From the NCBI GenBank assembly GCA_029252555.1, contig JAQXBF010000005.1, positions 114,460-178,459 of the forward strand: a stretch of 64,000 nucleotides of DNA. Reading direction: 5' to 3'. The translations under genes and the position numbers were made by a program. The stretch's first letter is position 1, and every line of letters starts with the position of its first letter. Source of the stretch: Porticoccaceae bacterium. Lineage in GTDB: Bacteria > Pseudomonadota > Gammaproteobacteria > Pseudomonadales > Porticoccaceae. This document shows, one piece after another, positions 1 through 64,000 of the stretch. The notes under the pieces are model-generated. The model saw only the letters and a list, made by a program, of their open reading frames with translations, had not been told where the DNA came from and searched no databases.

Positions 1-2
1 CA

Positions 3-449
3 GGTTGTCAGCTAGTGGCCAGCTGCGATTTGGCAATGGCTACAGAATCGTCATTATTTGCCACTCCCGGGGTTAACCTGGGTTTGTTTTGTTCAACGCC
101 AATGGTCGCTTTATCGCGCAATGTAGCGAATAAACATGCGATGGAAATGCTGCTCACGGGCGATATGATTAGTGCAGAAAGAGCTCAACAAATAGGCTTG
201 ATCAATCAGGCACTAACTGCCGATGAGTTAACGGAAAAAACCATGGAGATAGCAGCAAAAATTGCCAGTAAATCCTCCATGACTTTGGCGGTGGGCAAGA
301 GGGCATTCTATGGGCAGGCAGAAATCCCCCTTGCTGATGCCTACATATATGCCTCTCAGGTGATGGTCGATAATATGCTCAAGCGAGATGCCGAGGAGGG
401 TATCGGGGCCTTTATCGAAAAGCGCCGCCCAGACTGGCAAGACCAATAA
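3..449 (+). CDS. Enoyl-CoA hydratase/crotonase family protein (5'-partial, begins before the window)
   Basis: Frame is open from base 3 and reads GCQLVASCDLAMA...FATPGVNLGLFCSTPMVALSR...EGIGAFIEKRRP, typical crotonase motifs. Confidence 0.9.
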   Translation, partial: GCQLVASCDLAMATESSLFATPGVNLGLFCSTPMVALSRNVANKHAMEMLLTGDMISAERAQQIGLINQALTADELTEKTMEIAAKIASKSSMTLAVGKRAFYGQAEIPLADAYIYASQVMVDNMLKRDAEEGIGAFIEKRRPDWQDQ

Positions 450-457
450 TTCCGCCT

Positions 458-2101
458 ATGCCCAGCATTTTTGATCGCGACCTCGAACAAAATCAGGCTA
501 ATCACCAGCCTCTGACCCCAATAGCATTTCTTGAGCGCGCGGCAACTGTATTTCCCAACCACATTGCCGTGATTCATGGCCATATGCAGGTCAACTACGC
601 AGACTTTTATCGCCGCTGCCGCCAGTTTGCCTCAGTACTGGCCGATCGTGGTATTGGTCGTGGCGACACGGTATCGGTGATGCTGGCCAATACGCCAGCT
701 ATGTTAGAAGCCCATTATGCGGTGCCTATGTGCGGCGCGGTGCTGCATTCCATAAATACCAGGCTGGATGCCGGAGTGATTGGTTTTCAGCTGGATCACG
801 GTGAGTGCCAAGTACTGATTACCGATACGGCATTTTCCGAAACCATTGCCGCTGCCCTTGGGCAGGCCAGTGTTGAGCCACTGATCATTGATTATATGGA
901 TCCAGTTTTCCCTCAACCGGGAGACAGGTTGGGTAGTCACGACTACGAAGAATTAATGGCCTCTGGCGATGCCGACTTCCCATGGTTAATGCCTCTAGAT
1001 GAATGGGATGCTATTACCCTTAACTACACATCAGGCACCACTGGCGACCCCAAAGGTGTTGTCTATCATCACCGCGGTGCCTGCCTCTTGGCCTCAGGCA
1101 ATGCCATTATGGCTTCTATCCCTAAACATGCGGTGTATCTCTGGACATTGCCGATGTTTCATTGCAATGGCTGGTGTTTCCCCTGGACTATGTCTGCCAT
1201 CACAGGCACTCATATCTGCCTGCGCGAGGTGCGTGCCGATGCCATATGGGCGGCACTGGCAGATCATCAGGTAACCCATCTCTGTGGCGCTCCCGTGGTG
1301 ATGTCGACCATTCTGGCCGCTGAAGAGCATCACAAGCGTAAACTGCCAAAATCAGTGGAATTCTTCACTGCTGCCGCACCGCCACCGGAGTCTGTGCTGT
1401 CCGAAATGCGAGAAGGCGGCTTTAATGTCACCCACCTCTATGGCCTAACGGAAGTCTATGGGCCAGCAGTGGTCAATGACTGGCACAGCGAGTGGGATAA
1501 GCTGCCTTCAGTTGAACAGGCAACGTTAAAGGCCCGGCAGGGAGTACGCTACCAAGCGCTTGAAGGGCTCGATGTGCTTGATCCGGAGACCATGAAACCA
1601 GTGCCAAGAGATGGACAAACTTTGGGGGAGGTAATGTTTCGTGGCAATGTCGTGATGAAGGGTTACTTAAAGAATCGGCAGGCCACAGAGTATGCGCTGA
1701 AAGGCGGCTGGTTTCACTCCGGTGATCTTGGTGTGGTCTATGCTGATGGCTATATTCAGTTAAAAGATCGCTCCAAGGATATTATTATCTCCGGTGGAGA
1801 GAATATTTCATCCATTGAAATAGAAGAAGTATTACACAAGCATCCTCAGGTTGTGGCGGCAGCTGTGGTGGCGATGCCCCATTCAAAATGGGGTGAAACG
1901 CCCTGTGCATTCGTTGAGTTGGCTGCAAATGCTAAGGTTTCAATGGATGACCTGATAGACTGGAGCAAGCAATATTTGGCTAGCTTTAAAGTGCCTCGTC
2001 AATTCGTCTTTGATGATATTGTTAAAACCTCTACGGGTAAGGTGCAGAAATTTATTCTGCGCGAGCAGGCCGCAAAATTAGCTGAGGAGCTAGGGATTTG
2101 A
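458..2101 (+). CDS. Acyl-CoA synthetase (AMP-binding, short/medium-chain; DmdB/AAE-like subfamily)
   Basis: YTSGTTGDPKG P-loop, YGLTE, GWFHSGDLG, DRSKDIIISGGENISSIEIE, KTSTGKVQK. Confidence 0.9.
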   Translation: MPSIFDRDLEQNQANHQPLTPIAFLERAATVFPNHIAVIHGHMQVNYADFYRRCRQFASVLADRGIGRGDTVSVMLANTPAMLEAHYAVPMCGAVLHSINTRLDAGVIGFQLDHGECQVLITDTAFSETIAAALGQASVEPLIIDYMDPVFPQPGDRLGSHDYEELMASGDADFPWLMPLDEWDAITLNYTSGTTGDPKGVVYHHRGACLLASGNAIMASIPKHAVYLWTLPMFHCNGWCFPWTMSAITGTHICLREVRADAIWAALADHQVTHLCGAPVVMSTILAAEEHHKRKLPKSVEFFTAAAPPPESVLSEMREGGFNVTHLYGLTEVYGPAVVNDWHSEWDKLPSVEQATLKARQGVRYQALEGLDVLDPETMKPVPRDGQTLGEVMFRGNVVMKGYLKNRQATEYALKGGWFHSGDLGVVYADGYIQLKDRSKDIIISGGENISSIEIEEVLHKHPQVVAAAVVAMPHSKWGETPCAFVELAANAKVSMDDLIDWSKQYLASFKVPRQFVFDDIVKTSTGKVQKFILREQAAKLAEELGI

Positions 2102-2889
2102 ATACAGGGAAAATTGTCGGTGGATTAATCGGCGTTTTAGCAGGTGGGCCCTTCGGTGCAATATTGGGCGTGTTTGTCGGTCATCAGTTTGACAAAGGTC
2201 TCGGCGGGTTTCTAAACCCCATGTCTGCCGAGCAGCAGGAAAGCATCCGCACTGCCTATTTTGAAACATTGTTTAGCCTACTGGGGCATTTAGCTAAATC
2301 CGATGGTCGTATATCCAAAGTTGAGATTGCTCAGGCAGAGGCCTTAATGGGCAGTATGGGTTTGGATTCCAGTAATCGCCATGCGGCGATAGATCTGTTT
2401 CAGTTGGGTAGCAAAGCAGAGTTTTCTGTTGATCAAACAATGGAAAAATTTATTCTCGTCTGTGGCCGACATAATAATCTCAAGCGATCACTGCTTAATT
2501 ATCTGATCTCCCTGGCGATGGCTGACGGAGAATTGCATCCGGGCGAACAGGCTGTTTTGCAGGCTGTAGCAAAGCATCTCGGCTTTTCTGCGTCTCTGTT
2601 CAAAAAGGTTATTGATATGGTTAAAGCTCAATCCCAGTTCAGGGATTCCGGCTACCAGTCTCAGCGTCCAGATACAAAGACCCAGTTAGACTCTGCTTAC
2701 ACTGCGCTGGGGGTGAAGCCGTCGAACAGCGATGCGCAAATCAAGAAAGCCTACCGCAAATTGATTAGCGAAAATCACCCGGATAAGTTAATTGGTCAGG
2801 GTATGCCTGAAGATATGGTCAAGTTGGCGACCGAGCGTACCCAAGAGATTCAAACCGCTTACGAATGTATTGTTGCCCAGCGTAAATAA
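2098..2889 (+). CDS. djlA: Co-chaperone DjlA (TerB-like domain plus C-terminal J domain)
   Basis: N-terminal TM GKIVGGLIG..., LGHLAKSDGRIS, J-domain HPDKL; TTG start overlaps the upstream stop. Confidence 0.9.
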   Translation: MNTGKIVGGLIGVLAGGPFGAILGVFVGHQFDKGLGGFLNPMSAEQQESIRTAYFETLFSLLGHLAKSDGRISKVEIAQAEALMGSMGLDSSNRHAAIDLFQLGSKAEFSVDQTMEKFILVCGRHNNLKRSLLNYLISLAMADGELHPGEQAVLQAVAKHLGFSASLFKKVIDMVKAQSQFRDSGYQSQRPDTKTQLDSAYTALGVKPSNSDAQIKKAYRKLISENHPDKLIGQGMPEDMVKLATERTQEIQTAYECIVAQRK

Positions 2890-2913
2890 ACTAGTTTCTT
2901 TGCTTCTGCGTTG

Positions 2914-2950
2914 TTGACCTTGCAGGGCCCTCTACCTATAATGCGCGTCC
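2914..2950 (+). promoter_or_regulatory. Sigma70 promoter of the tRNA-fMet/rimP-nusA-infB operon with GC-rich discriminator
   Basis: TTGACC (2914-2919), 17 bp, TATAAT (2937-2942), then GCGCGTCC. Confidence 0.85.
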
Positions 2951-2990
2951 TCTTAAAGAGGGCGGTTTAAAGACTAAATCGCTGTGTCGG

Positions 2991-3067
<77 letters not shown>

Positions 3068-3256
3068 ATTTTTATAAGGCCTTTAAAAGGCATTGGTTTA
3101 TAAGAAAGACTGACACAAGAAGAAGTTAGTGTAGCCATGACAATTTTTGTCTATGCTTGCATTACTTAGCGGAAAAGGGAGCCCGCCTGCAATTGGCAAG
3201 CTTGATTCAGGTATTTCTGCTATGAAAATTCGCGTCGGGTCCGGCGCAAATCGAGG

Positions 3257-3318
3257 AGCCCCATTTTGGGGCTTTTCTTTAGATGTTGATAAATGGGCCT
3301 GTGGCCCATTTTTTGTTT
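3257..3318 (+). promoter_or_regulatory. rimP leader: two terminator-like hairpins just before the RBS
   Basis: AGCCCC-ATTTT-GGGGCT-TTTCTTT (3257-3280) and AAATGGGCC-TGT-GGCCCATTT-TTTGTTT (3291-3318); AGGAGG at 3321-3326. Confidence 0.65.
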
Positions 3319-3331
3319 GTAGGAGGTACCC

Positions 3332-3790
3332 ATGGCTGTGGCCGATCAAAAATTAAGGCAGCTTATACAGCCCGTGGTTGAAGCACTGGGTTGTGAGCTT
3401 TGGGGCCTGGAGCTTCAAACTGGTGGCAAGACCAAGCTGCTGCGCATTTATATTGATCGCGGTGAAGACGGCATTGGTATCGAAGACTGCGAGCGTGTCA
3501 GTCGTCAGTCGAGTGCAGTATTAGATGTAGAAGATGCTATTAATGGTGAGTACATATTAGAGGTCTCTTCACCAGGTATGGACAGGCCCCTGTATGAGTT
3601 GGGTCAATTTGAGCAGTATATAGGTGAAGATATTTCGTTGCGTTTGAGGTTTCCCTTCGAGGGGCGGCGCAACTTTAAAGGTCGACTAACAGCAGTTGAT
3701 GGTGACGAGATTGCTGTGGTGGTAGCAGACCATGAGTTTCTGTTTCCGGTCGAAGGTATAGAGAAGGCTAACGTGGTTCCTCGCTTCTGA
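3332..3790 (+). CDS. rimP: Ribosome maturation factor RimP
   Basis: LRIYID, DCERVSRQ, YILEVSSPGMDRPL; operon position. Confidence 0.97.
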   Translation: MAVADQKLRQLIQPVVEALGCELWGLELQTGGKTKLLRIYIDRGEDGIGIEDCERVSRQSSAVLDVEDAINGEYILEVSSPGMDRPLYELGQFEQYIGEDISLRLRFPFEGRRNFKGRLTAVDGDEIAVVVADHEFLFPVEGIEKANVVPRF

Positions 3791-3809
3791 GGCATGTGGA
3801 GTTTGAAAA

Positions 3810-5306
3810 ATGAGTAAAGAAATTTTAATGGTTGCTGAAGCCGTATCCAACGAGAAAGGTGTGGATCAGGGTATTATTTTTGAAGCAATTGAGCAGGCAT
3901 TGGCCATGGCTACCAAAAAGCGCTACGAAGAAGGCGCTAACATTCGTGTAGTTATTGATCGTGAGACAGGAGACTATCAGTCCTTCCGTTGGTGGGATGT
4001 GGTTGCCGATGATGAGATGGCTGAACTGGGTACTCAATTCACCACCGAAGAAGCGATCGAGCAGGATCCAACCCTTAAAGTAGGGGATACCTTCGAAGAG
4101 ACTGTTGAGAATATCGCTTTTGGCCGTATTGCTGCACAAACCGCAAAGCAGGTTATTGTCCAGCGAGTTAAAGACGCAGAACGCGATTTGATTATCAATC
4201 GTTTCCGCCACCGTGTTGGTGAATTACTCAGCGGTACCGTCAAGAAAGTCACCCGTGACCATATCGTTGTAGATTTTGGCGAGAACGCCGAGGGAATGTT
4301 GCCTCGCGAAGAGTTGGTGGGGCGGGAAATTTTCCGCATTAATGACCGCACTCGTGTAATCTTGACCGCTATTCGCGAGGAGACTCGCGGGCCTCAACTA
4401 TTAGTCTCTCGAGCTGCCCCAGAAATGCTAATTCAGTTATTCCAGATCGAAGTCCCGGAAATTGCTGAAGGTATTATCGAAATTAAGGGAGCGGCTCGTG
4501 ACCCAGGTCAGCGCGCCAAGATTGCGGTAAAGAGTAAAGACGCTCGTATCGACCCAGTGGGTGCCTGTGTGGGTATGCGTGGCGCTCGAGTTCAGGCTGT
4601 TTCTAACGACCTGGACGACGAGCGCGTTGATATCGTGCTTTGGGATGATAACCCTGCACAGCTAGTAATTAATGCCATGGCACCAGCAGAAGTTGAGTCC
4701 ATCGTGGTCGACGAAGACACCAATACAATGGATGTTGCCGTCAATGATGAAAATCTGGCCCAGGCTATTGGTAAGGGGGGCCAGAACGTGCGGCTGGCCT
4801 CTGAATTGACCGGTTGGAACATCAATGTAATGACCATTGAAGATGCCCAGCAAAAGCAAGAAGCTGAGTCATCAAACTTTGTTGAAAGCCTGATGGCAGC
4901 GTTGGATGTTGATGAAGATGTTGCCGTTGTGCTGGTTGAGGAAGGTTTTACCAGCATTGAAGAAGTTGCCTACGTTCCCTTAGAGGAAATGAGTGCCATC
5001 GAAGGCTTTGATGAAGATATTGCTGAAGAGCTCCGTGCTCGCGCTAAAGATGCGTTGTTGACCATGGCGCTGGCGAGTGAAGAACAGCTAACCAATGCCG
5101 AGCCGGCTGAAGATCTTTTGACAATGGAAGGTATGGATGCGGCACTGGCCTATAAGTTGACCGCAAAGAATATCATCACCATGGAAGATTTGGCTGAGCA
5201 GGCCGTTGATGATCTGATGGATATTGATGATATGGATGAAGAAAAAGCAGCAGCAATAATTATGACTGCTCGTGCACCTTGGTTTGCAGAAGAGCAAGGC
5301 GAGTAA
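3810..5306 (+). CDS. nusA: Transcription termination/antitermination factor NusA
   Basis: FGRIAAQTAKQVI, ARDPGQRAKIAV, DPVGACVGMRGARVQAV, AIGKGGQNVRLASELTGW. Confidence 0.99.
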   Translation: MSKEILMVAEAVSNEKGVDQGIIFEAIEQALAMATKKRYEEGANIRVVIDRETGDYQSFRWWDVVADDEMAELGTQFTTEEAIEQDPTLKVGDTFEETVENIAFGRIAAQTAKQVIVQRVKDAERDLIINRFRHRVGELLSGTVKKVTRDHIVVDFGENAEGMLPREELVGREIFRINDRTRVILTAIREETRGPQLLVSRAAPEMLIQLFQIEVPEIAEGIIEIKGAARDPGQRAKIAVKSKDARIDPVGACVGMRGARVQAVSNDLDDERVDIVLWDDNPAQLVINAMAPAEVESIVVDEDTNTMDVAVNDENLAQAIGKGGQNVRLASELTGWNINVMTIEDAQQKQEAESSNFVESLMAALDVDEDVAVVLVEEGFTSIEEVAYVPLEEMSAIEGFDEDIAEELRARAKDALLTMALASEEQLTNAEPAEDLLTMEGMDAALAYKLTAKNIITMEDLAEQAVDDLMDIDDMDEEKAAAIIMTARAPWFAEEQGE

Positions 5307-5334
5307 TTAGTCGAGCGGTAATAGAGGAAAAGTA

Positions 5335-7968
5335 ATGGCTGAAGTTACAGTAAGTGAATTAGCAAAAACCGTAGGCGCATCTGTCGATCGTTTGCTGATG
5401 CAAATGAAAGAAGCAGGTCTGAGCCACGGCTCTGCGGACGCGATCGTCTCCGATGAAGAGAAGCAAACACTGCTGGCCTATTTAAAGAGCCTGCACGGTG
5501 CGAGCTCTGCAGAGCCGAAGAAAATCACCTTGCGACGCAAGACTGTCAGCACATTAAAATCAGGCAATCGCAAAACCGTCAATATCGAAGTGCGTAAAAA
5601 ACGTACCTACGTTAAGCGCAGCGACGAAGAGCTAGAGACCCAAGCAGCCGCTGAAGCAGAAGAAAAAGCGCGCTTGGAGCAGGAAGCGGCAGCAGCTGCA
5701 GTGGAAGCCCCTGAAGTTGAAGAGGAAGCGCCAGCAGAAGAGGCCACCGTTGAGCCAACATTTGTTAGAGGCTCCGGCATTGACAATATAGAAGAAAAGC
5801 GCCAGAACGCTATTCAGAACCGACGCAATGCGGAAGTAGAAGCCAAAGCAGCTGCTGAAGAAGCGGCGAAAGCCAAGCTTGCAGATGAGGCTCGCAAAGC
5901 CGCAGAAGCAGCATCGGCGCTTGAGAGTGGCGAAGCCAAGAAAGCGGCCAAGCCTACCAAAGCAGTACCGGCCTCTGAGCCTGTGCGTGATAAAGGTCGC
6001 CGTCATGGCAAGCCCGTAGACGAAGATGAAGATAAGCTGGACAAAAAGACTGTTAAGAAGCCCATTGGCAAAGGTGGCAAGAAAAAAGGTCGCCTGCAGC
6101 TCGATGACGGTATGGACGATAGGGGCAGAAAAGGTCGCCTGCGTTCAAGCTCGGTTGCTCTCAAGGTTGATAACAAGCACACATTCCAAAAACCTGTAGA
6201 GAAAAAAGTATTAGAAATCGCGGTTCCTGACGAGCTCACCGTGGGTGATTTGGCTCAGCGAATGGCTATTAAATCTGGTGCGGTGATTAAAGAGCTGATG
6301 AAACTGGGTGTAATGGCCAATATTAATCAGGTCATCGATCAAGAAACCGCCTTCCTGGTCATTGAAGAATTAGGCCATAAAGCAGTTGCGGCTCAGGACG
6401 ACACCGTTGAAGACGAGCTGGCGAAAGAGTATGAAGCCATTAAATCTGACAATGTCGAGTCACCTCGCGCCCCTATCGTCACTGTGATGGGCCATGTTGA
6501 CCATGGTAAAACCTCACTGCTTGATTACATTAGAGAGTCTCGCGTCGCCTCTGGCGAAGCTGGTGGTATTACTCAGCATATTGGTGCCTACCATGTGGAC
6601 ACGCCTAAAGGCATGGTCACATTCCTAGATACCCCTGGACACGCAGCATTCACCGCTATGCGTGCCAGAGGTGCCCAGAGTACAGATGTGGTTATTCTGG
6701 TTGTAGCTGCAGACGATGGTGTGATGCCACAGACGGAAGAGGCGATTCAACACGCCCGCGCCGCTGGTGTGCCCATTGTTATTGCCATCAACAAAATGGA
6801 CAAAGAAGGCGCTGACCCTGAGCGTGTGACGACAGAGCTGGCCGCCAAAGATGTTATCCCTGAAGAATGGGGCGGCGATACTCAGTTTATTAAAGTATCT
6901 GCGCATTCTGGTGAAGGTACTGATGAGTTGCTTGAAGCGGTACTTCTGCAATCAGAGCTGCTTGAGCTGACTGCACCGGTCGATGTCCCAGCCCGCGGTG
7001 TGATTGTTGAATCCCGTGTTGATAAAGGCCGTGGTGTTGTGGCTACAGCATTGGTGCAGCAGGGTACGTTGCGCAAAGGTGACTTTATGTTAGCTGGTGA
7101 GAGCGTGGGTAAAATTCGTGCCATGACTGACGAAGCCAAGAAGCCCACCTTGGAAGCTGGCCCATCAATCCCTGTAGAGATTCTGGGCCTAGACGAAGCG
7201 CCAAATGCTGGCGATGAATTCTTTGTGGTTGCCGATGAGCGCAAGGCCAAAGAAATTGCCGAGTTGCGTACCACCAAGGCACGCCATGAGCGCATGTCGC
7301 GCCAGCAGGCCGCCAAGCTTGAAAATATGTTTACCGACATGGGTGCAGAGCAGGTTAACAAGCTCAACCTTATTGTGAAAACAGATGTACGCGGTTCATT
7401 AGAAGCTATCAATAGTGCACTGCATGATTTTGCGACTGACGAAGTCGCCGTAGATATCGTTGCTTCGGGTGTAGGCGGTATTACCGAATCTGACATCAAC
7501 CTGGCACTGACAACTGGTGCGATTGTGCTGGGCTTTAACGTGCGTGCTGGTGGGTCTGCTCGTGCTCTGGCCGAGAAAGAAGAGATAGAAGTGCGCTACT
7601 ACAGCGTGATCTACAACCTTCTCGACGAAGTTAAACAGGCATTGTCTGGTATGTTGGCCCCTGAAACCCGCGAAGAAATTGTTGGAATCGCCGAAGTGCG
7701 CGACGTGTTCCGTTCACCCAAGTTTGGTGCAATTGCCGGCTGTATGGTGATTGAGGGTACTGTCTATCGCAACAAGCCAATCCGCGTACTGCGTGACGAT
7801 GTGGTTATCTATCAGGGCGAGCTGGAATCTCTGCGTCGCTTTAAAGATGAAGCCGCGGATGTTCGCAACGGTATGGAATGTGGTATCGGTGTCAAGGACT
7901 ACAACGATGTTAAAGCGGGCGATCTGATTGAGGTTTACGACGTCACTCAGGTACAGCGCTCGCTGTAA
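5335..7968 (+). CDS. infB: Translation initiation factor IF-2
   Basis: [41 protein letters not shown]. Confidence 0.99.
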
Positions 7969-7985
7969 TAGCGGTAGTTAGTTAA

Positions 7986-8378
7986 ATGCCAAGAGAATTT
8001 ACCAGAGCTGAGCGGGTATCAGATGCTGTGCAACAGGAGTTGGCCGTGCTGATACGCGACAATGTGCGGGACCCCAGAGTGGGCATGCTCAGCGTTACCG
8101 ATGTTGAGATCAGTCGTGACCTGGCCTACGCTAAAGTGTTCGTCAGCTTTGTGGGCGAACGCGATCAAAAGCAAATTGACGAAGGTCTGGCTGCTCTCAA
8201 TGGTGCATCTGGTTATCTGCGCAAACTATTGGCCTCAAGCGTAAAGTTGCGTATAACACCAAAGCTCAACTTCTTTTACGATGAGAGTGGTCGTCGTGGT
8301 CAGCATCTCTCCGCTCTGATTGATATGGCAGTGGCCAAAGAGTCTCCGTCTGACACCCTTGATAGCGAGGAAAGCTAG
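7986..8378 (+). CDS. rbfA: Ribosome-binding factor A
   Basis: RAERVSDAVQQEL, VEISRDLAYAKVF, LRITPKLNFFYDES. Confidence 0.97.
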   Translation: MPREFTRAERVSDAVQQELAVLIRDNVRDPRVGMLSVTDVEISRDLAYAKVFVSFVGERDQKQIDEGLAALNGASGYLRKLLASSVKLRITPKLNFFYDESGRRGQHLSALIDMAVAKESPSDTLDSEES

Positions 8379-8380
8379 AC

Positions 8381-9325
8381 TTGGCTCGCAGACGCAATCG
8401 CGGTCGTTCGATTAACGGTATCTTCTTGCTCAACAAACCTCTGAGCCTCTCGTCCAATCAAGCATTGCAGCGAGTAAAAAACCTCTTTGATGCCAACAAG
8501 GCAGGCCATACAGGTGCACTGGATCCGCTCGCCACTGGAGTGTTACCCATATGTTTGGGTGAAGCGACCAAATTCAGCCAGTTTCTGTTGGATTCAGACA
8601 AGCACTATCGCAGTACCTTTATTCTGGGTGTCGCTACTGAAACCGGCGATTGCGATGGCGACATTGTTACAGAGGCAGATGCCTCGGGGCTGACTCAGGG
8701 TCAAATCGATAGGGCTATAGAAGCCTTTCGCGGTGAAATCCAGCAAGTGCCATCAATGTATTCAGCGCTGAAGTACAATGGCCAACCTCTTTATAAGTTG
8801 GCGCGTCAGGGTATCGAAGTAGAGCGCGAAGCCCGGGATATTACAGTTTATCAGTACGAAATTATTGATTTCCGCCCCGGCTCCCAGGCTGAGCTGGATG
8901 TTGAGGTCCATGTCAGCAAAGGCACCTATGTGCGCAGTCTGGCCGAGGACCTGGGTAAGGCACTGGGCTGTGGAGCCCATGTCAGTGCCTTGCACCGTCA
9001 TATCGCTGGCCCTTTTACTCTTAGAGAGACCCTAACTCTGCCGGAGTTGGAGAAAATTCGAGAAGGTTGCGAACAACCAGCGGGCCTGGACCATTTACTT
9101 AAGCCGATGGATATAGCTGTTACTGACCGAATGGCCGTGGAATTAAACAAAATTGTGGCCGGATATTTCCAGCTGGGGCAGGAAGTAATGTCAACACAGG
9201 CCTTTCGCAATGGACAAGAAGGCGATATAGTGCGCGTCTTTCGCGAGGGTGGCACTTTTTTAGGTGTCGGAACAGTTACCGAAGAGGGTAAAGTAGCCCC
9301 GAAAAGATTGGTAGTTGAGAGTTAA
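8381..9325 (+). CDS. truB: tRNA pseudouridine(55) synthase
   Basis: KAGHTGALDPLATGVLP, QVPSMYSALKYNGQPLYKLARQG, SKGTYVRSL; TTG start. Confidence 0.98.
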   Translation: MARRRNRGRSINGIFLLNKPLSLSSNQALQRVKNLFDANKAGHTGALDPLATGVLPICLGEATKFSQFLLDSDKHYRSTFILGVATETGDCDGDIVTEADASGLTQGQIDRAIEAFRGEIQQVPSMYSALKYNGQPLYKLARQGIEVEREARDITVYQYEIIDFRPGSQAELDVEVHVSKGTYVRSLAEDLGKALGCGAHVSALHRHIAGPFTLRETLTLPELEKIREGCEQPAGLDHLLKPMDIAVTDRMAVELNKIVAGYFQLGQEVMSTQAFRNGQEGDIVRVFREGGTFLGVGTVTEEGKVAPKRLVVES

Positions 9326-9408
9326 CTGCCAAACAATTTGAGATAGGTTGTCTGTAAATATGCACGGGCAACCCGAATTTAACTAACCCGCATATTGGAG
9401 AAAATATC

Positions 9409-9678
9409 ATGGCACTGAGTGCAGAAGAAAAAGCAGCAATCGTTACTGAACACGCAACCTGCGAAAATGACACAGGTTCACCTGAAGTGCAGGTTGCACT
9501 GCTAACCGTAAACATCAATAAGCTACAGGGTCACTTTGGTGATCACAAAAAGGATCATCACTCACGTCGTGGTCTGATCCGCATGGTTAACCAGCGTCGC
9601 AAGTTGCTCGACTATTTAAAGAGCAAAGACGCAGTACGTTATTCTGCGCTGATCAAGAAGCTTGGTTTACGTCGATAA
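9409..9678 (+). CDS. rpsO: 30S ribosomal protein S15
   Basis: [38 protein letters not shown]. Confidence 0.99.
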
Positions 9679-9750
9679 GTGTTCTCGGTGCGGCTCCCCT
9701 AAATAGGTGAGCCGCATTCATTTCTAAGAGCACATAATTTAATCGCCCCC

Positions 9751-9840
9751 ATGCTATGCCCCTATCTTTGCTGATCGAGTTACTTATAGCTGTCATTATT
9801 GGCAGCTATAAGTAACCCGAGCAGCGCACAGGGTATGCAT
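9751..9840 (+). promoter_or_regulatory. Long stem-loop in the pnp 5' leader (probable RNase III processing/autoregulation site)
   Basis: GTTACTTATAGCTG (9779-9792) pairs perfectly with CAGCTATAAGTAAC (9803-9816); imperfect pairing extends to about 9751/9840; the E. coli pnp leader has an RNase III stem at the equivalent position. Confidence 0.7.
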
Positions 9841-9877
9841 AAAAGGCGCTAATTGGTAAAAATACAAAGGTAAAAAT

Positions 9878-12019
9878 ATGACTCCTTTAATTAAGAAGTT
9901 TCAGTACGGTAACCATACCGTCACGTTAGAAACTGGCCGCATTGCCCGTCAGGCAACTGGTGCAGTTTTATGTTCAATCGATAACACCTCAGTACTCTGT
10001 ACTGTAGTTGGCGCTCGTGAAGCCAAGCCGGGAATGGATTTCTTCCCCCTAGGCGTTCACTACATTGAGAAAGCCTATGCAGCAGGAAAAATTCCTGGTG
10101 GCTTCTTTAAGCGTGAAGGTCGCCCCAATGAGAAAGAGACACTGACCTCGCGTTTGATTGACCGTCCAATCCGTCCTCTTTTCCCCAACGGCTTTAAAAA
10201 CGAAGTACAGGTTGTTTGTACTGTTATGTCAGCCGAGAAGAACATTGATCCAGATATCGCCGCAATGATCGGTACCTCTGCAGCACTGTCAATCTCAGGC
10301 ATCCCCTTTAACGGCCCAGTTGGCGGCGCTCGTGTCGGTTACACCGAAGAGCAAGGCTACCTGCTGAACCCAACCTACGCAGAGCTGGAAGGCTCTTCAC
10401 TGGACATGGTTGTTGCCGGTACTAACGACGCAGTATTGATGGTTGAATCAGAAGCCAGCGAACTGTCAGAAGACACCATGCTGGGCGGCGTTCTGTTCGC
10501 TCACCAGGAAATGCAAACTGTTATCAGCGTAATCGAAGAGCTGGCCGCTGAAGCTGGCAAGCCACGTTGGGATTGGCAGGCAGAAGAAGAGAACACCGAG
10601 CTTAAAGCTGCACTGACAGGCCTGGTGGGCTCTGATCTGGATGCTGCTTACCAAGTGGTTGATAAGCAAGCTCGTGTTGTTTCAGTCAATGGTCTTCGCG
10701 ACCGTGCCACTGAAGAATTGGCTAGCGAAGATGGCCATTCTGCAGAAGACATCAAAGACGCCTTCAAAAAGCTCGAGAAGAGCATTGTGCGTGGTCGCAT
10801 CATCCGTGGTGAGCCACGTATCGATGGTCGTGACACCAAGAAGGTTCGCGCCATTAACGTAGAAGTAGGTATTCTCGACAAGGTTCATGGTTCATCATTG
10901 TTCACCCGTGGTGAGACACAGGCCATCGTTGCCGCCACACTGGGATCAACCCGTGATGCACAGATGATCGACGCCCTCGAAGGCAAAAGAGACGATCCAT
11001 TTATGCTGCACTACAACTTCCCTCCCTACTCAGTAGGCGAATGTGGCCGTATCGGCTTCACTAGCCGTCGTGAAGTAGGACATGGTCGTTTAGCCCGTCG
11101 CGGTATCAATGCTGTACTGCCTTCACAGGAAGATTTCCCATATGCCATGCGTGTGGTATCAGAGATCACAGAATCTAACGGTTCAAGCTCAATGGCTTCA
11201 GTTTGTGGCTCAAGCCTGGCACTGATGGACGCTGGTGTACCTCTAAAAGCTCCAGTTGCTGGTATCGCCATGGGTCTGGTTAAAGAGGCCGAAGGCTACG
11301 CAGTATTGACCGACATCCTCGGTGACGAAGATCACCTCGGTGATATGGACTTTAAAGTGGCTGGTACAGCTGCAGGTATCACTGCCTTGCAGATGGATAT
11401 CAAAATCGAAGGTATCACCGAAGAGATTATGGAAATTGCTCTAGAGCAAGCCATGGAAGCTCGTCTGCATATCCTTGATGAAATGAACAAGGTCATCGCT
11501 TCAGGTCGTGACGAAGTGGCTGAGACAGCACCTCGTATGGGCATGATGCAAATTGATTCCGATAAGATTCGCGATGTTATTGGTAAGGGCGGCGCAACTA
11601 TCCGTGGTCTTTGTGAAGAGCATAACTCGACTATCGATATTACTGATGATGGCGCGGTTAAAATCTACTCAGAAGACACAGAGGGTCTCAACTCTGCAAT
11701 GGACGCGATTAAAGCAATCGTAGCCGATCCAGAGCCAGGCACTATCTACGACGGTAAGGTTGTACGTATTGTAGACTTCGGTGCATTTGTTAACTTTATG
11801 CCCGGTACTGATGGTCTGGTTCATATCTCTCAGATCGCTCAGGAACGTGTTGCCAAAGTGACTGATTACCTGTCAGAAGGCCAAGACGTTCGTGTTAAGG
11901 TCACAGAGATCGACAACCGTGGCCGCGTTAAGCTGTCTATCAAAGAAGCGCAGATTGAAGAGGGCACAGTGCCAGAAGCGCCAGCTGCGGCCGCTGAAGA
12001 AGAGACTCCCGAAGCCTAA
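9878..12019 (+). CDS. pnp: Polyribonucleotide nucleotidyltransferase (PNPase)
   Basis: [50 protein letters not shown] and S1 domains. Confidence 0.99.
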
Positions 12020-12034
12020 GCTTCAAAGAGTTAC

Positions 12035-12073
12035 AAAAATCTCCGTCTGCGAAAGCAGTCGGGGATTTTTTTT
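12035..12073 (+). terminator. Intrinsic terminator of the pnp operon
   Basis: AAAAATCTCCGTCTGC-GAAA-GCAGTCGGGGATTTTT followed by further T residues. Confidence 0.85.
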
Positions 12074-12418
12074 GTCTCAAAAACCATAAACAGCGCACAG
12101 GACGGCTATATATCACGCAAAGTATTGGCAGATGTAATATTTGCCAACTATGATTTACAGGTCGAATTTCATTGATGCACTGTTATCCAACGGACGGATA
12201 AATGTCAATGAGGCAGAGCCGGTCATCTGCTGTGCCGTTGATGCAGATTGCCATAAATTATGGAGTTAGACCAATCTTAAGGAGCGAGATTGTTATGAAT
12301 AGGCGTATTTTCACCCTATGTAAATATCCTTTAGTCATTTCAATATTTTCCGCAACAGCGCTTGTAAGTAATTGTTAGTAGCACAACTTATTTTGGAGAA
12401 AGGCACTTGCCTGTGTGA

Positions 12419-13201
12419 CTACTTATAAATATTGTCACCAGTCAAGGCCTTATAGGTTTCGAGAACCCCTGTACGCAATACTTTATTATCAAGGGTTGTT
12501 GATCCACCAAAGTAGGATGTTGGCCTGTTGTAGGGGCTGGCCAAGTACCAATCGCAGGTCGTTGGCCATATCGCGTTGGGAACTAGGCCAGCTACTTCAA
12601 TGCCGTGACGATTAACTACATTTTCATAGGCTGCCAGCCAGCAGTCTCTAAGCCTAGATAATGTAGAGCTGAAGAGTAAATAGCCTTGTTGTCCGGTGTA
12701 GGTCTCAAACTTTGCTTTTGCCTGGTGGTATATAGGAAAATTGAATCCTTCCCACATATCACACAAGACTTCCTGATTAGGGCCACCTATTTCAGCAAGG
12801 ATCGCTAATAGGCTCTCCTTCATATCTACGGTTAATTCACCCTCTAAGGGCCCATCGATGCCCGCCGTACCGGGTTCTTGGGTAATGAATGGAAAGTTTT
12901 GAAGAAATTGCATCAGTCGGTGGGGGCGTCGGTTGTCGGCGATTTCGACGTCATCCCATCGAACAGGAGTTAACTTTTCCTCATCGACCCACCCAGCGCG
13001 AAGCGCCGCCCAGCCTTTGTCATCATTTGAGTCTAAGGAGTCAAAAGACCAACCAGGGTGACAAATGCGCACGTAGCTTGCAAATCCCGATGGCACAATT
13101 GTGTGAAGTGTGTACTTGGGGCCAATACACCGCTCCACTGCTCAGGCTGCACGTTTTGCGTCGGGCTCTACATCGTAAAATTCTAAAAAAGAATTATCCA
13201 T
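12419..13201 (-). pseudogene. Hypothetical protein gene interrupted by an in-frame TGA at codon 20
   Basis: ATG at 13201 reads MDNSFLEFYDVEPDAKRAA*AV, in frame with the 239-aa ORF starting at 13138; TGA at 13144-13142; body motifs IVPSGFASYVRICHP, VRW, PNAIWP...WYLAS...GG resemble a widespread uncharacterised family. Confidence 0.6.
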
Positions 13202-13299
13202 AGGTAATGACTTTCGTGCCACTGATCTGAACTGGTGAGTTGATCTACTCTAGCAAGAGATTCGGGACGCTTAGAGAAGGACTTTAAGGCGAGATAATC

Positions 13300-14973
13300 T
13301 TAGTTAGATGCCAGTGAAAGCAACTCAGAAGCATGGGAAAGCGTTTGCTCAGTCACTGTCGCACCACCTAGCATACGTGCCAGTTCTTCAACACGCTGCT
13401 GCTGATTAAGCGGTGTCATAAGAGATGCGGCACTTTGGGTATCCACGATCTTACTGGCCTGATAATGATGATGGGCATGAGCCGCCACCTGAGGCTGGTG
13501 AGTCACACTGATCACCTGGCCGCGATCACCCAGTATCTTCAGCAACTGCCCAACAATATCCGCGGTACTGCCACCAATTCCGACATCCACTTCATCAAAC
13601 ACCAGCGTAGGAATCTTAGAATGGGCTGCAGCCACCACCTGAATCGCCAGACTCACTCGCGAAAGCTCACCGCCAGAGGCAATCTTAGCTAAAGGCTTAT
13701 GAGGCTGGCCCGGGTTGGTCGCAATCACAAACTCCACCTCCTCAAAACCACTGGCCCGGTACTCGCCACTGTCGAGAGCCGCCAACCGAACCAAAAGCTC
13801 AGCGCCCTCCATACTCAGCATCTGAAGCTGCTGATTAATTTCTGCCGCCATCGTCTGCGAGCCCTGCTGACGAGTCGCACTTAACGTACGTGCGGAAGCT
13901 TCATAAATCGACGCCAGCTCAGTTGCCTGCTGTTGCAGCGCAGCAATACTCTCACCGCCATCTTGCAAGCTTTGTAATTCAGACTCCAGCACAGTCAGAG
14001 TCTCCGCCAACTGATCTGCGTTAACCCGATGCTTGCGCGCCATTTGGAAAATAACTGCCAGCTGCTCCTCAACCTGCTGCAAACGTTGAGGGTCTGCCTC
14101 AAAACGATCAACATGGCTCTCAATCTCGCGAGTAGCCTCCTCAATCTGAATCAGGCCATTTTGTAATAGCTCCTCAGCATTACTGAGAGCCTCCGGCTTG
14201 TGTTTAAGCCCAGCCAATGAAGAGAGCGCGCGGTTCAGTCCATCGCGCACATTAAAACCTTCAGTTTGGTCGCAGATCGCCAGTACAGCCTGACTCTCCT
14301 GCAAAATCTGCTCGGCATTGGCCAGCGTCTGTTGCTCTATTTCCAGCTTGGCCAGCGCACTTGGGTCCAGATCCAGCTGTTGCAGCTCATTAACCTGAAA
14401 ACTTAATAAATCTTTGCGTGCGATGAGCTCATCTGAACGCTCCATCAGATTGCTGAGTTTTTTGTGGGCAGCATGCCATTGGCGATAATCGGCCTCCACC
14501 TGAGTTGCCAAATCAGAGGCATTGGCATAGTCATCTAATAGCTTGCGATGAGTTTCGCGGCGCAGCAAAGATTGGTGCTCGTGCTGGCTGTGAATATCAG
14601 TGAGCATTTCGCCCAGCTGTTGCAGTTGCTGCATGGTACAACTTTGGCCATTGATATAGCCTCGGGAGCGACCCTCTGTAGTGTATATGCGACGCAGAAT
14701 ACATTGTTCATCAGTATTAAAATCATTGCTCTGCAGCCAATCCATAGCCTCATCAAGGCCCTGAATATCAAATGTTGCGGTGATTTCAGCGCGATCTTTA
14801 CCGTGGCGAATAGTGCCAGTATCAGCGCGGTCACCCAGTGCCATGCCCAGAGCATCCAACACCAGCGATTTACCAGCACCAGTTTCCCCCGTGATAGCCG
14901 TAGTGCCCCCTGAGAATTCTATTTCGAGGGATTCTACTAGAGTGTAATTATTGATATTAATGGATAGAAGCAA
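13300..14973 (-). CDS. recN: DNA repair protein RecN
   Basis: ITGETGAGKS Walker A, IHSQHEHQSLL, ASGGELSR, VFDEVDVGIGG, VTHQPQVAA. Confidence 0.98.
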   Translation of the reverse strand: MLLSININNYTLVESLEIEFSGGTTAITGETGAGKSLVLDALGMALGDRADTGTIRHGKDRAEITATFDIQGLDEAMDWLQSNDFNTDEQCILRRIYTTEGRSRGYINGQSCTMQQLQQLGEMLTDIHSQHEHQSLLRRETHRKLLDDYANASDLATQVEADYRQWHAAHKKLSNLMERSDELIARKDLLSFQVNELQQLDLDPSALAKLEIEQQTLANAEQILQESQAVLAICDQTEGFNVRDGLNRALSSLAGLKHKPEALSNAEELLQNGLIQIEEATREIESHVDRFEADPQRLQQVEEQLAVIFQMARKHRVNADQLAETLTVLESELQSLQDGGESIAALQQQATELASIYEASARTLSATRQQGSQTMAAEINQQLQMLSMEGAELLVRLAALDSGEYRASGFEEVEFVIATNPGQPHKPLAKIASGGELSRVSLAIQVVAAAHSKIPTLVFDEVDVGIGGSTADIVGQLLKILGDRGQVISVTHQPQVAAHAHHHYQASKIVDTQSAASLMTPLNQQQRVEELARMLGGATVTEQTLSHASELLSLASN

Positions 14974-15036
14974 TGTTTTTTAATCAGCCAAAATTGAACT
15001 TAGGTTTATACAGAACAGATTGCTGTTACGCAATCG

Positions 15037-15064
15037 CTTGAAACTCAATAGTTTGTCCCCATAT
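15037..15064 (+). promoter_or_regulatory. Sigma32 (RpoH) heat-shock promoter of grpE
   Basis: CTTGAA (15037-15042), 14 bp, CCCCATAT (15057-15064); matches the RpoH consensus. Confidence 0.88.
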
Positions 15065-15129
15065 TTAGGAACAGAGCAAATATAACGGTCCTTCGGATCA
15101 ATCATGTGAACAAAAAGTGAGGAGTTGGC

Positions 15130-15747
15130 GTGTCAGACGAAACCAACAATGATGAAAAAATAGCGGCCAATGATGAGCCAGAGCAGTCCGCAACTGAAGA
15201 AAGTACCCCGGAGGCGACCCTGGATGAAGTAAATGCCGAGATCGAAGCTGAGCTGATGGACGAAATGGACAGTCAGGCAGAAGAAGAGCAGCAGTCGGAA
15301 ACAGATCAATTGCGAGCACAGGCAGCAGTCGCTAATGATCAAGTGCTAAGAGTTCAGGCCGAGATGCAAAATGTACGTCGCCGCGCCGAGCGGGATGTTG
15401 AAAACGCTCATAAATATGCACTGGATAAGTTTGCTGCCGACCTGTTGCCCGTCGTTGATAACCTGGAGCGGGCCCTCTCCGCGATTGATAGTGCCGATGA
15501 AGGCCAGAAGCCCGTTGCCGAAGGTATTGAACTGACCCTAAAATCATTTTTGGATGTGCTGGTGCGTTTCAAAATTGAAGCCATCGACCCAGCGGGGCAG
15601 CCTTTTGACGCGGACCTGCACCAGGCAGTGAGCATGGTGCCCAACCCAGACCTGGAGCATAACACCGTGATGGATGTATTCCAGAAAGGCTACACCTTAA
15701 ATGGCCGTCTGGTGCGACCAGCAATGGTTGTGGTATCTCAGGGATAA
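15130..15747 (+). CDS. grpE: Nucleotide exchange factor GrpE
   Basis: [52 protein letters not shown]. Confidence 0.98.
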
Positions 15748-15772
15748 AAACACTGAATTGACGGGTGTGGCC

Positions 15773-15800
15773 CTTGAATTACTCGAATTCGCACCCACAT
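15773..15800 (+). promoter_or_regulatory. Second sigma32 promoter, upstream of dnaK
   Basis: CTTGAA (15773-15778), 14 bp, ACCCACAT (15793-15800; 6/8 to CCCCATAT). Confidence 0.65.
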
Positions 15801-15849
15801 ATATAACAAGCAAGTAAACATCTACAGATAAGTAACGGAGAAACAAAAA

Positions 15850-17784
15850 ATGGGAAAGATTATCGGAATAGATTTGGGAACCACCAACTCCTGTGTGTCG
15901 GTTCTTGAAGGCGATAAGCCCAAAGTCATTGAAAATGCAGAGGGCGCGCGAACCACGCCATCTGTCGTCGCTTTCACTGAAGAAGGTGAGATTTTAGTTG
16001 GCCAATCCGCCAAGCGCCAGGCAGTCACAAACCCGCACAACACAGTGTATGCGGTTAAGCGTCTGATCGGTCGTCGCTTTGAAGATGACGTAGTGCAGAA
16101 AGATATAAAAATGGTGCCCTACAAAATCGTCAAAGCAGACAATGGCGATGCCTGGGTAGAGATCAAAGGGGACAGCAAAGCGGCTCCACAGATTTCCGCA
16201 GAAGTACTGAAGAAAATGAAAAAAACCGCCGAAGACTATCTCGGCGAGACAGTATCAGAAGCCGTTATTACGGTTCCTGCTTACTTCAATGACTCCCAGC
16301 GTCAGGCGACCAAAGATGCAGGCAGGATTGCCGGTCTGGATGTTAAGCGCATTATCAATGAGCCCACTGCTGCGGCACTTGCCTATGGTATCGATAAAAC
16401 TGCCGGTGACAGCGTGGTTGCTGTATATGACCTCGGTGGTGGTACCTTCGATATCTCAATCATTGAGATTGCCGATGTCGATGGCGAAAAACAGTTTGAA
16501 GTACTGGCTACTAACGGTGATACATTCCTGGGTGGTGAAGACTTCGATATGCGATTGATCGAATATTTGTCAGCGGAATTTAAAACCGATAGTGGCATTG
16601 ATATTCACGGCGATCCACTGGCTATGCAGCGTCTTAAAGAGGCGGCAGAAAAAGCCAAAATCGAGTTGTCTTCCAGCTCACAGACCGAAGTTAATCTGCC
16701 TTACATTACTGCAGACGCCACTGGTCCCAAGCATCTGGTGGTCAAGCTGACTCGCGCCAAGCTGGAGTCATTGGTTGAAGATTTGGTTGAGCGTTCGTTG
16801 GCACCGCTAAAAGTTGCCCTGAAAGATGCGGGCAAGTCTACCTCAGAGATCGACGAGATTATCTTGGTAGGTGGTCAGACGCGTATGCCGCTGGTACAGG
16901 AAAAAGTAACTGCATTTTTCGGCAAAGAGCCCCGTAAAGATGTTAACCCTGACGAAGCTGTTGCTGTTGGCGCTGGTTTGCAAGGTGCAGTACTTGCCGG
17001 TGATGTCACCGATGTACTGTTGCTTGACGTAACTCCTCTGAGCCTGGGTATTGAAACCATGGGTGGCGTTGCTACTCCAGTTATTGAGAAAAACACCACG
17101 ATTCCTACCAAGAAATCGCAGATTTTCTCTACCGCTGATGACAATCAAACAGCCGTAACCATTCACGTGGTTCAGGGTGAGCGCAAGCAGGCCACAGGCA
17201 ATAAGTCACTCGGTCGTTTTGATCTGGCGGATATTCCACCTGCCCCCCGCGGTATGCCTCAGATTGAAGTAACCTTTGATATTGATGCCAACGGTATTCT
17301 GCATGTTGGTGCCAAAGATAAGGCTACTGGCAAAGAGCAGTCGATTATTATTAAAGCTTCCTCTGGCCTATCTGATGATGAAATCGATGCAATGGTCAAG
17401 GATGCCGAAGCCAATGCCGCTGAAGACCAGAAGTTTGAAGAACTGGTGCAGGCGCGCAATACGGCTGATGGCTTGGCCCACGCTGCCAAAAAGACGATTG
17501 AAGAAGCTGGGGACAAAGCCACTGACGAAGAGAAAACAGCGATTGAAGCTGCTATCAAGCAAGTTGAAGAAGCGGTTCAAGGCGACGATAGAGAAGCCAT
17601 TGATGAAGCTGCCAAGGTTCTCTCCGAGGCCTCTTCTGGCCTAGCCCAGAAAATGTACGCCGATCAAGCCGAAGCCGGACAGGCTGAGGGTGGCGAACAG
17701 GCTGCTGGTGACGACGCCATGGATGCCGAGTTTGAAGAAGTAAAAGAAGACGCGGAGGAAGAAGCCAAAGAGGACAGTAAATAA
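15850..17784 (+). CDS. dnaK: Chaperone DnaK (Hsp70)
   Basis: [42 protein letters not shown]. Confidence 0.99.
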
Positions 17785-17807
17785 GTTTCCTCTGGTTACT
17801 AGCACTC

Positions 17808-17838
17808 TATTAGGCGCGGGCATGTTCCGCGCCTAATA
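17808..17838 (+). other. Intercistronic dnaK-dnaJ hairpin (12-bp stem, no U tract; likely mRNA stability element)
   Basis: TATTAGGCGCGG-GCATGTT-CCGCGCCTAATA. Confidence 0.6.
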
Positions 17839-17872
17839 TTATCAGCGATATTTAGGATAAAAGAAGCAACCT

Positions 17873-18997
17873 ATGGCTAAGCGCGACTATTACGAAGTAC
17901 TGGGTGTTCAGAAAGGCGCCACTGATTCAGAGATCAAGAAGGCGTTTCGTCGCATTGCGATGAAATATCACCCAGATCGCAATCCCGACAGCAAAGATGC
18001 CGAAGAGAAATTCAAAGAAGCTCAGGAAGCCTATGAAATTCTTGGTGACGAAGACAAGAAGTCCACCTATGACCGCTTTGGTCATGCGGGGGTCGATGGA
18101 AATGCAGGTGCAGGGAGCGCTGGTGGGGCAGGCTTTAGCGATGTCTTTGGTGATGTCTTTGGCGATATTTTTGGTGGCGGCGGTGGCCGTGGTCGCGGTG
18201 GCCCGCAGCGCGGCTCAGATTTGCGCTACGACCTGCAGCTGGATCTGGAGGATGCAGTAAAAGGTAAGACAGTACAGATTGAGGTGCCAACTCTAAGCCA
18301 CTGCGAAACCTGTGACGGCACTGGTGCACGCAAAGGTTCCACTCCGGTTACCTGCGGCACCTGCGGTGGTCTCGGGCAGGTGCGTATGTCTCAGGGTTTC
18401 TTCTCTGTGCAACAGACCTGCCCCGACTGTGGAGGGCGCGGTCAGACCATCAAAGACCCCTGTGGCGATTGTCATGGTAGAGGGGTCATCGAAGAGCGCA
18501 AAACGCTGTCGGTTAAAATTCCTGCCGGAGTGGATACTGGTGATCGTATTCGTCTTGCTGGCAAAGGTGAGGCTGGCCCCCAGGGTGGCCCAGCTGGTGA
18601 CCTGTATGTACAGATGCACGTGCGTGAGCACAGTATCTTTGTTCGCGACGACGCCAACCTTCATTGCGAAGTCCCCATTAGTTTTGCTCAGGCCGCTCTG
18701 AGTGGTGAAATTGAAGTCCCCACGCTTTCTGGCAAAGTAAAATTAAAAATACCCGCTGAAACTCAGAGCGGTAAGCTATTCCGATTGCGCGGCAAGGGCG
18801 TTGCCCCTGTGCGTGGTGGAGCAACTGGCGACTTACTGTGCAGAGTAGTTTTAGAAACGCCAGTCAATCTGAGTAGTGAGCAACGTGAAATTCTGCAACA
18901 GTTTGACAAGAGTCTGTCTGGTAACAGCAAACATTCCCCGCGCAGCAATAATTGGTTTGATGGGGTAAAGAAATTCTTCGATAATCTTACCGGTTAG
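17873..18997 (+). CDS. dnaJ: Chaperone DnaJ
   Basis: J domain HPDRN, G/F region, four CxxCxGxG zinc motifs. Confidence 0.99.
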
Positions 18998-19017
18998 GGT
19001 TACAGTTAAAAAATTAA

Positions 19018-19851
<834 letters not shown>

Positions 19852-19885
19852 TCCACGTAAGCAGCGAAATTATCCCCATCAATGA

Positions 19886-19914
19886 TAGACAAAAACGGCC
19901 TCTTTCAATACAAT
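19886..19914 (+). promoter_or_regulatory. Sigma70 promoter of carAB
   Basis: TAGACA (19886-19891), 17 bp, TACAAT (19909-19914). Confidence 0.7.
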
Positions 19915-19984
19915 ACCTTTCTAACACCGCGACAATAAAAGCGGTCTCGTTCCGAGAGGTTAGAGCACAGAATATTATTTAATT

Positions 19985-20021
19985 AAACGAGATGAGACGC
20001 TGAGTTTCATCTCGTTTTTTT
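19985..20021 (+). terminator. Leader (attenuator) terminator upstream of carA
   Basis: AAACGAGATGAGAC-GCTGA-GTTTCATCTCGTTT with a 7-T run, between the promoter and the carA start. Confidence 0.8.
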
Positions 20022-20087
20022 GCAAATGTCTGATGTGCATTTCGGAGTTATCTAATTCCAGGTCCATGTGACTATTTAGGAGGTTGT

Positions 20088-21224
20088 GTGAATTCCCAGA
20101 CTCACCGGGAAGCCGTACTTGCGCTTGCAGACGGAACAATTTTCAGAGGAACTGCCATTGGTGCAGAGGGTTCTTCTGTTGGTGAAGTAGTTTTTAACAC
20201 AGCCCTCACAGGGTATCAGGAGATTCTTACTGATCCCTCATACGCCCGTCAGATTGTCACCCTTACCTATCCTCATATCGGCAATGTCGGTGTGAATAAG
20301 GAAGATGACGAGTCCGATCAGATATGGGCCGCCGGGCTGGTTATCCGCGACTTACCGCTGCTGGCATCAAACTTTCGCAGCGAACAGAATCTCGACGACT
20401 ATCTAAAAGAAAAAAATATTCTCGGTATTGCCGATATCGACACTCGTAAGCTCACCCGCATACTTCGCGAAACAGGTGCTCAGAGTGGCTGCATTATGGC
20501 GGGCGATATAGACGACGCAACTGCCTTAGCTGCAGCCTGCGATTTTGCCGGTCTCAAAGGTATGGACCTAGCCAAAGAAGTCACCGCTGCTAAAAGCTAT
20601 GCATGGACAGAGCATAGCTGGGAACTAGGTGTGGGCCACAAGCAATCCACTGGTGGCAAATTTAAAGTGGTTGCGTTTGACTATGGCGTTAAACGCAACA
20701 TCCTGCGCATGCTAGTGGATCGCGACTGCAACCTCATCGTAGTGCCAGCACAGACCCCAGCCAGCGAAGTGCTGGCCATGAAACCCGATGGTATCTTTCT
20801 ATCCAATGGCCCCGGTGATCCCGAGCCATGCGACTATGCTATTCAAGCAATCACAGAAATTTTAGACACAGAGATTCCAGTGTTTGGTATCTGCCTGGGT
20901 CATCAGCTATTGGCACTGGCCTCTGGCGCAAAAACCGCGAAGATGAAATTTGGCCATCACGGTGCCAACCATCCGGTGGAAGAAATCGACAAGAATGTTG
21001 TGATGATCACCAGCCAGAATCATGGTTTCACAGTGGAAGAGGAGGGCCTGCCAGATTGTTTACGCGCCACTCATCGCTCATTGTTCGATGGCTCACTGCA
21101 AGGTATCCATCGCACTGACAAGCCGGCATTCAGTTTTCAGGGCCACCCGGAAGCCAGCCCCGGCCCCCATGATGCAGCATCATTGTTTGACCACTTTATT
21201 GAATTAATGGAAGAGCGCGGTTAA
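20088..21224 (+). CDS. carA: Carbamoyl-phosphate synthase small subunit
   Basis: [48 protein letters not shown]. Confidence 0.99.
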
Positions 21225-21230
21225 CCCCCT

Positions 21231-24200
21231 ATGCCAAAAAGAACTGATATAAAAAGTATCCTCATTCTGGGAGCCGGGCCAATTATTATTGGTCAGGCCT
21301 GTGAGTTCGATTACTCCGGTGCCCAAGCCTGTAAGGCGCTCCGGGAAGAGGGCTTTAGGGTTATTTTGGTTAACTCCAATCCAGCCACCATCATGACTGA
21401 CCCGGCCATGGCCGACGCCACCTATATTGAGCCGGTTGAATGGCGTACCGTCGCCAAGATTATTGAAGATGAACGCCCAGATGCACTGTTGCCGACCATG
21501 GGTGGTCAGACAGCATTGAATTGCGCATTAGATTTGGCCAAACAGGGAGTTTTGGATAAGTTTGGTGTGGAGATGATTGGCGCCAATGCCGATGCGATCG
21601 ACAAAGCGGAAGACCGTGAGCGCTTCGACAAGGCCATGAAGGCGATTTATCTTGAAACTCCAAACTCTGGTATTGCCCACAGCATTGAAGAAGCCTATCA
21701 GGTAGCCGACCGCTTTGGATTCCCCTGCATTATCCGTCCCTCATTTACCATGGGCGGTTCTGGCGGAGGTATTGCCTACAACCGTGAAGAATTTGAAACC
21801 ATCTGCCGCCGTGGTCTGGATCTTTCACCGACCAATGAGTTGTTGATCGATGAGTCACTGATTGGCTGGAAAGAATTTGAGATGGAAGTAGTTCGAGACC
21901 GCAAAGACAATTGCATTATTGTCTGCGCCATTGAAAACCTCGACCCTATGGGTATCCACACTGGTGATTCGATCACCGTTGCCCCAGCTCAGACATTGAC
22001 AGACAAGGAATATCAAATCATGCGCAACGCCTCGATCAAGGTGTTGCGAGAGATCGGTGTAGAAACTGGCGGCTCTAATGTTCAGTTTGCGGTTAACCCA
22101 GAAGATGGCCGCCTGATCGTGATTGAGATGAACCCAAGGGTATCTCGCTCGTCGGCACTTGCATCAAAGGCAACAGGTTTCCCAATTGCCAAAGTTGCGG
22201 CCAAATTGGCTGTGGGTTACACATTGGATGAGTTGCAAAATGAAATTACTAGGGGCGCGACGCCGGCTTCATTTGAACCCAGTATCGATTACGTAGTGAC
22301 CAAAATTCCGCGCTTTGCCTTCGAGAAATTTAATCAGGCAGATGCCACCTTAACCACGCAGATGAAATCTGTGGGTGAGGTAATGGCCATTGGCCGTACC
22401 TTCCAGGAATCCATGCAAAAAGCACTGCGCGGTTTAGAAGTGGGAGTTGCCGGTTTTGACCCACAGCTCGACCTCGATGATGAAGGCTCAACCGCGATAT
22501 TGAATAATCAGCTAGCGGAAGCTGGCCCAGATCGCATTTGGTATCTTGCAGACGGATTCCGTAAAGGAATGAGCATTGAAGAAATGTTTGCCATAACCAA
22601 GGTTGACCCCTGGTTCCTGGTACAGATTGAAGATTTAATTAAAGAAGAGCAGCGTTTAGCGGGGTCTCAATTATCTGACTTAGATAAGCAGAGCCTATAC
22701 AAGCTTAAACGCAAAGGTTTTGCCGACCTCCGTCTCGCCGATATTTTGGGCTGTGCCGAAGCTGATGTGCGCGAACTGCGCTACAGGTATGAACTACACC
22801 CAGTGTATAAGCGTGTCGACACCTGTGCTGCCGAGTTCAGTACCGAAACCGCCTATATGTACTCGACCTATGAAGAAGAGTGCGAGGCGCGACCCAGCGA
22901 TAAAGCCAAGATTTTAGTGCTGGGTGGTGGCCCCAACAGAATTGGGCAGGGCATCGAATTTGACTACTGCTGTGTCCATGCGGCACTGGCCATGCGTGAA
23001 GATGGTTATGAAACCATTATGGTCAACTGTAACCCAGAGACAGTATCCACTGACTACGATACCTCAGATCGGTTGTTCTTTGAGCCAGTGACCCTCGAAG
23101 ATGTATTAGAAATTGTTCGTTTGGAAAAGCCCAAAGGTGTAATTGTTCAGTTCGGTGGCCAGACACCATTGAAACTGGCCCGCGCCCTTGAAGCCCATGG
23201 TGTGCCCATTGTTGGTACAACGCCAGACGCTATTGACCGCGCTGAAGATCGTGAGCGCTTCCAGCAGATGATCGAAAAACTCGGCCTGCTGCAACCCTCT
23301 AATAGCACCGCCCGCAGTGCTGCAGATGCCGTAGAGTTGGCCAAGCAGATTGGTTACCCACTGGTTGTGCGACCCTCCTATGTTTTAGGTGGGCGCGCGA
23401 TGGAAATTGTCTACAAAGAAGACGAACTGTGCCATTACATGAAAACTGCAGTAGAGGTTTCGGAAGACTCCCCGGTGTTACTCGACTTCTTCCTGCCCAA
23501 CGCCATTGAAATGGATGTGGATGCCGTCAGTGATGGGGAACAGGTGGTGATTGGCGCGATTATGCAGCATATCGAGCAGGCGGGTATTCACTCCGGTGAC
23601 TCAGCCTGTTCACTGCCGCCCTACAGTTTAAGCGAAGATATTCAAAACGAAATGCGCGAAGTCTGTAAAAAGATGGCTCGTGAGCTGGGTGTGCGTGGCC
23701 TAATGAATGTTCAGTTGGCACTGCAAGACGGCAAGATTTATGTGATTGAGGTTAACCCTCGCGCATCGCGAACCGTGCCATTTGTTTCTAAATGTATAGG
23801 TACCTCGCTGGCCAAAATAGCGGCTCGCTGTATGGTTGGTCAGACTCTCGAGTCTCAGGGCTTTACCAAGGAAATTATTCCACCATACTTTAGTGTTAAA
23901 GAAGCGGTGTTCCCGTTTAATAAATTCCCAGGCATTGACCCGATTCTTGGACCTGAGATGAAATCGACTGGTGAAGTGATGGGTGTTGGCGAGACCTTTG
24001 CTGAGGCCTATGGCAAAGCGGAGTTGGGCGCCAGCGACGAAATTCCATCCAGTGGCAACGCCTTTATCAGTGTTCGCGAACGGGATAAAGATCAGCTGCC
24101 AGTGCTGGCTGGCAAACTCAAGGCACTTGGCTTTAATCTCATTGCCACCAAAGGTACTGCGGACATCATAGAGGCTTCTGGTATTGAAGTTCAGATGGTC

Positions 24201-24449
24201 AAAAAGGTAAAAGAGGGCAGGCCTCATATTGTGGATATGATCAAGAGTGATAAAATTAACCTGATCATCAACACAACAGAGGGGCGCCAGGCTATTTCTG
24301 ACTCTTCAACCATCAGATCTAGTGCAGAGCAGCATCGAGTCTATTACACAACAACCATGGCAGGTGGTAGTGCAGTTTGTGAAGCACTTCAGTTTGGCGG
24401 AGATATCAAAGTGCGCAATCTACAGTCGCTGCACCAGGGGATAAGCTAA
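21231..24449 (+). CDS. carB: Carbamoyl-phosphate synthase large subunit
   Basis: [30 protein letters not shown], duplicated ATP-grasp domains, C-terminal MGS domain. Confidence 0.99.
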
Positions 24450-24931
24450 TGCAAAAGAATCCAATGACAGTCGAGGGCGAAGCGGCCCTACGCAAAGAGG
24501 TCGATCATCTGATCAAGGTGGTGCGTCCGGGCATTATCGAAGCTATTGCGACGGCTCGGGAACATGGCGATCTAAAAGAAAATGCCGAATATCATGCGGC
24601 TCGTGAACAGCAGAGTTTTGCCGAAGGGCGTATTCAGGATATTGAAGGTAAGCTGTCAAACTCCCAAGTCATTGATATATCAAAAATCCCTCAGGGCGAC
24701 CGAGTAATTTTTGGTTCCACGGTAACCATTATCAATATGGATACTGACGCACAGGTGACTTACCGGATTGTCGGTGATGATGAAGCCAATGTGAAAGAAG
24801 GTAAAATTTCCTACCAATCACCGATTGCCCGCGCGCTTATCAGCAAAGAGATTGGTGATGTGGTGGTGGTTAAAGCGCCGAGTGGCGATGTAGAGTATGA
24901 AATAGACGACGTGGTTTACACACCGTCCTGA
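24449..24931 (+). CDS. greA: Transcription elongation factor GreA
   Basis: [30 protein letters not shown]. Confidence 0.98.
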
Positions 24932-24945
24932 TGTTTAAAGCTTGC

Positions 24946-24971
24946 AAAAAAAGCCAGCTAGCTGCTGGCTT
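24946..24971 (-). terminator. Terminator of argD-argF at the convergent junction with greA
   Basis: AAGCCAGC/GCTGGCTT stem overlapping the argF stop; A-run at 24946-24952 reads as a U tract on the minus strand. Confidence 0.6.
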
Positions 24972-25872
24972 GTAACAAAAATACCATCAGCGCCTTCTGC
25001 GCATGCAAACGATTTTCAGCCTCGTCCCAAACCACCGAAATATCGCTGTCTTCCAATAGCTCTGTAGACACTTCTTCATCTCTGTGAGCAGGCAGGCAGT
25101 GCATAAACAGCGCATTATCTGCCGCATGGGACATTAGCTGATGGTTTACTTGGAATCCCGCAAACTTCTCCATACGCTCTTCCTGTTCTTGTTCCTGACC
25201 CATGGAGGCAAATACATCAGTGGTAACCAGATCTGCACCCTGTGCTGCTGCAAGAGGATCATTAGTGACCATTAGGCGATGGCCAGCTTCTGCCACTAAA
25301 GCTGCATCCGGTTCATAGCCAACAGGGCAGGCAATCTGCAGTTTAAAGTCGAACTGGATGGCTGCGTTAATCCAAGAGTTGCACATATTATTCCCGTCGC
25401 CAATCCAGGCGACGGTTTTGCCTTGAATCGAGCCACGGTGTTCCACAAAGGTCTGCACATCTGCCAGTAACTGACAGGGGTGAAATTCGTTAGTCAGAGC
25501 ATTGATAACTGGCACATCAGAATATTCGGCAAAACCCTCGACGATCTCCTGGCCGTGGGTGCGTATCATGACAATATCGACCATACGCGAGATAACCCGA
25601 GCTGAGTCTTCAATAGGTTCGCCGCGCCCCAGCTGAGTATCATTGGGAGAAAGAAACAGGGCGTCACCACCAAGCTGGGCCATACCCGCTTCAAAAGACA
25701 CACGGGTTCTGGTGGAAGACTTTTCGAAAATCATACCCAGCACTTTGCCCGCAAAAATGGGCTCTTGGCGGCCTTCTCGTTTGGCCGCTTTCATCTCAAT
25801 AGCCAGATTGATCACCTGGTTTAACTCGGCAGGGCTAAGATCTCGCAGGGAAAGGAAATGTCTAATCGCCAT
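24958..25872 (-). CDS. argF: Ornithine carbamoyltransferase
   Basis: [39 protein letters not shown]. Confidence 0.98.
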
Positions 25873-25878
25873 AATGCA

Positions 25879-27063
25879 TTAGTCCTTTTTAAAATCTTTA
25901 ATAAGAGGCACTAGAATCGACACAAGCTGATCCGCTTCTTCATTGGTCATAACAAAGGGTGGCAATAATCGAATCACCGAGTCTGCGGTCACATTGATAA
26001 TTAATCCTTTATCCATGGCGGCCATAAACAAGGATTTACAGGGTTTGGTTAACTCAACGCCGATCATACAGCCGCGCCCACGAACTTCCTTCACGTGGTC
26101 AATATCGGCCAGTCCATATTTCAAGGCAGCCATAATCCGTTCGCCCAATTCTCCGGCGCGAATATCTAGCTCACCCTCAACTATTGCAGTGACTGCCGCA
26201 AGCCCGGCTGCACAGGACAGAGGGTTGCCGCCAAAGGTCGAGCCATGATTGCCAGGCTGCATTAATTTTGCCGCTTCACCGGAAGCCAAACAGGCTCCAA
26301 TAGGGACCCCATTGCCAAGACCTTTTGAGGTGGTGACTACATCGGGAAGGATGCCGCTGTGCTGATAGCAGAAATATTTTCCAGTGCGGCCATTGCCAGT
26401 TTGCACCTCATCTAACATCAGTAACCAGCCACGCTGATCGCAGAGTTCTCTGAGTTTTTTCAGGTACTCTTCATCTGCGACTCTGATACCGCCTTCCCCC
26501 TGAATCGGTTCTACAAAAATGGCGCAGATATCAGGGTTGTTGTCACCCATAGTTTCCAGAGCCCTGATGTCATCAAACGGGCCACGGGCAAAACCATGCA
26601 CCAGAGGTTCAAAGCCCGCCTGCACTTTGCGGCTGCCAGAGGCAGTTAAGGTGGCCAACGTGCGGCCATGAAAAGCATCGTCCATCACCAAAACAGTGGG
26701 CAGTTTGATGCCTTTTTTATGGCCGTGGAGCCGTGCCATTTTAATAGCGGCTTCGTTGGCTTCAGCGCCTGAGTTGCCAAAGAAGACATTGGTCATCCCC
26801 GAGATTTCCCGAAGCTTGTCGGCGAGCTGTAATTGATTGGGGATTTCAAAAAAATTGGAACAATGGGTTAGAGTACTGGCCTGTGTGGATACTGCGGCAG
26901 CTATCTTCGGGTGGGAGTGGCCAAGGCCACAGACTGCAATTCCTGAGAGAGCATCAAGATATTTGTTGCCTTTATCATCCCACAACCAAGCGCCTTCACC
27001 TTTAACCAAGGTGGCCGCTCTGGCTCCGTAGGTATTCATTACAGCGCTAGTTGCCATGTCCAT
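25879..27063 (-). CDS. argD: Acetylornithine aminotransferase (class III, PLP)
   Basis: NSGAEANEAAIK, FHGRT, EPIQGEGG, DEVQTGNGRTG, KGLGNG; adjacent to argF. Confidence 0.95.
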   Translation of the reverse strand: MDMATSAVMNTYGARAATLVKGEGAWLWDDKGNKYLDALSGIAVCGLGHSHPKIAAAVSTQASTLTHCSNFFEIPNQLQLADKLREISGMTNVFFGNSGAEANEAAIKMARLHGHKKGIKLPTVLVMDDAFHGRTLATLTASGSRKVQAGFEPLVHGFARGPFDDIRALETMGDNNPDICAIFVEPIQGEGGIRVADEEYLKKLRELCDQRGWLLMLDEVQTGNGRTGKYFCYQHSGILPDVVTTSKGLGNGVPIGACLASGEAAKLMQPGNHGSTFGGNPLSCAAGLAAVTAIVEGELDIRAGELGERIMAALKYGLADIDHVKEVRGRGCMIGVELTKPCKSLFMAAMDKGLIINVTADSVIRLLPPFVMTNEEADQLVSILVPLIKDFKKD

Positions 27064-27084
27064 TTCTCTGACGGTTTCGGAATT

Positions 27085-27148
27085 AAAAAAGGGCAGCTTT
27101 GCTGCCCTATTTAGTTAAGAGTATAAGAATATATGTGTTTTTTTTCAA
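27085..27148 (-). promoter_or_regulatory. Sigma70 promoter of argDF followed immediately by a terminator-like hairpin
   Basis: Minus strand TTGAAA (27148-27143), 17 bp, TATACT (27125-27120); then AGGGCAGC-AAA-GCTGCCCT-TTTTT (27108-27085). Confidence 0.6.
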
Positions 27149-27190
27149 TTCTCTGGAGCCATAATTCGCTCCGCTAATGTGCTTCCCAGT

Positions 27191-28108
27191 TTACTTAGCG
27201 AAGTAAAATCGCCGCCACATGCTCAAGCCAAAGCCCAGCGATAAGAACCAAACGAATAGCTCTATCCAGTTTGGATTACTGTTGTAACCAAAAAAGCCTT
27301 TTAAAAACACCCCAATATGCCCTTTATCATGGAGCAGGTGGGTATATCGTTCCTTGTTATTGAGGTTATAGTTATAAAAAGCAGGGTTGTCAGATGGCTG
27401 CAGAGCCTCGACTGGTTTCAATATGCTGTACGGTCTTGCGATATCATTTTTTGATTCGAGCCCAATGAGTTCTAGATGATCTCCTTTAACCAAAAACTCT
27501 TCTACTTCATGGGTGCCATAGGTCATCATGCCCGAGGCGAAAATAACCAGCAGCAGGCTGGTAATTCTAAAGTATGAGCGTAGGTTCGACTTTTTACCCT
27601 GAATAACAACTGCGTAACCAATAATGATTGCGATAAATAAACCAGAGAAGAACCCTAGGTAAGAAAACGACTCCATCATGGAGAAGCTGCCCATTAGGAA
27701 GATTACCGTTTCAAAGCCTTCCCGTAAAATGGCGAAAAATACAATTAGAAAGACTCCCCAGCCAGCAGTGGCAATTGCTGCGTTTGTTTCCGCGGCCAGT
27801 TCAGAGGTCTGCCCAACCTGTTTTGAAAGCCAAAAAATTACGTACCATATAAGACCAGCAGTGATAAACATTGAAACGGCTTCAAACAGAGCTTCTATGG
27901 AGGCGTTGCCAATAGATGCTTTCACGCGCATTAGCAGCATTCCCGACAGTATACTGGCGATGATCGCGCAGCCCACACCCAGCCAAAGTTGCTTGATTTC
28001 TCTTTTTAAGCCCTGCTTGTGCAATAGGGTATAAATTATTCCAACGATTAATGCTGCTTCCATGCTCTCGCGGAACATAATAATAAATTCATTCATAGTC
28101 ACTGCCAC
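27191..28108 (-). CDS. FTR1/EfeU-family iron permease
   Basis: Two REXXE motifs (FRESMEAALIV, LREGFETVIF), multiple TM helices, Fur-like box upstream. Confidence 0.9.
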   Translation of the reverse strand: MAVTMNEFIIMFRESMEAALIVGIIYTLLHKQGLKREIKQLWLGVGCAIIASILSGMLLMRVKASIGNASIEALFEAVSMFITAGLIWYVIFWLSKQVGQTSELAAETNAAIATAGWGVFLIVFFAILREGFETVIFLMGSFSMMESFSYLGFFSGLFIAIIIGYAVVIQGKKSNLRSYFRITSLLLVIFASGMMTYGTHEVEEFLVKGDHLELIGLESKNDIARPYSILKPVEALQPSDNPAFYNYNLNNKERYTHLLHDKGHIGVFLKGFFGYNSNPNWIELFVWFLSLGFGLSMWRRFYFAK

Positions 28109-28197
28109 TCATGTATGTAGTTGTTGGAGATTTAAGTGCCGAGTTTAATAACTTCTTTGAAGGTCTATTCAAACCGCATTATACAGCAGGATGCTCA

Positions 28198-28216
28198 AAT
28201 GCAAATAGTTATCATT
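28198..28216. promoter_or_regulatory. Putative Fur box upstream of the FTR1 permease (divergent from grxD)
   Basis: AATGCAAATAGTTATCATT; core TGCAAATAGTTATCA matches 11/14 defined positions of TGATAATNATTATCA. Confidence 0.7.
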
Positions 28217-28345
28217 ACTGTTAATACGCAAATTTAGTGCGGCTAAGAACTATATTTTGATTCATCGCGTAAATTTGATTCCGGAAACAGGGCAAACGCA
28301 GTAAAATGATCTCCCGCCATCGTTTTTATTAAAAGGTTAATATCA

Positions 28346-28675
28346 ATGGACATCATGGATACAATTCGAGACCAGGTAGAAAATAATTCAGTGCTTCTTT
28401 ATATGAAAGGGTCGCCGAATCAGCCTCAATGTGGCTTTTCGTCGCGTACTGTTCAGGCATTGATGGGCTGCGGTCACCGGTTTGCCTATGTCGATATTTT
28501 GTCTAATCCAGAGATTCGGGAAAATCTGCCGCTTTTTGGCAACTGGCCTACCTTTCCGCAACTGTGGGTTGCTGGCGAGTTAATCGGCGGTTGCGATATC
28601 GTTACCGAGATGCACGAAAAAGGTGAACTCAAAACACTGATTGATGAAGTTGTTGAGTCTGAAAATCCAGAGTAA
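28346..28675 (+). CDS. grxD: Monothiol glutaredoxin Grx4
   Basis: LYMKGSPNQPQCGFS, NWPTFPQLW, GGCDI. Confidence 0.97.
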   Translation: MDIMDTIRDQVENNSVLLYMKGSPNQPQCGFSSRTVQALMGCGHRFAYVDILSNPEIRENLPLFGNWPTFPQLWVAGELIGGCDIVTEMHEKGELKTLIDEVVESENPE

Positions 28676-28893
28676 GGCTGCCAACAGTACGTTTGGGCTC
28701 TCCAATAGTAAGGCAGAAGGTTTAACCCGAACTTTACCTAGCGTGCTGTTATCCCCCGTTCAAAGCCCCGTCTAATATTTTTCTTCCTTGCCAGATTCAT
28801 GCTGCTAACGCAGTGTGACTAGGGGTATTGGCGCCCGCAGAAACAGTAATAACCTCCACCTTGATCAGAAATTAATGCGCACTGAATAAATTG

Positions 28894-28930
28894 TTGACAT
28901 CATTAATACGAATCATTATCATTTGCATTT
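28894..28930 (+). promoter_or_regulatory. Sigma70 promoter overlapped by a Fur box, upstream of the DUF4856-imelysin-TBDR operon
   Basis: TTGACA (28894-28899), 17 bp, TATCAT (28917-28922); overlapping TACGAATCATTATCA (28907-28921; 11/14 to the Fur 7-1-7 consensus) continuing TTTGCATT. Confidence 0.8.
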
Positions 28931-29083
28931 ATTGTTGATGAGATGTTAGTTGGAAGCAAGCTAAAGCGACTCATCTGTTGAGTGCTATGTGCCCTTAAGA
29001 AACATCCGCTGGGTAAAGCATAACCCACCTACTGACTGGCGTTGGGCCAGCAATCGGTAGATTAAAATGATCAAGGAAGTACT

Positions 29084-30775
29084 ATGAATTTCAAGTTACT
29101 GCTGTCTAAATCTCTTATTGGGCTGTCCCTGTGTCTGTTGGTTGCCTGTGGCGGCGGTGGCGGAGGAAGTACTCCAGCACCTGTGGTTACAGATACTGAT
29201 GGTGATGGTGTAGCTGACACATCTGATGCTTTCCCAAATGATGCTTCAGAGTCGACGGATGCTGACTCAGATAATGTTGGAGATAATGCGGATAATTGCC
29301 CCGATAATGCCAACGAGGCCCAGGCAGATACCGACGCCAATGGGCAGGGTGATGCCTGTGACGCAATGCCAGAGATATATAGCTATACCAACTCAACCTA
29401 TACTGCAGACAGTGACTCAGTGAGCTATACCGGTCAAACTGCTAGACACATGCTTATTTCTGGCATGGTTGACTATATGTCAGCTATGACAGAGTCTGGG
29501 AAAACCAAGGCGGAATACATTACTGATCTGGATTTTTTTATGAATGGCGATGGTGCTGATGGAGCATCTACTGGTTTTAGGCTCAAAAATGGCGCTGCCG
29601 ATGGCAGTGATGTAGATAGCGCAGCGACCTATGGCGCAGTATCTTCTGGTAAGAATTTAGATGGAAAAATTGCCGGTGGCAATGGCGAGGGTGGCGGTGA
29701 GACCTCAAAGTTAATCGGGGGTGAGTTCTTTGGCTGGTCAGACGGGCTATCTCTGGGTTCTCTGCCGATTAACCTAGTAGACCTCTGGGTCGATCAGCTG
29801 GCAACTCAGGCATCAGATGGCATATCGGTAACGGTTTCAACGGTCGATGGCGATGTTAATGTCAGCAGCGTTCAATACGACGCTCATGGCCGTAATCAGC
29901 GTCAGTTATTGCAGAAGTTTTTGCTGGGCGCTGTGACCTTCTCTCAGGGCACTAATGATTACTTCCAGGCAGATTTCGCCACTGAGATTGCTGAGCAGGA
30001 AGGCAGCAAAAATTATTCTGCCGGCGAGCACAATTTCGACGAAGCTTTTGGCTACTTTGGCGCTGCACGGGATAACAATGCATATACCGATTTGGAAGCC
30101 CGCGCTAAAAGCGGCCGAGACGGTTGGAAAAATGGTTACTACGATACAGACGGCAATGGTCTGATCAATCCTCGTAGTGAGTTTAACTTCGGCAATGCCC
30201 AGAACTGTGCGAAGCGCGATGTGGGTACTGCAGATAATGCTAATCCCACTGACCTCTCGACGGAAGCTATGAATGCATTCTTGGCGGGTCGTCAAATTCT
30301 GAGTAATGCGGCCAATACAGGTACCATGACTGCGGATGAAGAGGCAGCTCTAGCTGTGCAAATCAAGGCTGCGGCACTGACCTGGGAAAAATGCATTGCA
30401 GCCACAGTGATTCATTATATTAATGATGTCACTGCTGATATGAGTAACTATTCTGCGGGCAGTTATGCTGATGTTGCTAATTTCACCGATGTAGGTAAGC
30501 ACTGGTCTGAGATGAAAGGTTTTGCATTAGGTCTTCAGTTCAGCCCATTCTCGCCCTTCCGAGATGAAGCCGTAACCACTGTTGATCTCAATGATTTGAA
30601 AACACTGCTTACAGATCTTGGTGACGCACCTATGCTGGCCGACGGTAGCCAAGGTGGTGTTTTGGCTGGTGATACAGATGCTGCCATCGCCGCGTATACT
30701 TCCAAGCTCGCTGCCGCTAGGCAGACATTGCAAGCTGCCTACAGTTTCGATGCAGATAATGTTGCCGGTTGGTAA
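29084..30775 (+). CDS. DUF4856-like lipoprotein with N-terminal thrombospondin type-3 (Ca-binding) repeats
   Basis: Lipobox LVAC plus Gly linker; DTDGDGVADTSDAFP...DNCP...DTDANGQGDACD; SYTGQTAR, HNFDEAFGYFG, QNCAKRD, KHWSEMKGF recognised as DUF4856-type motifs. Confidence 0.8.
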   Translation: MNFKLLLSKSLIGLSLCLLVACGGGGGGSTPAPVVTDTDGDGVADTSDAFPNDASESTDADSDNVGDNADNCPDNANEAQADTDANGQGDACDAMPEIYSYTNSTYTADSDSVSYTGQTARHMLISGMVDYMSAMTESGKTKAEYITDLDFFMNGDGADGASTGFRLKNGAADGSDVDSAATYGAVSSGKNLDGKIAGGNGEGGGETSKLIGGEFFGWSDGLSLGSLPINLVDLWVDQLATQASDGISVTVSTVDGDVNVSSVQYDAHGRNQRQLLQKFLLGAVTFSQGTNDYFQADFATEIAEQEGSKNYSAGEHNFDEAFGYFGAARDNNAYTDLEARAKSGRDGWKNGYYDTDGNGLINPRSEFNFGNAQNCAKRDVGTADNANPTDLSTEAMNAFLAGRQILSNAANTGTMTADEEAALAVQIKAAALTWEKCIAATVIHYINDVTADMSNYSAGSYADVANFTDVGKHWSEMKGFALGLQFSPFSPFRDEAVTTVDLNDLKTLLTDLGDAPMLADGSQGGVLAGDTDAAIAAYTSKLAAARQTLQAAYSFDADNVAGW

Positions 30776-30822
30776 ACTTTCAAAAGCCCGGAAATCAGGG
30801 GCAGAATGGGTTAACATCATTT

Positions 30823-30844
30823 GGGGCTAGCTTCGGCTAGCCCT
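30823..30844 (+). other. C(UUCG)G tetraloop hairpin between operon genes 1 and 2
   Basis: GGGGCTAGC-TTCG-GCTAGCCCT followed by TACTT. Confidence 0.75.
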
Positions 30845-30866
30845 TACTTATTGGAGAGACAATCAA

Positions 30867-32147
30867 ATGGTTCGTTTTTACGGTTCTATGGCCCTTTTAG
30901 TGCTGTGTCTAACTGGGTGCGTAGATAAATCTCGCGACATTGCCTCGCCGGTAGCGGCTAGCGGAGGTGGTGGCAGTACCGGCTCAACAAACACGTCTAT
31001 TACTGGCACAGAGCAAGCCTTTGATCGCGCCGCTCTGATGACTAATCTGGTCGATTCTATTTTTATCCCGAATTATGAGGCAACTGCGACACTGGCTGAT
31101 TCATTTTCTGCAGGCTCTGGTTCTCTCGCCACCTATTGTGATTCTATAGGTACTGCCGATGAAGCCGTGAGCCTCACAGCTGCGCAAACTGGTTGGTTGG
31201 CATTGATGGATGCGGTACAAAAAACTGAGATGCATGTTATTGGCCCTGCATTGCGTAACGATGAGGCATTGCATAACCGAGTTCACTCTTATGCCGCTGG
31301 TAGCCTAGCGACATGTGCGCTTGACCAGGCTGTTATCGAAGCCTCCAGCACCAACTTCCAAGTTGCTAGCCGCGCATTTAATCAGCGGGGCATGGGCGCT
31401 CTCGAGTATCTTTTGTTTAACAGCAACCTCGACCACTCTTGCTCTAGTCAAATTCAGGCAACTACTACTTGGAATGATCTGGCGGAGTCCGATCGAAAAG
31501 CTCAACGTTGCGAGCTCGCAGAAAAATTAGCTTCAGATGTGGCCGTGGCATCCAATCTAATCTATAGCCAATGGACGGAAGGAGAGACGCCATACCGAGC
31601 AGAATTCTTAAATGAAGATAGCCAAGGGGAAAACTTCCAGTTGATAACCGATGGCATTTTTTATCTGGAAACATTCACCAAGTCTCAAAAGCTAACGATT
31701 CCACTGGGTCTTGATGACAAATGCAGTTCGCTGACTTGCCCCAGCTTAATCGAATCGCCTTACAGCAAAACCTCATTGCGCAATATTAGAACCAATGCCG
31801 CTGAGTTTTTAACCATCTTCAATGGTGGAGAGGGCCTGGGTTTTGATGACCTGATCAATAACGAAGACTTCGCCGAGATTACTTCGCGCTTCCAGGGTCA
31901 GCTGAGCCTGGTGGACAGCAAGATTGCTGGGATGTCTGGCACGCTCAGTGATCAACTCACTTTGGTCGAAGCCGATGCGAATGATCCAGCCTGCATCAAT
32001 GCGTTTGCCAATCCAGACGATGAGAGTGCTATCCCTGTGTGCAGTCTAGCGGGTTCACTAAAGCGAGTAACGGATGATCTTAAAATTGAATTTGTGACTA
32101 TAGTTGGTGTTGCGATTCCAGGAAGGGTGCAGTCTGATAATGACTAA
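30867..32147 (+). CDS. Imelysin-like (peptidase M75/IrpA-type) lipoprotein
   Basis: Lipobox LTGC, Ser/Gly/Thr linker, FIPNYE, RGMGALEYLLF, KLTIPLG, ESPYSKTSLRNIRTN, C-terminal SDND. Confidence 0.8.
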   Translation: MVRFYGSMALLVLCLTGCVDKSRDIASPVAASGGGGSTGSTNTSITGTEQAFDRAALMTNLVDSIFIPNYEATATLADSFSAGSGSLATYCDSIGTADEAVSLTAAQTGWLALMDAVQKTEMHVIGPALRNDEALHNRVHSYAAGSLATCALDQAVIEASSTNFQVASRAFNQRGMGALEYLLFNSNLDHSCSSQIQATTTWNDLAESDRKAQRCELAEKLASDVAVASNLIYSQWTEGETPYRAEFLNEDSQGENFQLITDGIFYLETFTKSQKLTIPLGLDDKCSSLTCPSLIESPYSKTSLRNIRTNAAEFLTIFNGGEGLGFDDLINNEDFAEITSRFQGQLSLVDSKIAGMSGTLSDQLTLVEADANDPACINAFANPDDESAIPVCSLAGSLKRVTDDLKIEFVTIVGVAIPGRVQSDND

Positions 32148-34308
32148 AGCGAATCAAACAATCTGGATGTCTGTCTTTTTACTGATGGCATCCAATGCAA
32201 CAGCTCTTGATATTAAAGCTCCTACCATTGAAGAAGTTTTAATTATAGGCAGTAAGGAAGATAAGTCGAAGCTGGCAGGCTCCGGCATCCAGATAGGGCA
32301 GGAGCTGATCGAAAAGCAAGGGTACACTGATCTCAACCAAGTCATCAGTATGGCTCCAGGAGTGTATGTCCGAGAGGAAGATGGATACGGGCTACGCCCA
32401 AATATTGGTATCAGGGGCGCCACTGCAGAGCGCAGCCAAAAAATCACTATTATGGAAGATGGGGTATTGATTGCACCTGCACCTTATTCTGCTCCAGCCG
32501 CTTACTACATCACCAATGCAGCGAGACTCCATGCATTAGAGGTTCTTAAAGGGCCAGCTTCGATTCAGTTTGGCCCCCATACTGTAGGTGGCGCTGTTAA
32601 TCTGGTTACCAGGCCTGCGTCTTGGCAGAGTTTTGCTGAACTCCATTACACAGCAGGCACAGATGATTTCCAGAAACTGTCGGCAACCAGTGAATTTGTT
32701 AGCGACAATGTCAGCTATATGTTCGACGCCATGCACTACTCCAGTGATGGTTTCAAAAAACTTGAGAACGGTGCTGATACCGGCTTTGTGCGCAATGACT
32801 TCAATGTCAAAGTGCACTGGCGGCCAGAAACTCAGTTGAATCAATCCGTGGTGCTCAAAATAGGCTATGCGGATGAAGATTCAAATGAGACCTACCTGGG
32901 GTTGACGGATAACGATTTTAATCAGAATCCAACGCTGCGTTACCCTGCATCTCAATTAGATCAATTTGTGTCTGACCACAGCCAGATTCACTTGAATCAT
33001 AAAATTGATTTGGACAATAGCCTGCAGCTCAGCACCAAAATTTACTTCAATGAGTTTAACCGCTCCTGGAATAAATTTGACGGCTTTATCGATGGGCCAA
33101 ATGGGAAGCTAGTGCTCAGTGCGCCAAGTCAGTATCTCTCTGCTTATGAGGTTTTGGCAGGCATTACAGATAGCGCATCAGTCGGGCTCACCGTTGATGT
33201 GACAGACAATGATCGAGCTTACAGCTCTGAGGGTGTTCAGTTTGATCTCTCTAAGCAACTTAGCTTTGGCAGTTTTGAACATAAATTCGATCTAGGTGTC
33301 CGCTACCACCATGATGAGGTGGAACGAAACCATCAGCAGCGCAGTTATCTAATGACATCTGCTCAGCTAGTCAGCGATGGTATTGCTCGGCCAGCAAAGG
33401 TTATTAATTACGCCGAGACTGATGCGATTGCGCTTTACCTTCAGGATGAAATTACCAAAGGAGATTTCACACTCAGCCTGGGTGTTCGATATGAGGATAT
33501 TCAGGGCAGTGTCGACAATAAGCAGACAGACTCACTGTCATCGAACAATCAATCTATTTTAGCCCCTGGTGCCGGTGTTCATTATCAGCTAACTGAAAAT
33601 ATCGGCTTGCTAGCTGGGGTCTATGTTGGATTTTCTCCCGCAGGGCCCGGTAAATCTTCAGCTGAAGCCGAGGAGAGTCTCAATTTTGAGTATGGTATTC
33701 GCTATGAGGCCAACAGCTACTCCGCAGAGATAATTGGCTTTTTCAGTGACTATGACAATCTACTGGGCCGCTGTAGGGCATCAGATGCTAACTGCGCCGT
33801 CGGTGAAGAGTTTAATGGTGGCCATGTAGAGATAGGCGGCGTCGAACTCAATGGTAACTTTGAGTTGTCGCTGACCGAATCTATTTCTCTGAATTCACAG
33901 TTAAATTTCACCTACACGGAGACTGCCTTCCAGAAGTCGTTCCTGTCACAATTTTCCCAGTGGGAGCTAGTAAAAAAAGGTGACGAGCTCCCCTATGTCC
34001 CTGAGTATGTGGGGCGCTGGCAGGTGGGTTTTGGCAACAGCAACTGGGCTGTTGATGCTGCGGTTAAATACCAGCATGAGATGCGCGAGGTGCCGGGCGT
34101 TGGTGATCTTATCCCTGGCCAGCAAACAGAGAGTCTGGCGACCCTTGATCTTTCAGCAACCTGGTATGTCAGTGATAGCCTGAATTTAAAACTGATGGTT
34201 AGAAATGCGACAGATGAATCAGCGATTGTATCTCACCGGCCCTATGCGGCGCGGCCAAATTTACCTCGTATGGTTCTCGGTCAAATTAGGTATCGGTTTA
34301 ATCCCTAG
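32140..34308 (+). CDS. TonB-dependent receptor (FecA-like, Fe-type)
   Basis: Signal peptide, TonB box-like IEEVLIIG, PGVYVREEDGYGLRPNIGIRG, EVLKGPASIQFGPHTVGGAVN, terminal aromatic beta-strand; ATG 32140 overlaps the upstream stop (ORF track starts at 32104). Confidence 0.93.
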   Translation: MTKANQTIWMSVFLLMASNATALDIKAPTIEEVLIIGSKEDKSKLAGSGIQIGQELIEKQGYTDLNQVISMAPGVYVREEDGYGLRPNIGIRGATAERSQKITIMEDGVLIAPAPYSAPAAYYITNAARLHALEVLKGPASIQFGPHTVGGAVNLVTRPASWQSFAELHYTAGTDDFQKLSATSEFVSDNVSYMFDAMHYSSDGFKKLENGADTGFVRNDFNVKVHWRPETQLNQSVVLKIGYADEDSNETYLGLTDNDFNQNPTLRYPASQLDQFVSDHSQIHLNHKIDLDNSLQLSTKIYFNEFNRSWNKFDGFIDGPNGKLVLSAPSQYLSAYEVLAGITDSASVGLTVDVTDNDRAYSSEGVQFDLSKQLSFGSFEHKFDLGVRYHHDEVERNHQQRSYLMTSAQLVSDGIARPAKVINYAETDAIALYLQDEITKGDFTLSLGVRYEDIQGSVDNKQTDSLSSNNQSILAPGAGVHYQLTENIGLLAGVYVGFSPAGPGKSSAEAEESLNFEYGIRYEANSYSAEIIGFFSDYDNLLGRCRASDANCAVGEEFNGGHVEIGGVELNGNFELSLTESISLNSQLNFTYTETAFQKSFLSQFSQWELVKKGDELPYVPEYVGRWQVGFGNSNWAVDAAVKYQHEMREVPGVGDLIPGQQTESLATLDLSATWYVSDSLNLKLMVRNATDESAIVSHRPYAARPNLPRMVLGQIRYRFNP

Positions 34309-35186
34309 TGGAAACAGTACTGCTTGACTTACTCGCGACGCCGGCAGAATTTTTACTCGATTCTGCCAAGCGTGTATATTGGTTATATTTATTAAGTGCT
34401 CTTTTGATAGCCTCCTATGTGGTTGCGCGGCAATCAAGTGGGCTGCAACCACTGGTGCAACTAAAGAGCCTTTTTAATCCTGGATACTGGTTCTCTAAAT
34501 CCACTTCCTTGGATTACTTCCTCATGTTTTTTAATAACGGCATGAGGGTTCTGCTGCTAGTACCTTTATTTGGTAGCCACCTGGCACTCACGATTCTAGT
34601 GGGTTCATTTCTCCAAGACAGTTTGGGTGACGCCCCTGATCTGGCCGTGAGTTGGTTTTTTATTGCTTTGCTGTTCAGCACTGTTTTCTTCCTTGTCGAG
34701 GACCTGAGTCGCTTTCTTCTCCATTACTGTATGCATCGTTTTGATTTCTTGTGGCGCTTCCATAAGACTCATCACAGTGCCACGGTTTTAACACCGTTTA
34801 CCCTGTTTAGAGTGCATCCGATTGAGCATATCCTTTACTTTACCCGCGGCCTTCTGGTCTTTGGTGTGGTTAGCGGTCTGTTTATCTGGCTATTTTCTGG
34901 CAAGCTCACTGGCTTGCAGGTACTCGGTGTTGATGTCTTTGGCTTTGCGTTCAACATGCTTGCGGCGAACCTCCGGCATTCTCATATATGGATATCTTTT
35001 GGTAAATTCGAACGTGTCTTTATTAGCCCAGCTCAGCACCAACTGCACCATAGCAAAGAGCATAAATTCGCTAATCTTGGAAGTGTTCTTTCGATTTGGG
35101 ACGCCTGGCTGGGAACTAGAACCTATTCTGTAAAAAGAGAGACTTTACAGTTTGGGCTCAAAGATCAGCCGGCACAAAATTCTTAG
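34308..35186 (+). CDS. Sterol desaturase/fatty acid hydroxylase family membrane di-iron protein
   Basis: His boxes LHYCMH, FHKTHH, VHPIEH, RHSH, HQLHH; TM segments; GTG start overlaps the TBDR stop. Confidence 0.88.
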   Translation: METVLLDLLATPAEFLLDSAKRVYWLYLLSALLIASYVVARQSSGLQPLVQLKSLFNPGYWFSKSTSLDYFLMFFNNGMRVLLLVPLFGSHLALTILVGSFLQDSLGDAPDLAVSWFFIALLFSTVFFLVEDLSRFLLHYCMHRFDFLWRFHKTHHSATVLTPFTLFRVHPIEHILYFTRGLLVFGVVSGLFIWLFSGKLTGLQVLGVDVFGFAFNMLAANLRHSHIWISFGKFERVFISPAQHQLHHSKEHKFANLGSVLSIWDAWLGTRTYSVKRETLQFGLKDQPAQNS

Positions 35187-35219
35187 CATCGCTCTATGAC
35201 AACCATAAAAACATTCTAT
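35183..35219 (+). promoter_or_regulatory. Putative OxyR binding site upstream of the peroxiredoxin gene
   Basis: TTAG-N7-CTAT-N7-ATAA-N7-CTAT versus consensus ATAG-N7-CTAT-N7-ATAG-N7-CTAT (14/16, exact spacing). Confidence 0.75.
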
Positions 35220-35308
35220 TGGTATCGATATTTGCGTTGTGTGAAGATTCGCGGCTTCAAAATTTAGTAAACCTCACTTAGCTTTAATTAATCACACAGG
35301 AGTAATAC

Positions 35309-35914
35309 ATGGGTGTTTTAGTTGGACGGTCAGCACCTGACTTTACCGCAGCAGCAGTCACCGGCAGCGGAGAAATTGTAGATAGTTTTAACCTTAGCAA
35401 CGCGATCAAGGGAAAGAAAGCCGTTATTTTCTTTTACCCTCTGGACTTTACCTTTGTTTGTCCTTCCGAGCTGATCGCCTTTGATCATCGCTATGAAGAA
35501 TTTCAAAAGCGTGGTGTAGAAGTCATTGGTGTCTCAATTGATTCCCAGTTCTCTCACAATGCATGGCGCAATACCGCAATCAATGATGGTGGTATTGGCG
35601 CAGTACGGTACACATTGGTTGCCGATGTTAAGCATGAAATCTGTCAGGCCTATGATGTAGAACACCCCGCCGATGGCGTTGCTTTCCGGGGTTCTTTCTT
35701 GATTGACGAGCAGGGTATGGTGCGTCATCAGGTGGTTAACGATTTGCCGCTGGGTCGTAATGTGGATGAGATGCTGCGTATGGTTGATGCTCTTAGCTTC
35801 CACGAAGAGCACGGCGAAGTTTGCCCAGCGGGATGGAATGTTGGCGATAAAGGGATGAAAGATACTACAGTCGGTGTTGCTGAATATCTGTCGGAGAACG
35901 CCGGTGCCCTATAA
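35309..35914 (+). CDS. 2-Cys peroxiredoxin (AhpC/TsaA family)
   Basis: FYPLDFTFVCPSE, GEVCPAGW. Confidence 0.96.
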   Translation: MGVLVGRSAPDFTAAAVTGSGEIVDSFNLSNAIKGKKAVIFFYPLDFTFVCPSELIAFDHRYEEFQKRGVEVIGVSIDSQFSHNAWRNTAINDGGIGAVRYTLVADVKHEICQAYDVEHPADGVAFRGSFLIDEQGMVRHQVVNDLPLGRNVDEMLRMVDALSFHEEHGEVCPAGWNVGDKGMKDTTVGVAEYLSENAGAL

Positions 35915-35952
35915 GGGTAGCTGCGCTTCAACAGACTGAAGCAAAAATGATT

Positions 35953-35982
35953 AACCCCGCGCTTAAAATCGCGGGTTTTTTT
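35953..35982 (+). terminator. Intrinsic terminator after the peroxiredoxin gene
   Basis: AACCCCGCG...CGCGGGTT followed by a T run. Confidence 0.75.
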
Positions 35983-36102
35983 AACCTCGAGAACAATTGG
36001 ATTTTTAACCAGCCATCAGTTATTGAGGAAGTCAGTCACATATTAGTCTTGCAGGGTTCGCTACCATAGCGCCTGTATTTTCTCATTCCCCAAGGACGAA
36101 TC

Positions 36103-36852
36103 ATGAAACTATTGCCAAAGCTGCTCAGTGCCACATTGTTACTTACTCCTCTCACCGCAACAGCTGACTTTATGTGGCTCTATACAGGGAGTGGCAGCTG
36201 GCAGGCAACGCCCGCGGGCAATGTGGGGCGCACAGATATAGCGTTGGATTCGACCCTTAACCTTGACCAAGAAGCCAACCAGTTTGCCTATATCGCGATA
36301 GAGCATCCTATTCCAGTGCTGCCCAATCTTCGAGTTCAGCACAGTGAGATGACTTGGACTGGCAATGCTTTAATCACGGCGGGCACAGATTTAAATGGGA
36401 CTCCATTTACCTCAACTCAGCAAGCCGATATTGCCTTGGATCTAACTCATACTGATGCCACTCTTTATTATGAGGTGTTTGATAATATTGTGAATCTCGA
36501 TCTTGGGATCACCGCAAGGCTCTTTGATGATGAAGCCAGCCTGATTGGCACGGAACAGCAGGAGAGCATGGATCTAGAGGCAAAGGTGCCACTGCTCTAG
36601 GGCAAGTTAGGTTTTTTAGTGCCCACAACGGCCCTCTCTGGAAATATTTCGGCCAACTGGATAAACGTCGATGAGTTTAGACTGGTAGATTGATCAGCAG
36701 AGCTTAGCTACGAGTTCGATCTTCTACCAGCAATGGATGCTGGGATTATTCTTGGTTACCGCTCCATGCTGATTGAATTAGATGATCTCGATGAACTGCA
36801 GTCGGATGCCACTTTTGATGGTTACTTTTTAGCCCTGCAGCTACATTTTTAA
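36103..36852 (+). pseudogene. Outer-membrane beta-barrel protein (TIGR04219-like) with two in-frame stops
   Basis: Signal peptide, YIAIEHPIPVLPNLRVQH, DATLYYEVFDN; TAG at 36598-36600 and TGA at 36691-36693; the same frame continues to GYRSM...FDGYFLALQLHF-TAA at 36852 (terminal Phe, typical of OMPs). Confidence 0.8.
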
Positions 36853-36860
36853 TCAAGCCC

Positions 36861-37412
36861 TTAAACCCTTTTACTTCGCCAGGGGCGAGAAATTTCCTCA
36901 TGTTTAACGGCATATTCGCCGGTCTGGCGATCCTTGAGGTAATGATCAAGGGCCAGCTCGACGACTGGAAAAGCTAATTCAGACCAGGGGATATCGGCCT
37001 CATCAAATAGCGCTACTTCAGAGGACTCTGAGCTGGGCCCAAATACGGGCTCAGCGAGATGGGCGCGATAGAAAACATAGACCTGATTAATCTGCGGTAT
37101 ATCAAACAACGCGTACAGTTCTGGGTTCACCACATGGGCGTTGGCTTCTTCGACGCATTCGCGCAGAGCACCATCCAGGGACGACTCTCCATTTTCCAGA
37201 AAGCCAGCGGGCAATGTCCAAAAACCGTGTCGTGGCTCAATGGAGCGTTTGCATAGCAGCACCTGGTTGCCAAAGATAGGCAGTACACCAGCGATGACCT
37301 TTGGGTTTACGTAATGGATAAAATCACAGGCAGTGCAGACATGGCGCTCCCGATTGTCACCCTCGGGTATTTTTTTTATAACGGCATTGCCGCAAACGGA
37401 ACAAAAATTCAT
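36861..37412 (-). CDS. NUDIX hydrolase with N-terminal zinc ribbon
   Basis: FCSVCG...CTACDFIHYVNPK; Nudix box GFLENGESSLDGALRECVEEA. Confidence 0.92.
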   Translation of the reverse strand: MNFCSVCGNAVIKKIPEGDNRERHVCTACDFIHYVNPKVIAGVLPIFGNQVLLCKRSIEPRHGFWTLPAGFLENGESSLDGALRECVEEANAHVVNPELYALFDIPQINQVYVFYRAHLAEPVFGPSSESSEVALFDEADIPWSELAFPVVELALDHYLKDRQTGEYAVKHEEISRPWRSKRV

Positions 37413-37453
37413 GAAAAGCTCAGAAAATTAACAGAGCCGAGTATAATGCACAA

Positions 37454-38086
37454 ATGCTTGAAACAATCAAAAACCAGCTAAAAAAATTCCCGCTCAACCC
37501 GGCTAAGCCTAGCCAACAAGACTCTGGTGCCACGGCTGCAGTTTTGGTGCTACTCCATGGTGCACAGGATAATCCTAAGGTGGTATTAACACAGCGCGCA
37601 ATGCATCTTAACAACCATGCTGGGGAAGTGGCCTTTCCCGGAGGCATGTGGGACCTCACAGATGAGAGCCTGCTGCATACTGCACTCCGGGAAACCCACG
37701 AAGAAATTGGCTTGTCCGCCGATCTGGTTGAGCCCATTGCGATGTTACCTGTGGCATCCCCTAAGCGGCGCACACTTCGCGTAACGCCATTTGTGGGTTT
37801 GGCTAATGGGCCACTAGAATTGCACTCTGAGCCCTCGGAAATCACCGCTATCTTCGATGCACCGGTTAGTTTATTTATCGACATCAATAATTATCAGTAT
37901 TTTGAAATGACAAATGAGCAGGGTGCTCTGCGTTTTCCCTTTCTTCCGTATAAGGGTTATAAAATATGGGGATTTACCTTAAAAGTGCTAGTCGATATGT
38001 TGAATACCACATTAGACGCAGGGGTTGATTTAAAATACCCCAGTGATGAATTAATTGAAGAGTTACGCTCAAGAGGGCAGCAATGA
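37454..38086 (+). CDS. CoA pyrophosphatase (NudL-like NUDIX)
   Basis: AAVLVLL, LTQRAMHLNNHAGEVAFPGG, TALRETHEEIGL, IWGFT. Confidence 0.9.
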   Translation: MLETIKNQLKKFPLNPAKPSQQDSGATAAVLVLLHGAQDNPKVVLTQRAMHLNNHAGEVAFPGGMWDLTDESLLHTALRETHEEIGLSADLVEPIAMLPVASPKRRTLRVTPFVGLANGPLELHSEPSEITAIFDAPVSLFIDINNYQYFEMTNEQGALRFPFLPYKGYKIWGFTLKVLVDMLNTTLDAGVDLKYPSDELIEELRSRGQQ

Positions 38087-38607
38087 TTTACCGAATTGGC
38101 AATGATATCCCCGAAATCCATGAGTCGGTCTTTATCGCCGAAAGTGCAGATGTAATGGGAAGAGTGGTGCTTAAGAAGGATGCCAGCGTGTGGTTTAACG
38201 TAGTTATTCGCGGTGACTGTGATCTTATAGAGGTGGGTGAGCGCAGCAATATTCAAGATGGAACTGTACTCCACTGTGATCCCGGCCAGCCCCTTATTAT
38301 CGGTGAAGACGTGACCGTGGGTCACAATGCCATGATTCATTGTTTGGAAATCGGTGACCGCACTCTGGTGGGTATTAATGCGGTGATTCTCGACGGTGCT
38401 AGGGTGGGTAAAGACTGTATTATTGGAGCTAATACCCTGGTGAAAGCCGGCGCGGTGATCCCCGATGGTTCACTGGTGGTGGGCTCTCCAGGCAAGGTGG
38501 TGCGCGAGAATGACGAGCAAACTCGGCAGTTCTTGTTGGGCTCGGCGGTCCACTACGTCGAGAAAGGTAAAAAAATGATGACCGATTTAGTCAAGGTAGT
38601 GCGCTGA
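38083..38607 (+). CDS. Gamma-carbonic anhydrase family protein
   Basis: SVWFNVVIRGD, SNIQDGTVLH, VTVGHNAMIH; hexapeptide repeats. Confidence 0.92.
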   Translation: MIYRIGNDIPEIHESVFIAESADVMGRVVLKKDASVWFNVVIRGDCDLIEVGERSNIQDGTVLHCDPGQPLIIGEDVTVGHNAMIHCLEIGDRTLVGINAVILDGARVGKDCIIGANTLVKAGAVIPDGSLVVGSPGKVVRENDEQTRQFLLGSAVHYVEKGKKMMTDLVKVVR

Positions 38608-38792
38608 TGTCAGAAAAGCCTGTCGCTTCCCCCTGTACCTCTATTTGCATGCTTAATGAGGAAGGGCTCTGCGCGGGTTGCTATCGTACGAGCGAAGAGA
38701 TTCGCGAGTGGAGTTCTCTGGATAATCATCAGCGTCTGGATGTGCTGATTCTCTGCGGTGAGCGCAGCCAGAAAAATAACCCGTTTTATTAA
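38607..38792 (+). CDS. DUF1289 family small protein
   Basis: SPCTSIC...LCAGCYRTSEEIREW. Confidence 0.85.
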   Translation: MSEKPVASPCTSICMLNEEGLCAGCYRTSEEIREWSSLDNHQRLDVLILCGERSQKNNPFY

Positions 38793-40070
38793 TTATTCTT
38801 CTGGTTTCTTCTTGGGCTTGAGGCACATCACGACCACCGTCTTGACCATGGTCTCATTGATCTGCTCGGTCTCAAATCTATAGCCATCGACCATAAAGCT
38901 AACATTGCCATCGGGAATGCTCTCGAGTTGCTCTAGGGCCACGCCATTGAGGGTTTTAGGGCCGTCCGTCGGAAGAGTCCAGCCGGTAGCTTTATTAATT
39001 TCTCGAATCGTAGCAACACCGTCAATAACATAGCTGCCATCGCCCCGGGGCACAACCTCCTCCACTTCGTCTGCAGTATTGGTGGTGAAATCGCCAACAA
39101 TCTCTTCAAGAATATCTTCTAAGGTCACCAAACCCTGTACCTCACCGTACTCGTCTACCACCACTGCAAAGCGATTGCGGTTCTGCTTAAAGTTAAGTAG
39201 CTGCTGAGTTAATGTGGTGCTCTCGGGAATAAAGTACACCTCTTCTGCAAAGCGCTTAATGGCACCGTGAGTCACCTGCTCAGAGCGCAGAAGATGATTG
39301 GCTTTGCGCACATGAAAGATGCCGATAATATTATTGATATCACCATCGTAGATAGGTTGTCTGGTGTATTCGGACGAGACAATGGTATTCATCAGCTCTT
39401 CGATACTGTCTTCAAGATTGAGGCCTTTGATCTCACTGCGGGGAATCATAATATCTTCCACAGTGACATTTTCGAGGTCGAGAATGCCTTTGAGCATGCC
39501 TTGATTACTGTCCGATAGCTTGTGCCCGGAGACATCCACAAGAGACTTGAGCTCTTCTGTGTCCAAGCCGTCGTCACGGTCTTTATTGGGGTCAAAGCCA
39601 AGAATAGAGATCACCGCATTGGTGAGCTTGTTCACCATCCACACTAGCGGGGTCAAAATCTGCAGTAGCGGTTTGAGAATATGGCTGGCTCTAAAGGCGA
39701 ACCATTCCGGATTTTGCGCAGCGATGGTTTTCGGTGTTACCTCAGAAAAGACCAGCACAGTGATAGTTAGAGATGCAGTGGCGACCCAGGGCGCAGCGGC
39801 TTCACCTACATAGAGTATCGCCAGCATATTGGCGATAATTGCCGCGAGAATGTTCACGGCATTGTTGCCGATTAGAATAAGGCCAATCAATCGGTCCGGT
39901 TTAGCCAGCAGTTTGGCCGCGCGCCGCGCGCCGGAACTCTTTTTGCGCTGATGACGCAAGCGATAGCGATTCAGAGACATCATGCCGGTTTCTGAGCCGG
40001 AGAAAAAAGCTGACACAATTAAAAGAACAACAAGTGTTGACCACAACACTATGGGGTGAGAACCGTCCAA
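38793..40070 (-). CDS. HlyC/CorC (CNNM) family transporter with CBS domains
   Basis: SAFFSGSETGMMSLNRYRL, ILIGNNAVNI, VEDIMIPR, VVDEYGEVQGLVTLEDILEEIVG. Confidence 0.93.
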   Translation of the reverse strand: MDGSHPIVLWSTLVVLLIVSAFFSGSETGMMSLNRYRLRHQRKKSSGARRAAKLLAKPDRLIGLILIGNNAVNILAAIIANMLAILYVGEAAAPWVATASLTITVLVFSEVTPKTIAAQNPEWFAFRASHILKPLLQILTPLVWMVNKLTNAVISILGFDPNKDRDDGLDTEELKSLVDVSGHKLSDSNQGMLKGILDLENVTVEDIMIPRSEIKGLNLEDSIEELMNTIVSSEYTRQPIYDGDINNIIGIFHVRKANHLLRSEQVTHGAIKRFAEEVYFIPESTTLTQQLLNFKQNRNRFAVVVDEYGEVQGLVTLEDILEEIVGDFTTNTADEVEEVVPRGDGSYVIDGVATIREINKATGWTLPTDGPKTLNGVALEQLESIPDGNVSFMVDGYRFETEQINETMVKTVVVMCLKPKKKPEE

Positions 40071-40154
40071 TGAATAAGGACCTCTGAAATTAAGGAAGAT
40101 TATGTTGAATTAGTTTGCCGCTTTTAGCAACCAGCTATTTACTATTAACTTTTT

Positions 40155-40190
40155 AGAGGCCCCTCTAGAGGGCCCTCTTAGGGGCCTTCT
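40155..40190. repeat. Three tandem near-palindromic 12-mers
   Basis: AGAGGCCCCTCT / AGAGGGCCCTCT / TAGGGGCCTTCT. Confidence 0.7.
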
Positions 40191-40987
40191 CAAGAAAGGA
40201 TAAATTCAACCACAAATTTGCTGCCAATAAAGCCCAGCAATATGGCGCTAAAGCCCGCCCATGTCCAGCGGATAGCCTTATTGCCACGCCAGCCTCGGTA
40301 ATGCCGACCCCATAGCAAGGTGGCATAAACAGCCCAAGCCAGTAGGCTAAATGCCACCTTGTGGACCAGCTTTTGGGCGAACAGGTCATCATAGAACAGA
40401 AAACCGCTAATCAGTGACAGGGTGAGCAGTATTTCACCTGCCCAGATAAGCTCAAATAACAGCGCCTCCATAGTTTGAACTGGTGGAAAGGTGCGCATAA
40501 GCCGATTCTGGTGCTTATGTTTGAGTTGCCAGTCTTGGTAGCCCGCCAGCATGGCTTGAAGCGCGGCGATGGCCAGCAAACTGTAGGCAAGCAGCGAAAT
40601 CAGCACATGGGCCTGCATATTAGCCGACATCATAAGGGCTGGCTTGGTGCTGGGACTGAGCAGAGCTGCAAGCAGACAAAGGGCAGCAATCGGGAATAAA
40701 AATAAATTCAGGCTCTGAAGAGGCTTTTTCAAGCCACTTATCCGCACTAATACATTGATGACAAGCGCCAGTAAGGCGATTATTTTAAGCAGGCTAAGGT
40801 CGAGACCATTATCGACAAAGAGAAGGCCTGAGACGGCCAACCCATGCAGTGCAATAGCAGCCATAGTGACGGTTTGCAGCGAAAGGGGTTGAGCCCAACT
40901 GTCGAGACGCAACTGTCGCTGATGGAGCACCCATGCCGCCAAATAGGTGGCAACGGCAGCAAATCCTAGTATCGAACCTGTCATCAT
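40190..40987 (-). CDS. Cytochrome c assembly family inner-membrane protein (YpjD-like)
   Basis: HVLISLLAYSLL, PPVQTMEALLF, HKVAFSLLAW, RGWRG; usual position divergent from ffh. Confidence 0.9.
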   Translation of the reverse strand: MMTGSILGFAAVATYLAAWVLHQRQLRLDSWAQPLSLQTVTMAAIALHGLAVSGLLFVDNGLDLSLLKIIALLALVINVLVRISGLKKPLQSLNLFLFPIAALCLLAALLSPSTKPALMMSANMQAHVLISLLAYSLLAIAALQAMLAGYQDWQLKHKHQNRLMRTFPPVQTMEALLFELIWAGEILLTLSLISGFLFYDDLFAQKLVHKVAFSLLAWAVYATLLWGRHYRGWRGNKAIRWTWAGFSAILLGFIGSKFVVEFILS

Positions 40988-41101
40988 ATAATTTCAAAAA
41001 AAATGTCCATGAAGTGTGGCATATTCAGAACACAGGGTGAAGGGCGGGGCAAATTTATTGCTATAATGAGCGCCAAAATTCGTTAGCTGGAAGCAATTTG
41101 C

Positions 41102-42490
41102 ATGGCCATGTTTGAAAGTTTGAGTGATCGCCTCTCCCAAAGTCTGAAAAAGATCTCTGGAAAAGCCAGCCTCAGTGAAAAGAATATCCAGGAAACCCTG
41201 CGCGAAGTGCGCATGGCGCTTCTGGAAGCAGACGTGGCACTGCCCGTTGTAAAAGACTTTGTCGAGCAGGTAAAACAGCGTGCGGTTGGCACTGAGGTCA
41301 GCAGCAGCCTAAATCCGGGCCAGCAATTCTTGAAAATCGTGCAGGCCGAGTTAGAAGCGGTGATGGGAGAGAAAAATGAGTCCCTTAACCTAGCGGCCCA
41401 GCCCCCAGCGATTATATTGATGGCAGGCTTGCAGGGTGCGGGTAAAACCACCTCTGTTGCCAAGCTGTCTCGCTATCTTCAAGAGCGAGAGAAGAAGAAA
41501 GTGATGGTGGTGTCTGCAGATATCTATCGCCCAGCCGCCATCGAACAGCTTAAAACCCTAGCATCGGAGGTGGGTGCTGAATTCTTCCCGAGTGAGGCCA
41601 GTCAGAAGCCTGTGGCCATTGTCAATGATGCGGTTGTCGCTGCTAAAACAAAGTTTGTCGATGTGCTTATTGTCGATACAGCAGGTCGTTTAGCGATTGA
41701 CGAAGAAATGATGGGCGAAATCAAAGACGTCCATGCCGCTGCAAACCCAGTTGAAACCCTGTTTGTGATCGATGCAATGATCGGTCAAGACGCGGTGAAC
41801 ACCGCTAAAGCCTTTAATGAAGTCCTACCTCTCACTGGTGTCATCCTCACCAAGGTAGATGGTGATGCCCGGGGCGGTGCCGCGCTCTCTGTGCGCCATA
41901 TCACCGGCAAGCCTATTAAGTTCCTAGGGGTTGGCGAAAAAGTTGATGCACTTGAGCCCTTCCACCCAGAGCGTATCGCCTCACGCATACTCGGTATGGG
42001 TGATGTTCTCAGCTTAATCGAAGAAGTTGAGCGCAAGGTCGATAAAGAAAAAGCGGAGAAACTGGCTAAAAAGGTCATAAAAGGCAAAGGTTTTGACCTT
42101 GAAGACCTTCGAGAGCAGCTTCAGCAGATGAAAAATATGGGCGGTATGGCCGGTTTGATGGATAAGCTGCCGGGAATGGGCAGTATGGCTCAGATGGCCC
42201 AGCAAAACGACGTAACCAGCCAATTTGGGCGTATGGAATGCATTATTGACTCCATGACCCCAAAAGAGCGCGCCAACCCTGATATCCTCAATGGGTCGCG
42301 GAAAAGACGCATCACCAATGGTTCTGGCACTACTATTCAAGATCTAAATCGTTTGCTCAAGCAGCATAAGCAAATGGGCAAGATGATGAAAAAAATGAAG
42401 GGCAAGGGCATGCAGAATATGTTGCGTGGCATGGGCGGTATGGCACCTCCGGGTGGCGGCCTGCCCCCAGGTGGGTTTCCAAAGTTCTAG
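41102..42490 (+). CDS. ffh: Signal recognition particle protein Ffh
   Basis: GLQGAGKTT, DTAGRL, TKVDGDARGGAALS, Met-rich M domain. Confidence 0.99.
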   Translation: MAMFESLSDRLSQSLKKISGKASLSEKNIQETLREVRMALLEADVALPVVKDFVEQVKQRAVGTEVSSSLNPGQQFLKIVQAELEAVMGEKNESLNLAAQPPAIILMAGLQGAGKTTSVAKLSRYLQEREKKKVMVVSADIYRPAAIEQLKTLASEVGAEFFPSEASQKPVAIVNDAVVAAKTKFVDVLIVDTAGRLAIDEEMMGEIKDVHAAANPVETLFVIDAMIGQDAVNTAKAFNEVLPLTGVILTKVDGDARGGAALSVRHITGKPIKFLGVGEKVDALEPFHPERIASRILGMGDVLSLIEEVERKVDKEKAEKLAKKVIKGKGFDLEDLREQLQQMKNMGGMAGLMDKLPGMGSMAQMAQQNDVTSQFGRMECIIDSMTPKERANPDILNGSRKRRITNGSGTTIQDLNRLLKQHKQMGKMMKKMKGKGMQNMLRGMGGMAPPGGGLPPGGFPKF

Positions 42491-42740
42491 GCCGATAGGT
42501 AAAGGCCTCAGGGGCAATTTTGCAGGAGTTGTGAAAGCGCCTTAAATAGAGCTAAAAGTAGTTTCCTTTCATCTCCTTTTGACGTAATATACCGCGCCTT
42601 TCGCGGGGCTCCCGCTAAGGCCTAGTGTAGATGTTTAGTCAGGTAGGGATTTAGTGAAAGCGTTACATAAAGTAGTAACAACGCAATTTTTTAATGCATC
42701 AAGTTGGCGATTTTGCCGCTTGAACACAGGATTTCAGTAA

Positions 42741-42992
42741 ATGGTAACAATCAGATTGGCGCGTGGTGGCGCTAAGAAACGCCCCTTTTACCACATCACA
42801 GTTTCCGATTCCCGTAATGCACGGGATGCCCGTTATATTGAGCGTATTGGCTTCTTTAACCCAGTTGCCCGCGGCGCTGAAGAGCGTTTGCGTGTTGATC
42901 TTGAGCGTGCCTCATACTGGCAGGGTCAGGGTGCTCAGATCAGTGAGCGCGTTTCAGCACTGCTTAAAGAGGCTGCCAAAGTAGCAGCTTAA
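42741..42992 (+). CDS. rpsP: 30S ribosomal protein S16
   Basis: [25 protein letters not shown]. Confidence 0.99.
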
Positions 42993-43541
42993 TTGGTTCT
43001 GCAGCCCGGGAGTCTTCCATTGGAAACACTTGTAGTAGGGCGGATTACAGCAGTATTTGGTATACGTGGGTGGGTGAAAGTCTATTCCTATACCGAGCAA
43101 TTAGAAGCAGTGTTTGACTACCAACCCTGGTGGGTTGAAACCCAGGAAGGTCGACAGCAGATATTGGTCGACGACTGGAAGCGCCACGGTGATGGTTTAG
43201 TAGTGCATTTGAAAGGTGTTGACGATCGAGATATCGCCCGCGCCTGGTGTCAGCAGGATATCCGAGTCGACAAAACGCTGTTACCCGATCTCAGTAAAGA
43301 AGATTTTTATTGGCATCAGCTTGAAGGGCTGGCAGTAACTAGTCATTTCGAGGGACGAGAAATTCGTCTGGGTTTGGTGAAATCATTGTTGGAAACCGGT
43401 GCAAATGATGTGCTGGTGATTGAGGGAGATTCAGAGAGTGTCGACCGCGAAGAGCGGTTAATTCCCTACGCAGAGCAGTTTATCAGCAAGATTGATCTAC
43501 AGCGCGGCATGATTGATGTGATTTGGGACCCAGACTTCTAG
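42993..43541 (+). CDS. rimM: Ribosome maturation factor RimM
   Basis: GRITAVFGIRGWVKVYSYT, FYWHQLEGL, ETGANDVLV, ERLIPY; exact start uncertain. Confidence 0.97.
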   Translation: MVLQPGSLPLETLVVGRITAVFGIRGWVKVYSYTEQLEAVFDYQPWWVETQEGRQQILVDDWKRHGDGLVVHLKGVDDRDIARAWCQQDIRVDKTLLPDLSKEDFYWHQLEGLAVTSHFEGREIRLGLVKSLLETGANDVLVIEGDSESVDREERLIPYAEQFISKIDLQRGMIDVIWDPDF

Positions 43542-43584
43542 GAGTCATAGGTTCAAGACAGTATTGGGCGCAGAGGTGAGATGA

Positions 43585-44337
43585 ATGAAAATTGCATTGA
43601 TTACCCTGTTCCCAGAAATGTTTGCTGCAGTCACCGATTACGGTATCAGTGGTCGCGCAGTCAAACAGGGCTTGCTGGAGATAACCAGCTACAATCCGAG
43701 AGATTTTACCGAAGATCGTCATGAGACGGTCGACGACCGGCCCTACGGGGGCGGCCCAGGTATGGTCATGATGATAGAACCCTTGAGTAGGGCTATATCT
43801 GCAGCCAGAGAATGGACAGATAACAAAGCTTTGGTGGTGTATTTATCCCCTCAGGGCTCGGTGTTAAACCAGAGTGCTGTAAATGGTTTCGCCAAACAGC
43901 AGTCTTTAATACTGGTTGCTGGTCGCTACGAAGGTATCGACGAAAGGTTAATACAGATGGAAGTCGATGAGGAATGGTCCATAGGTGACTATGTTCTCAG
44001 CGGTGGAGAGGTCCCGGCGATGGTGTTGCTGGATGCATTGATGCGCCAGCTCCCAGGAGCATTGGGGCATCAGGACTCAGCCGATCAAGACTCATTTGCT
44101 GATGGCCTGCTGGACTGCCCCCACTATACGCGTCCAGAAGAGTATGAGGGCCAAGGGGTTCCAGACGTACTGCTCTCCGGCAACCACGAAAAAATTAGAC
44201 GTTGGCGTTTGCAGCAATCATTAGTGCGAACCCAGCAAAGAAGGCCAGAATTGTTGGACAGTCTGGAGCTCAATAATGAGCAACAGGCCTTACTCAAGGA
44301 AGCGAGTGCTGCGCTGGCAGACGATGACAATGGATAA
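43585..44337 (+). CDS. trmD: tRNA (guanine-N1)-methyltransferase
   Basis: [43 protein letters not shown]. Confidence 0.99.
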
Positions 44338-44411
44338 TGTTCATCCTCTCTGTACAGAGCTCTAAATCAGGTGGCCGTGCCACCAACCAATGAAAATTGA
44401 GGAGCAAGAAA

Positions 44412-44768
44412 ATGAGTAACAAAACTACTATCATCGCTGCGCTTGAAAAAGAGCAGATGAACAAAGAAATCCCTGATTTCAGCCCCGGTGATACCGTGGT
44501 TGTTCAGGTGAAGGTTAAGGAAGGCACCCGTGAGCGTCTACAGGCTTTCGAAGGTGTTGTTCTCGCCAAGAAAAATCGTCAGCTAAATTCTGCATTTACC
44601 GTGCGTAAAATCTCAAACGGTATTGGCGTAGAGCGTACCTTCCAAACATACAGCCCATTGGTTGATAGCATTGAAGTTAAGCGTCGCGGTGCAGTCCGTC
44701 GTGCCAAGCTATACTACTTGCGGGAGCGTTCAGGTCGATCTGCACGTATCAAAGAAAAGTTGGGCTAA
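44412..44768 (+). CDS. rplS: 50S ribosomal protein L19
   Basis: [36 protein letters not shown]; ATG at 44412. Confidence 0.99.
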
Positions 44769-44790
44769 GCATAGCGCTTATCTAACAACC

Positions 44791-44820
44791 AAAAAGGCGG
44801 CCAAAGGGGCCGCCTTTTTT
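44791..44820 (+). terminator. Intrinsic terminator after rplS
   Basis: AAAAAGGCGGCC-AAAGG-GGCCGCCTTTTT. Confidence 0.88.
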
Positions 44821-44900
44821 ATTGCCTCTTTTATAACTACCCTCTTCACCTTCGAGTTTCTTGACAGCCCAGTGCTATGGTCTATCTTTAAGAATGCTGA

Positions 44901-45575
44901 GGGTTGATAGTACTGATTGCGGAACATAATCCGTTTAACCAGAAGCTGGTTGTTAAGCTTTTGGAAGGCTATGGTGCCACCTGTATGGTTGCTAACAATG
45001 GCTTGTAAGCAGCGGAATTAGCCGAAGAGCTCCATGTAGACGTTATTCTTATGGATCTTCATATGCCGGTGGTTGATGGTGTTGCTGCTTGCGAGAACAT
45101 CATGCAGCAATCAGGGGACAGCCCGCCTATTATTGGGCTAAAAGCAGATATCACTCAAGCTGAGCATTTGAGAATGATTTCTGCCGGCGCTGTTAGTGTT
45201 CAGGCCAAACCCTTGGATGAAATCAAATTGGTTAATGCCATTCTTAGATTCCTGAGTGATCAAAGAGAGGTGTCTGAGGCCTCTGATGGTGGTTTGCTCG
45301 CTTCAGTTATTACTGTTGAAGAATTACAGGCGGCTCTGGTTGAAAATTTGGATAAACTAGAAACCCAATTGAATGCATGTGAAAAAAGTGGCCTAAGGCA
45401 AATAATTCACGATCTAATGGGGCTATGTGGCGACTATGGTATGTCGGTACTGCGGGAATTAGTGCTGGAATTCAGGGCACCCTATGGCACATTGTGCGTC
45501 GAAGAGAATCTTCAAAAAGTTGAGAAAATACGCCAGCATATTGAAGATTTCTTTGCCTTAAAATCTGCTAAATAA
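44901..45575 (+). pseudogene. Truncated remnant of a hybrid sensor kinase C-terminus (REC plus HPt; BarA/GacS-like)
   Basis: In frame GLIVLIAEHNPFNQKLVVKLL...NNGL*AAELA...DVILMDLHMPVVDG...AKPLD...HDLMGLCGDYG; TAA at 45006-45008; no kinase or sensor domains upstream. Confidence 0.75.
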
Positions 45576-45675
45576 TCTACAAGTTAACTAATACTTTGGT
45601 ATTAACTCGTCAGTGTAATTTATTTCTTTTTTTGAATGCCTTATCTTACTACCTAGCATTGACTCCTTGGCATGA

Positions 45676-45978
45676 TGCTTTGACAGGGACTTTACTGGTA
45701 AAAATACACAGACCTACACTGCTGTAAGGAAAGTAACACTGATAAACAGGATGTTTTAGAGCAAGATTGACAGGGAGTTTACTCCAAGGATAGCCGCTCG
45801 CTCAGTTGTTAGATTTCGTTTGCTACCAGTTGTGCGGTATAGACGACTTGGAAGTCGTGCGCCATGGACGGCGTAAGTCAATCTTTAATATTGGACATGT
45901 TTCAAATTTAGGCATAGTCGTTTTCCTTATTTCTAGCTAATTAAGCCCCCAGATTGAGATGTCTGTGGGCTTTCTTAT
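45676..45978 (+). ncRNA. Candidate CsrB/Rsm-type (CsrA-sequestering) small RNA
   Basis: Eight GGA motifs in 45687-45895 (five ANGGA, one CAGGATG), several in hairpin loops; terminator-like hairpin at 45943-45978; no ORF; boundaries approximate. Confidence 0.55.
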
Positions 45979-46108
45979 ATGTGGGAATAAAAAATACAGA
46001 CTAGCAACAGAGTGATGTCTTTTGATCATCTGATCAACAAACGCATAATTACTTTTACTCATGGAGCTTTAGGCCATAGACTGTCGTAAAGTACTAACCG
46101 TTTACGAT

Positions 46109-48595
46109 ATGTCCAAAAAAACTAAAAAGCCAGATCTGTTCGCGACTCGAGAAGCGACTAAGTATGCTCGTCCTATTCCCAGCCGTGAATTTGTCTTAGA
46201 TTATCTTCGAGAAAGCGTCGGTCCAGTCACCCATGAGGAAATTTGCACAGCTCTGAATTTATCGGATGAAGATCAAGTGGAAGCTATGCGTCGGCGCTTA
46301 CGAGCTATGGAGCGAGATGGCCAGATAGCCCGCAATCGTCGTGGCGGTTATGGAACTCTCGATAAGTTGAACCTGGTTAAAGGTCGGGTGATTGGCCACC
46401 CTGAGGGCTATGGGTTTGTCTCTCCGATACAGGGCGATGGCCAGGATATATACCTGTCTAGTGCGCAGATGCGACGTGTTTTCGATGGGGACATAGTGCT
46501 GGTGAGAATTGCTGGCTGGGATCGCCGTGGGCGTCCAGATGGTAGCTTGGTTGATGTGGTTGAGCGCAAGACAACCCAGTTAGTGGGTCGCTACTTCCGT
46601 GAGAGTGGTATTAGTTTTGTGCGTCCCGATAACCCCCGTATCAGTCAGGACATATTGATTCCCGGAGATAGGTCGCTAAAAGCTGAGCCAGGCCAAATTG
46701 TGGTAGTCGATATCGTCGAACCACCTTCTAGAAATAGTCTGCCCGTCGGCCATATTTCTGAAGTATTGGGTGAGCACCTTGATCCTGGTCTAGAAATCGA
46801 TATGTCTATCCGCAACTATGGCATTCCCCATCAGTGGAATAATGAGGTGATTGCAGAGACGGCTGATATCCCAGATCAAGTCCAGGATAAAGAGCTGCGC
46901 GTGGATCTAAGGAATACGCCACTTATTACCATTGATGGAGAAGATGCTCGGGACTTCGATGATGCTGTTTACTGCCAATCCAAATCACGTGGTGGCTGGA
47001 TATTAATAGTAGCCATCGCTGATGTCTCTCATTATGTAACAGTGGGGTCGGCCCTTGATAAGGAAGCATTTCAGCGGGGCAACTCGGTGTACTTTCCCAA
47101 TTATGTGGTGCCGATGTTGCCGGAGAAGCTATCTAATGGCCTCTGCTCATTAAATCCTGCGGAAGATCGCCTTTGTATGGTCTGCGAGATGCAGGTTAGT
47201 GCCGAGGGCGAGATTAGCCGCTACCAGTTTTATGAAGCAGTGATGCACTCCCACGCTCGTATGACCTATACACAGGTCGCCCATATTCTTGCGGAAAAAG
47301 ATCAGGAAAATACCTCTGGGGTGCGCAAACAGTTCGCTGCAATTTTGCCTCAGGTCGACGCATTACATGATTTGTATAGAGTGCTTCACAGCCGTCGAGC
47401 CAAGCGTGGGGCGATCGATTTTGATAGCCAAGAGACAAGAATTCTTTTTGATAGCCAGCGCAAGATAAGCCAGATTATTCCAGTGGACCGTACTGAGGCT
47501 CACAGGTTAATCGAAGAATGTATGCTCTGCGCCAATGTGTGTTCTGCTCAATTCTTGGATAAGGTTAAGATTCCCGCTCTCTATCGAGTGCATGAGGGCC
47601 CTAGTGAAGAGCGCCTAACTTCGGTCCGTGACTTTCTTGGTGAGCTTGGTATTGGCTTGGGTGGAGGTGATGACCCGCAGCCCGAAGACTACCAGCGAGT
47701 GCTCAGATCAGTAAAAGGTCGGGACGACGCCGCGGTTATTCAGTCGGTCATGCTGCGGTCCATGAGCCAAGCTATGTATCAACCGGAAAATCTTGGTCAC
47801 TTTGGATTAGCCTTCGAAGCCTATACACATTTCACCTCTCCGATTCGTCGATATGCTGATTTGTTGGTGCACAGAGCGATTCGAAGCCTTATCAGGAGCA
47901 AGAAAAAAATATCTGCAGTGCAGCGGGTGCCTGGGGCGAGTATTCTTGATCAGCAGGCTATATATCCCTATGAACTTGGGCGTTTAGCAGAGACTGGTGA
48001 GCACCTTTCGGTGACTGAGCGCCGAGCCGACGAAGCCACAAGAGATGTGGTTAATTGGCTCAAATGTGAATATTTAATGGACAGGGTGGGGGAGCAGTAC
48101 TCTGGTGTGGTCAGTGCCGTAACTGGCTTTGGCCTATTCGTTATGCTTGATGATCTCTATGTTGAGGGTCTAATTCATGTAACAGGGCTGCCCAAAGATT
48201 ATTACTACCATGAGGCCTCTCAGCATCGCATGGTGGGTGAGCGTACTGGGCGCACCTTCCGTCTCGGCCAGAAGCTGCAAGTAAAAGTAGTGCGGGTTAA
48301 TTTGGAAGAGCGCAAAATTGACTTTGAGTTAGTGGAAAGCTCGAATACTGAAACTGGCGCTCGAGGGGCAAGATCTGCGTCAGCAAAAAAGACCAGAGTA
48401 TCCCCAAAAGCAGCGGAAATGGCCTCTGAGCATGAGAAAAAGCGCAACAGCCGAGGCAAAGCAGGTAAGAAAAAACCCGTCGCTGCAGGTAAAAAGAAGG
48501 CTATATCTAGGCGACGCAAGTCTAGCGGGGTAAAAGGCACCGGCGGCAAACGGTCTGCGACAAAAGCTAAGGGTAAGAAAAACCCCCGCAGTTAA
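46109..48595 (+). CDS. rnr: Ribonuclease R
   Basis: HPEGYGFV, TIDGEDARDFDDAV, HFTSPIRRYADL, S1 domain, basic C-terminal tail. Confidence 0.98.
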   Translation: MSKKTKKPDLFATREATKYARPIPSREFVLDYLRESVGPVTHEEICTALNLSDEDQVEAMRRRLRAMERDGQIARNRRGGYGTLDKLNLVKGRVIGHPEGYGFVSPIQGDGQDIYLSSAQMRRVFDGDIVLVRIAGWDRRGRPDGSLVDVVERKTTQLVGRYFRESGISFVRPDNPRISQDILIPGDRSLKAEPGQIVVVDIVEPPSRNSLPVGHISEVLGEHLDPGLEIDMSIRNYGIPHQWNNEVIAETADIPDQVQDKELRVDLRNTPLITIDGEDARDFDDAVYCQSKSRGGWILIVAIADVSHYVTVGSALDKEAFQRGNSVYFPNYVVPMLPEKLSNGLCSLNPAEDRLCMVCEMQVSAEGEISRYQFYEAVMHSHARMTYTQVAHILAEKDQENTSGVRKQFAAILPQVDALHDLYRVLHSRRAKRGAIDFDSQETRILFDSQRKISQIIPVDRTEAHRLIEECMLCANVCSAQFLDKVKIPALYRVHEGPSEERLTSVRDFLGELGIGLGGGDDPQPEDYQRVLRSVKGRDDAAVIQSVMLRSMSQAMYQPENLGHFGLAFEAYTHFTSPIRRYADLLVHRAIRSLIRSKKKISAVQRVPGASILDQQAIYPYELGRLAETGEHLSVTERRADEATRDVVNWLKCEYLMDRVGEQYSGVVSAVTGFGLFVMLDDLYVEGLIHVTGLPKDYYYHEASQHRMVGERTGRTFRLGQKLQVKVVRVNLEERKIDFELVESSNTETGARGARSASAKKTRVSPKAAEMASEHEKKRNSRGKAGKKKPVAAGKKKAISRRRKSSGVKGTGGKRSATKAKGKKNPRS

Positions 48596-48607
48596 CGGGG
48601 GTCTTTG
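48578..48607. terminator. Probable bidirectional terminator between rnr and the DUF484 gene
   Basis: AAAAACCCCCG-CAGTTAA-CGGGGGTCTTT. Confidence 0.65.
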
Positions 48608-48642
48608 TGAACGCTAAGCTACTGTAAAATTTAGCCTATCCT

Positions 48643-49323
48643 CTAGCTTAGGTGCCTGGGTAAAATGCGATTAACTACTTCCGCGATATAGCTCAGAAAC
48701 AGCGTACCCATGCTGCTTTTATAAAAGTTGGGGTCTGCATTGCCCACTGCCAAAATCCCATATAAATTGTCATAACGCAGTGGTACAGCAGCTACTGAGC
48801 CAACCTGCAGGCCTTTCTCGCCGAATAAGAATGTCATTTCTTCCTCTCGCAGCACGCCGCAAACCGCGCGGTTGGAACCCAGCAATGTACTTACCTGTTC
48901 ATTAGCTTTTTCAGTGCTGGCGACCCGAGCCATGGTGCGAGGTAATGTTTTTTCGTCGCCCAATAAGGTCAGGCTGTAGAAATCTATAGCAAAGTCCTTG
49001 CCCAAGCTGTCATAGATTGTTTCCACCATGGCAGGCAGATTCTTGACTTCCAGTAAGTTGAGCACCAGGCGTTTGGTTTTTTCAAATAGCAGGTCATTGT
49101 CATGGGCTGTGGCCAGCATATTATCTAAACGGCTGCGCATCTCTTTGTTTCGGTCACGCATGACGCCAACCTGACGCTCCACAAGAGACACGGCACTGCC
49201 ACTGTTATGGGGCAGGCTGAGGCTTTCCAGAATATCTGGATTATGGTCCAAAAAGTCGGGATTATTGAGAAGAAACTCACGCACAATTTCTTCCGTTGAA
49301 TCGATTTGTTTTTCTTCACTCAT
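48643..49323 (-). CDS. DUF484 family protein (YigA-like)
   Basis: FLLNNPDFL, AVSLVERQV, MGTLFLSYIAEV; usual position after dapF. Confidence 0.9.
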   Translation of the reverse strand: MSEEKQIDSTEEIVREFLLNNPDFLDHNPDILESLSLPHNSGSAVSLVERQVGVMRDRNKEMRSRLDNMLATAHDNDLLFEKTKRLVLNLLEVKNLPAMVETIYDSLGKDFAIDFYSLTLLGDEKTLPRTMARVASTEKANEQVSTLLGSNRAVCGVLREEEMTFLFGEKGLQVGSVAAVPLRYDNLYGILAVGNADPNFYKSSMGTLFLSYIAEVVNRILPRHLS

Positions 49324-50150
49324 ATTCTTATTCGCCCATGGAAAACAGTGGTCGCCGGACCAGTCATTAATAGGGTTTCATTTTCACCCTGCCAATCAAT
49401 ATGCAGATCACCGCCATTCACATGAATGGTTACTGCAAAGTCTACCAGGTCCTGCTGTATCGCTGCCACTGCAGCGGCACAGGCACCAGAGCCACAGGCC
49501 TGAGTTTCGCCTACACCGCGCTCGAACACCCGCAACTTAATATTTTGGCGGTCGATAATTTGCATAAAGCCCACATTCACATCATTGGGGAACCTACCGT
49601 GAGTTTCCAACTGGGGCCCAATGCTTTCCAGTGGAGCAGTATCAACATCATCTACCAACATAACTGCATGGGGATTACCCACAGAAACAGCCGCTATATC
49701 ATATTCAGTCCCAGCCACATCAATAGAATAGAGCTGCGCTTTTTGCTCAGCTTTAAAGGGAATGTCAGCGGGCTCTAGTTGAGGGACGCCCATGTCGACA
49801 CGGACTGAATGGTTGTCCCTCATTTCGAGATCTATGACTCTATTCATGGTTTTAACCCGAATGGGGTTTTTACCGGTGAGCTGGCGGTCTGTGACATACC
49901 GAGCCAAGCAGCGCGCACCATTGCCGCACTGTTCCACTTCACCACCAGTCCGATTAAAAATACGGTAGTTAAAGTCTATATCGGGATCTGAAGGCGGCTC
50001 GATAACCAAAACCTGATCGCATCCAATGCCGTGGGTACGATTGGACAGGCGCTTCACCATGGACGCTGAGACACGAACGTTCTGGCTCACGGAATCTATA
50101 ACAATAAAGTCATTACCTAGACCATGCATTTTGGTAAATTTCATCAACAT
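49320..50150 (-). CDS. dapF: Diaminopimelate epimerase
   Basis: FTKMHGLGNDF, EQCGNGARC, VGNPHAV, ERGVGETQACGSGACA; ATG at 50150 (ORF track start is too far upstream). Confidence 0.98.
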   Translation of the reverse strand: MLMKFTKMHGLGNDFIVIDSVSQNVRVSASMVKRLSNRTHGIGCDQVLVIEPPSDPDIDFNYRIFNRTGGEVEQCGNGARCLARYVTDRQLTGKNPIRVKTMNRVIDLEMRDNHSVRVDMGVPQLEPADIPFKAEQKAQLYSIDVAGTEYDIAAVSVGNPHAVMLVDDVDTAPLESIGPQLETHGRFPNDVNVGFMQIIDRQNIKLRVFERGVGETQACGSGACAAAVAAIQQDLVDFAVTIHVNGGDLHIDWQGENETLLMTGPATTVFHGRIRI

Positions 50151-50160
50151 TTTGTTGGCC

Positions 50161-51420
50161 TTAGCTACCTGTGGGCAAAAGCTTTTCGCCCTGCACCAGA
50201 TCGGCAATCGTTTCACGGGCACGTATTAAATAGGTTTGCTCTATATCCACCATCACTTCTGCCGCTCTGGGTCGAGTATTGTAATTAGAGCTCATAACAA
50301 ACCCGTAGGCGCCAGCAGAGAAAAGACATAAACGATCGCCTTCAGCAATGGCGAGGGCGCGATCTTTGCCCAAGAAGTCGCTAGTCTCACAGACGGGCCC
50401 TACTACGTCATATTGAGCTTCTGTGGCTGCGCTATTGTGAATCAGTGGTTGGATATCCATCCATGCCTGATACAGGGCTGGACGCAACATATCGTTCATT
50501 GCCGCATCGACAATGGCAAAATTCTTAACGCCATTACTTTTAATAAACGCCACCTGCATCAAAAGAACACCCGCATTTGCTGTCAGTGACCGGCCTGGTT
50601 CCATCACTAATGTCTCATGCCGCCCCTCAAGGCGAGGTAGAAGCTCGGCCATATAGTCAGCGACTGTGGGGGCGTCTTCATCCTGATAGCGAACACCCAG
50701 GCCACCGCCTATATCTATATGTTCCAGGCGGATGCCCAGCTTTTCTAAATGAGCAATTAAGACGAGCAGCCGATCCATTGCATCAATAAAGGGCTTGATC
50801 TCAGTAATCTGGGAGCCAATATGACAGTCCACGCCCACCACAGAAATATTGTCCATCTGTGCTGCGCGCTGATATATCTCCGGCGCCAAATTAATATCGA
50901 TGCCAAATTTGTTCTCTTTCAGCCCGGTGGAAATATAGGGATGAGTTTTTGCATCCACATCTGGATTTACTCGCAGCGACACCGCAGCAGTTTTATTCAG
51001 CTCTGCTGCCGTGGCATTTAACAGGCGTAGCTCGGATTCTGATTCCACATTAAAACAATGGATACCAACTTCCAGTGCTCGTCGCATATCAGCAGAGGTC
51101 TTGGCCACACCGGAAAACACAATTTTAGCGGCATCGCCACCGGCTAGCAGAACTCGCTCTAATTCTCCGAGAGACACAATATCGAACCCGGCACCAAGAT
51201 TCGCCAAGGTTTGCAGTACGGCAAGGTTGGAGTTCGATTTAACCGCATAGCAAATAAGGTGGCTTTGATTTCCCAGAGCCTCTTTGTAGGCCATAAAATT
51301 TTGGCTGAGAGCAGCTTTACTGTAAACATAGCAAGGGGTGCCAAATTGGTTGGCAATGTCGTCGAGAGCAACATCTTCTAAATGAAGTCTCTGGTGTCTG
51401 GTTGAAACTGTATTGTGCAT
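50161..51420 (-). CDS. lysA: Diaminopimelate decarboxylase
   Basis: YAVKSNSN, STGLKENKFGI, HIGSQ, GGGLG, EPGRS, GPVCETSD, MSSNYN. Confidence 0.98.
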   Translation of the reverse strand: MHNTVSTRHQRLHLEDVALDDIANQFGTPCYVYSKAALSQNFMAYKEALGNQSHLICYAVKSNSNLAVLQTLANLGAGFDIVSLGELERVLLAGGDAAKIVFSGVAKTSADMRRALEVGIHCFNVESESELRLLNATAAELNKTAAVSLRVNPDVDAKTHPYISTGLKENKFGIDINLAPEIYQRAAQMDNISVVGVDCHIGSQITEIKPFIDAMDRLLVLIAHLEKLGIRLEHIDIGGGLGVRYQDEDAPTVADYMAELLPRLEGRHETLVMEPGRSLTANAGVLLMQVAFIKSNGVKNFAIVDAAMNDMLRPALYQAWMDIQPLIHNSAATEAQYDVVGPVCETSDFLGKDRALAIAEGDRLCLFSAGAYGFVMSSNYNTRPRAAEVMVDIEQTYLIRARETIADLVQGEKLLPTGS

Positions 51421-51426
51421 AGGGCC

Positions 51427-51564
51427 TTAGGATTCTGTTTGCTCGCGATTAGTATTGGTACCTGAGTCTTCTGGAAGATATAAATCTCCCGTATTGCCGC
51501 AACCGGCCAAACAGCCAAGAAACAACAGGATGGTTAATACATGCGAGGTAATTCGGCGAAGCAT
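51427..51564 (-). CDS. Small lipoprotein LppL/LptM (YifL) family, 45 aa (not in the ORF track)
   Basis: MLRRITSHVLTILLFLGCLAGCGNTGDLYLPEDSG...; lipobox LAGC with the CGxxGxLYLP signature; usual position upstream of lysA. Confidence 0.88.
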   Translation of the reverse strand: MLRRITSHVLTILLFLGCLAGCGNTGDLYLPEDSGTNTNREQTES

Positions 51565-51655
51565 AGGTGACCACCATAAAAGTTATAAGTATAGCGGCAC
51601 TGGTAGATCACGACCAAACAATTATACTGCGTATTAACCATTGGGAAGCGAGATA

Positions 51656-51988
51656 ATGAACGAAGCTGAATACAACCAGATTGTCGATGATCTTATGTTT
51701 TCTATCGAAGAGAGCATTGATGACAGCGGTGCCGATATTGACTATGAGAACAGCGCCGGAATGCTGACGATTACCTGTGAGGATAATGGTTCGCAAATTA
51801 TCCTGTCGCGGCAGCCCGCCATGGCGGAAATATGGTTGGCCGCTCGCTCTGGCGGGTTTCACTTTAAGTTGTTATCTCAGGCTGGTTCAAACCGCTGGCG
51901 CAATACGGTCAGCGGAGAGTTACTATCGGCTATGCTCGGCGATGCTTGTTTGGCTCAATCTGGGGAAGCTATTAACTTCGAGTTTTAA
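51656..51988 (+). CDS. cyaY: Iron donor protein CyaY (frataxin)
   Basis: DIDYENSAGMLTI, IILSRQPAMAEIWLAARSGGFHF. Confidence 0.93.
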   Translation: MNEAEYNQIVDDLMFSIEESIDDSGADIDYENSAGMLTITCEDNGSQIILSRQPAMAEIWLAARSGGFHFKLLSQAGSNRWRNTVSGELLSAMLGDACLAQSGEAINFEF

Positions 51989-52032
51989 GCCATTAACGGT
52001 TAGTGAAAGCCATTAGCTACTAGACAGGGCCA

Positions 52033-53463
52033 TTAGCTGCGAGCTTTTAGCAACTCCAAAGCTCGATCAGCAGCAGCTCTGACTTGATCCGGGGCTGTGC
52101 CTCCAATATGGTTGCGCGCCGCCACAGACCCCTCAAGGGTTAGCACCTCAAAGACATCTTCGCCAATTTGGCCAGAGAATTGCTGCAATTCCTTCAGGCT
52201 CATCTCTGACAGATCTTTGTTTTGCTCGACGCCATAGGCCACAGATTTGCCTACAATCTCATGGGAATCGCGAAAAGGAATACCTTGGCGTACTAAATAA
52301 TCCGCAAGATCTGTCGCGGTAGAAAAGCCCTTGCGAGCCGCTTCATACATAGAGTCTCTATTGGTCTGAATAGCGGGAATCATGTCGCCAAAAGCACGCA
52401 GGCAGTCGACCACCGTATCAACGGCATCAAATAATGGCTCTTTATCTTCCTGATTATCTTTGTTGTAGGCCAGCGGTTGAGACTTCATAAGCGTTAACAA
52501 AGCAATAAGGTGGCCAGTAACTCGGCCTGTTTTTCCGCGCACTAACTCTGGTACATCGGGGTTTTTTTTCTGCGGCATAATTGATGAGCCAGTGCAGAAT
52601 CGATCTGGCAGATTAATAAACTGAAACTGTGCCGAAGTCCAAAGCACCAGTTCTTCTGACATACGCGACATATGGGTCATCAATAGGCTGGCAAAGGCAC
52701 AAAATTCGATGGCGAAGTCGCGATCGCTGACCGAGTCCAGTGAATTTTCAGTTGGTTTATCGAAGTTCATTTCAGTGGCGGTAAACATTCGGTTGATAGG
52801 GTAGGTCGTGCCCGCCAGAGCAGCAGCACCCAATGGGCTCTGATTTAGACGCTTGCGGCAATCCAAAAGTCGCCCAAAATCCCGTTCCAGCATTTCATTC
52901 CACGCCAGCAAATGATGGCCAAAGGTCACTGGTTGGGCTGTTTGCAAATGGGTGAAGCCGGGCATAATAGTAGCGACTTCCGCTGCTGCTAACTCAATCA
53001 TGCCCTGCTGTAAATTAGTAAACAAGGGCTGAATGGAGTCAATCTGATCCCGTAACCAGAGGCGAATATCCGTAGCTACCTGGTCATTTCTCGAACGGCC
53101 AGTGTGTAGTTTTTTACCAACGATACCAATGCGGTCGGTAAGTGCCGCTTCGATATTCATATGCACATCTTCTAAAGCCACAGACCAGGCAAAGCTCCCA
53201 CTGGCAATTTCGCTGTCAATCTCTTGCAGACCATTGCAGATTAAATCTAACTCATCGGCACTCAGCACACCCGCTTGCGTGAGCATTTTTGCGTGGGCAA
53301 CAGAGCCTTGAATGTCTTGCTGAGCCAGCCTCTGATCGAAATTTACTGATGCGGTAAAGCGTGCAACAAAAGCATCAACGGGTTCATTAAACCGGCCGCC
53401 CCAAGCTTGGTTGGTTTGATTGGTTTCATCTTGCTCAGCTGTTTTATCGTCAGACTTGCTCAT
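52033..53463 (-). CDS. argH: Argininosuccinate lyase
   Basis: [48 protein letters not shown]. Confidence 0.99.
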
Positions 53464-53588
53464 TTACCTGTTTGCTCAGTTATTGAATGCAATGGGAATT
53501 ATAGCTAATCGGAGAGCGGCAATGGTAATAAACATCATCTAAAGTATGTATGATACAGGAGCGCGGCTGAAACCAATGGAGGGTTATT

Positions 53589-54311
53589 ATGGTCAAGGTT
53601 TTGATCGTGGACGACGACCTGTTGGTGGGTGTTCGCATTGAACAGCTGCTGGCAGCAGTAAAAAATATAGAAGTTGTTGGAATAGCCGCGACTGGTTGTG
53701 ATGCCCAAGCCATAGCCAGCAAGAACAACCCTGATATCTTGCTCTTGAAACTTCCCATAGCATCTGAAAATGAAATCCATATTGTTGAATTACTGCAGCG
53801 GGCTGACTTCTTTCCCGTGGTGATATTTTGCCCTTCATTCGATGGTTTTAACCCAATGCCAGCCGCTATTAAGCGTGCGGCATCCTTCAAGATGAAGCTC
53901 GTTAATTCAGATGATTTGCTCTCGTCACTGCTGGCCGCCAGTAAGTTAGTCCATCGGCAACGCAAAGAAAAAAGCGTCGAACCTAGAACCCACCTGTACG
54001 TATATAGCTATTTAGGCATAGATGAAATTCCTATCGACAAAGTGCTGTTTCTGCAAGCAGATCAAAAATATGTCAAAGCCTACATGGCGGACTCTGTTGT
54101 CACCATCAATGACAGCATCAAGAGCTTGGAAGCAGAATTTAAGCAGCTATTTGTCAGAATTCATCGCAATGCTCTGTTCGCAATGGATTCTATCGAAGGC
54201 CTTACGAAAATTCATGGTCGTCTGGTGGTAAAAATTAAACGCTTAGGCATTGAGCCCATCGTTAGTCGATGAAGAGCATCATATTTGCGTCAATTATTGC
54301 CACTTCTCTGA
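53589..54311 (+). pseudogene. algR: Degenerate AlgR-like LytTR response regulator, premature TGA
   Basis: LytTR motifs ADQKYV, SIKSLEAEF, FVRIHRNAL; receiver lacks the phospho-Asp (ILLLKLP for VLLDIRMP); VSR*RASYLRQLLPLL* (TGA at 54270); algR position between argH and hemC. Confidence 0.65.
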
Positions 54312-54367
54312 CAATGGCGTGCAAATCGTCGATAATAGAGTCATAAATACTGACGCAGGTTAACTCC

Positions 54368-55300
54368 TTGACTAAAACAGTCCGCATCGCGACGAGAAAA
54401 AGTCCTCTTGCCCTCTGGCAGGCCGAATATGTAAAGACTCAACTGCTGCACCATAATCCGGCGCTGCAAGTCGAATTGGTCGCCATGAGCACCAGAGGAG
54501 ACAAGCTTTTAGATACTCCCTTGGCCAAAGTGGGGGGCAAAGGTCTCTTTGTAAAGGAGTTAGAATTGGCTATGTTGGAAGGTAGGGCGGATATCGCTGT
54601 GCACTCCATGAAAGATGTCCCAATGGAATTCCCCCCTGGCCTCGAATTAGCAGTTATTTGCCAGCGGGAAGACCCTATGGATGCCTTTGTCTCTAATTAT
54701 TATCAGAGTTTAGAGCAACTACCTGATGGCTCTGTAGTAGGCACATCCAGTTTGCGCCGGCAATGTCAGGTGCGTGCCAACTTCCCCAATCTGCAAATCA
54801 AAGAATTGCGTGGCAATGTGAATACTAGGCTCGGCAAACTAGATGCTGGCGAATACGACGGCATTATTTTGGCCAGTGCCGGGCTGATCCGTCTGGATAT
54901 GGCTCACCGGATTACTTCCAGGCTTGAGTCAAAGCTCTCTCTGCCTGCCGGAGGGCAGGGTGCAGTGGGTATTGAATGCCGTGTTGCGGATCAGGCTACC
55001 CTCGACCTTTTAGCACCGTTGCATGATCAGGATACCGCCAGCTGCGTGTTGGCCGAGCGTGCGGTTAATCGCCATTTGCAAGGAGGTTGTCAGGTACCCA
55101 TCGCCTGTTTCGCCGAACTGGACGCTCAGACCCAAACCTTGGCTCTGCGCGGTTTAGTGGGCAGTGTTGATGGTGCAACTATTTTGCGTGCCAATATTGA
55201 CGGGCCCCGGGAGGACGCAGAGAAGCTGGGTGTGGAGCTTGCGGAACAGTTGCTAGCCGCTGGTGCTGGCGATATTCTGGCTGAGGTCTATGAACGCTAA
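54368..55300 (+). CDS. hemC: Porphobilinogen deaminase
   Basis: [45 protein letters not shown]. Confidence 0.99.
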
Positions 55301-56054
55301 AAGTACAGGGAAAAAACCAGTATTGGTGGTGCGCCCTCTGCGTGAGCAGGATGCATTTTTGCACCTGCTCACGCAGGCCAATATTGAGTATCAATATCAA
55401 CCGATTATGCATATCGAACCTATTGCTGAACCACAGCCTGAGGTTGAGTTAATAAAGAGTACGATTCTCCAGTTTGCAGAGTTTGACCACGCCATCTTTA
55501 TAAGTGCCAATGCCGCGGAGCTGGGCATTCAATGGTTGGACGAATACTGGCCTATGTTGCCCACCGGCATTGAATTCTTTGCGGTAGGTCAGCAGACAGA
55601 ACAAATACTGACCGCCTACGGTTGCCCAGTGTCCACGCCACAAAAACAGCAAAATACCGAAGGCCTTTTGCAAGAGATGGAGCCATTGCAGAGCTTGCAA
55701 AATAAATCGGTGGTGATTTTTCGAGGCGGGGGTGGGCGCACGACTTTGGGTGACACATTGGCGAGTCGCGGTGCTGCGGTGACCTATTGTGAACTTTACC
55801 GTCGAGTGATTGAGCAGAATAAGCTAATCGATGCCCAGGCTCTAATACACCAGGCAAGTTGTTTGGTGGCTCATAGTGGAGAGCTTATTCAAGCAATGGG
55901 TCCGGCCAGCAATAACAGTATCGAGCTGCCTCTGGTGGTACCCAGCGATCGAGTGGCTGAGATATCGCGCAAGCTGGGCTATAGTAATGTTCAGGTGGCC
56001 AAAAATGCTCTGCCAGAGTCCATGTTTGAGGCAGTTCAAGCCGCGCTGGCTTAG
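55290..56054 (+). CDS. hemD: Uroporphyrinogen-III synthase
   Basis: [37 protein letters not shown]; ATG at 55290 overlaps the end of hemC. Confidence 0.92.
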
Positions 56055-56089
56055 CCTGTCTTTTAAGCTCGGATCATAATAAGCTACTG

Positions 56090-56146
<57 letters not shown>

Positions 56147-56174
56147 TTAGTTGAACAGTAATAGAGGGAATGCA

Positions 56175-57320
56175 GTGACTGAAGAAACTAAACCGGCAAA
56201 CGAGAATGCGGCTGCAAAGAAGCAGCCTGAGCCAAGTAAAAACCCTGAGTCCAAAAAAGCCGCAGCCTCCAAACAAAAGCCCTCAGGCTTTTTCCGTGCA
56301 CTAAAAATAATGCTTCTGCTATGCCTTATAACGGTCATTTCTGTCGGCTGTTGGTTGGGCTGGGCTTATTGGCAAGCTCAGATTGTAAGTGGGGATAATT
56401 CTCAGCAACAGCTTGCCAGCCTGCAAGATTCAGTCGATAGTATGCAGCAGCAATTCAAGCTGGACCAAAAGCGCCAGAGCCTGCAATTGCAGAATATTAA
56501 GCAGTTACAGCAAACTATCTCTAATTTGCAATTGCGCTCCAATAGTCACGGTCAGAGGCTTGCCGAGCTGGGTTCAACTTCCCGGAGCGATTGGTTGATT
56601 GCCGAGGCAGTGTATCTGACCCGTCTGGCAAACCAGCGTCTGCAAACAGAGCGCAGCATTAAAAACCCTTTGGCCCTACTGGCAAGTGTTGATGTGATTC
56701 TGCAAGAGCTAGATGACCCAGAGTTAACCCCAGCACGAAGCGCTCTGGCAGCGGATATCACCGCGTTAAGGCTAGCTGGTGAGGTTGATGCAGAGGGGAT
56801 TTTCTTAGAATTGAGCTCCGTGGTAAATAGTATCGGGCAGCTGAGTATGCGCAGCACTCCGACTGAGCCTGAGGAGAGTAGTCGGTTACCCCCCGGGCCA
56901 TTAGTAGAAACTCAATCCGAGAATTCAGATTCAGCAATAGCAGAATTTGCCAAAAAACTGAGTAAGCTCATCAGAGTTCAGCGGCGCAGCCAGCCTATAG
57001 AGCCGATGTTACAGCCTGAGGAAGAAGTGATTGTCCGGCAGAATTTGCGCTTGATGCTGGAGCAGGCTCAGAGTGGTCTGTTGCGCGAGCAGCAAGTGAT
57101 TTATAGCCAGAGCATTAGCAAAGCGCAGTCTTGGTTGATGCTATATTTCCAGCTCAACCCAAGTGCACAGGTTATATCTGAACGGTTGGCTGAGCTTGCT
57201 AAAGTGCAGGTGGTTCAGCAGTTGCCGCAGATTAATAGCTCTCTTAACGCCATAGAGACAGTTGTTGCCATGCGCCGTAATCGTCTCAGCGAGGGAACTC
57301 AACAGGAGTTACAGAGGTGA
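56175..57320 (+). CDS. hemX: HemX family protein
   Basis: Single TM, coiled coil, DWLIAEAVYLTRLANQRL, VRQNLRLMLEQAQ; GTG at 56175 after AGAGGGA preferred over TTG at 56151. Confidence 0.9.
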   Translation: MTEETKPANENAAAKKQPEPSKNPESKKAAASKQKPSGFFRALKIMLLLCLITVISVGCWLGWAYWQAQIVSGDNSQQQLASLQDSVDSMQQQFKLDQKRQSLQLQNIKQLQQTISNLQLRSNSHGQRLAELGSTSRSDWLIAEAVYLTRLANQRLQTERSIKNPLALLASVDVILQELDDPELTPARSALAADITALRLAGEVDAEGIFLELSSVVNSIGQLSMRSTPTEPEESSRLPPGPLVETQSENSDSAIAEFAKKLSKLIRVQRRSQPIEPMLQPEEEVIVRQNLRLMLEQAQSGLLREQQVIYSQSISKAQSWLMLYFQLNPSAQVISERLAELAKVQVVQQLPQINSSLNAIETVVAMRRNRLSEGTQQELQR

Positions 57321-58525
57321 GAAAACTGCTGGTTATTTCTGTCTTGGCACTACTGGCTGGTGCTGCTGTTATCTGGTTGTTGCAGCAGGGCAGTGGCTAT
57401 GTACTGATTAGTCTTGGTGATACCAGTATTGAAATGAGTGCTCTGGTTGCAGGGGCAATCTACGTTTTGCTGACCGGTTTTTTACTCTGGTCGCTACTGG
57501 CTGTCAGGTGGCTTACCTCAGCTGGCGGTATTCGTCTCTGGTGGAATGGTCGTCGCAGCGCTAAACAGCGCAACAAAACCGCTCAAGGTCTGCTCTTGTA
57601 TGCAGATCAAGACTGGCAAAAGGCCAGCCTTCTTTTATCCCAGTCTGCAGACCGCTCATCGATGCCGGTGGTAAATCTATTATTTGCCGCACGAGCGGCG
57701 GCGGATAGCAATGAGCCAAATAAGGCCCGACAGCTATTGCAGCGGCTAAAAATGACCCATCCAAAATCCCAGTTGTTGGCGGATAAATTGCTGGCAGAGC
57801 TTTTGATTGTTGACGAGAAACTTGATGAAGCAGTGCTACTACTGGAATCACTGCATAGGGAAAATCCCAGTGATACCGGAATATTGCGTCTGCTGGTCGA
57901 CGCCTACTTCCTGCTTGAAGATTGGGTTATGGCCCAAAAGCTATTGGCCGACATTAAACATTATGCTGCCCTAAATAAGCGCGCCATCAAGTTGTTAGAA
58001 TTAGATATCTACACAAGCCTGCTGGCGGAGTTTGTGGCCGATCCAGAATTTACGGAACAGGAGCAGCAGGGTCAGCTTGCCGAGCTTTGGGAGATGCTGC
58101 CACAGCCCCTGCGCAAGGTACCAGAAGTCATTGTGCAATATGCCGATGCCCTGGCCGCGGTCAATGGCACAGATAAGCTACAGCCGTTGTTAACCAAGGC
58201 CCTCAATAATGAGTGGCACCCAGATCTGATCGACAGGTTTGGAGGTCTGCAGACCTCAAAGCCAGAAAAACAGCTGTCGATCGGCGAGAAATGGTTGCCT
58301 GCCCACAGTGATGATGCGGGCCTTTTGTTAGCACTGGGGCGAATCTGTGGTCGTTTGGGTCTAACGGGCAAGGCTAAAGATTATTTAACCAGTGCGGTGA
58401 GTCTTGAACCCAGCCCACAGAATTATCTTGAATTGGCTGAGCTTCTCGGAGCTATGGGCGAGAACAAAGCAAGTGCAACTGTCTATCGAGATGGCCTGCG
58501 AGCAGGGCTTAAAGAGTCTGAATAA
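57317..58525 (+). CDS. hemY: HemY family TPR protein
   Basis: GYVLISLG...IEMS, TPR-like helices, LLALGRIC; operon position. Confidence 0.88.
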   Translation: MRKLLVISVLALLAGAAVIWLLQQGSGYVLISLGDTSIEMSALVAGAIYVLLTGFLLWSLLAVRWLTSAGGIRLWWNGRRSAKQRNKTAQGLLLYADQDWQKASLLLSQSADRSSMPVVNLLFAARAAADSNEPNKARQLLQRLKMTHPKSQLLADKLLAELLIVDEKLDEAVLLLESLHRENPSDTGILRLLVDAYFLLEDWVMAQKLLADIKHYAALNKRAIKLLELDIYTSLLAEFVADPEFTEQEQQGQLAELWEMLPQPLRKVPEVIVQYADALAAVNGTDKLQPLLTKALNNEWHPDLIDRFGGLQTSKPEKQLSIGEKWLPAHSDDAGLLLALGRICGRLGLTGKAKDYLTSAVSLEPSPQNYLELAELLGAMGENKASATVYRDGLRAGLKESE

Positions 58526-58534
58526 CCCCTTGGG

Positions 58535-59827
58535 CTAGATACGGTTCTTTTTTAAATCTCGAATTAAAAATCTGGCCGGGTGCATAGCCAGGCGCAAATC
58601 AGAGTCCAGCAATGGCTGCTCTCTATCAAATTCCCCTGCAATTTCTCCAGCGAGAATCTCAGCGGTTAGCGGCGCATAGCTCAACCCTCTTGAGCCCATT
58701 CCGCAATTGATATACAGATTGGGCACATAGCTACCTAGGCTAGATATATCTGACCGCGCATCCCGGCGCAGTGGGGCGTAATCTTCAAGTAGCTGGGAAA
58801 CATTTGGCACTGGCCCAACGATCGGCAGATAGTCTTTGGTGGTGCAGCGATAATTGGCTCGGCCGGATAAATTAGCAAGATTCTGCGGGCCGATTGCCGC
58901 CCCTAAGCCCGGGTCTGTAGCGGCCATCTGGCCCAAGTTGGCCTGATGGTCGGAGTCACGCAGCTCTGTTGTAAAAACCCCTTTGTTATAGGTGGCTCCG
59001 CAGCTGTGCAGGCCATTATTTTGAGGGGTGATATAACCTTCACCACAGATAACAGTTTTCAGTGCACGAGTCTTTTGATTGGCCGGCAGATCCGTGACTT
59101 GCCCACGCAGCTGGGTCATAGGAAGAAAGTCTGTTTGCTCGAAATTTAAACAATCGAAGGCATTGGCAACCACTAGGCTCTCACTGGTCAGACACAGATC
59201 ACCATTGGCATCTATCAGTTGCCAGTAGTTATCAGTATTGGAAATATTATGGATATCGGCGCTGATCAAAGGTATTTGCCAGTGGGCTAGCAGTTCTCGG
59301 CAAATTTCTGCAGGGGGCAGCCAGCCCAGTTCAGGGAAATACAGGCCCAGTTCAGCTTGCAGTTTAATACCAGATAAAGCACAGAGCTCAGCATTTTTGT
59401 GCAGCCCAACCAGTGCAGGTTCATTATCAAAACGCTGGCCGATGGTCTTAAAATCATTCAGTACTTTGTTGTTCTCTGGCAGAACAAGCACTCCGCACTG
59501 GTCGCCAAAGCCCTGCTGCCAGAAAGGTTTATAATAACGGCTAGCAAATTTCATCGAGGCGAGATTGACCCGAGGTAGAACATCATCCCGAGACGATAAT
59601 TTGGGGTAGACAATAGCCTGACTATTGCCAGAGCCCTCGCAACCGGCGGTTTGGTGGCGGTCAATAACCCGCACTTGGAGCCCGCGTCTAGCAAGCGCCA
59701 CTGCTGTGGTACAACCGGCAATACCCGCGCCTAGCACAGTGATCTCTTTAGTTACTCTGGGGGCCTCCGACTTATTCAGATGCCAGGGCTGCTTGGGGCT
59801 TCTTTTACCACTGGTGTAGCTGCTCAT
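58535..59827 (-). CDS. FAD-dependent cmnm5s2U oxidoreductase (MnmC C-terminal domain only)
   Basis: PW linker, VLGAGIAG, GSGNSQAIVYP, RGQVT, GATY, RCTTKDYLPIVG, GMGSRGL, PARFLIRDL; no N-terminal methyltransferase domain; ATG at 59827. Confidence 0.85.
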   Translation of the reverse strand: MSSYTSGKRSPKQPWHLNKSEAPRVTKEITVLGAGIAGCTTAVALARRGLQVRVIDRHQTAGCEGSGNSQAIVYPKLSSRDDVLPRVNLASMKFASRYYKPFWQQGFGDQCGVLVLPENNKVLNDFKTIGQRFDNEPALVGLHKNAELCALSGIKLQAELGLYFPELGWLPPAEICRELLAHWQIPLISADIHNISNTDNYWQLIDANGDLCLTSESLVVANAFDCLNFEQTDFLPMTQLRGQVTDLPANQKTRALKTVICGEGYITPQNNGLHSCGATYNKGVFTTELRDSDHQANLGQMAATDPGLGAAIGPQNLANLSGRANYRCTTKDYLPIVGPVPNVSQLLEDYAPLRRDARSDISSLGSYVPNLYINCGMGSRGLSYAPLTAEILAGEIAGEFDREQPLLDSDLRLAMHPARFLIRDLKKNRI

Positions 59828-59828
59828 G

Positions 59829-60362
59829 CTAGATAAGCCCAAACTCATTCAGAATCTGCTGTGACCATTTGGCAATATAGTCGTCGGTTAGCTCCAGTTG
59901 ATTTTCATCGTCTAGGGGAAGTCCGACAAAAAACTTGCCGTCATCACTCAACGCCTTGGACTGCTCAAAGCTGTAGCCTTGGTTAGGCCATGCTCCTACA
60001 GCACGGCCCCCAAGATTGATCATCTTGGCCCAGAGGTAACCCAGCGCATCCTGAAACCATTCTGGGTAGCCAATCTGATCACCAAGTCCGTAGATCGCCA
60101 CCTGAGCGCCAGTAAAATTCAGGCTATCTACGGCATCCCAGTTGGATTCCCAGTCCTCTTGAAGCTCACCGTAATCCCAAGTGGGAATGCCAAGGATTAA
60201 ATAGTCATAGTTGGCCATCAGCTCAATGGAGTCTGTCGCGATATTGTGCAGTGCCACCAGTTCAGAGCCACTTAACTCATTAATAACCTCGGCTATTTTT
60301 TCAGCCGCCATCTCGGTGTAGCAAGTCGAGCTACCATAAAATAGTCCAATTTTTGCTCCCAT
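59829..60362 (-). CDS. fldB: Long-chain flavodoxin (FldB-like)
   Basis: [50 protein letters not shown]; ATG overlaps the trmL stop. Confidence 0.9.
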
Positions 60363-60847
60363 TAGCTGCGCTTTTCCTGTACTTGAAAACTGCCGACAAA
60401 ACCCTGCTGGCGCCAAGCTTCATAGGCAACAATAGACACTGTATTAGAGAGATTGAGGCTGCGGCTGTCTGCCTGCATGGGAAGTCGCAACACATGGTCG
60501 ACGCCAATTTCTGTTCGAATATCTTCCGGTAGCCCGCGGGTTTCAGGTCCGAATAGCAAAGTGTCACCAGCCTGATACTGAATATTGGAATAGCATTTTG
60601 AGCCCTTGGTGCTGAGGGCATACACTGTGGTTGCTCCTGCGGCCTGCAGGTAGGCAGGCCAGTTGGCATGGACCTGCAATGATTGAAATTCACGGTAGTC
60701 AAGGCCAGCTCGACGCAGTTTTTTATCTTCCAAATCAAAACCCAATGGCGCAATAAGGTGCAGGCAAAACCCAGTATTGGCGCACAGGCGAATAATATTG
60801 CCGGTATTAGGGGGAATTTCAGGCTGATAGAGCACTATATTAAGCAT
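60362..60847 (-). CDS. trmL: tRNA (cytidine/uridine(34)-2'-O)-methyltransferase
   Basis: [44 protein letters not shown]. Confidence 0.97.
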
Positions 60848-60974
60848 AATTTTTTGTTTGGCCGTCTAGCCCTGTATTATCGCACTAATTGGTAGCTCTG
60901 ATATAGGCCGATAAGCGAGTATCGGAGGGCTGAGCTATTTTTACATAAGTATTAAAATAAAAAGGACGAAAGAT

Positions 60975-61748
60975 ATGAAATTAATGATTAAAGCAGTTTT
61001 ATTTGCGTCAACTTTCTTGCTGACCGCCACTCAGGTCAGCGCCGAGCGAAACCCAGACAATGCAGCGCGAGACCAATACCGCCATCCGATTGAAACGCTG
61101 GATTTTTTCACTGTCAGTGAAAATATGACTGTGGTTGAAATTAGCCCCGGGGGCGGCTGGTATACAGAAGTATTAGCAGACCGAATCAATGGTACGATAT
61201 ATGCGGCCCATGCTAACCCAGAGACTAAAAGCGAATACTACCTTCGCTCCTTGAGTAATTACAAAAAAATGCTGGCTGCCAGCCCTGAACTATATGGCAA
61301 TGTTGAGATGAGTATCTTTGATGCAAATGCTCAGCTGCTTTCCACGCCAGACGAAATTGCCGATGCGGTGCTGACCTTTAGAAATGTCCATAACTGGATG
61401 AAATCAAAAAATGATGCTGCGGCATTTGGTTTGTTTTTCAAAACACTTAAGCCAGGCGGGGTTCTGGGGGTGGTTGAACATCGCGCTAAACCTGGAACTG
61501 ATCGCGATAGCATGATTAAGAGTGGCTATGTCACCCAGGATTATGTAACTGAGATTGCTGAGCGCGCTGGGTTTGTATTAGAGGCCTCTTCAGAGGTTAA
61601 CGCCAACCCAGCGGATACTGCCAACCACCCCAAAGGTGTGTGGACCCTATTGCCAAATCTGGCTATGGGCGATGAGGATCGAGATAGCTACAAGGCGATA
61701 GGTGAAAGTGATCGCATGACATTGCGCTTTAGGAAGCCTGCCCAGTGA
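60975..61748 (+). CDS. Predicted class I SAM-dependent methyltransferase with signal peptide
   Basis: N-terminal signal (…QVSA), RDQYRHPIETL, VVEISPGGGWYT, LTFRNVHNW, LKPGGVLGVVEHR, GESDRMTLRF. Confidence 0.85.
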   Translation: MKLMIKAVLFASTFLLTATQVSAERNPDNAARDQYRHPIETLDFFTVSENMTVVEISPGGGWYTEVLADRINGTIYAAHANPETKSEYYLRSLSNYKKMLAASPELYGNVEMSIFDANAQLLSTPDEIADAVLTFRNVHNWMKSKNDAAAFGLFFKTLKPGGVLGVVEHRAKPGTDRDSMIKSGYVTQDYVTEIAERAGFVLEASSEVNANPADTANHPKGVWTLLPNLAMGDEDRDSYKAIGESDRMTLRFRKPAQ

Positions 61749-62071
61749 TTGAAATTCCGGCCAACAGGCTTAGCGCTGAGATTTTAACCGCTATTATCGA
61801 GGAATTTATCCTTCGCGAAGGCACAGATTATGGTGCTCAAGAGGCGGGTATGGATAATAAGATTGCTCAGGTGCATCGACAATTGGCTCGGGGAGATGTG
61901 TTGATTACCTTCGACCCGGCGACAGAAAATTGCACCCTGTTGACCAAGCATCAATTTCAGCGCTACAGCATGGGGGGTGCCCAGCAGGGCAGTGACGAGA
62001 AACTAAGCTCTCAGAGTAGTGCAGCTGCCTATGAAGATTACTCCCAAGACACAGGCAATAACCTTGACTAA
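61745..62071 (+). CDS. YheU (UPF0270) family protein
   Basis: IIEEFILREGTDYG, QLARGDVLITFD. Confidence 0.88.
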   Translation: MIEIPANRLSAEILTAIIEEFILREGTDYGAQEAGMDNKIAQVHRQLARGDVLITFDPATENCTLLTKHQFQRYSMGGAQQGSDEKLSSQSSAAAYEDYSQDTGNNLD

Positions 62072-62075
62072 CGCC

Positions 62076-63419
62076 ATGTTGACCAATGGCAACCTGCAGG
62101 CTAGTTCATTGTTTGCTGCCTGGCAGCAACAGCTCAATTCTGCGCCACAAATATTAGTGGCTCTGAGTGGCGGGCTGGATTCTACCGTCCTGTTACATTT
62201 ATTGCTGGCTGCATTGCCTGCTGAGCGGCTCTATGCTGTGCATATCAACCACGGGCTTTCCAAGAATGCTGACTATTGGCAGTCTGCGGTTGAGGGGTAC
62301 TGCCAGTCGCTGGGGGTGCGTTTGCATAGTGAAACAGTTGAGGTTGTTGCCAGCGGGGAGGGTATTGAAGCTGCCGCCCGCAGTGCCAGATACAGCCTGT
62401 TCGAGGAGCTATTGCAAAAAGACGGATTACTCCTGCTGGGCCATCATGCTGACGATCAGGTAGAGACAATGCTCTATCGTTTGCTGCGGGGCTCTGGTGC
62501 TAAAGGTTTGGCTGGTATGCCTGCGCAAAGAGCATTGGGTCAAGGTCAGCTTATCAGGCCATTGTTAGCTGCCAGCAGGGCGGAGCTTGAGGCCTATGCT
62601 CAGGCTCAGGATTTGGTCTGGGTCGAAGACGAGAGTAATGCCGAAGACAAATTTGATCGCAACTTTTTACGCAATCAAGTATTGCCTGTTATGGCTCAGC
62701 GCTGGCCAGATTATCGGCAATCTTTACAGCTATCGTCAGATCAGAGTAAAGAAGCAGACCAGTTAGCTGAGTCTCTCGCAGGGGAAGATATGGCTCAGCT
62801 AGACTGCCGAGAAGAGCGAGCGGGCTGGTCAATCTGCATTGAGAATTTCATGCAGTTTAGTGATTTGCGCCAGCGCAATATTCTTCGGCACTGGCCCGGT
62901 CTCCATGGCATGGCAGCACCCAATAAAAAAATAATCACTGAGATAAATGATTGCGTTATTGGGGTTCGCGAAGACGCTCAGCCTGTGGTGGCTTGGCAGG
63001 CAATGCAGTGGCGACGCTTTCAAGGGCGCCTGTATCTGTTGCGTTCCAATATCTGTGATTTTGCCCCAGAGCAGCGATATCAGTGGTCTATGGAACAAAT
63101 ATTACAGTTGGCCGACAACAGCCATATCGCTGTCTATGAAGTAATGGGTGAGGGCCTGGCTTTAAAGGCAGGTCAGTCAGTGACTCTGTGTTATCGACAA
63201 GGTGGCGAACGTTGCAAGCCAGTGGGTCGCTGCCATTCTAATAGCCTTAAAAAGTTGTTTTTAGAATATGGCATTGAACCCTGGTGGCGAGACAGAATGC
63301 CATTGCTATACGTGGATGAAACTCTCGTGGCTGTAGGCGATTGCTGGGTTTGTGATGGCTGGCAGGCGCAGCAGGGTCAGAGTGGTAAAAAAATTCGCTG
63401 GCAGGCTAACTCTTTGTAG
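62076..63419 (+). CDS. tilS: tRNA(Ile)-lysidine synthetase
   Basis: VALSGGLDSTVLL, HINHG, EAAARSARY, HHADDQVET, RPLL, DRNFLR; ATG at 62076 preferred. Confidence 0.97.
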   Translation: MLTNGNLQASSLFAAWQQQLNSAPQILVALSGGLDSTVLLHLLLAALPAERLYAVHINHGLSKNADYWQSAVEGYCQSLGVRLHSETVEVVASGEGIEAAARSARYSLFEELLQKDGLLLLGHHADDQVETMLYRLLRGSGAKGLAGMPAQRALGQGQLIRPLLAASRAELEAYAQAQDLVWVEDESNAEDKFDRNFLRNQVLPVMAQRWPDYRQSLQLSSDQSKEADQLAESLAGEDMAQLDCREERAGWSICIENFMQFSDLRQRNILRHWPGLHGMAAPNKKIITEINDCVIGVREDAQPVVAWQAMQWRRFQGRLYLLRSNICDFAPEQRYQWSMEQILQLADNSHIAVYEVMGEGLALKAGQSVTLCYRQGGERCKPVGRCHSNSLKKLFLEYGIEPWWRDRMPLLYVDETLVAVGDCWVCDGWQAQQGQSGKKIRWQANSL

Positions 63420-63470
63420 ATGTTTGTAGAATACCGACCTCCTTTCTGGTAGCCTGCTACCCCATCTTGA

Positions 63471-64000
<530 letters not shown>

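Follow-up and report, generated by a model that had tools for sequence, protein, structure and literature searches.

We propose that the four co-oriented genes g1 to g4, at 29084–35186 of the window (the whole stretch of 64,000 nucleotides that was analyzed), probably constitute a conserved Fur-controlled, TonB-dependent iron-acquisition cassette, which proposal takes in the mechanism outlined below as a whole. An earlier note on this DNA had described four co-oriented genes at this position as an uncharacterised Fur-boxed, TonB-dependent, iron-linked system; our gene and domain calls (Table 1) agree with that description, and a Fur box of at least 14/19 was recovered in the majority of the orthologous loci. 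Among loci centred on relatives of g4, the order g1-g2-g3-g4 occurred in 42 of 80, and matches to the Fur consensus 5' of g1 reached at least 14/19 in 30 of 47 loci (3.9–4.7% in shuffled and random controls) and at least 15/19 in 17 of 47 (controls, 0.6–1.0%); both sets, however, are phylogenetically related, with many loci from Pseudoalteromonas, so that these statistics overstate the support. The ordered loci (the order is likewise present in L001 and L003) come from the Porticoccaceae, Halieaceae, Spongiibacteraceae, Cellvibrionaceae, and Alteromonadaceae as well as from Pseudoalteromonas, Shewanella, Thalassotalea, Psychrobium, and Woeseia, and the carriers of the cassette amount to hundreds of species, mostly marine and chiefly Gammaproteobacteria. 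In 300 evenly drawn genomes of the class, we found a g4-type FA_hydroxylase gene (FAH) in 14, DUF4856 in 9, and both in 6, in which six genomes the two always lay within ~6 kb of each other (Fisher 2e-7); an imelysin gene was located within ~3 kb of FAH in 10 of the 14 FAH genomes, and four of those 14 had neither imelysin nor DUF4856. In the literature we found no paper on the cassette, on DUF4856, or on a link between imelysins and g4-type hydroxylases.

Table 1. Genes and regulatory features of the cassette and its surroundings (positions within the window).
Feature	Position	Strand	Domain or remark
FTR1/EfeU-like permease gene, monocistronic	27191–28108	-	PF03239
FTR1 promoter TTTGCA-16-TATAAT with Fur-like box	28178–28219	-	
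Grx4-type monothiol glutaredoxin gene	28346–28675	+	TIGR00365
g1 promoter TTGACA-17-TATCAT	28894–28922 (core), Fur-like boxes to 28926	+	
g1, DUF4856 lipoprotein gene	29084–30775	+	DUF4856 domain, PF16148
UUCG hairpin, GC-rich, terminator-like, in g1–g2 gap	30823–30844	+	fold z-score -3.35
g2, imelysin-like lipoprotein gene	30867–32147	+	PF09375 (Peptidase_M75)
g3, TonB-dependent receptor gene, FecA-like	32140–34308	+	Plug and TonB barrel
g4, inner-membrane FA_hydroxylase-family gene	34308–35186	+	PF04116, His boxes
OxyR-like site 5' of peroxiredoxin gene	35183–35219	+	overlaps g4 stop codon
AhpC-type 2-Cys peroxiredoxin gene	35309–35914	+	PRK15000
Terminator 3' of peroxiredoxin gene	35956–35975		

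As the earlier note had stated, the genes g2 to g4 overlap at their stop and start codons: the likeliest start of g3 is the ATG at 32140, which leaves 8 nt shared with the end of g2 (ATGACTAA), and the GTG start of g4 has one base in common with the stop of g3 (TAGTG). The notion of one four-gene unit holds with respect to co-orientation, but probably not with respect to an equal output, since a strong hairpin divides g1 from g2–g4. This hairpin, with equivalents in 27 of 30 orthologous g1–g2 gaps, is a probable attenuator. Among the ORFs of 24958–36600 we sought an ABC transporter, a DyP/EfeB peroxidase, and a multicopper oxidase and found none, in keeping with the previous account of a locus lacking a siderophore ABC transporter, EfeB, and a multicopper oxidase.

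The predicted promoter of g1 matches sigma-70 at 11 of 12 positions, is the top-scoring one within 27000–36800, and bears, where a Fur-like box had been placed before, two overlapping Fur-like 19-mers (28902–28920, 14/19, and 28908–28926, 13/19) that overlie the spacer and the -10 hexamer. The score of 14/19 is in itself moderate. Four sites of at least 14/19 occur in the 64-kb window, of which the g1 site is the sole intergenic one, the other three lying in ORFs; in comparison with the nearest relative, L004, the promoter and Fur-box site stands out as a conserved island, and the genome encodes a Fur gene. The second Fur-like box, reported ahead of FTR1, was also recovered at 28195–28219 (13/19 at 28201 and 12/19 at 28195), where it overlaps the -35 hexamer; the FTR1 promoter and box form a block identical in L004, while the flanking sequence diverges. 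Taken alone, this box is weak. The OxyR-like site of the peroxiredoxin gene, equally in line with the earlier reading, matches 14 of the 16 specified consensus bases at 35183, which score is the highest of the window.

Both lipoproteins are acidic, as had been claimed, with pI values of 4.05 for g1 and 4.29 for g2, and carry the lipoboxes LVAC and LTGC, respectively. In g1, a Gly-rich, disordered N-terminal tether of the TSP3-repeat type precedes a helical DUF4856 domain (PF16148, 30.8 bits; gathering score 22.3); the AF2 model (pLDDT 85) has residues 1–91 disordered, and the conserved residues include H316, D319, E320, H444, Y445, H473, and E476. Foldseek returned zero fold matches of this model in the PDB at E <= 0.001, 4ecg appearing only at E 2.4, and the relatives of g1 in the protein collection, which bear PF16148, are named just "hypothetical" or "DUF4856 domain-containing." A kinship of g1 with the imelysin fold was considered and rejected: hhalign paired only the signal peptides of g1 and g2, and Foldseek gave no significant match.

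The g2 product, the only imelysin of the genome, matches Peptidase_M75 with 71.7 bits (gathering score 23.5), and its profile matches the PDB entries 3n8u, 3pf0, and 4ecg; its conserved columns include cysteines. The metal motif GxHxxE is absent, the position reading GMGALE, and a search for HxxE across g2 gave none, nor did the domain search detect a cupredoxin domain. Lacking the His of that motif, g2 does not represent an EfeO-type metal site. The sequence GMGALE is of the GxxxxE type that characterizes the His-less imelysin subgroup of IPPA/PA4372/VC1266 (Xu et al. 2011, PMC3143127). As to g3, the receptor comprises a plug (PF07715, 55.7 bits) and a barrel (PF00593, 122.8 bits), with FecA (1kmo/1pnz, E 5e-27) as the closest solved structure; nevertheless, the protein falls under every cut-off of the NCBIfam equivalogs (114 versus 1100 for the FecA model, 129.5 versus 223.5 for TIGR01783) and has no N-terminal signalling domain, the mature protein starting ~20 residues ahead of the plug.

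The genes on either side of the cassette had suggested a broader scheme, in which Fe captured by the lipoproteins enters through the receptor and crosses the inner membrane by way of FTR1, a dedicated permease partnered with the imelysin in the manner of EfeU and EfeO, and the intracellular consequences fall to Grx4 and the peroxiredoxin. The FTR1 protein (PF03239, 133.7 bits) does possess both REXXE motifs (RESME at residue 13 and REGFE at 129) together with its Fur-like box, and in L004, the closest relative and the only other locus where FTR1 adjoins the cassette, FTR1 and g1 are immediate divergent neighbours, and the two boxes are retained. That g2 has no imelysin paralog and that FbpA, FbpB, and the di-haem oxidoreductase (DHOR; no homologue by tblastn of the genome) are absent would further favour such a partnership; moreover, among 40 cassette carriers, 31 of which possess FbpB, FTR1 was present in three of the nine that lack FbpB and in one of the 31 that bear it (Fisher p 0.03; 0.10 without G000). 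Yet FTR1 is missing in 36 of those 40 genomes and present in only 4, precisely the lack of co-occurrence that the earlier note had named beforehand as weakening its joint system; FTR1 as the permease of the cassette is not supported as a general model. In addition, FTR1 scores 165.6 bits against the NCBIfam EfeU equivalog NF041756 (cut-off 255), g2 is devoid of both EfeO hallmarks, EfeB is missing, the genome further contains FeoB as well as another FTR1-like gene that has a cupredoxin-like partner of its own, and g4 would be left without a role. Grx4 (TIGR00365, 147.2 bits; cut-off 117.1), which does lie between the permease gene and the operon as noted before, and the peroxiredoxin (PRK15000, 343.8 bits; cut-off 301) had been counted as parts of the system, but each is near the cassette in merely 4 of 80 loci, all of the Porticoccaceae/Cellvibrionales type; Grx4 in L004 is on the opposite side of the cassette, and the site of the peroxiredoxin is OxyR-like rather than a Fur box. 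We accordingly regard the joint system as possible but somewhat unlikely. Judged by these distributions, FTR1, Grx4, and the peroxiredoxin are outside the conserved system, the adjacency of the latter two being local synteny, and FTR1 is a lineage-specific neighbour and local addition; because this genome has no FbpB, FTR1 may be its local inner-membrane route.

Regarding g4, the earlier note had recognized a membrane di-iron enzyme, which identity stands, and had assigned it no role, which omission is at odds with its genomic surroundings. The protein belongs to the FA_hydroxylase family (PF04116, 75.6 bits; gathering score 31), has the complete di-iron set of HX3-4H, HX2-3HH, and HX2-3HH boxes, with H139, H143, H152, H155, H156, H224, H244, H247, and H248 invariant in 16 sequences, and bears an N-terminal three-helix extension. 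The AF2 model (pLDDT 78) had no significant fold match, Scs7p 4zr0 being found only at E 7.5 and TM 0.29–0.32, and the sequence profile matched nothing in the PDB at E <= 1. The g4-type family numbers 984 representative clusters at E <= 1e-30 (50% identity), and relatives occur in the genomes of more than 500 species. In 74 of the 80 loci these relatives adjoin an imelysin, DUF4856, a TonB receptor, a di-haem oxidoreductase, or a ferric-type binding protein, the six without iron-type neighbours being L033, L044, L045, L050, L071, and L081; FbpB/FbpC, Fur, HemS, DHOR, and ExbB/ExbD/TonB are further contexts. Fusions with exported iron proteins, which form precursor-like ORFs, make up 27 of the best 150 representatives of the family: FAH is joined to imelysin in at least 87 clusters, to a ferric binding protein in many, and to a TonB receptor in ~10, with the FAH part always N-terminal and followed by a lipobox or a signal-like segment, which linkage would place the C-terminus and the His boxes of g4 on the cytoplasmic side. 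Neighbourhoods and fusions together show the g4-type protein to be an integral part of iron loci and not a bystander, and by the same comparison it is the least variable member of the iron-linked gene set. As a counterpoint, it is hard to see what a di-iron oxygenase facing the cytoplasm would do in metal transport.

An ordinary lipid hydroxylase of the OlsE, sphingolipid, or acyl type, co-regulated with the cassette in order to remodel membrane lipids in iron starvation and without participation in iron handling, would be consistent with the canonical PF04116 membership of g4, with its intact His boxes, with OlsE as the nearest named NCBIfam model, and with the cytoplasmic di-iron site deduced from the fusions, as in known hydroxylases. 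We nevertheless consider that alternative improbable: the match to the OlsE model reaches 34.8 bits where the cut-off is 475, the induction of a two-iron enzyme under iron scarcity would be odd, and translation of g4 is coupled to that of the receptor in this locus; its relatives are fused repeatedly to three different exported iron proteins, co-localise with DUF4856 whenever both occur, and keep the same iron linkage in FbpABC-type loci devoid of a receptor. Highly improbable, finally, is the uptake of some hydrophobic or organic non-metal compound for hydroxylation by g4, with the Fur-like boxes as incidental AT-rich promoter sequence. In its favour are the action of FA_hydroxylase enzymes on lipids, the scores of g3 under all siderophore and FecA equivalog cut-offs, and the Fur box of just 14/19 here; against it, the Fur consensus 5' of g1 is enriched more than tenfold over the shuffled and random controls, the genes that adjoin or are fused to g4 relatives are specific to iron (FbpA-type binding protein, FbpB/C, Fur, HemS, DHOR, imelysin), and FecA is the nearest solved receptor.

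For the reading that we prefer, a Fur-controlled, TonB-dependent iron-acquisition cassette, the following sequence of events may be envisaged. Upon iron starvation, Fur would release the g1 promoter, and g1 would be made in excess because the hairpin attenuates read-through into g2–g4. The g3 receptor would import a putative small Fe(III) species, and the two tethered acidic lipoproteins would take over the Fe(III) in the periplasm, with the conserved His, Tyr, Glu, and Asp residues of g1 as the likelier metal site, since g2 has lost the imelysin His. At the inner membrane, g4, as the only cassette protein located there, might carry out a hand-over, a reductive release, or an oxygenase reaction; and in this lineage without FbpABC, the Fur-boxed FTR1, divergent from g1 in L004, may have been co-opted as permease of the inner membrane. 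We advance only tentatively, and with considerable doubt, the more general idea that g4-type proteins constitute a hitherto overlooked class of proteins that handle iron at the inner membrane and, along with DUF4856, supply the missing inner-membrane step both of the imelysin systems without EfeU and of certain FbpABC systems. Such proteins might accept or translocate iron and release it at the cytoplasmic di-iron site, or else free iron oxidatively from an imported ligand; a role as permease would be redundant in those loci that encode FbpBC.

Iron limits growth across large areas of the ocean, and the cassette is present in abundant marine heterotrophs, among them the Porticoccaceae, the Halieaceae, the Alteromonadales, and Pseudoalteromonas. 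Two of the four proteins, g1 and g4, are without a known biochemical role in metal uptake; the combination of a Fur-boxed, TonB-dependent gene set having no siderophore machinery with two such proteins therefore suggests that bacteria acquire iron by way of a step not described so far. The cassette would likewise offer a first functional context for DUF4856 and for a large subfamily of proteins annotated as "sterol desaturase family," and, since several carriers, such as Zhongshania marina and Pseudoalteromonas spp., are in culture, a direct test is possible.

In comparison with known systems, the locus shares with EfeUOB/Ftr1-type uptake an FTR1 with two REXXE motifs near an M75/imelysin gene, both preceded by Fur-like boxes; there is, however, no efeUOB operon, in that FTR1 is divergent and monocistronic with grx4 between it and the cassette, EfeB/DyP is absent at the locus, g2 departs from EfeO in domain and motif, and FTR1 both scores below the EfeU equivalog and is lacking in most carriers. 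With FecA, g3 has in common the plug and 22-strand-barrel family architecture, but neither the signalling domain nor the accompanying fecIR and fecBCDE genes. Clusters of the Bacteroidota offer a likeness in description: in Riemerella anatipestifer, B739_0093-0103, a FecA-annotated TonB receptor and its hypothetical neighbours, are induced by iron depletion (PMC5429918), yet these clusters and the ICS of Capnocytophaga contain SusC/SusD-type parts that are absent here. The FbpABC/HitABC importers share the pair of DUF4856 and a g4-type protein, which pair in L074, L078, and L084 stands ahead of, or is fused with, an FbpA-type binding protein beside FbpB/FbpC; the operons of those loci, as opposed to the present one, do not require a TonB receptor or an imelysin, and this genome has no FbpA/FbpB. 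The Fur-regulated "EfeU-less" imelysin operons, namely the icmP cluster PA4370-PA4373 of P. aeruginosa and VC1264-VC1267 of V. cholerae (Xu et al. 2011, PMC3143127), differ in that the present locus is devoid of DHOR, also absent genome-wide, and of an EfeB-like peroxidase, and has in addition a TonB receptor, a DUF4856 lipoprotein, and a His-box membrane protein. What the two share is imelysin-family lipoproteins, with g2 of the same His-less GxxxxE type as IPPA/PA4372/VC1266, an operon without FTR1/EfeU, and a control by Fur that is here predicted from the boxes; and in Vibrio and Psychromonas, relatives of g4 lie divergent beside the classical clusters of imelysin and di-haem oxidoreductase.

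Domain and motif searches recovered all the genes, overlaps, promoter, and boxes that the earlier note had listed (see table). Of the interpretation then offered, in which the Fur-boxed genes and the FTR1 permease formed a joint iron route with a glutaredoxin (Grx4) and a peroxiredoxin (Prx) acting downstream, the iron system stood, while FTR1, Grx4, and Prx did not hold as conserved parts, and the membrane protein g4 had been overlooked. The cassette consists of four genes: a DUF4856 lipoprotein (g1), an imelysin lipoprotein (g2), a FecA-like TonB-dependent receptor (TBDR, g3), and a His-box FA_hydroxylase-family protein (FAH, g4). With the likely g3 start, g2 and g3 overlap by 8 nt; the GTG start of g4 and the g3 stop have one base in common; and both lipoproteins are acidic, with pIs of 4.05 and 4.29. 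An Rfam scan of 26500-37500 returned no RNA families.

Coordinates of the features of the locus in the window
Feature	Position	Strand	Remarks
FTR1	27191-28108	minus	PF03239, 133.7 bits; both REXXE motifs
Grx4-type glutaredoxin	28346-28675		
g1 promoter TTGACA-17-TATCAT	28894-28922		11/12 positions matched
g1	29084-30775		lipobox LVAC, Gly run, acidic thrombospondin-type-3 stretch, then DUF4856 domain
UUCG hairpin	30823-30844		stable; between g1 and g2
g2	30867-32147		lipobox LTGC and imelysin domain
g3	likely start ATG 32140		TonB-dependent receptor
g4	34308-35186		FA_hydroxylase-family protein, His boxes complete
AhpC-type peroxiredoxin	35309-35914		clean terminator at 35956-35975

The genome itself measures 2.3 Mb and is 97.5% complete, its closest counterpart among the reference genomes being the MAG of an uncultured member of the Porticoccaceae (locus L004), whose g4 is 82% identical. 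After the peroxiredoxin, a TIGR04219-family outer-membrane beta-barrel protein is encoded at 36103-36600 (119 bits versus a cut-off of 105), and such a protein is found downstream in L004 too, in which locus the imelysin gene consists of two adjoining ORFs (L004:6494-7836), through a frameshift or a faulty assembly.

Species-representative genomes, when scanned, yielded at least 532 relatives of g4; we retained the 80 best loci and searched their stop-to-stop ORFs by phmmer and then by jackhmmer. The order DUF4856-imelysin-TBDR-FAH was present in 42 of the 80, across the Porticoccaceae, Halieaceae, Spongiibacteraceae, Cellvibrionaceae, and Alteromonadaceae and also in Pseudoalteromonas, Shewanella, Thalassotalea, Psychrobium, and Woeseia; additional loci carried rearranged or truncated forms. 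Carriers in culture include Zhongshania marina DSW25-10, Pseudoalteromonas peptidolytica and P. luteoviolacea, Catenovulum sediminis, and Psychrobium. Marine metagenomes contain g4 relatives by the thousands, and two metagenomic contigs displayed the same gene order. When 300 genomes of the class were evenly drawn, 14 possessed a g4-type FAH, 9 a g1-type DUF4856 protein, and 6 both, these two genes then being always at most ~6 kb apart (Fisher, 2e-7), and an imelysin was encoded within ~3 kb of the FAH in 10 of the 14 FAH-bearing genomes.

The g1 promoter, which is the best within 10 kb, carries two overlapping matches to the Fur consensus (14/19 and 13/19); sites of at least 14/19 number four in the whole window, and the three besides that of g1 fall within ORFs. 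The box on the FTR1 side is weaker (13/19 plus 12/19); the promoter there is TTTGCA-16-TATAAT, and the box overlaps its -35 hexamer. Upon comparison with L004, both boxes stand out as islands of identity in diverged intergenic DNA, and the genome encodes Fur. To survey the box, we took the best 19-bp consensus match from -350 to +20 of g1 in the 47 loci with a g1 orthologue: 30 had a match of at least 14/19 and 17 one of at least 15/19, as against 3.9% and 1.0%, respectively, of random windows taken within those loci and 4.7% and 0.6% of shuffled upstream regions, an enrichment for which formal p-values overstate the case because the loci are not independent, but which is still large. The comparison establishes that the gene cassette is conserved and that a predicted Fur box is conserved along with it, and we infer that through this box the cassette is under iron regulation.

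The GC-rich hairpin between g1 and g2 is also conserved, 27 of 30 orthologous gaps (loci L003-L083) folding far better than shuffles; most resemble intrinsic terminators, which conserved structure argues that the output of g1 probably exceeds that of g2-g4. In three loci (L061, L075, and L077) an extra Fur-like box (AATGATAATTCTTATCATTTG) lies 3' of the hairpin, so that there g2-g4 may have an iron-regulated promoter of their own.

Whereas the mechanism of the earlier note left g4 without a role, in 74 of the 80 loci the g4 relative adjoins an imelysin, a DUF4856 protein, a TonB receptor, a di-haem oxidoreductase (DHOR; PF06537), or a ferric-type solute-binding protein (SBP), the other six being exceptions in which a Pfam check found no such iron-type neighbours. 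Genes for FbpB/FbpC, Fur, HemS, CCP/DHOR, and ExbB/ExbD/TonB likewise occur near g4 relatives, which in Vibrio and Psychromonas are divergent to a classical imelysin plus di-haem cluster. The association extends to translation: in Myxococcota a single ORF encodes an FAH followed by an imelysin, and a large protein collection contained at least 87 clusters of FAH-imelysin fusions, many of FAH with an Fe(III)-type SBP, and about 10 of FAH with a TBDR; among the 150 top-ranking family representatives, 27 are such long fused proteins. The FAH is N-terminal in all the fusions, with a lipobox or a signal-peptide-like hydrophobic segment after it, which order suggests precursor-like polypeptides and would place the FAH C-terminus, and His boxes 3 and 4 along with it, on the cytoplasmic side; the six-helix, N-in/C-in reading of the predicted g4 model agrees with that placement. 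Across these genomes, then, a His-box membrane protein is tightly linked, both genomically and translationally, to exported proteins of predicted iron handling, and on such comparative grounds g4 is a key element of the cassette. If g4, alternatively, only remodelled lipids during starvation, both the repeated g4-type fusions and the induction of a two-iron enzyme while iron is scarce would be poorly accounted for; we consider that explanation unlikely, the intact catalytic His boxes being what speaks for it. A sequence search found no PDB relatives of g4, and a fold search with its model gave nothing significant, Scs7p appearing only at E 7.5.

ORFs of ~1,100 aa that run from an FAH through a hydrophobic signal-like segment into a whole TonB-dependent receptor were observed in L039, L060, and L085:8001-11285 and among proteins P0210-P0234. 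The notion that such ORFs were topologically impossible was dropped once this order was seen; since an outer-membrane barrel would be synthesized at the C-terminal end of an inner-membrane protein, cleavage would be needed.

With respect to the other products, the g1 model is confident (pLDDT 85) and mainly helical, with a disordered N-terminal tether of 90 residues. Neither Foldseek, at E <= 0.001, nor a sequence search found a relative of g1 in the PDB, and hhalign detected no profile relation to imelysin; with nothing from hhalign or Foldseek, the idea of DUF4856 as a diverged imelysin was rejected. The invariant or nearly invariant g1 residues include H316, D319, E320, H444, Y445, H473, and E476, the latter two forming an HxxE motif, and these are candidate Fe(III) ligands. 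The g2 product is an imelysin-family member, but with GMGALE in place of the family GxHxxE, and belongs, like IPPA, PA4372, and VC1266, to the His-less subgroup described for those proteins (Xu et al., 2011; PMC3143127). The nearest solved relative of g3 is FecA (E 5e-27), from which g3 differs in having no signalling domain and in scoring below every equivalog cut-off. The N-terminal spacer modules of the lipoproteins differ by lineage: the g1 spacer comprises TSP3 repeats in the window versus collagen-like repeats in L001 (L001:3280-7812), where the g2 orthologue bears a surface Ig-like domain, which variation suggests a length-tunable tether.

FTR1, proposed earlier as the partner of the cassette, was found (PF03239) in only 4 of 40 cassette-bearing genomes—the present one (G000), its relative G001, G019, and, as a weak match, G010—and adjoins the cassette elsewhere only in L004 among the 80 loci; on this co-occurrence an obligate partnership was rejected. 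Grx4 and Prx, also counted as members before, each lie near the cassette in four of the 80 loci, and in L004 grx4 is downstream of g4, versus upstream of g1 in the window; that rarity and unstable position, along with an OxyR-like site belonging to Prx itself (14/16, the window's highest-scoring match to the OxyR consensus, just upstream of its gene), excluded them as parts of the system. All three are thus neighbours through lineage-specific synteny, outside the conserved system. The OxyR-like site (35183-35219) overlaps the g4 stop codon; and as no terminator separates g4 from prx, transcription from the Fur-boxed promoter may run on into the latter gene.

Of the 40 carriers, 31 encode an FbpB-type permease; G000, G001, and G019 do not. 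In the present genome tblastn found neither FbpA nor FbpB, no DHOR, and no imelysin besides g2; the genome encodes 18 TonB receptors, FeoB, and, outside the window, one FecCD-type permease. These absences make FTR1 plausible as a local stand-in for FbpABC, a replacement that the complementarity of FTR1 and FbpB (p 0.03, or 0.10 without the present genome) only weakly suggests. A second FTR1-like gene (273 aa; G000:C1:83259-85140), outside the window and flanked by genes for two exported proteins, one of 114 aa that resembles a cupredoxin and another of 237 aa, may represent an FtrB/FtrC-type module.

We accordingly envisage that under iron starvation Fur would derepress the cassette; the FecA-like receptor would bring in a small Fe(III) species, which the tethered acidic lipoproteins would take up in the periplasm; g4 would perform some step at the inner membrane; and, in this lineage, FTR1 may carry the metal across that membrane. 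Full-text searches of the literature returned no paper mentioning DUF4856, none linking imelysin with the g4-type hydroxylase family, and none on such a hydroxylase in iron uptake, the matches for sterol desaturase with iron or TonB being unrelated. In Riemerella, iron depletion induces a FecA-annotated receptor cluster (PMC5429918), which may be comparable to the cassette. Among described systems, those that come nearest are EfeU-less imelysin operons under Fur regulation (PA4370-4373 and VC1264-1267), EfeUOB, FecA, and FbpABC; the cassette contains the defining set of none of these in full. As judged from its sequences, it constitutes a new form of imelysin-type iron uptake that depends on TonB, and two of its components have had no assigned function in that process.

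What the first reader, a model, noticed from the sequence alone, without database searches (positions are those of the whole stretch)
45633..45978. Unannotated CsrB/Rsm-like sRNA candidate between the BarA-like remnant and rnr
Seen: an ORF-free stretch with eight plus-strand GGA motifs within ~210 nt (45687, 45728, 45749, 45774, 45788, 45850, 45866, 45893), against three TCC on the other strand in 45660-45930. Five are ANGGA and one is CAGGATG. Several sit in hairpin loops: AAAC-AGGAT-GTTT, ACGACT-TGGA-AGTCGT, CGCC-ATGGAC-GGCG, AATAT-TGGAC-ATGTT. A 17-mer is duplicated (TTGACAGGGA[C/G]TTTACT at 45680 and 45767). A closing hairpin AAGCCC..CAGAT/GTCTG..GGGCTT lies at 45943-45973. Upstream, TGAATG-CCTTAT-CTTACT (45633-45650) matches 9/12 of the GacA/UvrY box TGTAAG-N6-CTTACA. 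Known: CsrA/RsmA binds GGA in loops of repeated hairpins, and these sRNAs are activated by BarA/UvrY (GacS/GacA). Inference: a lineage-specific CsrA sponge.
Basis: partly seen in the sequence, partly recalled or inferred. Interest (0 to 1): 0.65.

Follow-up and report, generated by a model that had tools for sequence, protein, structure and literature searches.

The report
New CsrA-sponge small RNA in SAR92
The gap upstream of rnr in this marine SAR92-clade bacterium holds a conserved, structured small RNA, absent from Rfam, whose unpaired GGA motifs make it most likely a decoy for the regulator CsrA; the sensor system normally encoded beside it has been deleted in this genome.

Summary

The stretch is a real RNA gene on the plus strand, about 45654-45975. 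It is more conserved than the flanking genes. It has its own conserved promoter and a terminator, and occurs once per genome. A covariance model finds it in 37 of 79 genomes of one genus (SAR92/HTCC2207) and essentially nowhere else in Porticoccaceae.

A 25-sequence alignment supports eight helices (19 pairs with compensatory changes). All six conserved GGA motifs stay unpaired. Relatives carry two to four tandem copies of the GGA-hairpin module, up to 21 GGA against 3 TCC. csrA is present. A CsrA sponge is the best reading, at about 0.75.

The proposed GacA box is wrong. It overlaps the -10 element, is not conserved, and the genus has no GacA/UvrY. The real upstream element is an 18-bp palindrome plus CAGTGTAAT.

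In relatives the RNA follows a cassette of NarL-type regulator, TonB receptor, binding protein and BarA-like kinase. This genome deleted about 5.7 kb of it, leaving a dead receiver-Hpt stub.

No Rfam family matches.

The parts
45588..45605 (+). 18-bp palindrome CTAATACTTTGGTATTAA (consensus CTAATAC-N4-GTATTAG), centred near -57; presumed activator site
   Evidence: Conserved in all relatives. Together with the next box it is single-copy in 50/79 genus genomes, absent from the reversed-pattern control, and has a single 2-mismatch match among the 19 other genera.
45606..45619 (+). Near-invariant box CTCGTCAGTGTAAT, about -48 to -35
   Evidence: CAGTGTAAT is almost unchanged across the sRNA promoters of both RNA types.
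45642..45647 (+). -10 element TATCTT; the start of transcription is inferred at about 45654 +/- 2
   Evidence: TAnnnT sits exactly 22 nt after the box in 42 of 42 distinct promoters. Sequence conservation of the RNA body starts just downstream.
45654..45975 (+). Predicted sRNA, about 320 nt. The conserved core is 45652-45884, followed by a variable spacer and the terminator.
   Evidence: Covariance-model hit at G000:C15:160111-160343, which is window 45652-45884, at 232 bits. nhmmer finds a single copy in the genome. Identity to relatives is 73-89% against about 70-75% for the flanking CDS.
45658..45665 (+). P1 5' strand ATTGACTC, pairing with 45875-45882 to close the core
   Evidence: 98.5% of cells paired, with 2 compensatory pairs.
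45687..45689 (+). GGA site 1 (ACAGGGAC), unpaired in the tested covariation-supported model; the single-sequence fold pairs it instead
   Evidence: Invariant columns.
45705..45726 (+). Hairpin with invariant loop CCUACAC (45713-19); role unknown
   Evidence: Helix 2 has 3 compensatory pairs. The loop is invariant, and a related CAUACAC occurs in type-B RNAs.
45744..45756 (+). GGA hairpin 2: AAAC-AGGAU-GUUU (contains CAGGAUG)
   Evidence: Helix 4: the pair at columns 98/106 is GC in 12 sequences and AU in 11.
45765..45783 (+). GGA hairpin 3: GAUUGAC-AGGGA-GUUUACU (contains ACAGGGAGU)
   Evidence: Helix 6: 98.9% paired, 3 compensatory pairs.
45788..45790 (+). GGA site 4 (AAGGAU), single-stranded inside the P4 stem (45759-62 with 45796-99)
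45843..45858 (+). GGA hairpin 5: ACGAC-UUGGAA-GUCGU
   Evidence: Helix 7: 96% paired.
45859..45874 (+). GGA hairpin 6: GCGCC-AUGGAC-GGCGU (CANGGANG)
   Evidence: Helix 8: the pair at columns 257/269 is GC in 14 sequences and AU in 10.
45943..45980 (+). Terminator hairpin AAGCCCCCAGA..UCUGUGGGCUU followed by a weak U-tract (UUCUUAUAU)
   Evidence: Folded. Relatives have canonical AAGCCUCG..CGAGGCUUUUUUU at the same place. The simple scan did not call it in the window.
44904..45575 (+). Dead receiver-Hpt stub of a BarA-like hybrid kinase, with an in-frame TAA at 45006-08
   Evidence: 67% identical to residues 528-744 of the 751-aa kinase in L141, with the stop replacing a conserved Glu. About 5.7 kb is missing relative to relatives.
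46054..46082 (+). rnr's own conserved promoter (TTTACT-N17-TAGACT), downstream of the sRNA terminator
   Evidence: CTTTTACTC and CATAGACT are conserved in all relatives.

Best explanation
Window 45654-45975 (+) encodes a genus-specific small RNA of the SAR92 clade that works like CsrB/RsmY/RsmZ.

Shown by computation: the gene, its promoter architecture, its fold and its distribution.
- Transcription is inferred to start at about 45654, from a promoter with a weak -35 and a conserved -10.
- The promoter depends on an upstream 18-bp palindrome plus a CAGTGTAAT box.
- The RNA folds into a core closed by a long-range stem.
- The core displays six conserved GGA motifs, four in short hairpin loops and two in single-stranded linkers.
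- Transcription ends at a terminator hairpin.

Inferred: several CsrA dimers bind these sites, so the RNA titrates CsrA away from mRNA leaders.

Inferred: in most species of the genus the RNA is switched on by the two-component cassette encoded directly upstream (NarL-type regulator, TonB-dependent receptor, periplasmic binding protein, BarA-like hybrid kinase). This genus has no canonical GacA.

In this genome that cassette has been deleted except for a dead receiver-Hpt stub. The RNA here must therefore run on basal transcription or on another regulator that recognises the palindrome.
For: Real gene:
- The intergenic core is 73-89% identical across species, where the flanking CDS are about 70-75%.
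- It is single-copy in this genome.
- The covariance model finds it in 37/79 genus genomes, always at the same locus, with only one marginal hit (E = 2.6e-4) in 19 other genera.

Structure (25 sequences, 45 pairs):
- 95.9% of cells are paired, against 26-38% when partners are slid.
- 19 pairs carry compensatory changes.
- 0 of 500 shuffles reach the observed values.
- All six conserved GGA are unpaired.

Motifs:
- ACAGGGAGU, ACAGGGAC, CAGGAUG and CAYGGANG fit the CsrA SELEX consensus RUACARGGAUGU, which places GGA in short hairpin loops (PMC7652899).

Sponge-like evolution:
- Only the GGA-hairpin module is tandemly repeated, under one promoter and one terminator.
- G100 has 4 modules in 824 nt, with 21 GGA against 3 TCC. 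G078 has 3 modules, with 19 GGA against 2 TCC.

Partner:
- A canonical csrA is in this genome, in 68/79 genus genomes and in 163/202 family genomes.

Transcription unit:
- The palindrome and box are invariant, and TAnnnT lies at a fixed distance in 42/42 promoters.
- Terminators are conserved in position.

Regulator link:
- The regulator gene lies 2.4-6 kb upstream on the same strand wherever both were located.
- Co-occurrence is 44/6/16/13, odds ratio 6, Fisher p = 0.002.

Intactness of this copy:
- It scores 232 bits, within the 209-256 range of relatives that keep the cassette.
Against: - CsrA binding was not tested.
- No Rfam Csr/Rsm model matches, even at E <= 10.
- GGA enrichment in this single sequence is weak against its own base composition (p = 0.09).
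- In small-genome relatives the RNA (type B) keeps the two 3' hairpins but their loops read AGGGUA and AUAGAU. Only 3-4 GGA remain there, so the fold is conserved for more than GGA display.
- The invariant CCUACAC loop has no role in the sponge model.
- The presumed activator is absent from this genome, so expression here is uncertain.
- The co-occurrence statistic ignores phylogenetic non-independence.
Confidence: 0.75

Rival explanations
1. It is a genuine structured sRNA, but its main job is not CsrA titration. It could act by base-pairing through the invariant CCUACAC loop or the C/U-rich stretch before the terminator, or it could bind another protein. The GGA motifs would then be secondary.
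For: - Type-B RNAs keep the P1 stem, both 3' hairpins and the terminator while losing GGA from those two loops.
- Type-B RNAs also carry a conserved single-stranded ACUCCCUC, which looks like an anti-Shine-Dalgarno seed.
- The CCUACAC loop is invariant in 25/25 type-A sequences.
- No Rfam Csr/Rsm hit.
Against: - Six GGA are invariant, unpaired and in CsrA-consensus contexts.
- Tandem amplification copies only the GGA-hairpin module and leaves out the CCUACAC hairpin, giving 21 GGA against 3 TCC. That pattern fits a site-number sponge and does not fit a seed-pairing RNA.
Confidence: 0.15
2. The family is a CsrA sponge, but this genome's copy is an orphaned, largely silent relic, because its activating two-component cassette was deleted.
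For: - The regulator, TonB receptor, binding protein and the first ~527 residues of the kinase are missing here. The stub carries a stop codon and a D-to-H change in its acidic pocket.
- The -35 region is poor (TTTATT), so the promoter looks activator-dependent.
- The terminator U-tract is weaker than in relatives.
- Another regulator-less genome, G063, has a degraded copy at 179 bits.
Against: - This copy is intact at 232 bits, and the palindrome and box are unchanged.
- A second regulator-less species, G004, also keeps an intact RNA (245 bits) and promoter.
- A second promoter with the same palindrome is likewise retained in both regulator-less genomes. This suggests that a binding factor persists.
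Confidence: 0.15
3. It is not an independent gene but a cis-acting leader of rnr, or the 3' UTR of the kinase gene.
For: It lies between the two genes on the same strand. The weak terminator in this genome could allow read-through into rnr.
Against: - It has its own conserved promoter between the kinase stop codon and the RNA.
- A terminator lies about 130 nt before rnr, and a separate conserved rnr promoter lies downstream of it.
- Genus members with no such RNA upstream of rnr keep the rnr promoter motifs (L032-L034, L058, L073; L043 keeps only a 3' remnant).
- The RNA survives where the kinase is dead.
Confidence: 0.04

Closest known systems
RsmY / RsmZ / RsmX of Pseudomonas (Gac/Rsm system)
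   Same: - Same GTDB order.
- An sRNA with several ANGGA motifs in short hairpin loops and linkers.
- Its own promoter, with an 18-bp palindromic upstream element and a weak -35.
- A rho-independent terminator.
- A canonical CsrA/RsmA in the genome.
   Different: - No sequence or covariance-model similarity.
- At about 320 nt it is longer.
- The palindrome is CTAATAC-N4-GTATTAG, where the Gac box is TGTAAG-N6-CTTACA.
- There is an extra invariant CAGTGTAAT box.
- The genus has no GacA.
- The candidate regulator scores only 87 bits on the UvrY/GacA model, whose cut-off is 280.
CsrB / CsrC of Enterobacteria with BarA-UvrY
   Same: - Repeated CAGGAUG-type sites.
- The number of sites grows by tandem repetition, reaching 21 GGA in G100, close to the 13-22 sites reported for CsrB/CsrC (abstract of PMC6546359).
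- The best NCBIfam match of the neighbouring kinase is BarA.
   Different: - In most of the genus the RNA gene sits directly downstream of its kinase gene, inside a cassette with a TonB receptor and a binding protein.
- The kinase (751 aa, 415 bits) is far below the BarA cut-off of 890.
- The module repeated here is a multi-hairpin unit of about 170-240 nt. In CsrB the repeated unit is a single hairpin.
   Same: The same RNA family at the same kinase-rnr position. That agent also read it as a GGA-loop CsrA sponge absent from Rfam, and reported abundant expression.
   Different: It is an unchecked AI note on another genome, where the kinase is apparently intact. Here the kinase and regulator are deleted.

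Membership tests
Csr/Rsm-type CsrA-sequestering sRNAs (functional class) | Several GGA motifs, preferably ANGGA, exposed in hairpin loops or single-stranded linkers | tested here: met
   Six conserved GGA, all unpaired in a covariation-supported structure. The contexts fit RUACARGGAUGU.
Csr/Rsm-type CsrA-sequestering sRNAs (functional class) | A CsrA/RsmA protein encoded in the same genome | tested here: met
   PF02599 hit of 90 bits at G000:C22:55985-56140 with a canonical sequence. Present in 68/79 genus genomes.
Csr/Rsm-type CsrA-sequestering sRNAs (functional class) | An independent, non-coding transcription unit | tested here: inconclusive
   Promoter elements and terminator are conserved and no ORF is conserved.
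Csr/Rsm-type CsrA-sequestering sRNAs (functional class) | Direct, multivalent binding of CsrA and relief of CsrA-mediated repression | not testable with these tools
   Needs gel shift, CLIP and genetics.
Csr/Rsm-type CsrA-sequestering sRNAs (functional class) | Transcription activated by GacA/UvrY through a TGTAAG-N6-CTTACA box | tested here: not met
There is no receiver+GerE protein in this genome. The genus has no UvrY orthologue, while most sister genera have one at E = 1e-50 to 1e-63.
Rfam CsrB, CsrC, RsmY, PrrB_RsmZ and rsmX families | Match to the family covariance model at or above the gathering score | tested here: not met
   No hit at gathering score in the window or in 8 related loci. 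No Csr/Rsm hit even at E <= 10 on 45500-46150.
BarA/GacS sensor kinase (upstream gene) | Tripartite HisKA-HATPase, receiver and Hpt architecture, and a score above the NCBIfam BarA cut-off | tested here: not met
   Relatives have HAMP-HisKA-HATPase-REC by Pfam plus a C-terminal Hpt-like stretch read by eye (HDLMGLCG; no Pfam Hpt hit). BarA is the best hit at 415 bits, below the cut-off of 890. In the window only the receiver-Hpt part remains, with an internal stop.
UvrY/SirA/GacA response regulator (cassette regulator in relatives) | Score above the NCBIfam NF007018 cut-off | tested here: not met
   87 bits against a cut-off of 280. The best hit is ErdR at 122 bits against 390. The gene is absent from this genome.

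The most novel reading that the evidence does not exclude
In the SAR92 genus the classical GacS/GacA input to the Csr system has been replaced. The replacement is a cassette (NarL/ErdR-like regulator, TonB-dependent receptor, periplasmic binding protein, BarA-like kinase) that is physically joined to a modular sponge RNA and to a small regulon sharing one palindromic operator.

The sponge's capacity is tuned between species by module copy number, from 3-4 GGA in streamlined genomes to 21 GGA. The RNA outlives repeated loss of its sensor cassette, which would imply a second, still unknown regulator or a constitutive role. It may also carry a second function through the invariant CCUACAC loop.
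Probability: 0.35. Interest if true: 0.65.

Novelty: new member of a known kind. Interest (0 to 1): 0.5.

Why it matters
SAR92 bacteria are abundant coastal heterotrophs. No paper in the searched library mentions both SAR92 and CsrA, and nothing on their post-transcriptional control turned up.

The finding gives the clade a concrete, testable Csr circuit: the RNA, its promoter, a candidate sensor cassette linked to a TonB receptor, and a second target promoter. It also adds an RNA family that is missing from Rfam, so it would improve annotation of marine genomes and metatranscriptomes.

Three further points are of wider interest:
- a Csr sponge can be wired to a sensor other than GacA;
- binding capacity changes between species by tandem duplication of a module;
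- genome streamlining removes the sensor but keeps the RNA.

Tried and rejected
- Rfam at gathering score on the window and on 8 related loci, and at E <= 10 on 45500-46150, gave only chance hits (L13 leader, ncr1175 terminator-like, sX7).
- Single-sequence folding is uninformative, with z = -0.8 on the plus strand and -1.0 on the minus strand.
- The consensus promoter/terminator scan found nothing for the sRNA.
- A sigma-54 reading of TTGGCATGATGC was rejected by eye, because the GG is not conserved in relatives.
- A -10 at TAATTT (45616-21) was considered. TAnnnT is present there in only 30/42 promoters, against 42/42 at 45642-47.
- I looked for a second Csr-type RNA in this genome. The GGA-dense stretch at C17:139841-140080 is a frameshifted coding gene, and the others lie in CDS or Shine-Dalgarno regions.
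- The other hybrid kinase of the genome, on C25, is TorS-like and is paired with a TorR/ArcA-like regulator, so it is not GacS.
- rnr neighbourhoods in other Porticoccaceae and Cellvibrionaceae genera show no kinase or sRNA.
- Literature searches for SAR92 with CsrA or small RNA found nothing.

Full report
**Setting.** The window comes from a 2.3-Mb, 49% GC genome. Record titles of the nearest rnr loci place it in the SAR92 clade, in Porticoccaceae (GTDB order Pseudomonadales, NCBI Cellvibrionales). The finding lies in the 533-bp gap between a 174-aa receiver-domain ORF (45051-45575) and rnr (46109-48595), downstream of ffh, rimM, trmD and rplS.

**Observation.** Taken alone, the motif density is only moderately unusual. 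The 235-nt core holds 7 GGA, against 2.2 expected from genome frequency (p = 0.008), but p = 0.09 against shuffles of the same stretch. About twenty other windows in the genome reach the same ANGGA count. Single-sequence folding is not better than shuffles.

**It is a conserved RNA gene.**
- The stretch 45582-45888 is 73-89% identical in at least 12 species of the genus, while the flanking coding DNA is about 70-75% identical. Synteny with rnr is kept.
- Conservation stops at about 45888 and resumes at rnr's own promoter.
- A 16-sequence alignment and then a 25-sequence alignment support eight helices. On the 25-sequence set there are 45 pairs, 95.9% of cells are paired (26-38% when the 3' partners are slid), 19 pairs show compensatory changes, and none of 500 shuffles reaches the observed values.
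- A covariance model built from the alignment finds the RNA in 37 of 79 genomes of the genus, always at this locus. It gives one marginal hit in 19 other genera of the family. It scores this genome's copy at 232 bits, at window 45652-45884.
- nhmmer finds no second copy in the genome.

**Transcription unit.**
- Upstream lies an 18-bp palindrome (45588-45605; consensus CTAATAC-N4-GTATTAG), followed by a near-invariant CTCGTCAGTGTAAT (45606-45619).
- Exactly 22 nt further on, TAnnnT is present in 42 of 42 distinct promoters. In the window this is TATCTT at 45642-47.
- This puts the start near 45654, where conservation of the RNA begins. It puts the palindrome centre near -57, above a poor -35.
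- The composite motif occurs once per genome in 50 of 79 genus genomes, never in the reversed-pattern control, and virtually never in other genera.
- Relatives end the RNA with a canonical terminator, AAGCCUCG..CGAGGCUUUUUUU. The window has the hairpin at 45943-73 with a weaker U-tract.
- rnr keeps its own conserved promoter downstream, TTTACT-N17-TAGACT at 46054-82.

**Why a CsrA sponge.**
- Six GGA motifs (45687, 45749, 45774, 45788, 45850, 45866) are invariant or nearly so. All are unpaired in the supported structure: four in loops of 4-7-bp hairpins and two in linkers.
- Their contexts (ACAGGGAGU, ACAGGGAC, CAGGAUG, CAYGGANG) fit the CsrA SELEX consensus RUACARGGAUGU, which has GGA in short hairpin loops (PMC7652899).
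- A canonical csrA is present here and in most of the genus and family.
- The most telling point is how the RNA evolves. Several species carry two to four tandem copies of just the GGA-hairpin domain, between one promoter and one terminator. G100 has 824 nt with 21 GGA against 3 TCC. G078 has 649 nt with 19 GGA against 2 TCC. The 5' part with the CCUACAC hairpin is not copied. Amplifying binding sites in this way is what one expects of a titrating RNA.

**Caveats.**
- Small-genome species carry a diverged form, type B. It has the same promoter, closing stem, two 3' hairpins and terminator, but those two loops read AGGGUA and AUAGAU, and only 3-4 GGA remain. A conserved single-stranded ACUCCCUC precedes the terminator.
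- The CCUACAC loop is invariant in type A and has no explanation.
- So a second function, or a different main function, cannot be excluded.
- No expression or binding data could be obtained.
- An earlier AI note on another SAR92 genome reports the same RNA as abundantly expressed. That is a lead and does not count as evidence here.

- The 45633-50 box is not conserved and overlaps the -10.
- This genome has only four GerE-type HTH proteins, none with a receiver domain, and only nine receiver domains in all.
It finds none in this genus.
- In relatives, the DNA between rplS and the sRNA instead encodes four proteins:
  - a 224-aa NarL-type regulator, with best NCBIfam hit ErdR and the UvrY/GacA model at 87 bits against a cut-off of 280;
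  - a TonB-dependent receptor;
  - a PF04392 periplasmic binding protein;
  - a 751-aa HAMP-HisKA-HATPase-receiver-Hpt kinase (the Hpt part read by eye, with no Pfam hit), whose best hit is BarA at 415 bits against a cut-off of 890.
- The kinase gene ends just before the palindrome in nearly all species.
- The regulator is found in 60 of 79 genus genomes. Wherever both were located it lies 2.4-6 kb upstream of the promoter motif on the same strand. Presence of the two is associated (44/6/16/13, odds ratio 6, p = 0.002, not corrected for phylogeny).
- That this regulator activates the sRNA through the palindrome is an inference.

**This genome has lost the cassette.**
- About 5.7 kb is missing. 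What remains (44904-45575) matches residues 528-744 of the kinase at 67% identity. It has a TAA in place of a conserved Glu and EHN in place of EDN in the acidic pocket.
- The regulator is absent.
- Independent truncations of the kinase occur in G004, G023 and G063.
- The sRNA and its promoter are nevertheless intact here, and also in G004.
- A second promoter with the same architecture is conserved across the genus and is kept in both regulator-less genomes. It has a perfect palindrome CTAATACTTTAGTATTAG at C33:40072-40089. It drives a 45-65-aa ORF with a GGA-rich leader, next to an XRE-type HTH gene.
- Either the deletion is recent, or another factor recognises the palindrome. This is unresolved.

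**Comparison with known systems and verdict.**
- The RNA works like RsmY/RsmZ/CsrB but belongs to none of the Rfam families. Its upstream element, its neighbours and its presumed regulator also differ from the Gac/Bar paradigm.
- I file it as a new family within the known class of CsrA-titrating sRNAs, with confidence 0.75 for the sponge mechanism. I put about 0.95 on its being a real structured RNA gene.

Noticed in passing
G000:C33:39825-40100 (locus L143; outside the window): A second promoter has the same architecture as the sRNA promoter: a perfect palindrome CTAATACTTTAGTATTAG, then TAnnnT at the same distance in the three site-2 copies that matched the composite pattern. It drives a 45-65-aa ORF (..AF.EAFDGGLE.F..WLESLP.SQR..) with a GGA-rich leader. 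It is conserved at a syntenic locus in at least 18 genus genomes, beside a LysE-like membrane protein and a convergent XRE-type HTH gene.
   Followed up: partly
window 44904-45575: The upstream 'receiver' ORF is a pseudogene stub of a 751-aa BarA-like kinase, with an in-frame TAA at 45006-08. About 5.7 kb (regulator, TonB receptor, binding protein and the first ~527 residues of the kinase) is deleted relative to relatives. Similar truncations appear in at least three other species.
   Followed up: yes
L159 (G100:C2:807700-809000) and L160 (G078:C1:726550-727600): Relatives carry 4 and 3 tandem copies of the GGA-hairpin module within a single transcription unit, giving 21 and 19 GGA.
   Followed up: yes
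L038, L039, L040, L042, L065, L115, L119, L122, L126, L131, L132, L134, L136: A diverged 'type B' form of the RNA, mostly in small-genome (1.3-1.7 Mb) species. It has the same promoter and overall fold but only 3-4 GGA, and a conserved single-stranded ACUCCCUC before the terminator.
   Followed up: partly
genomes G135-G139 (genus g27), e.g. G135:C36:20566-21183: A second UvrY/GacA-like gene carries exactly one in-frame TGA in all five species of that genus. This could be recoding or a shared pseudogene.
   Followed up: no
window 9344-9465 and 2991-3064: Rfam finds a ribosomal S15 leader and a tRNA. These are the only Rfam hits in the window.
   Followed up: no
window 53571-54269: A 233-aa protein has a weak receiver domain (27 bits, below the cut-off). 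Its C-terminal part looked LytTR-like by eye and was not scanned against a family library.
   Followed up: no
G000:C17:139657-140016 (outside the window): The most GGA-dense intergenic-looking stretch elsewhere in the genome turns out to be a frameshifted small coding gene. It is not an sRNA.
   Followed up: yes
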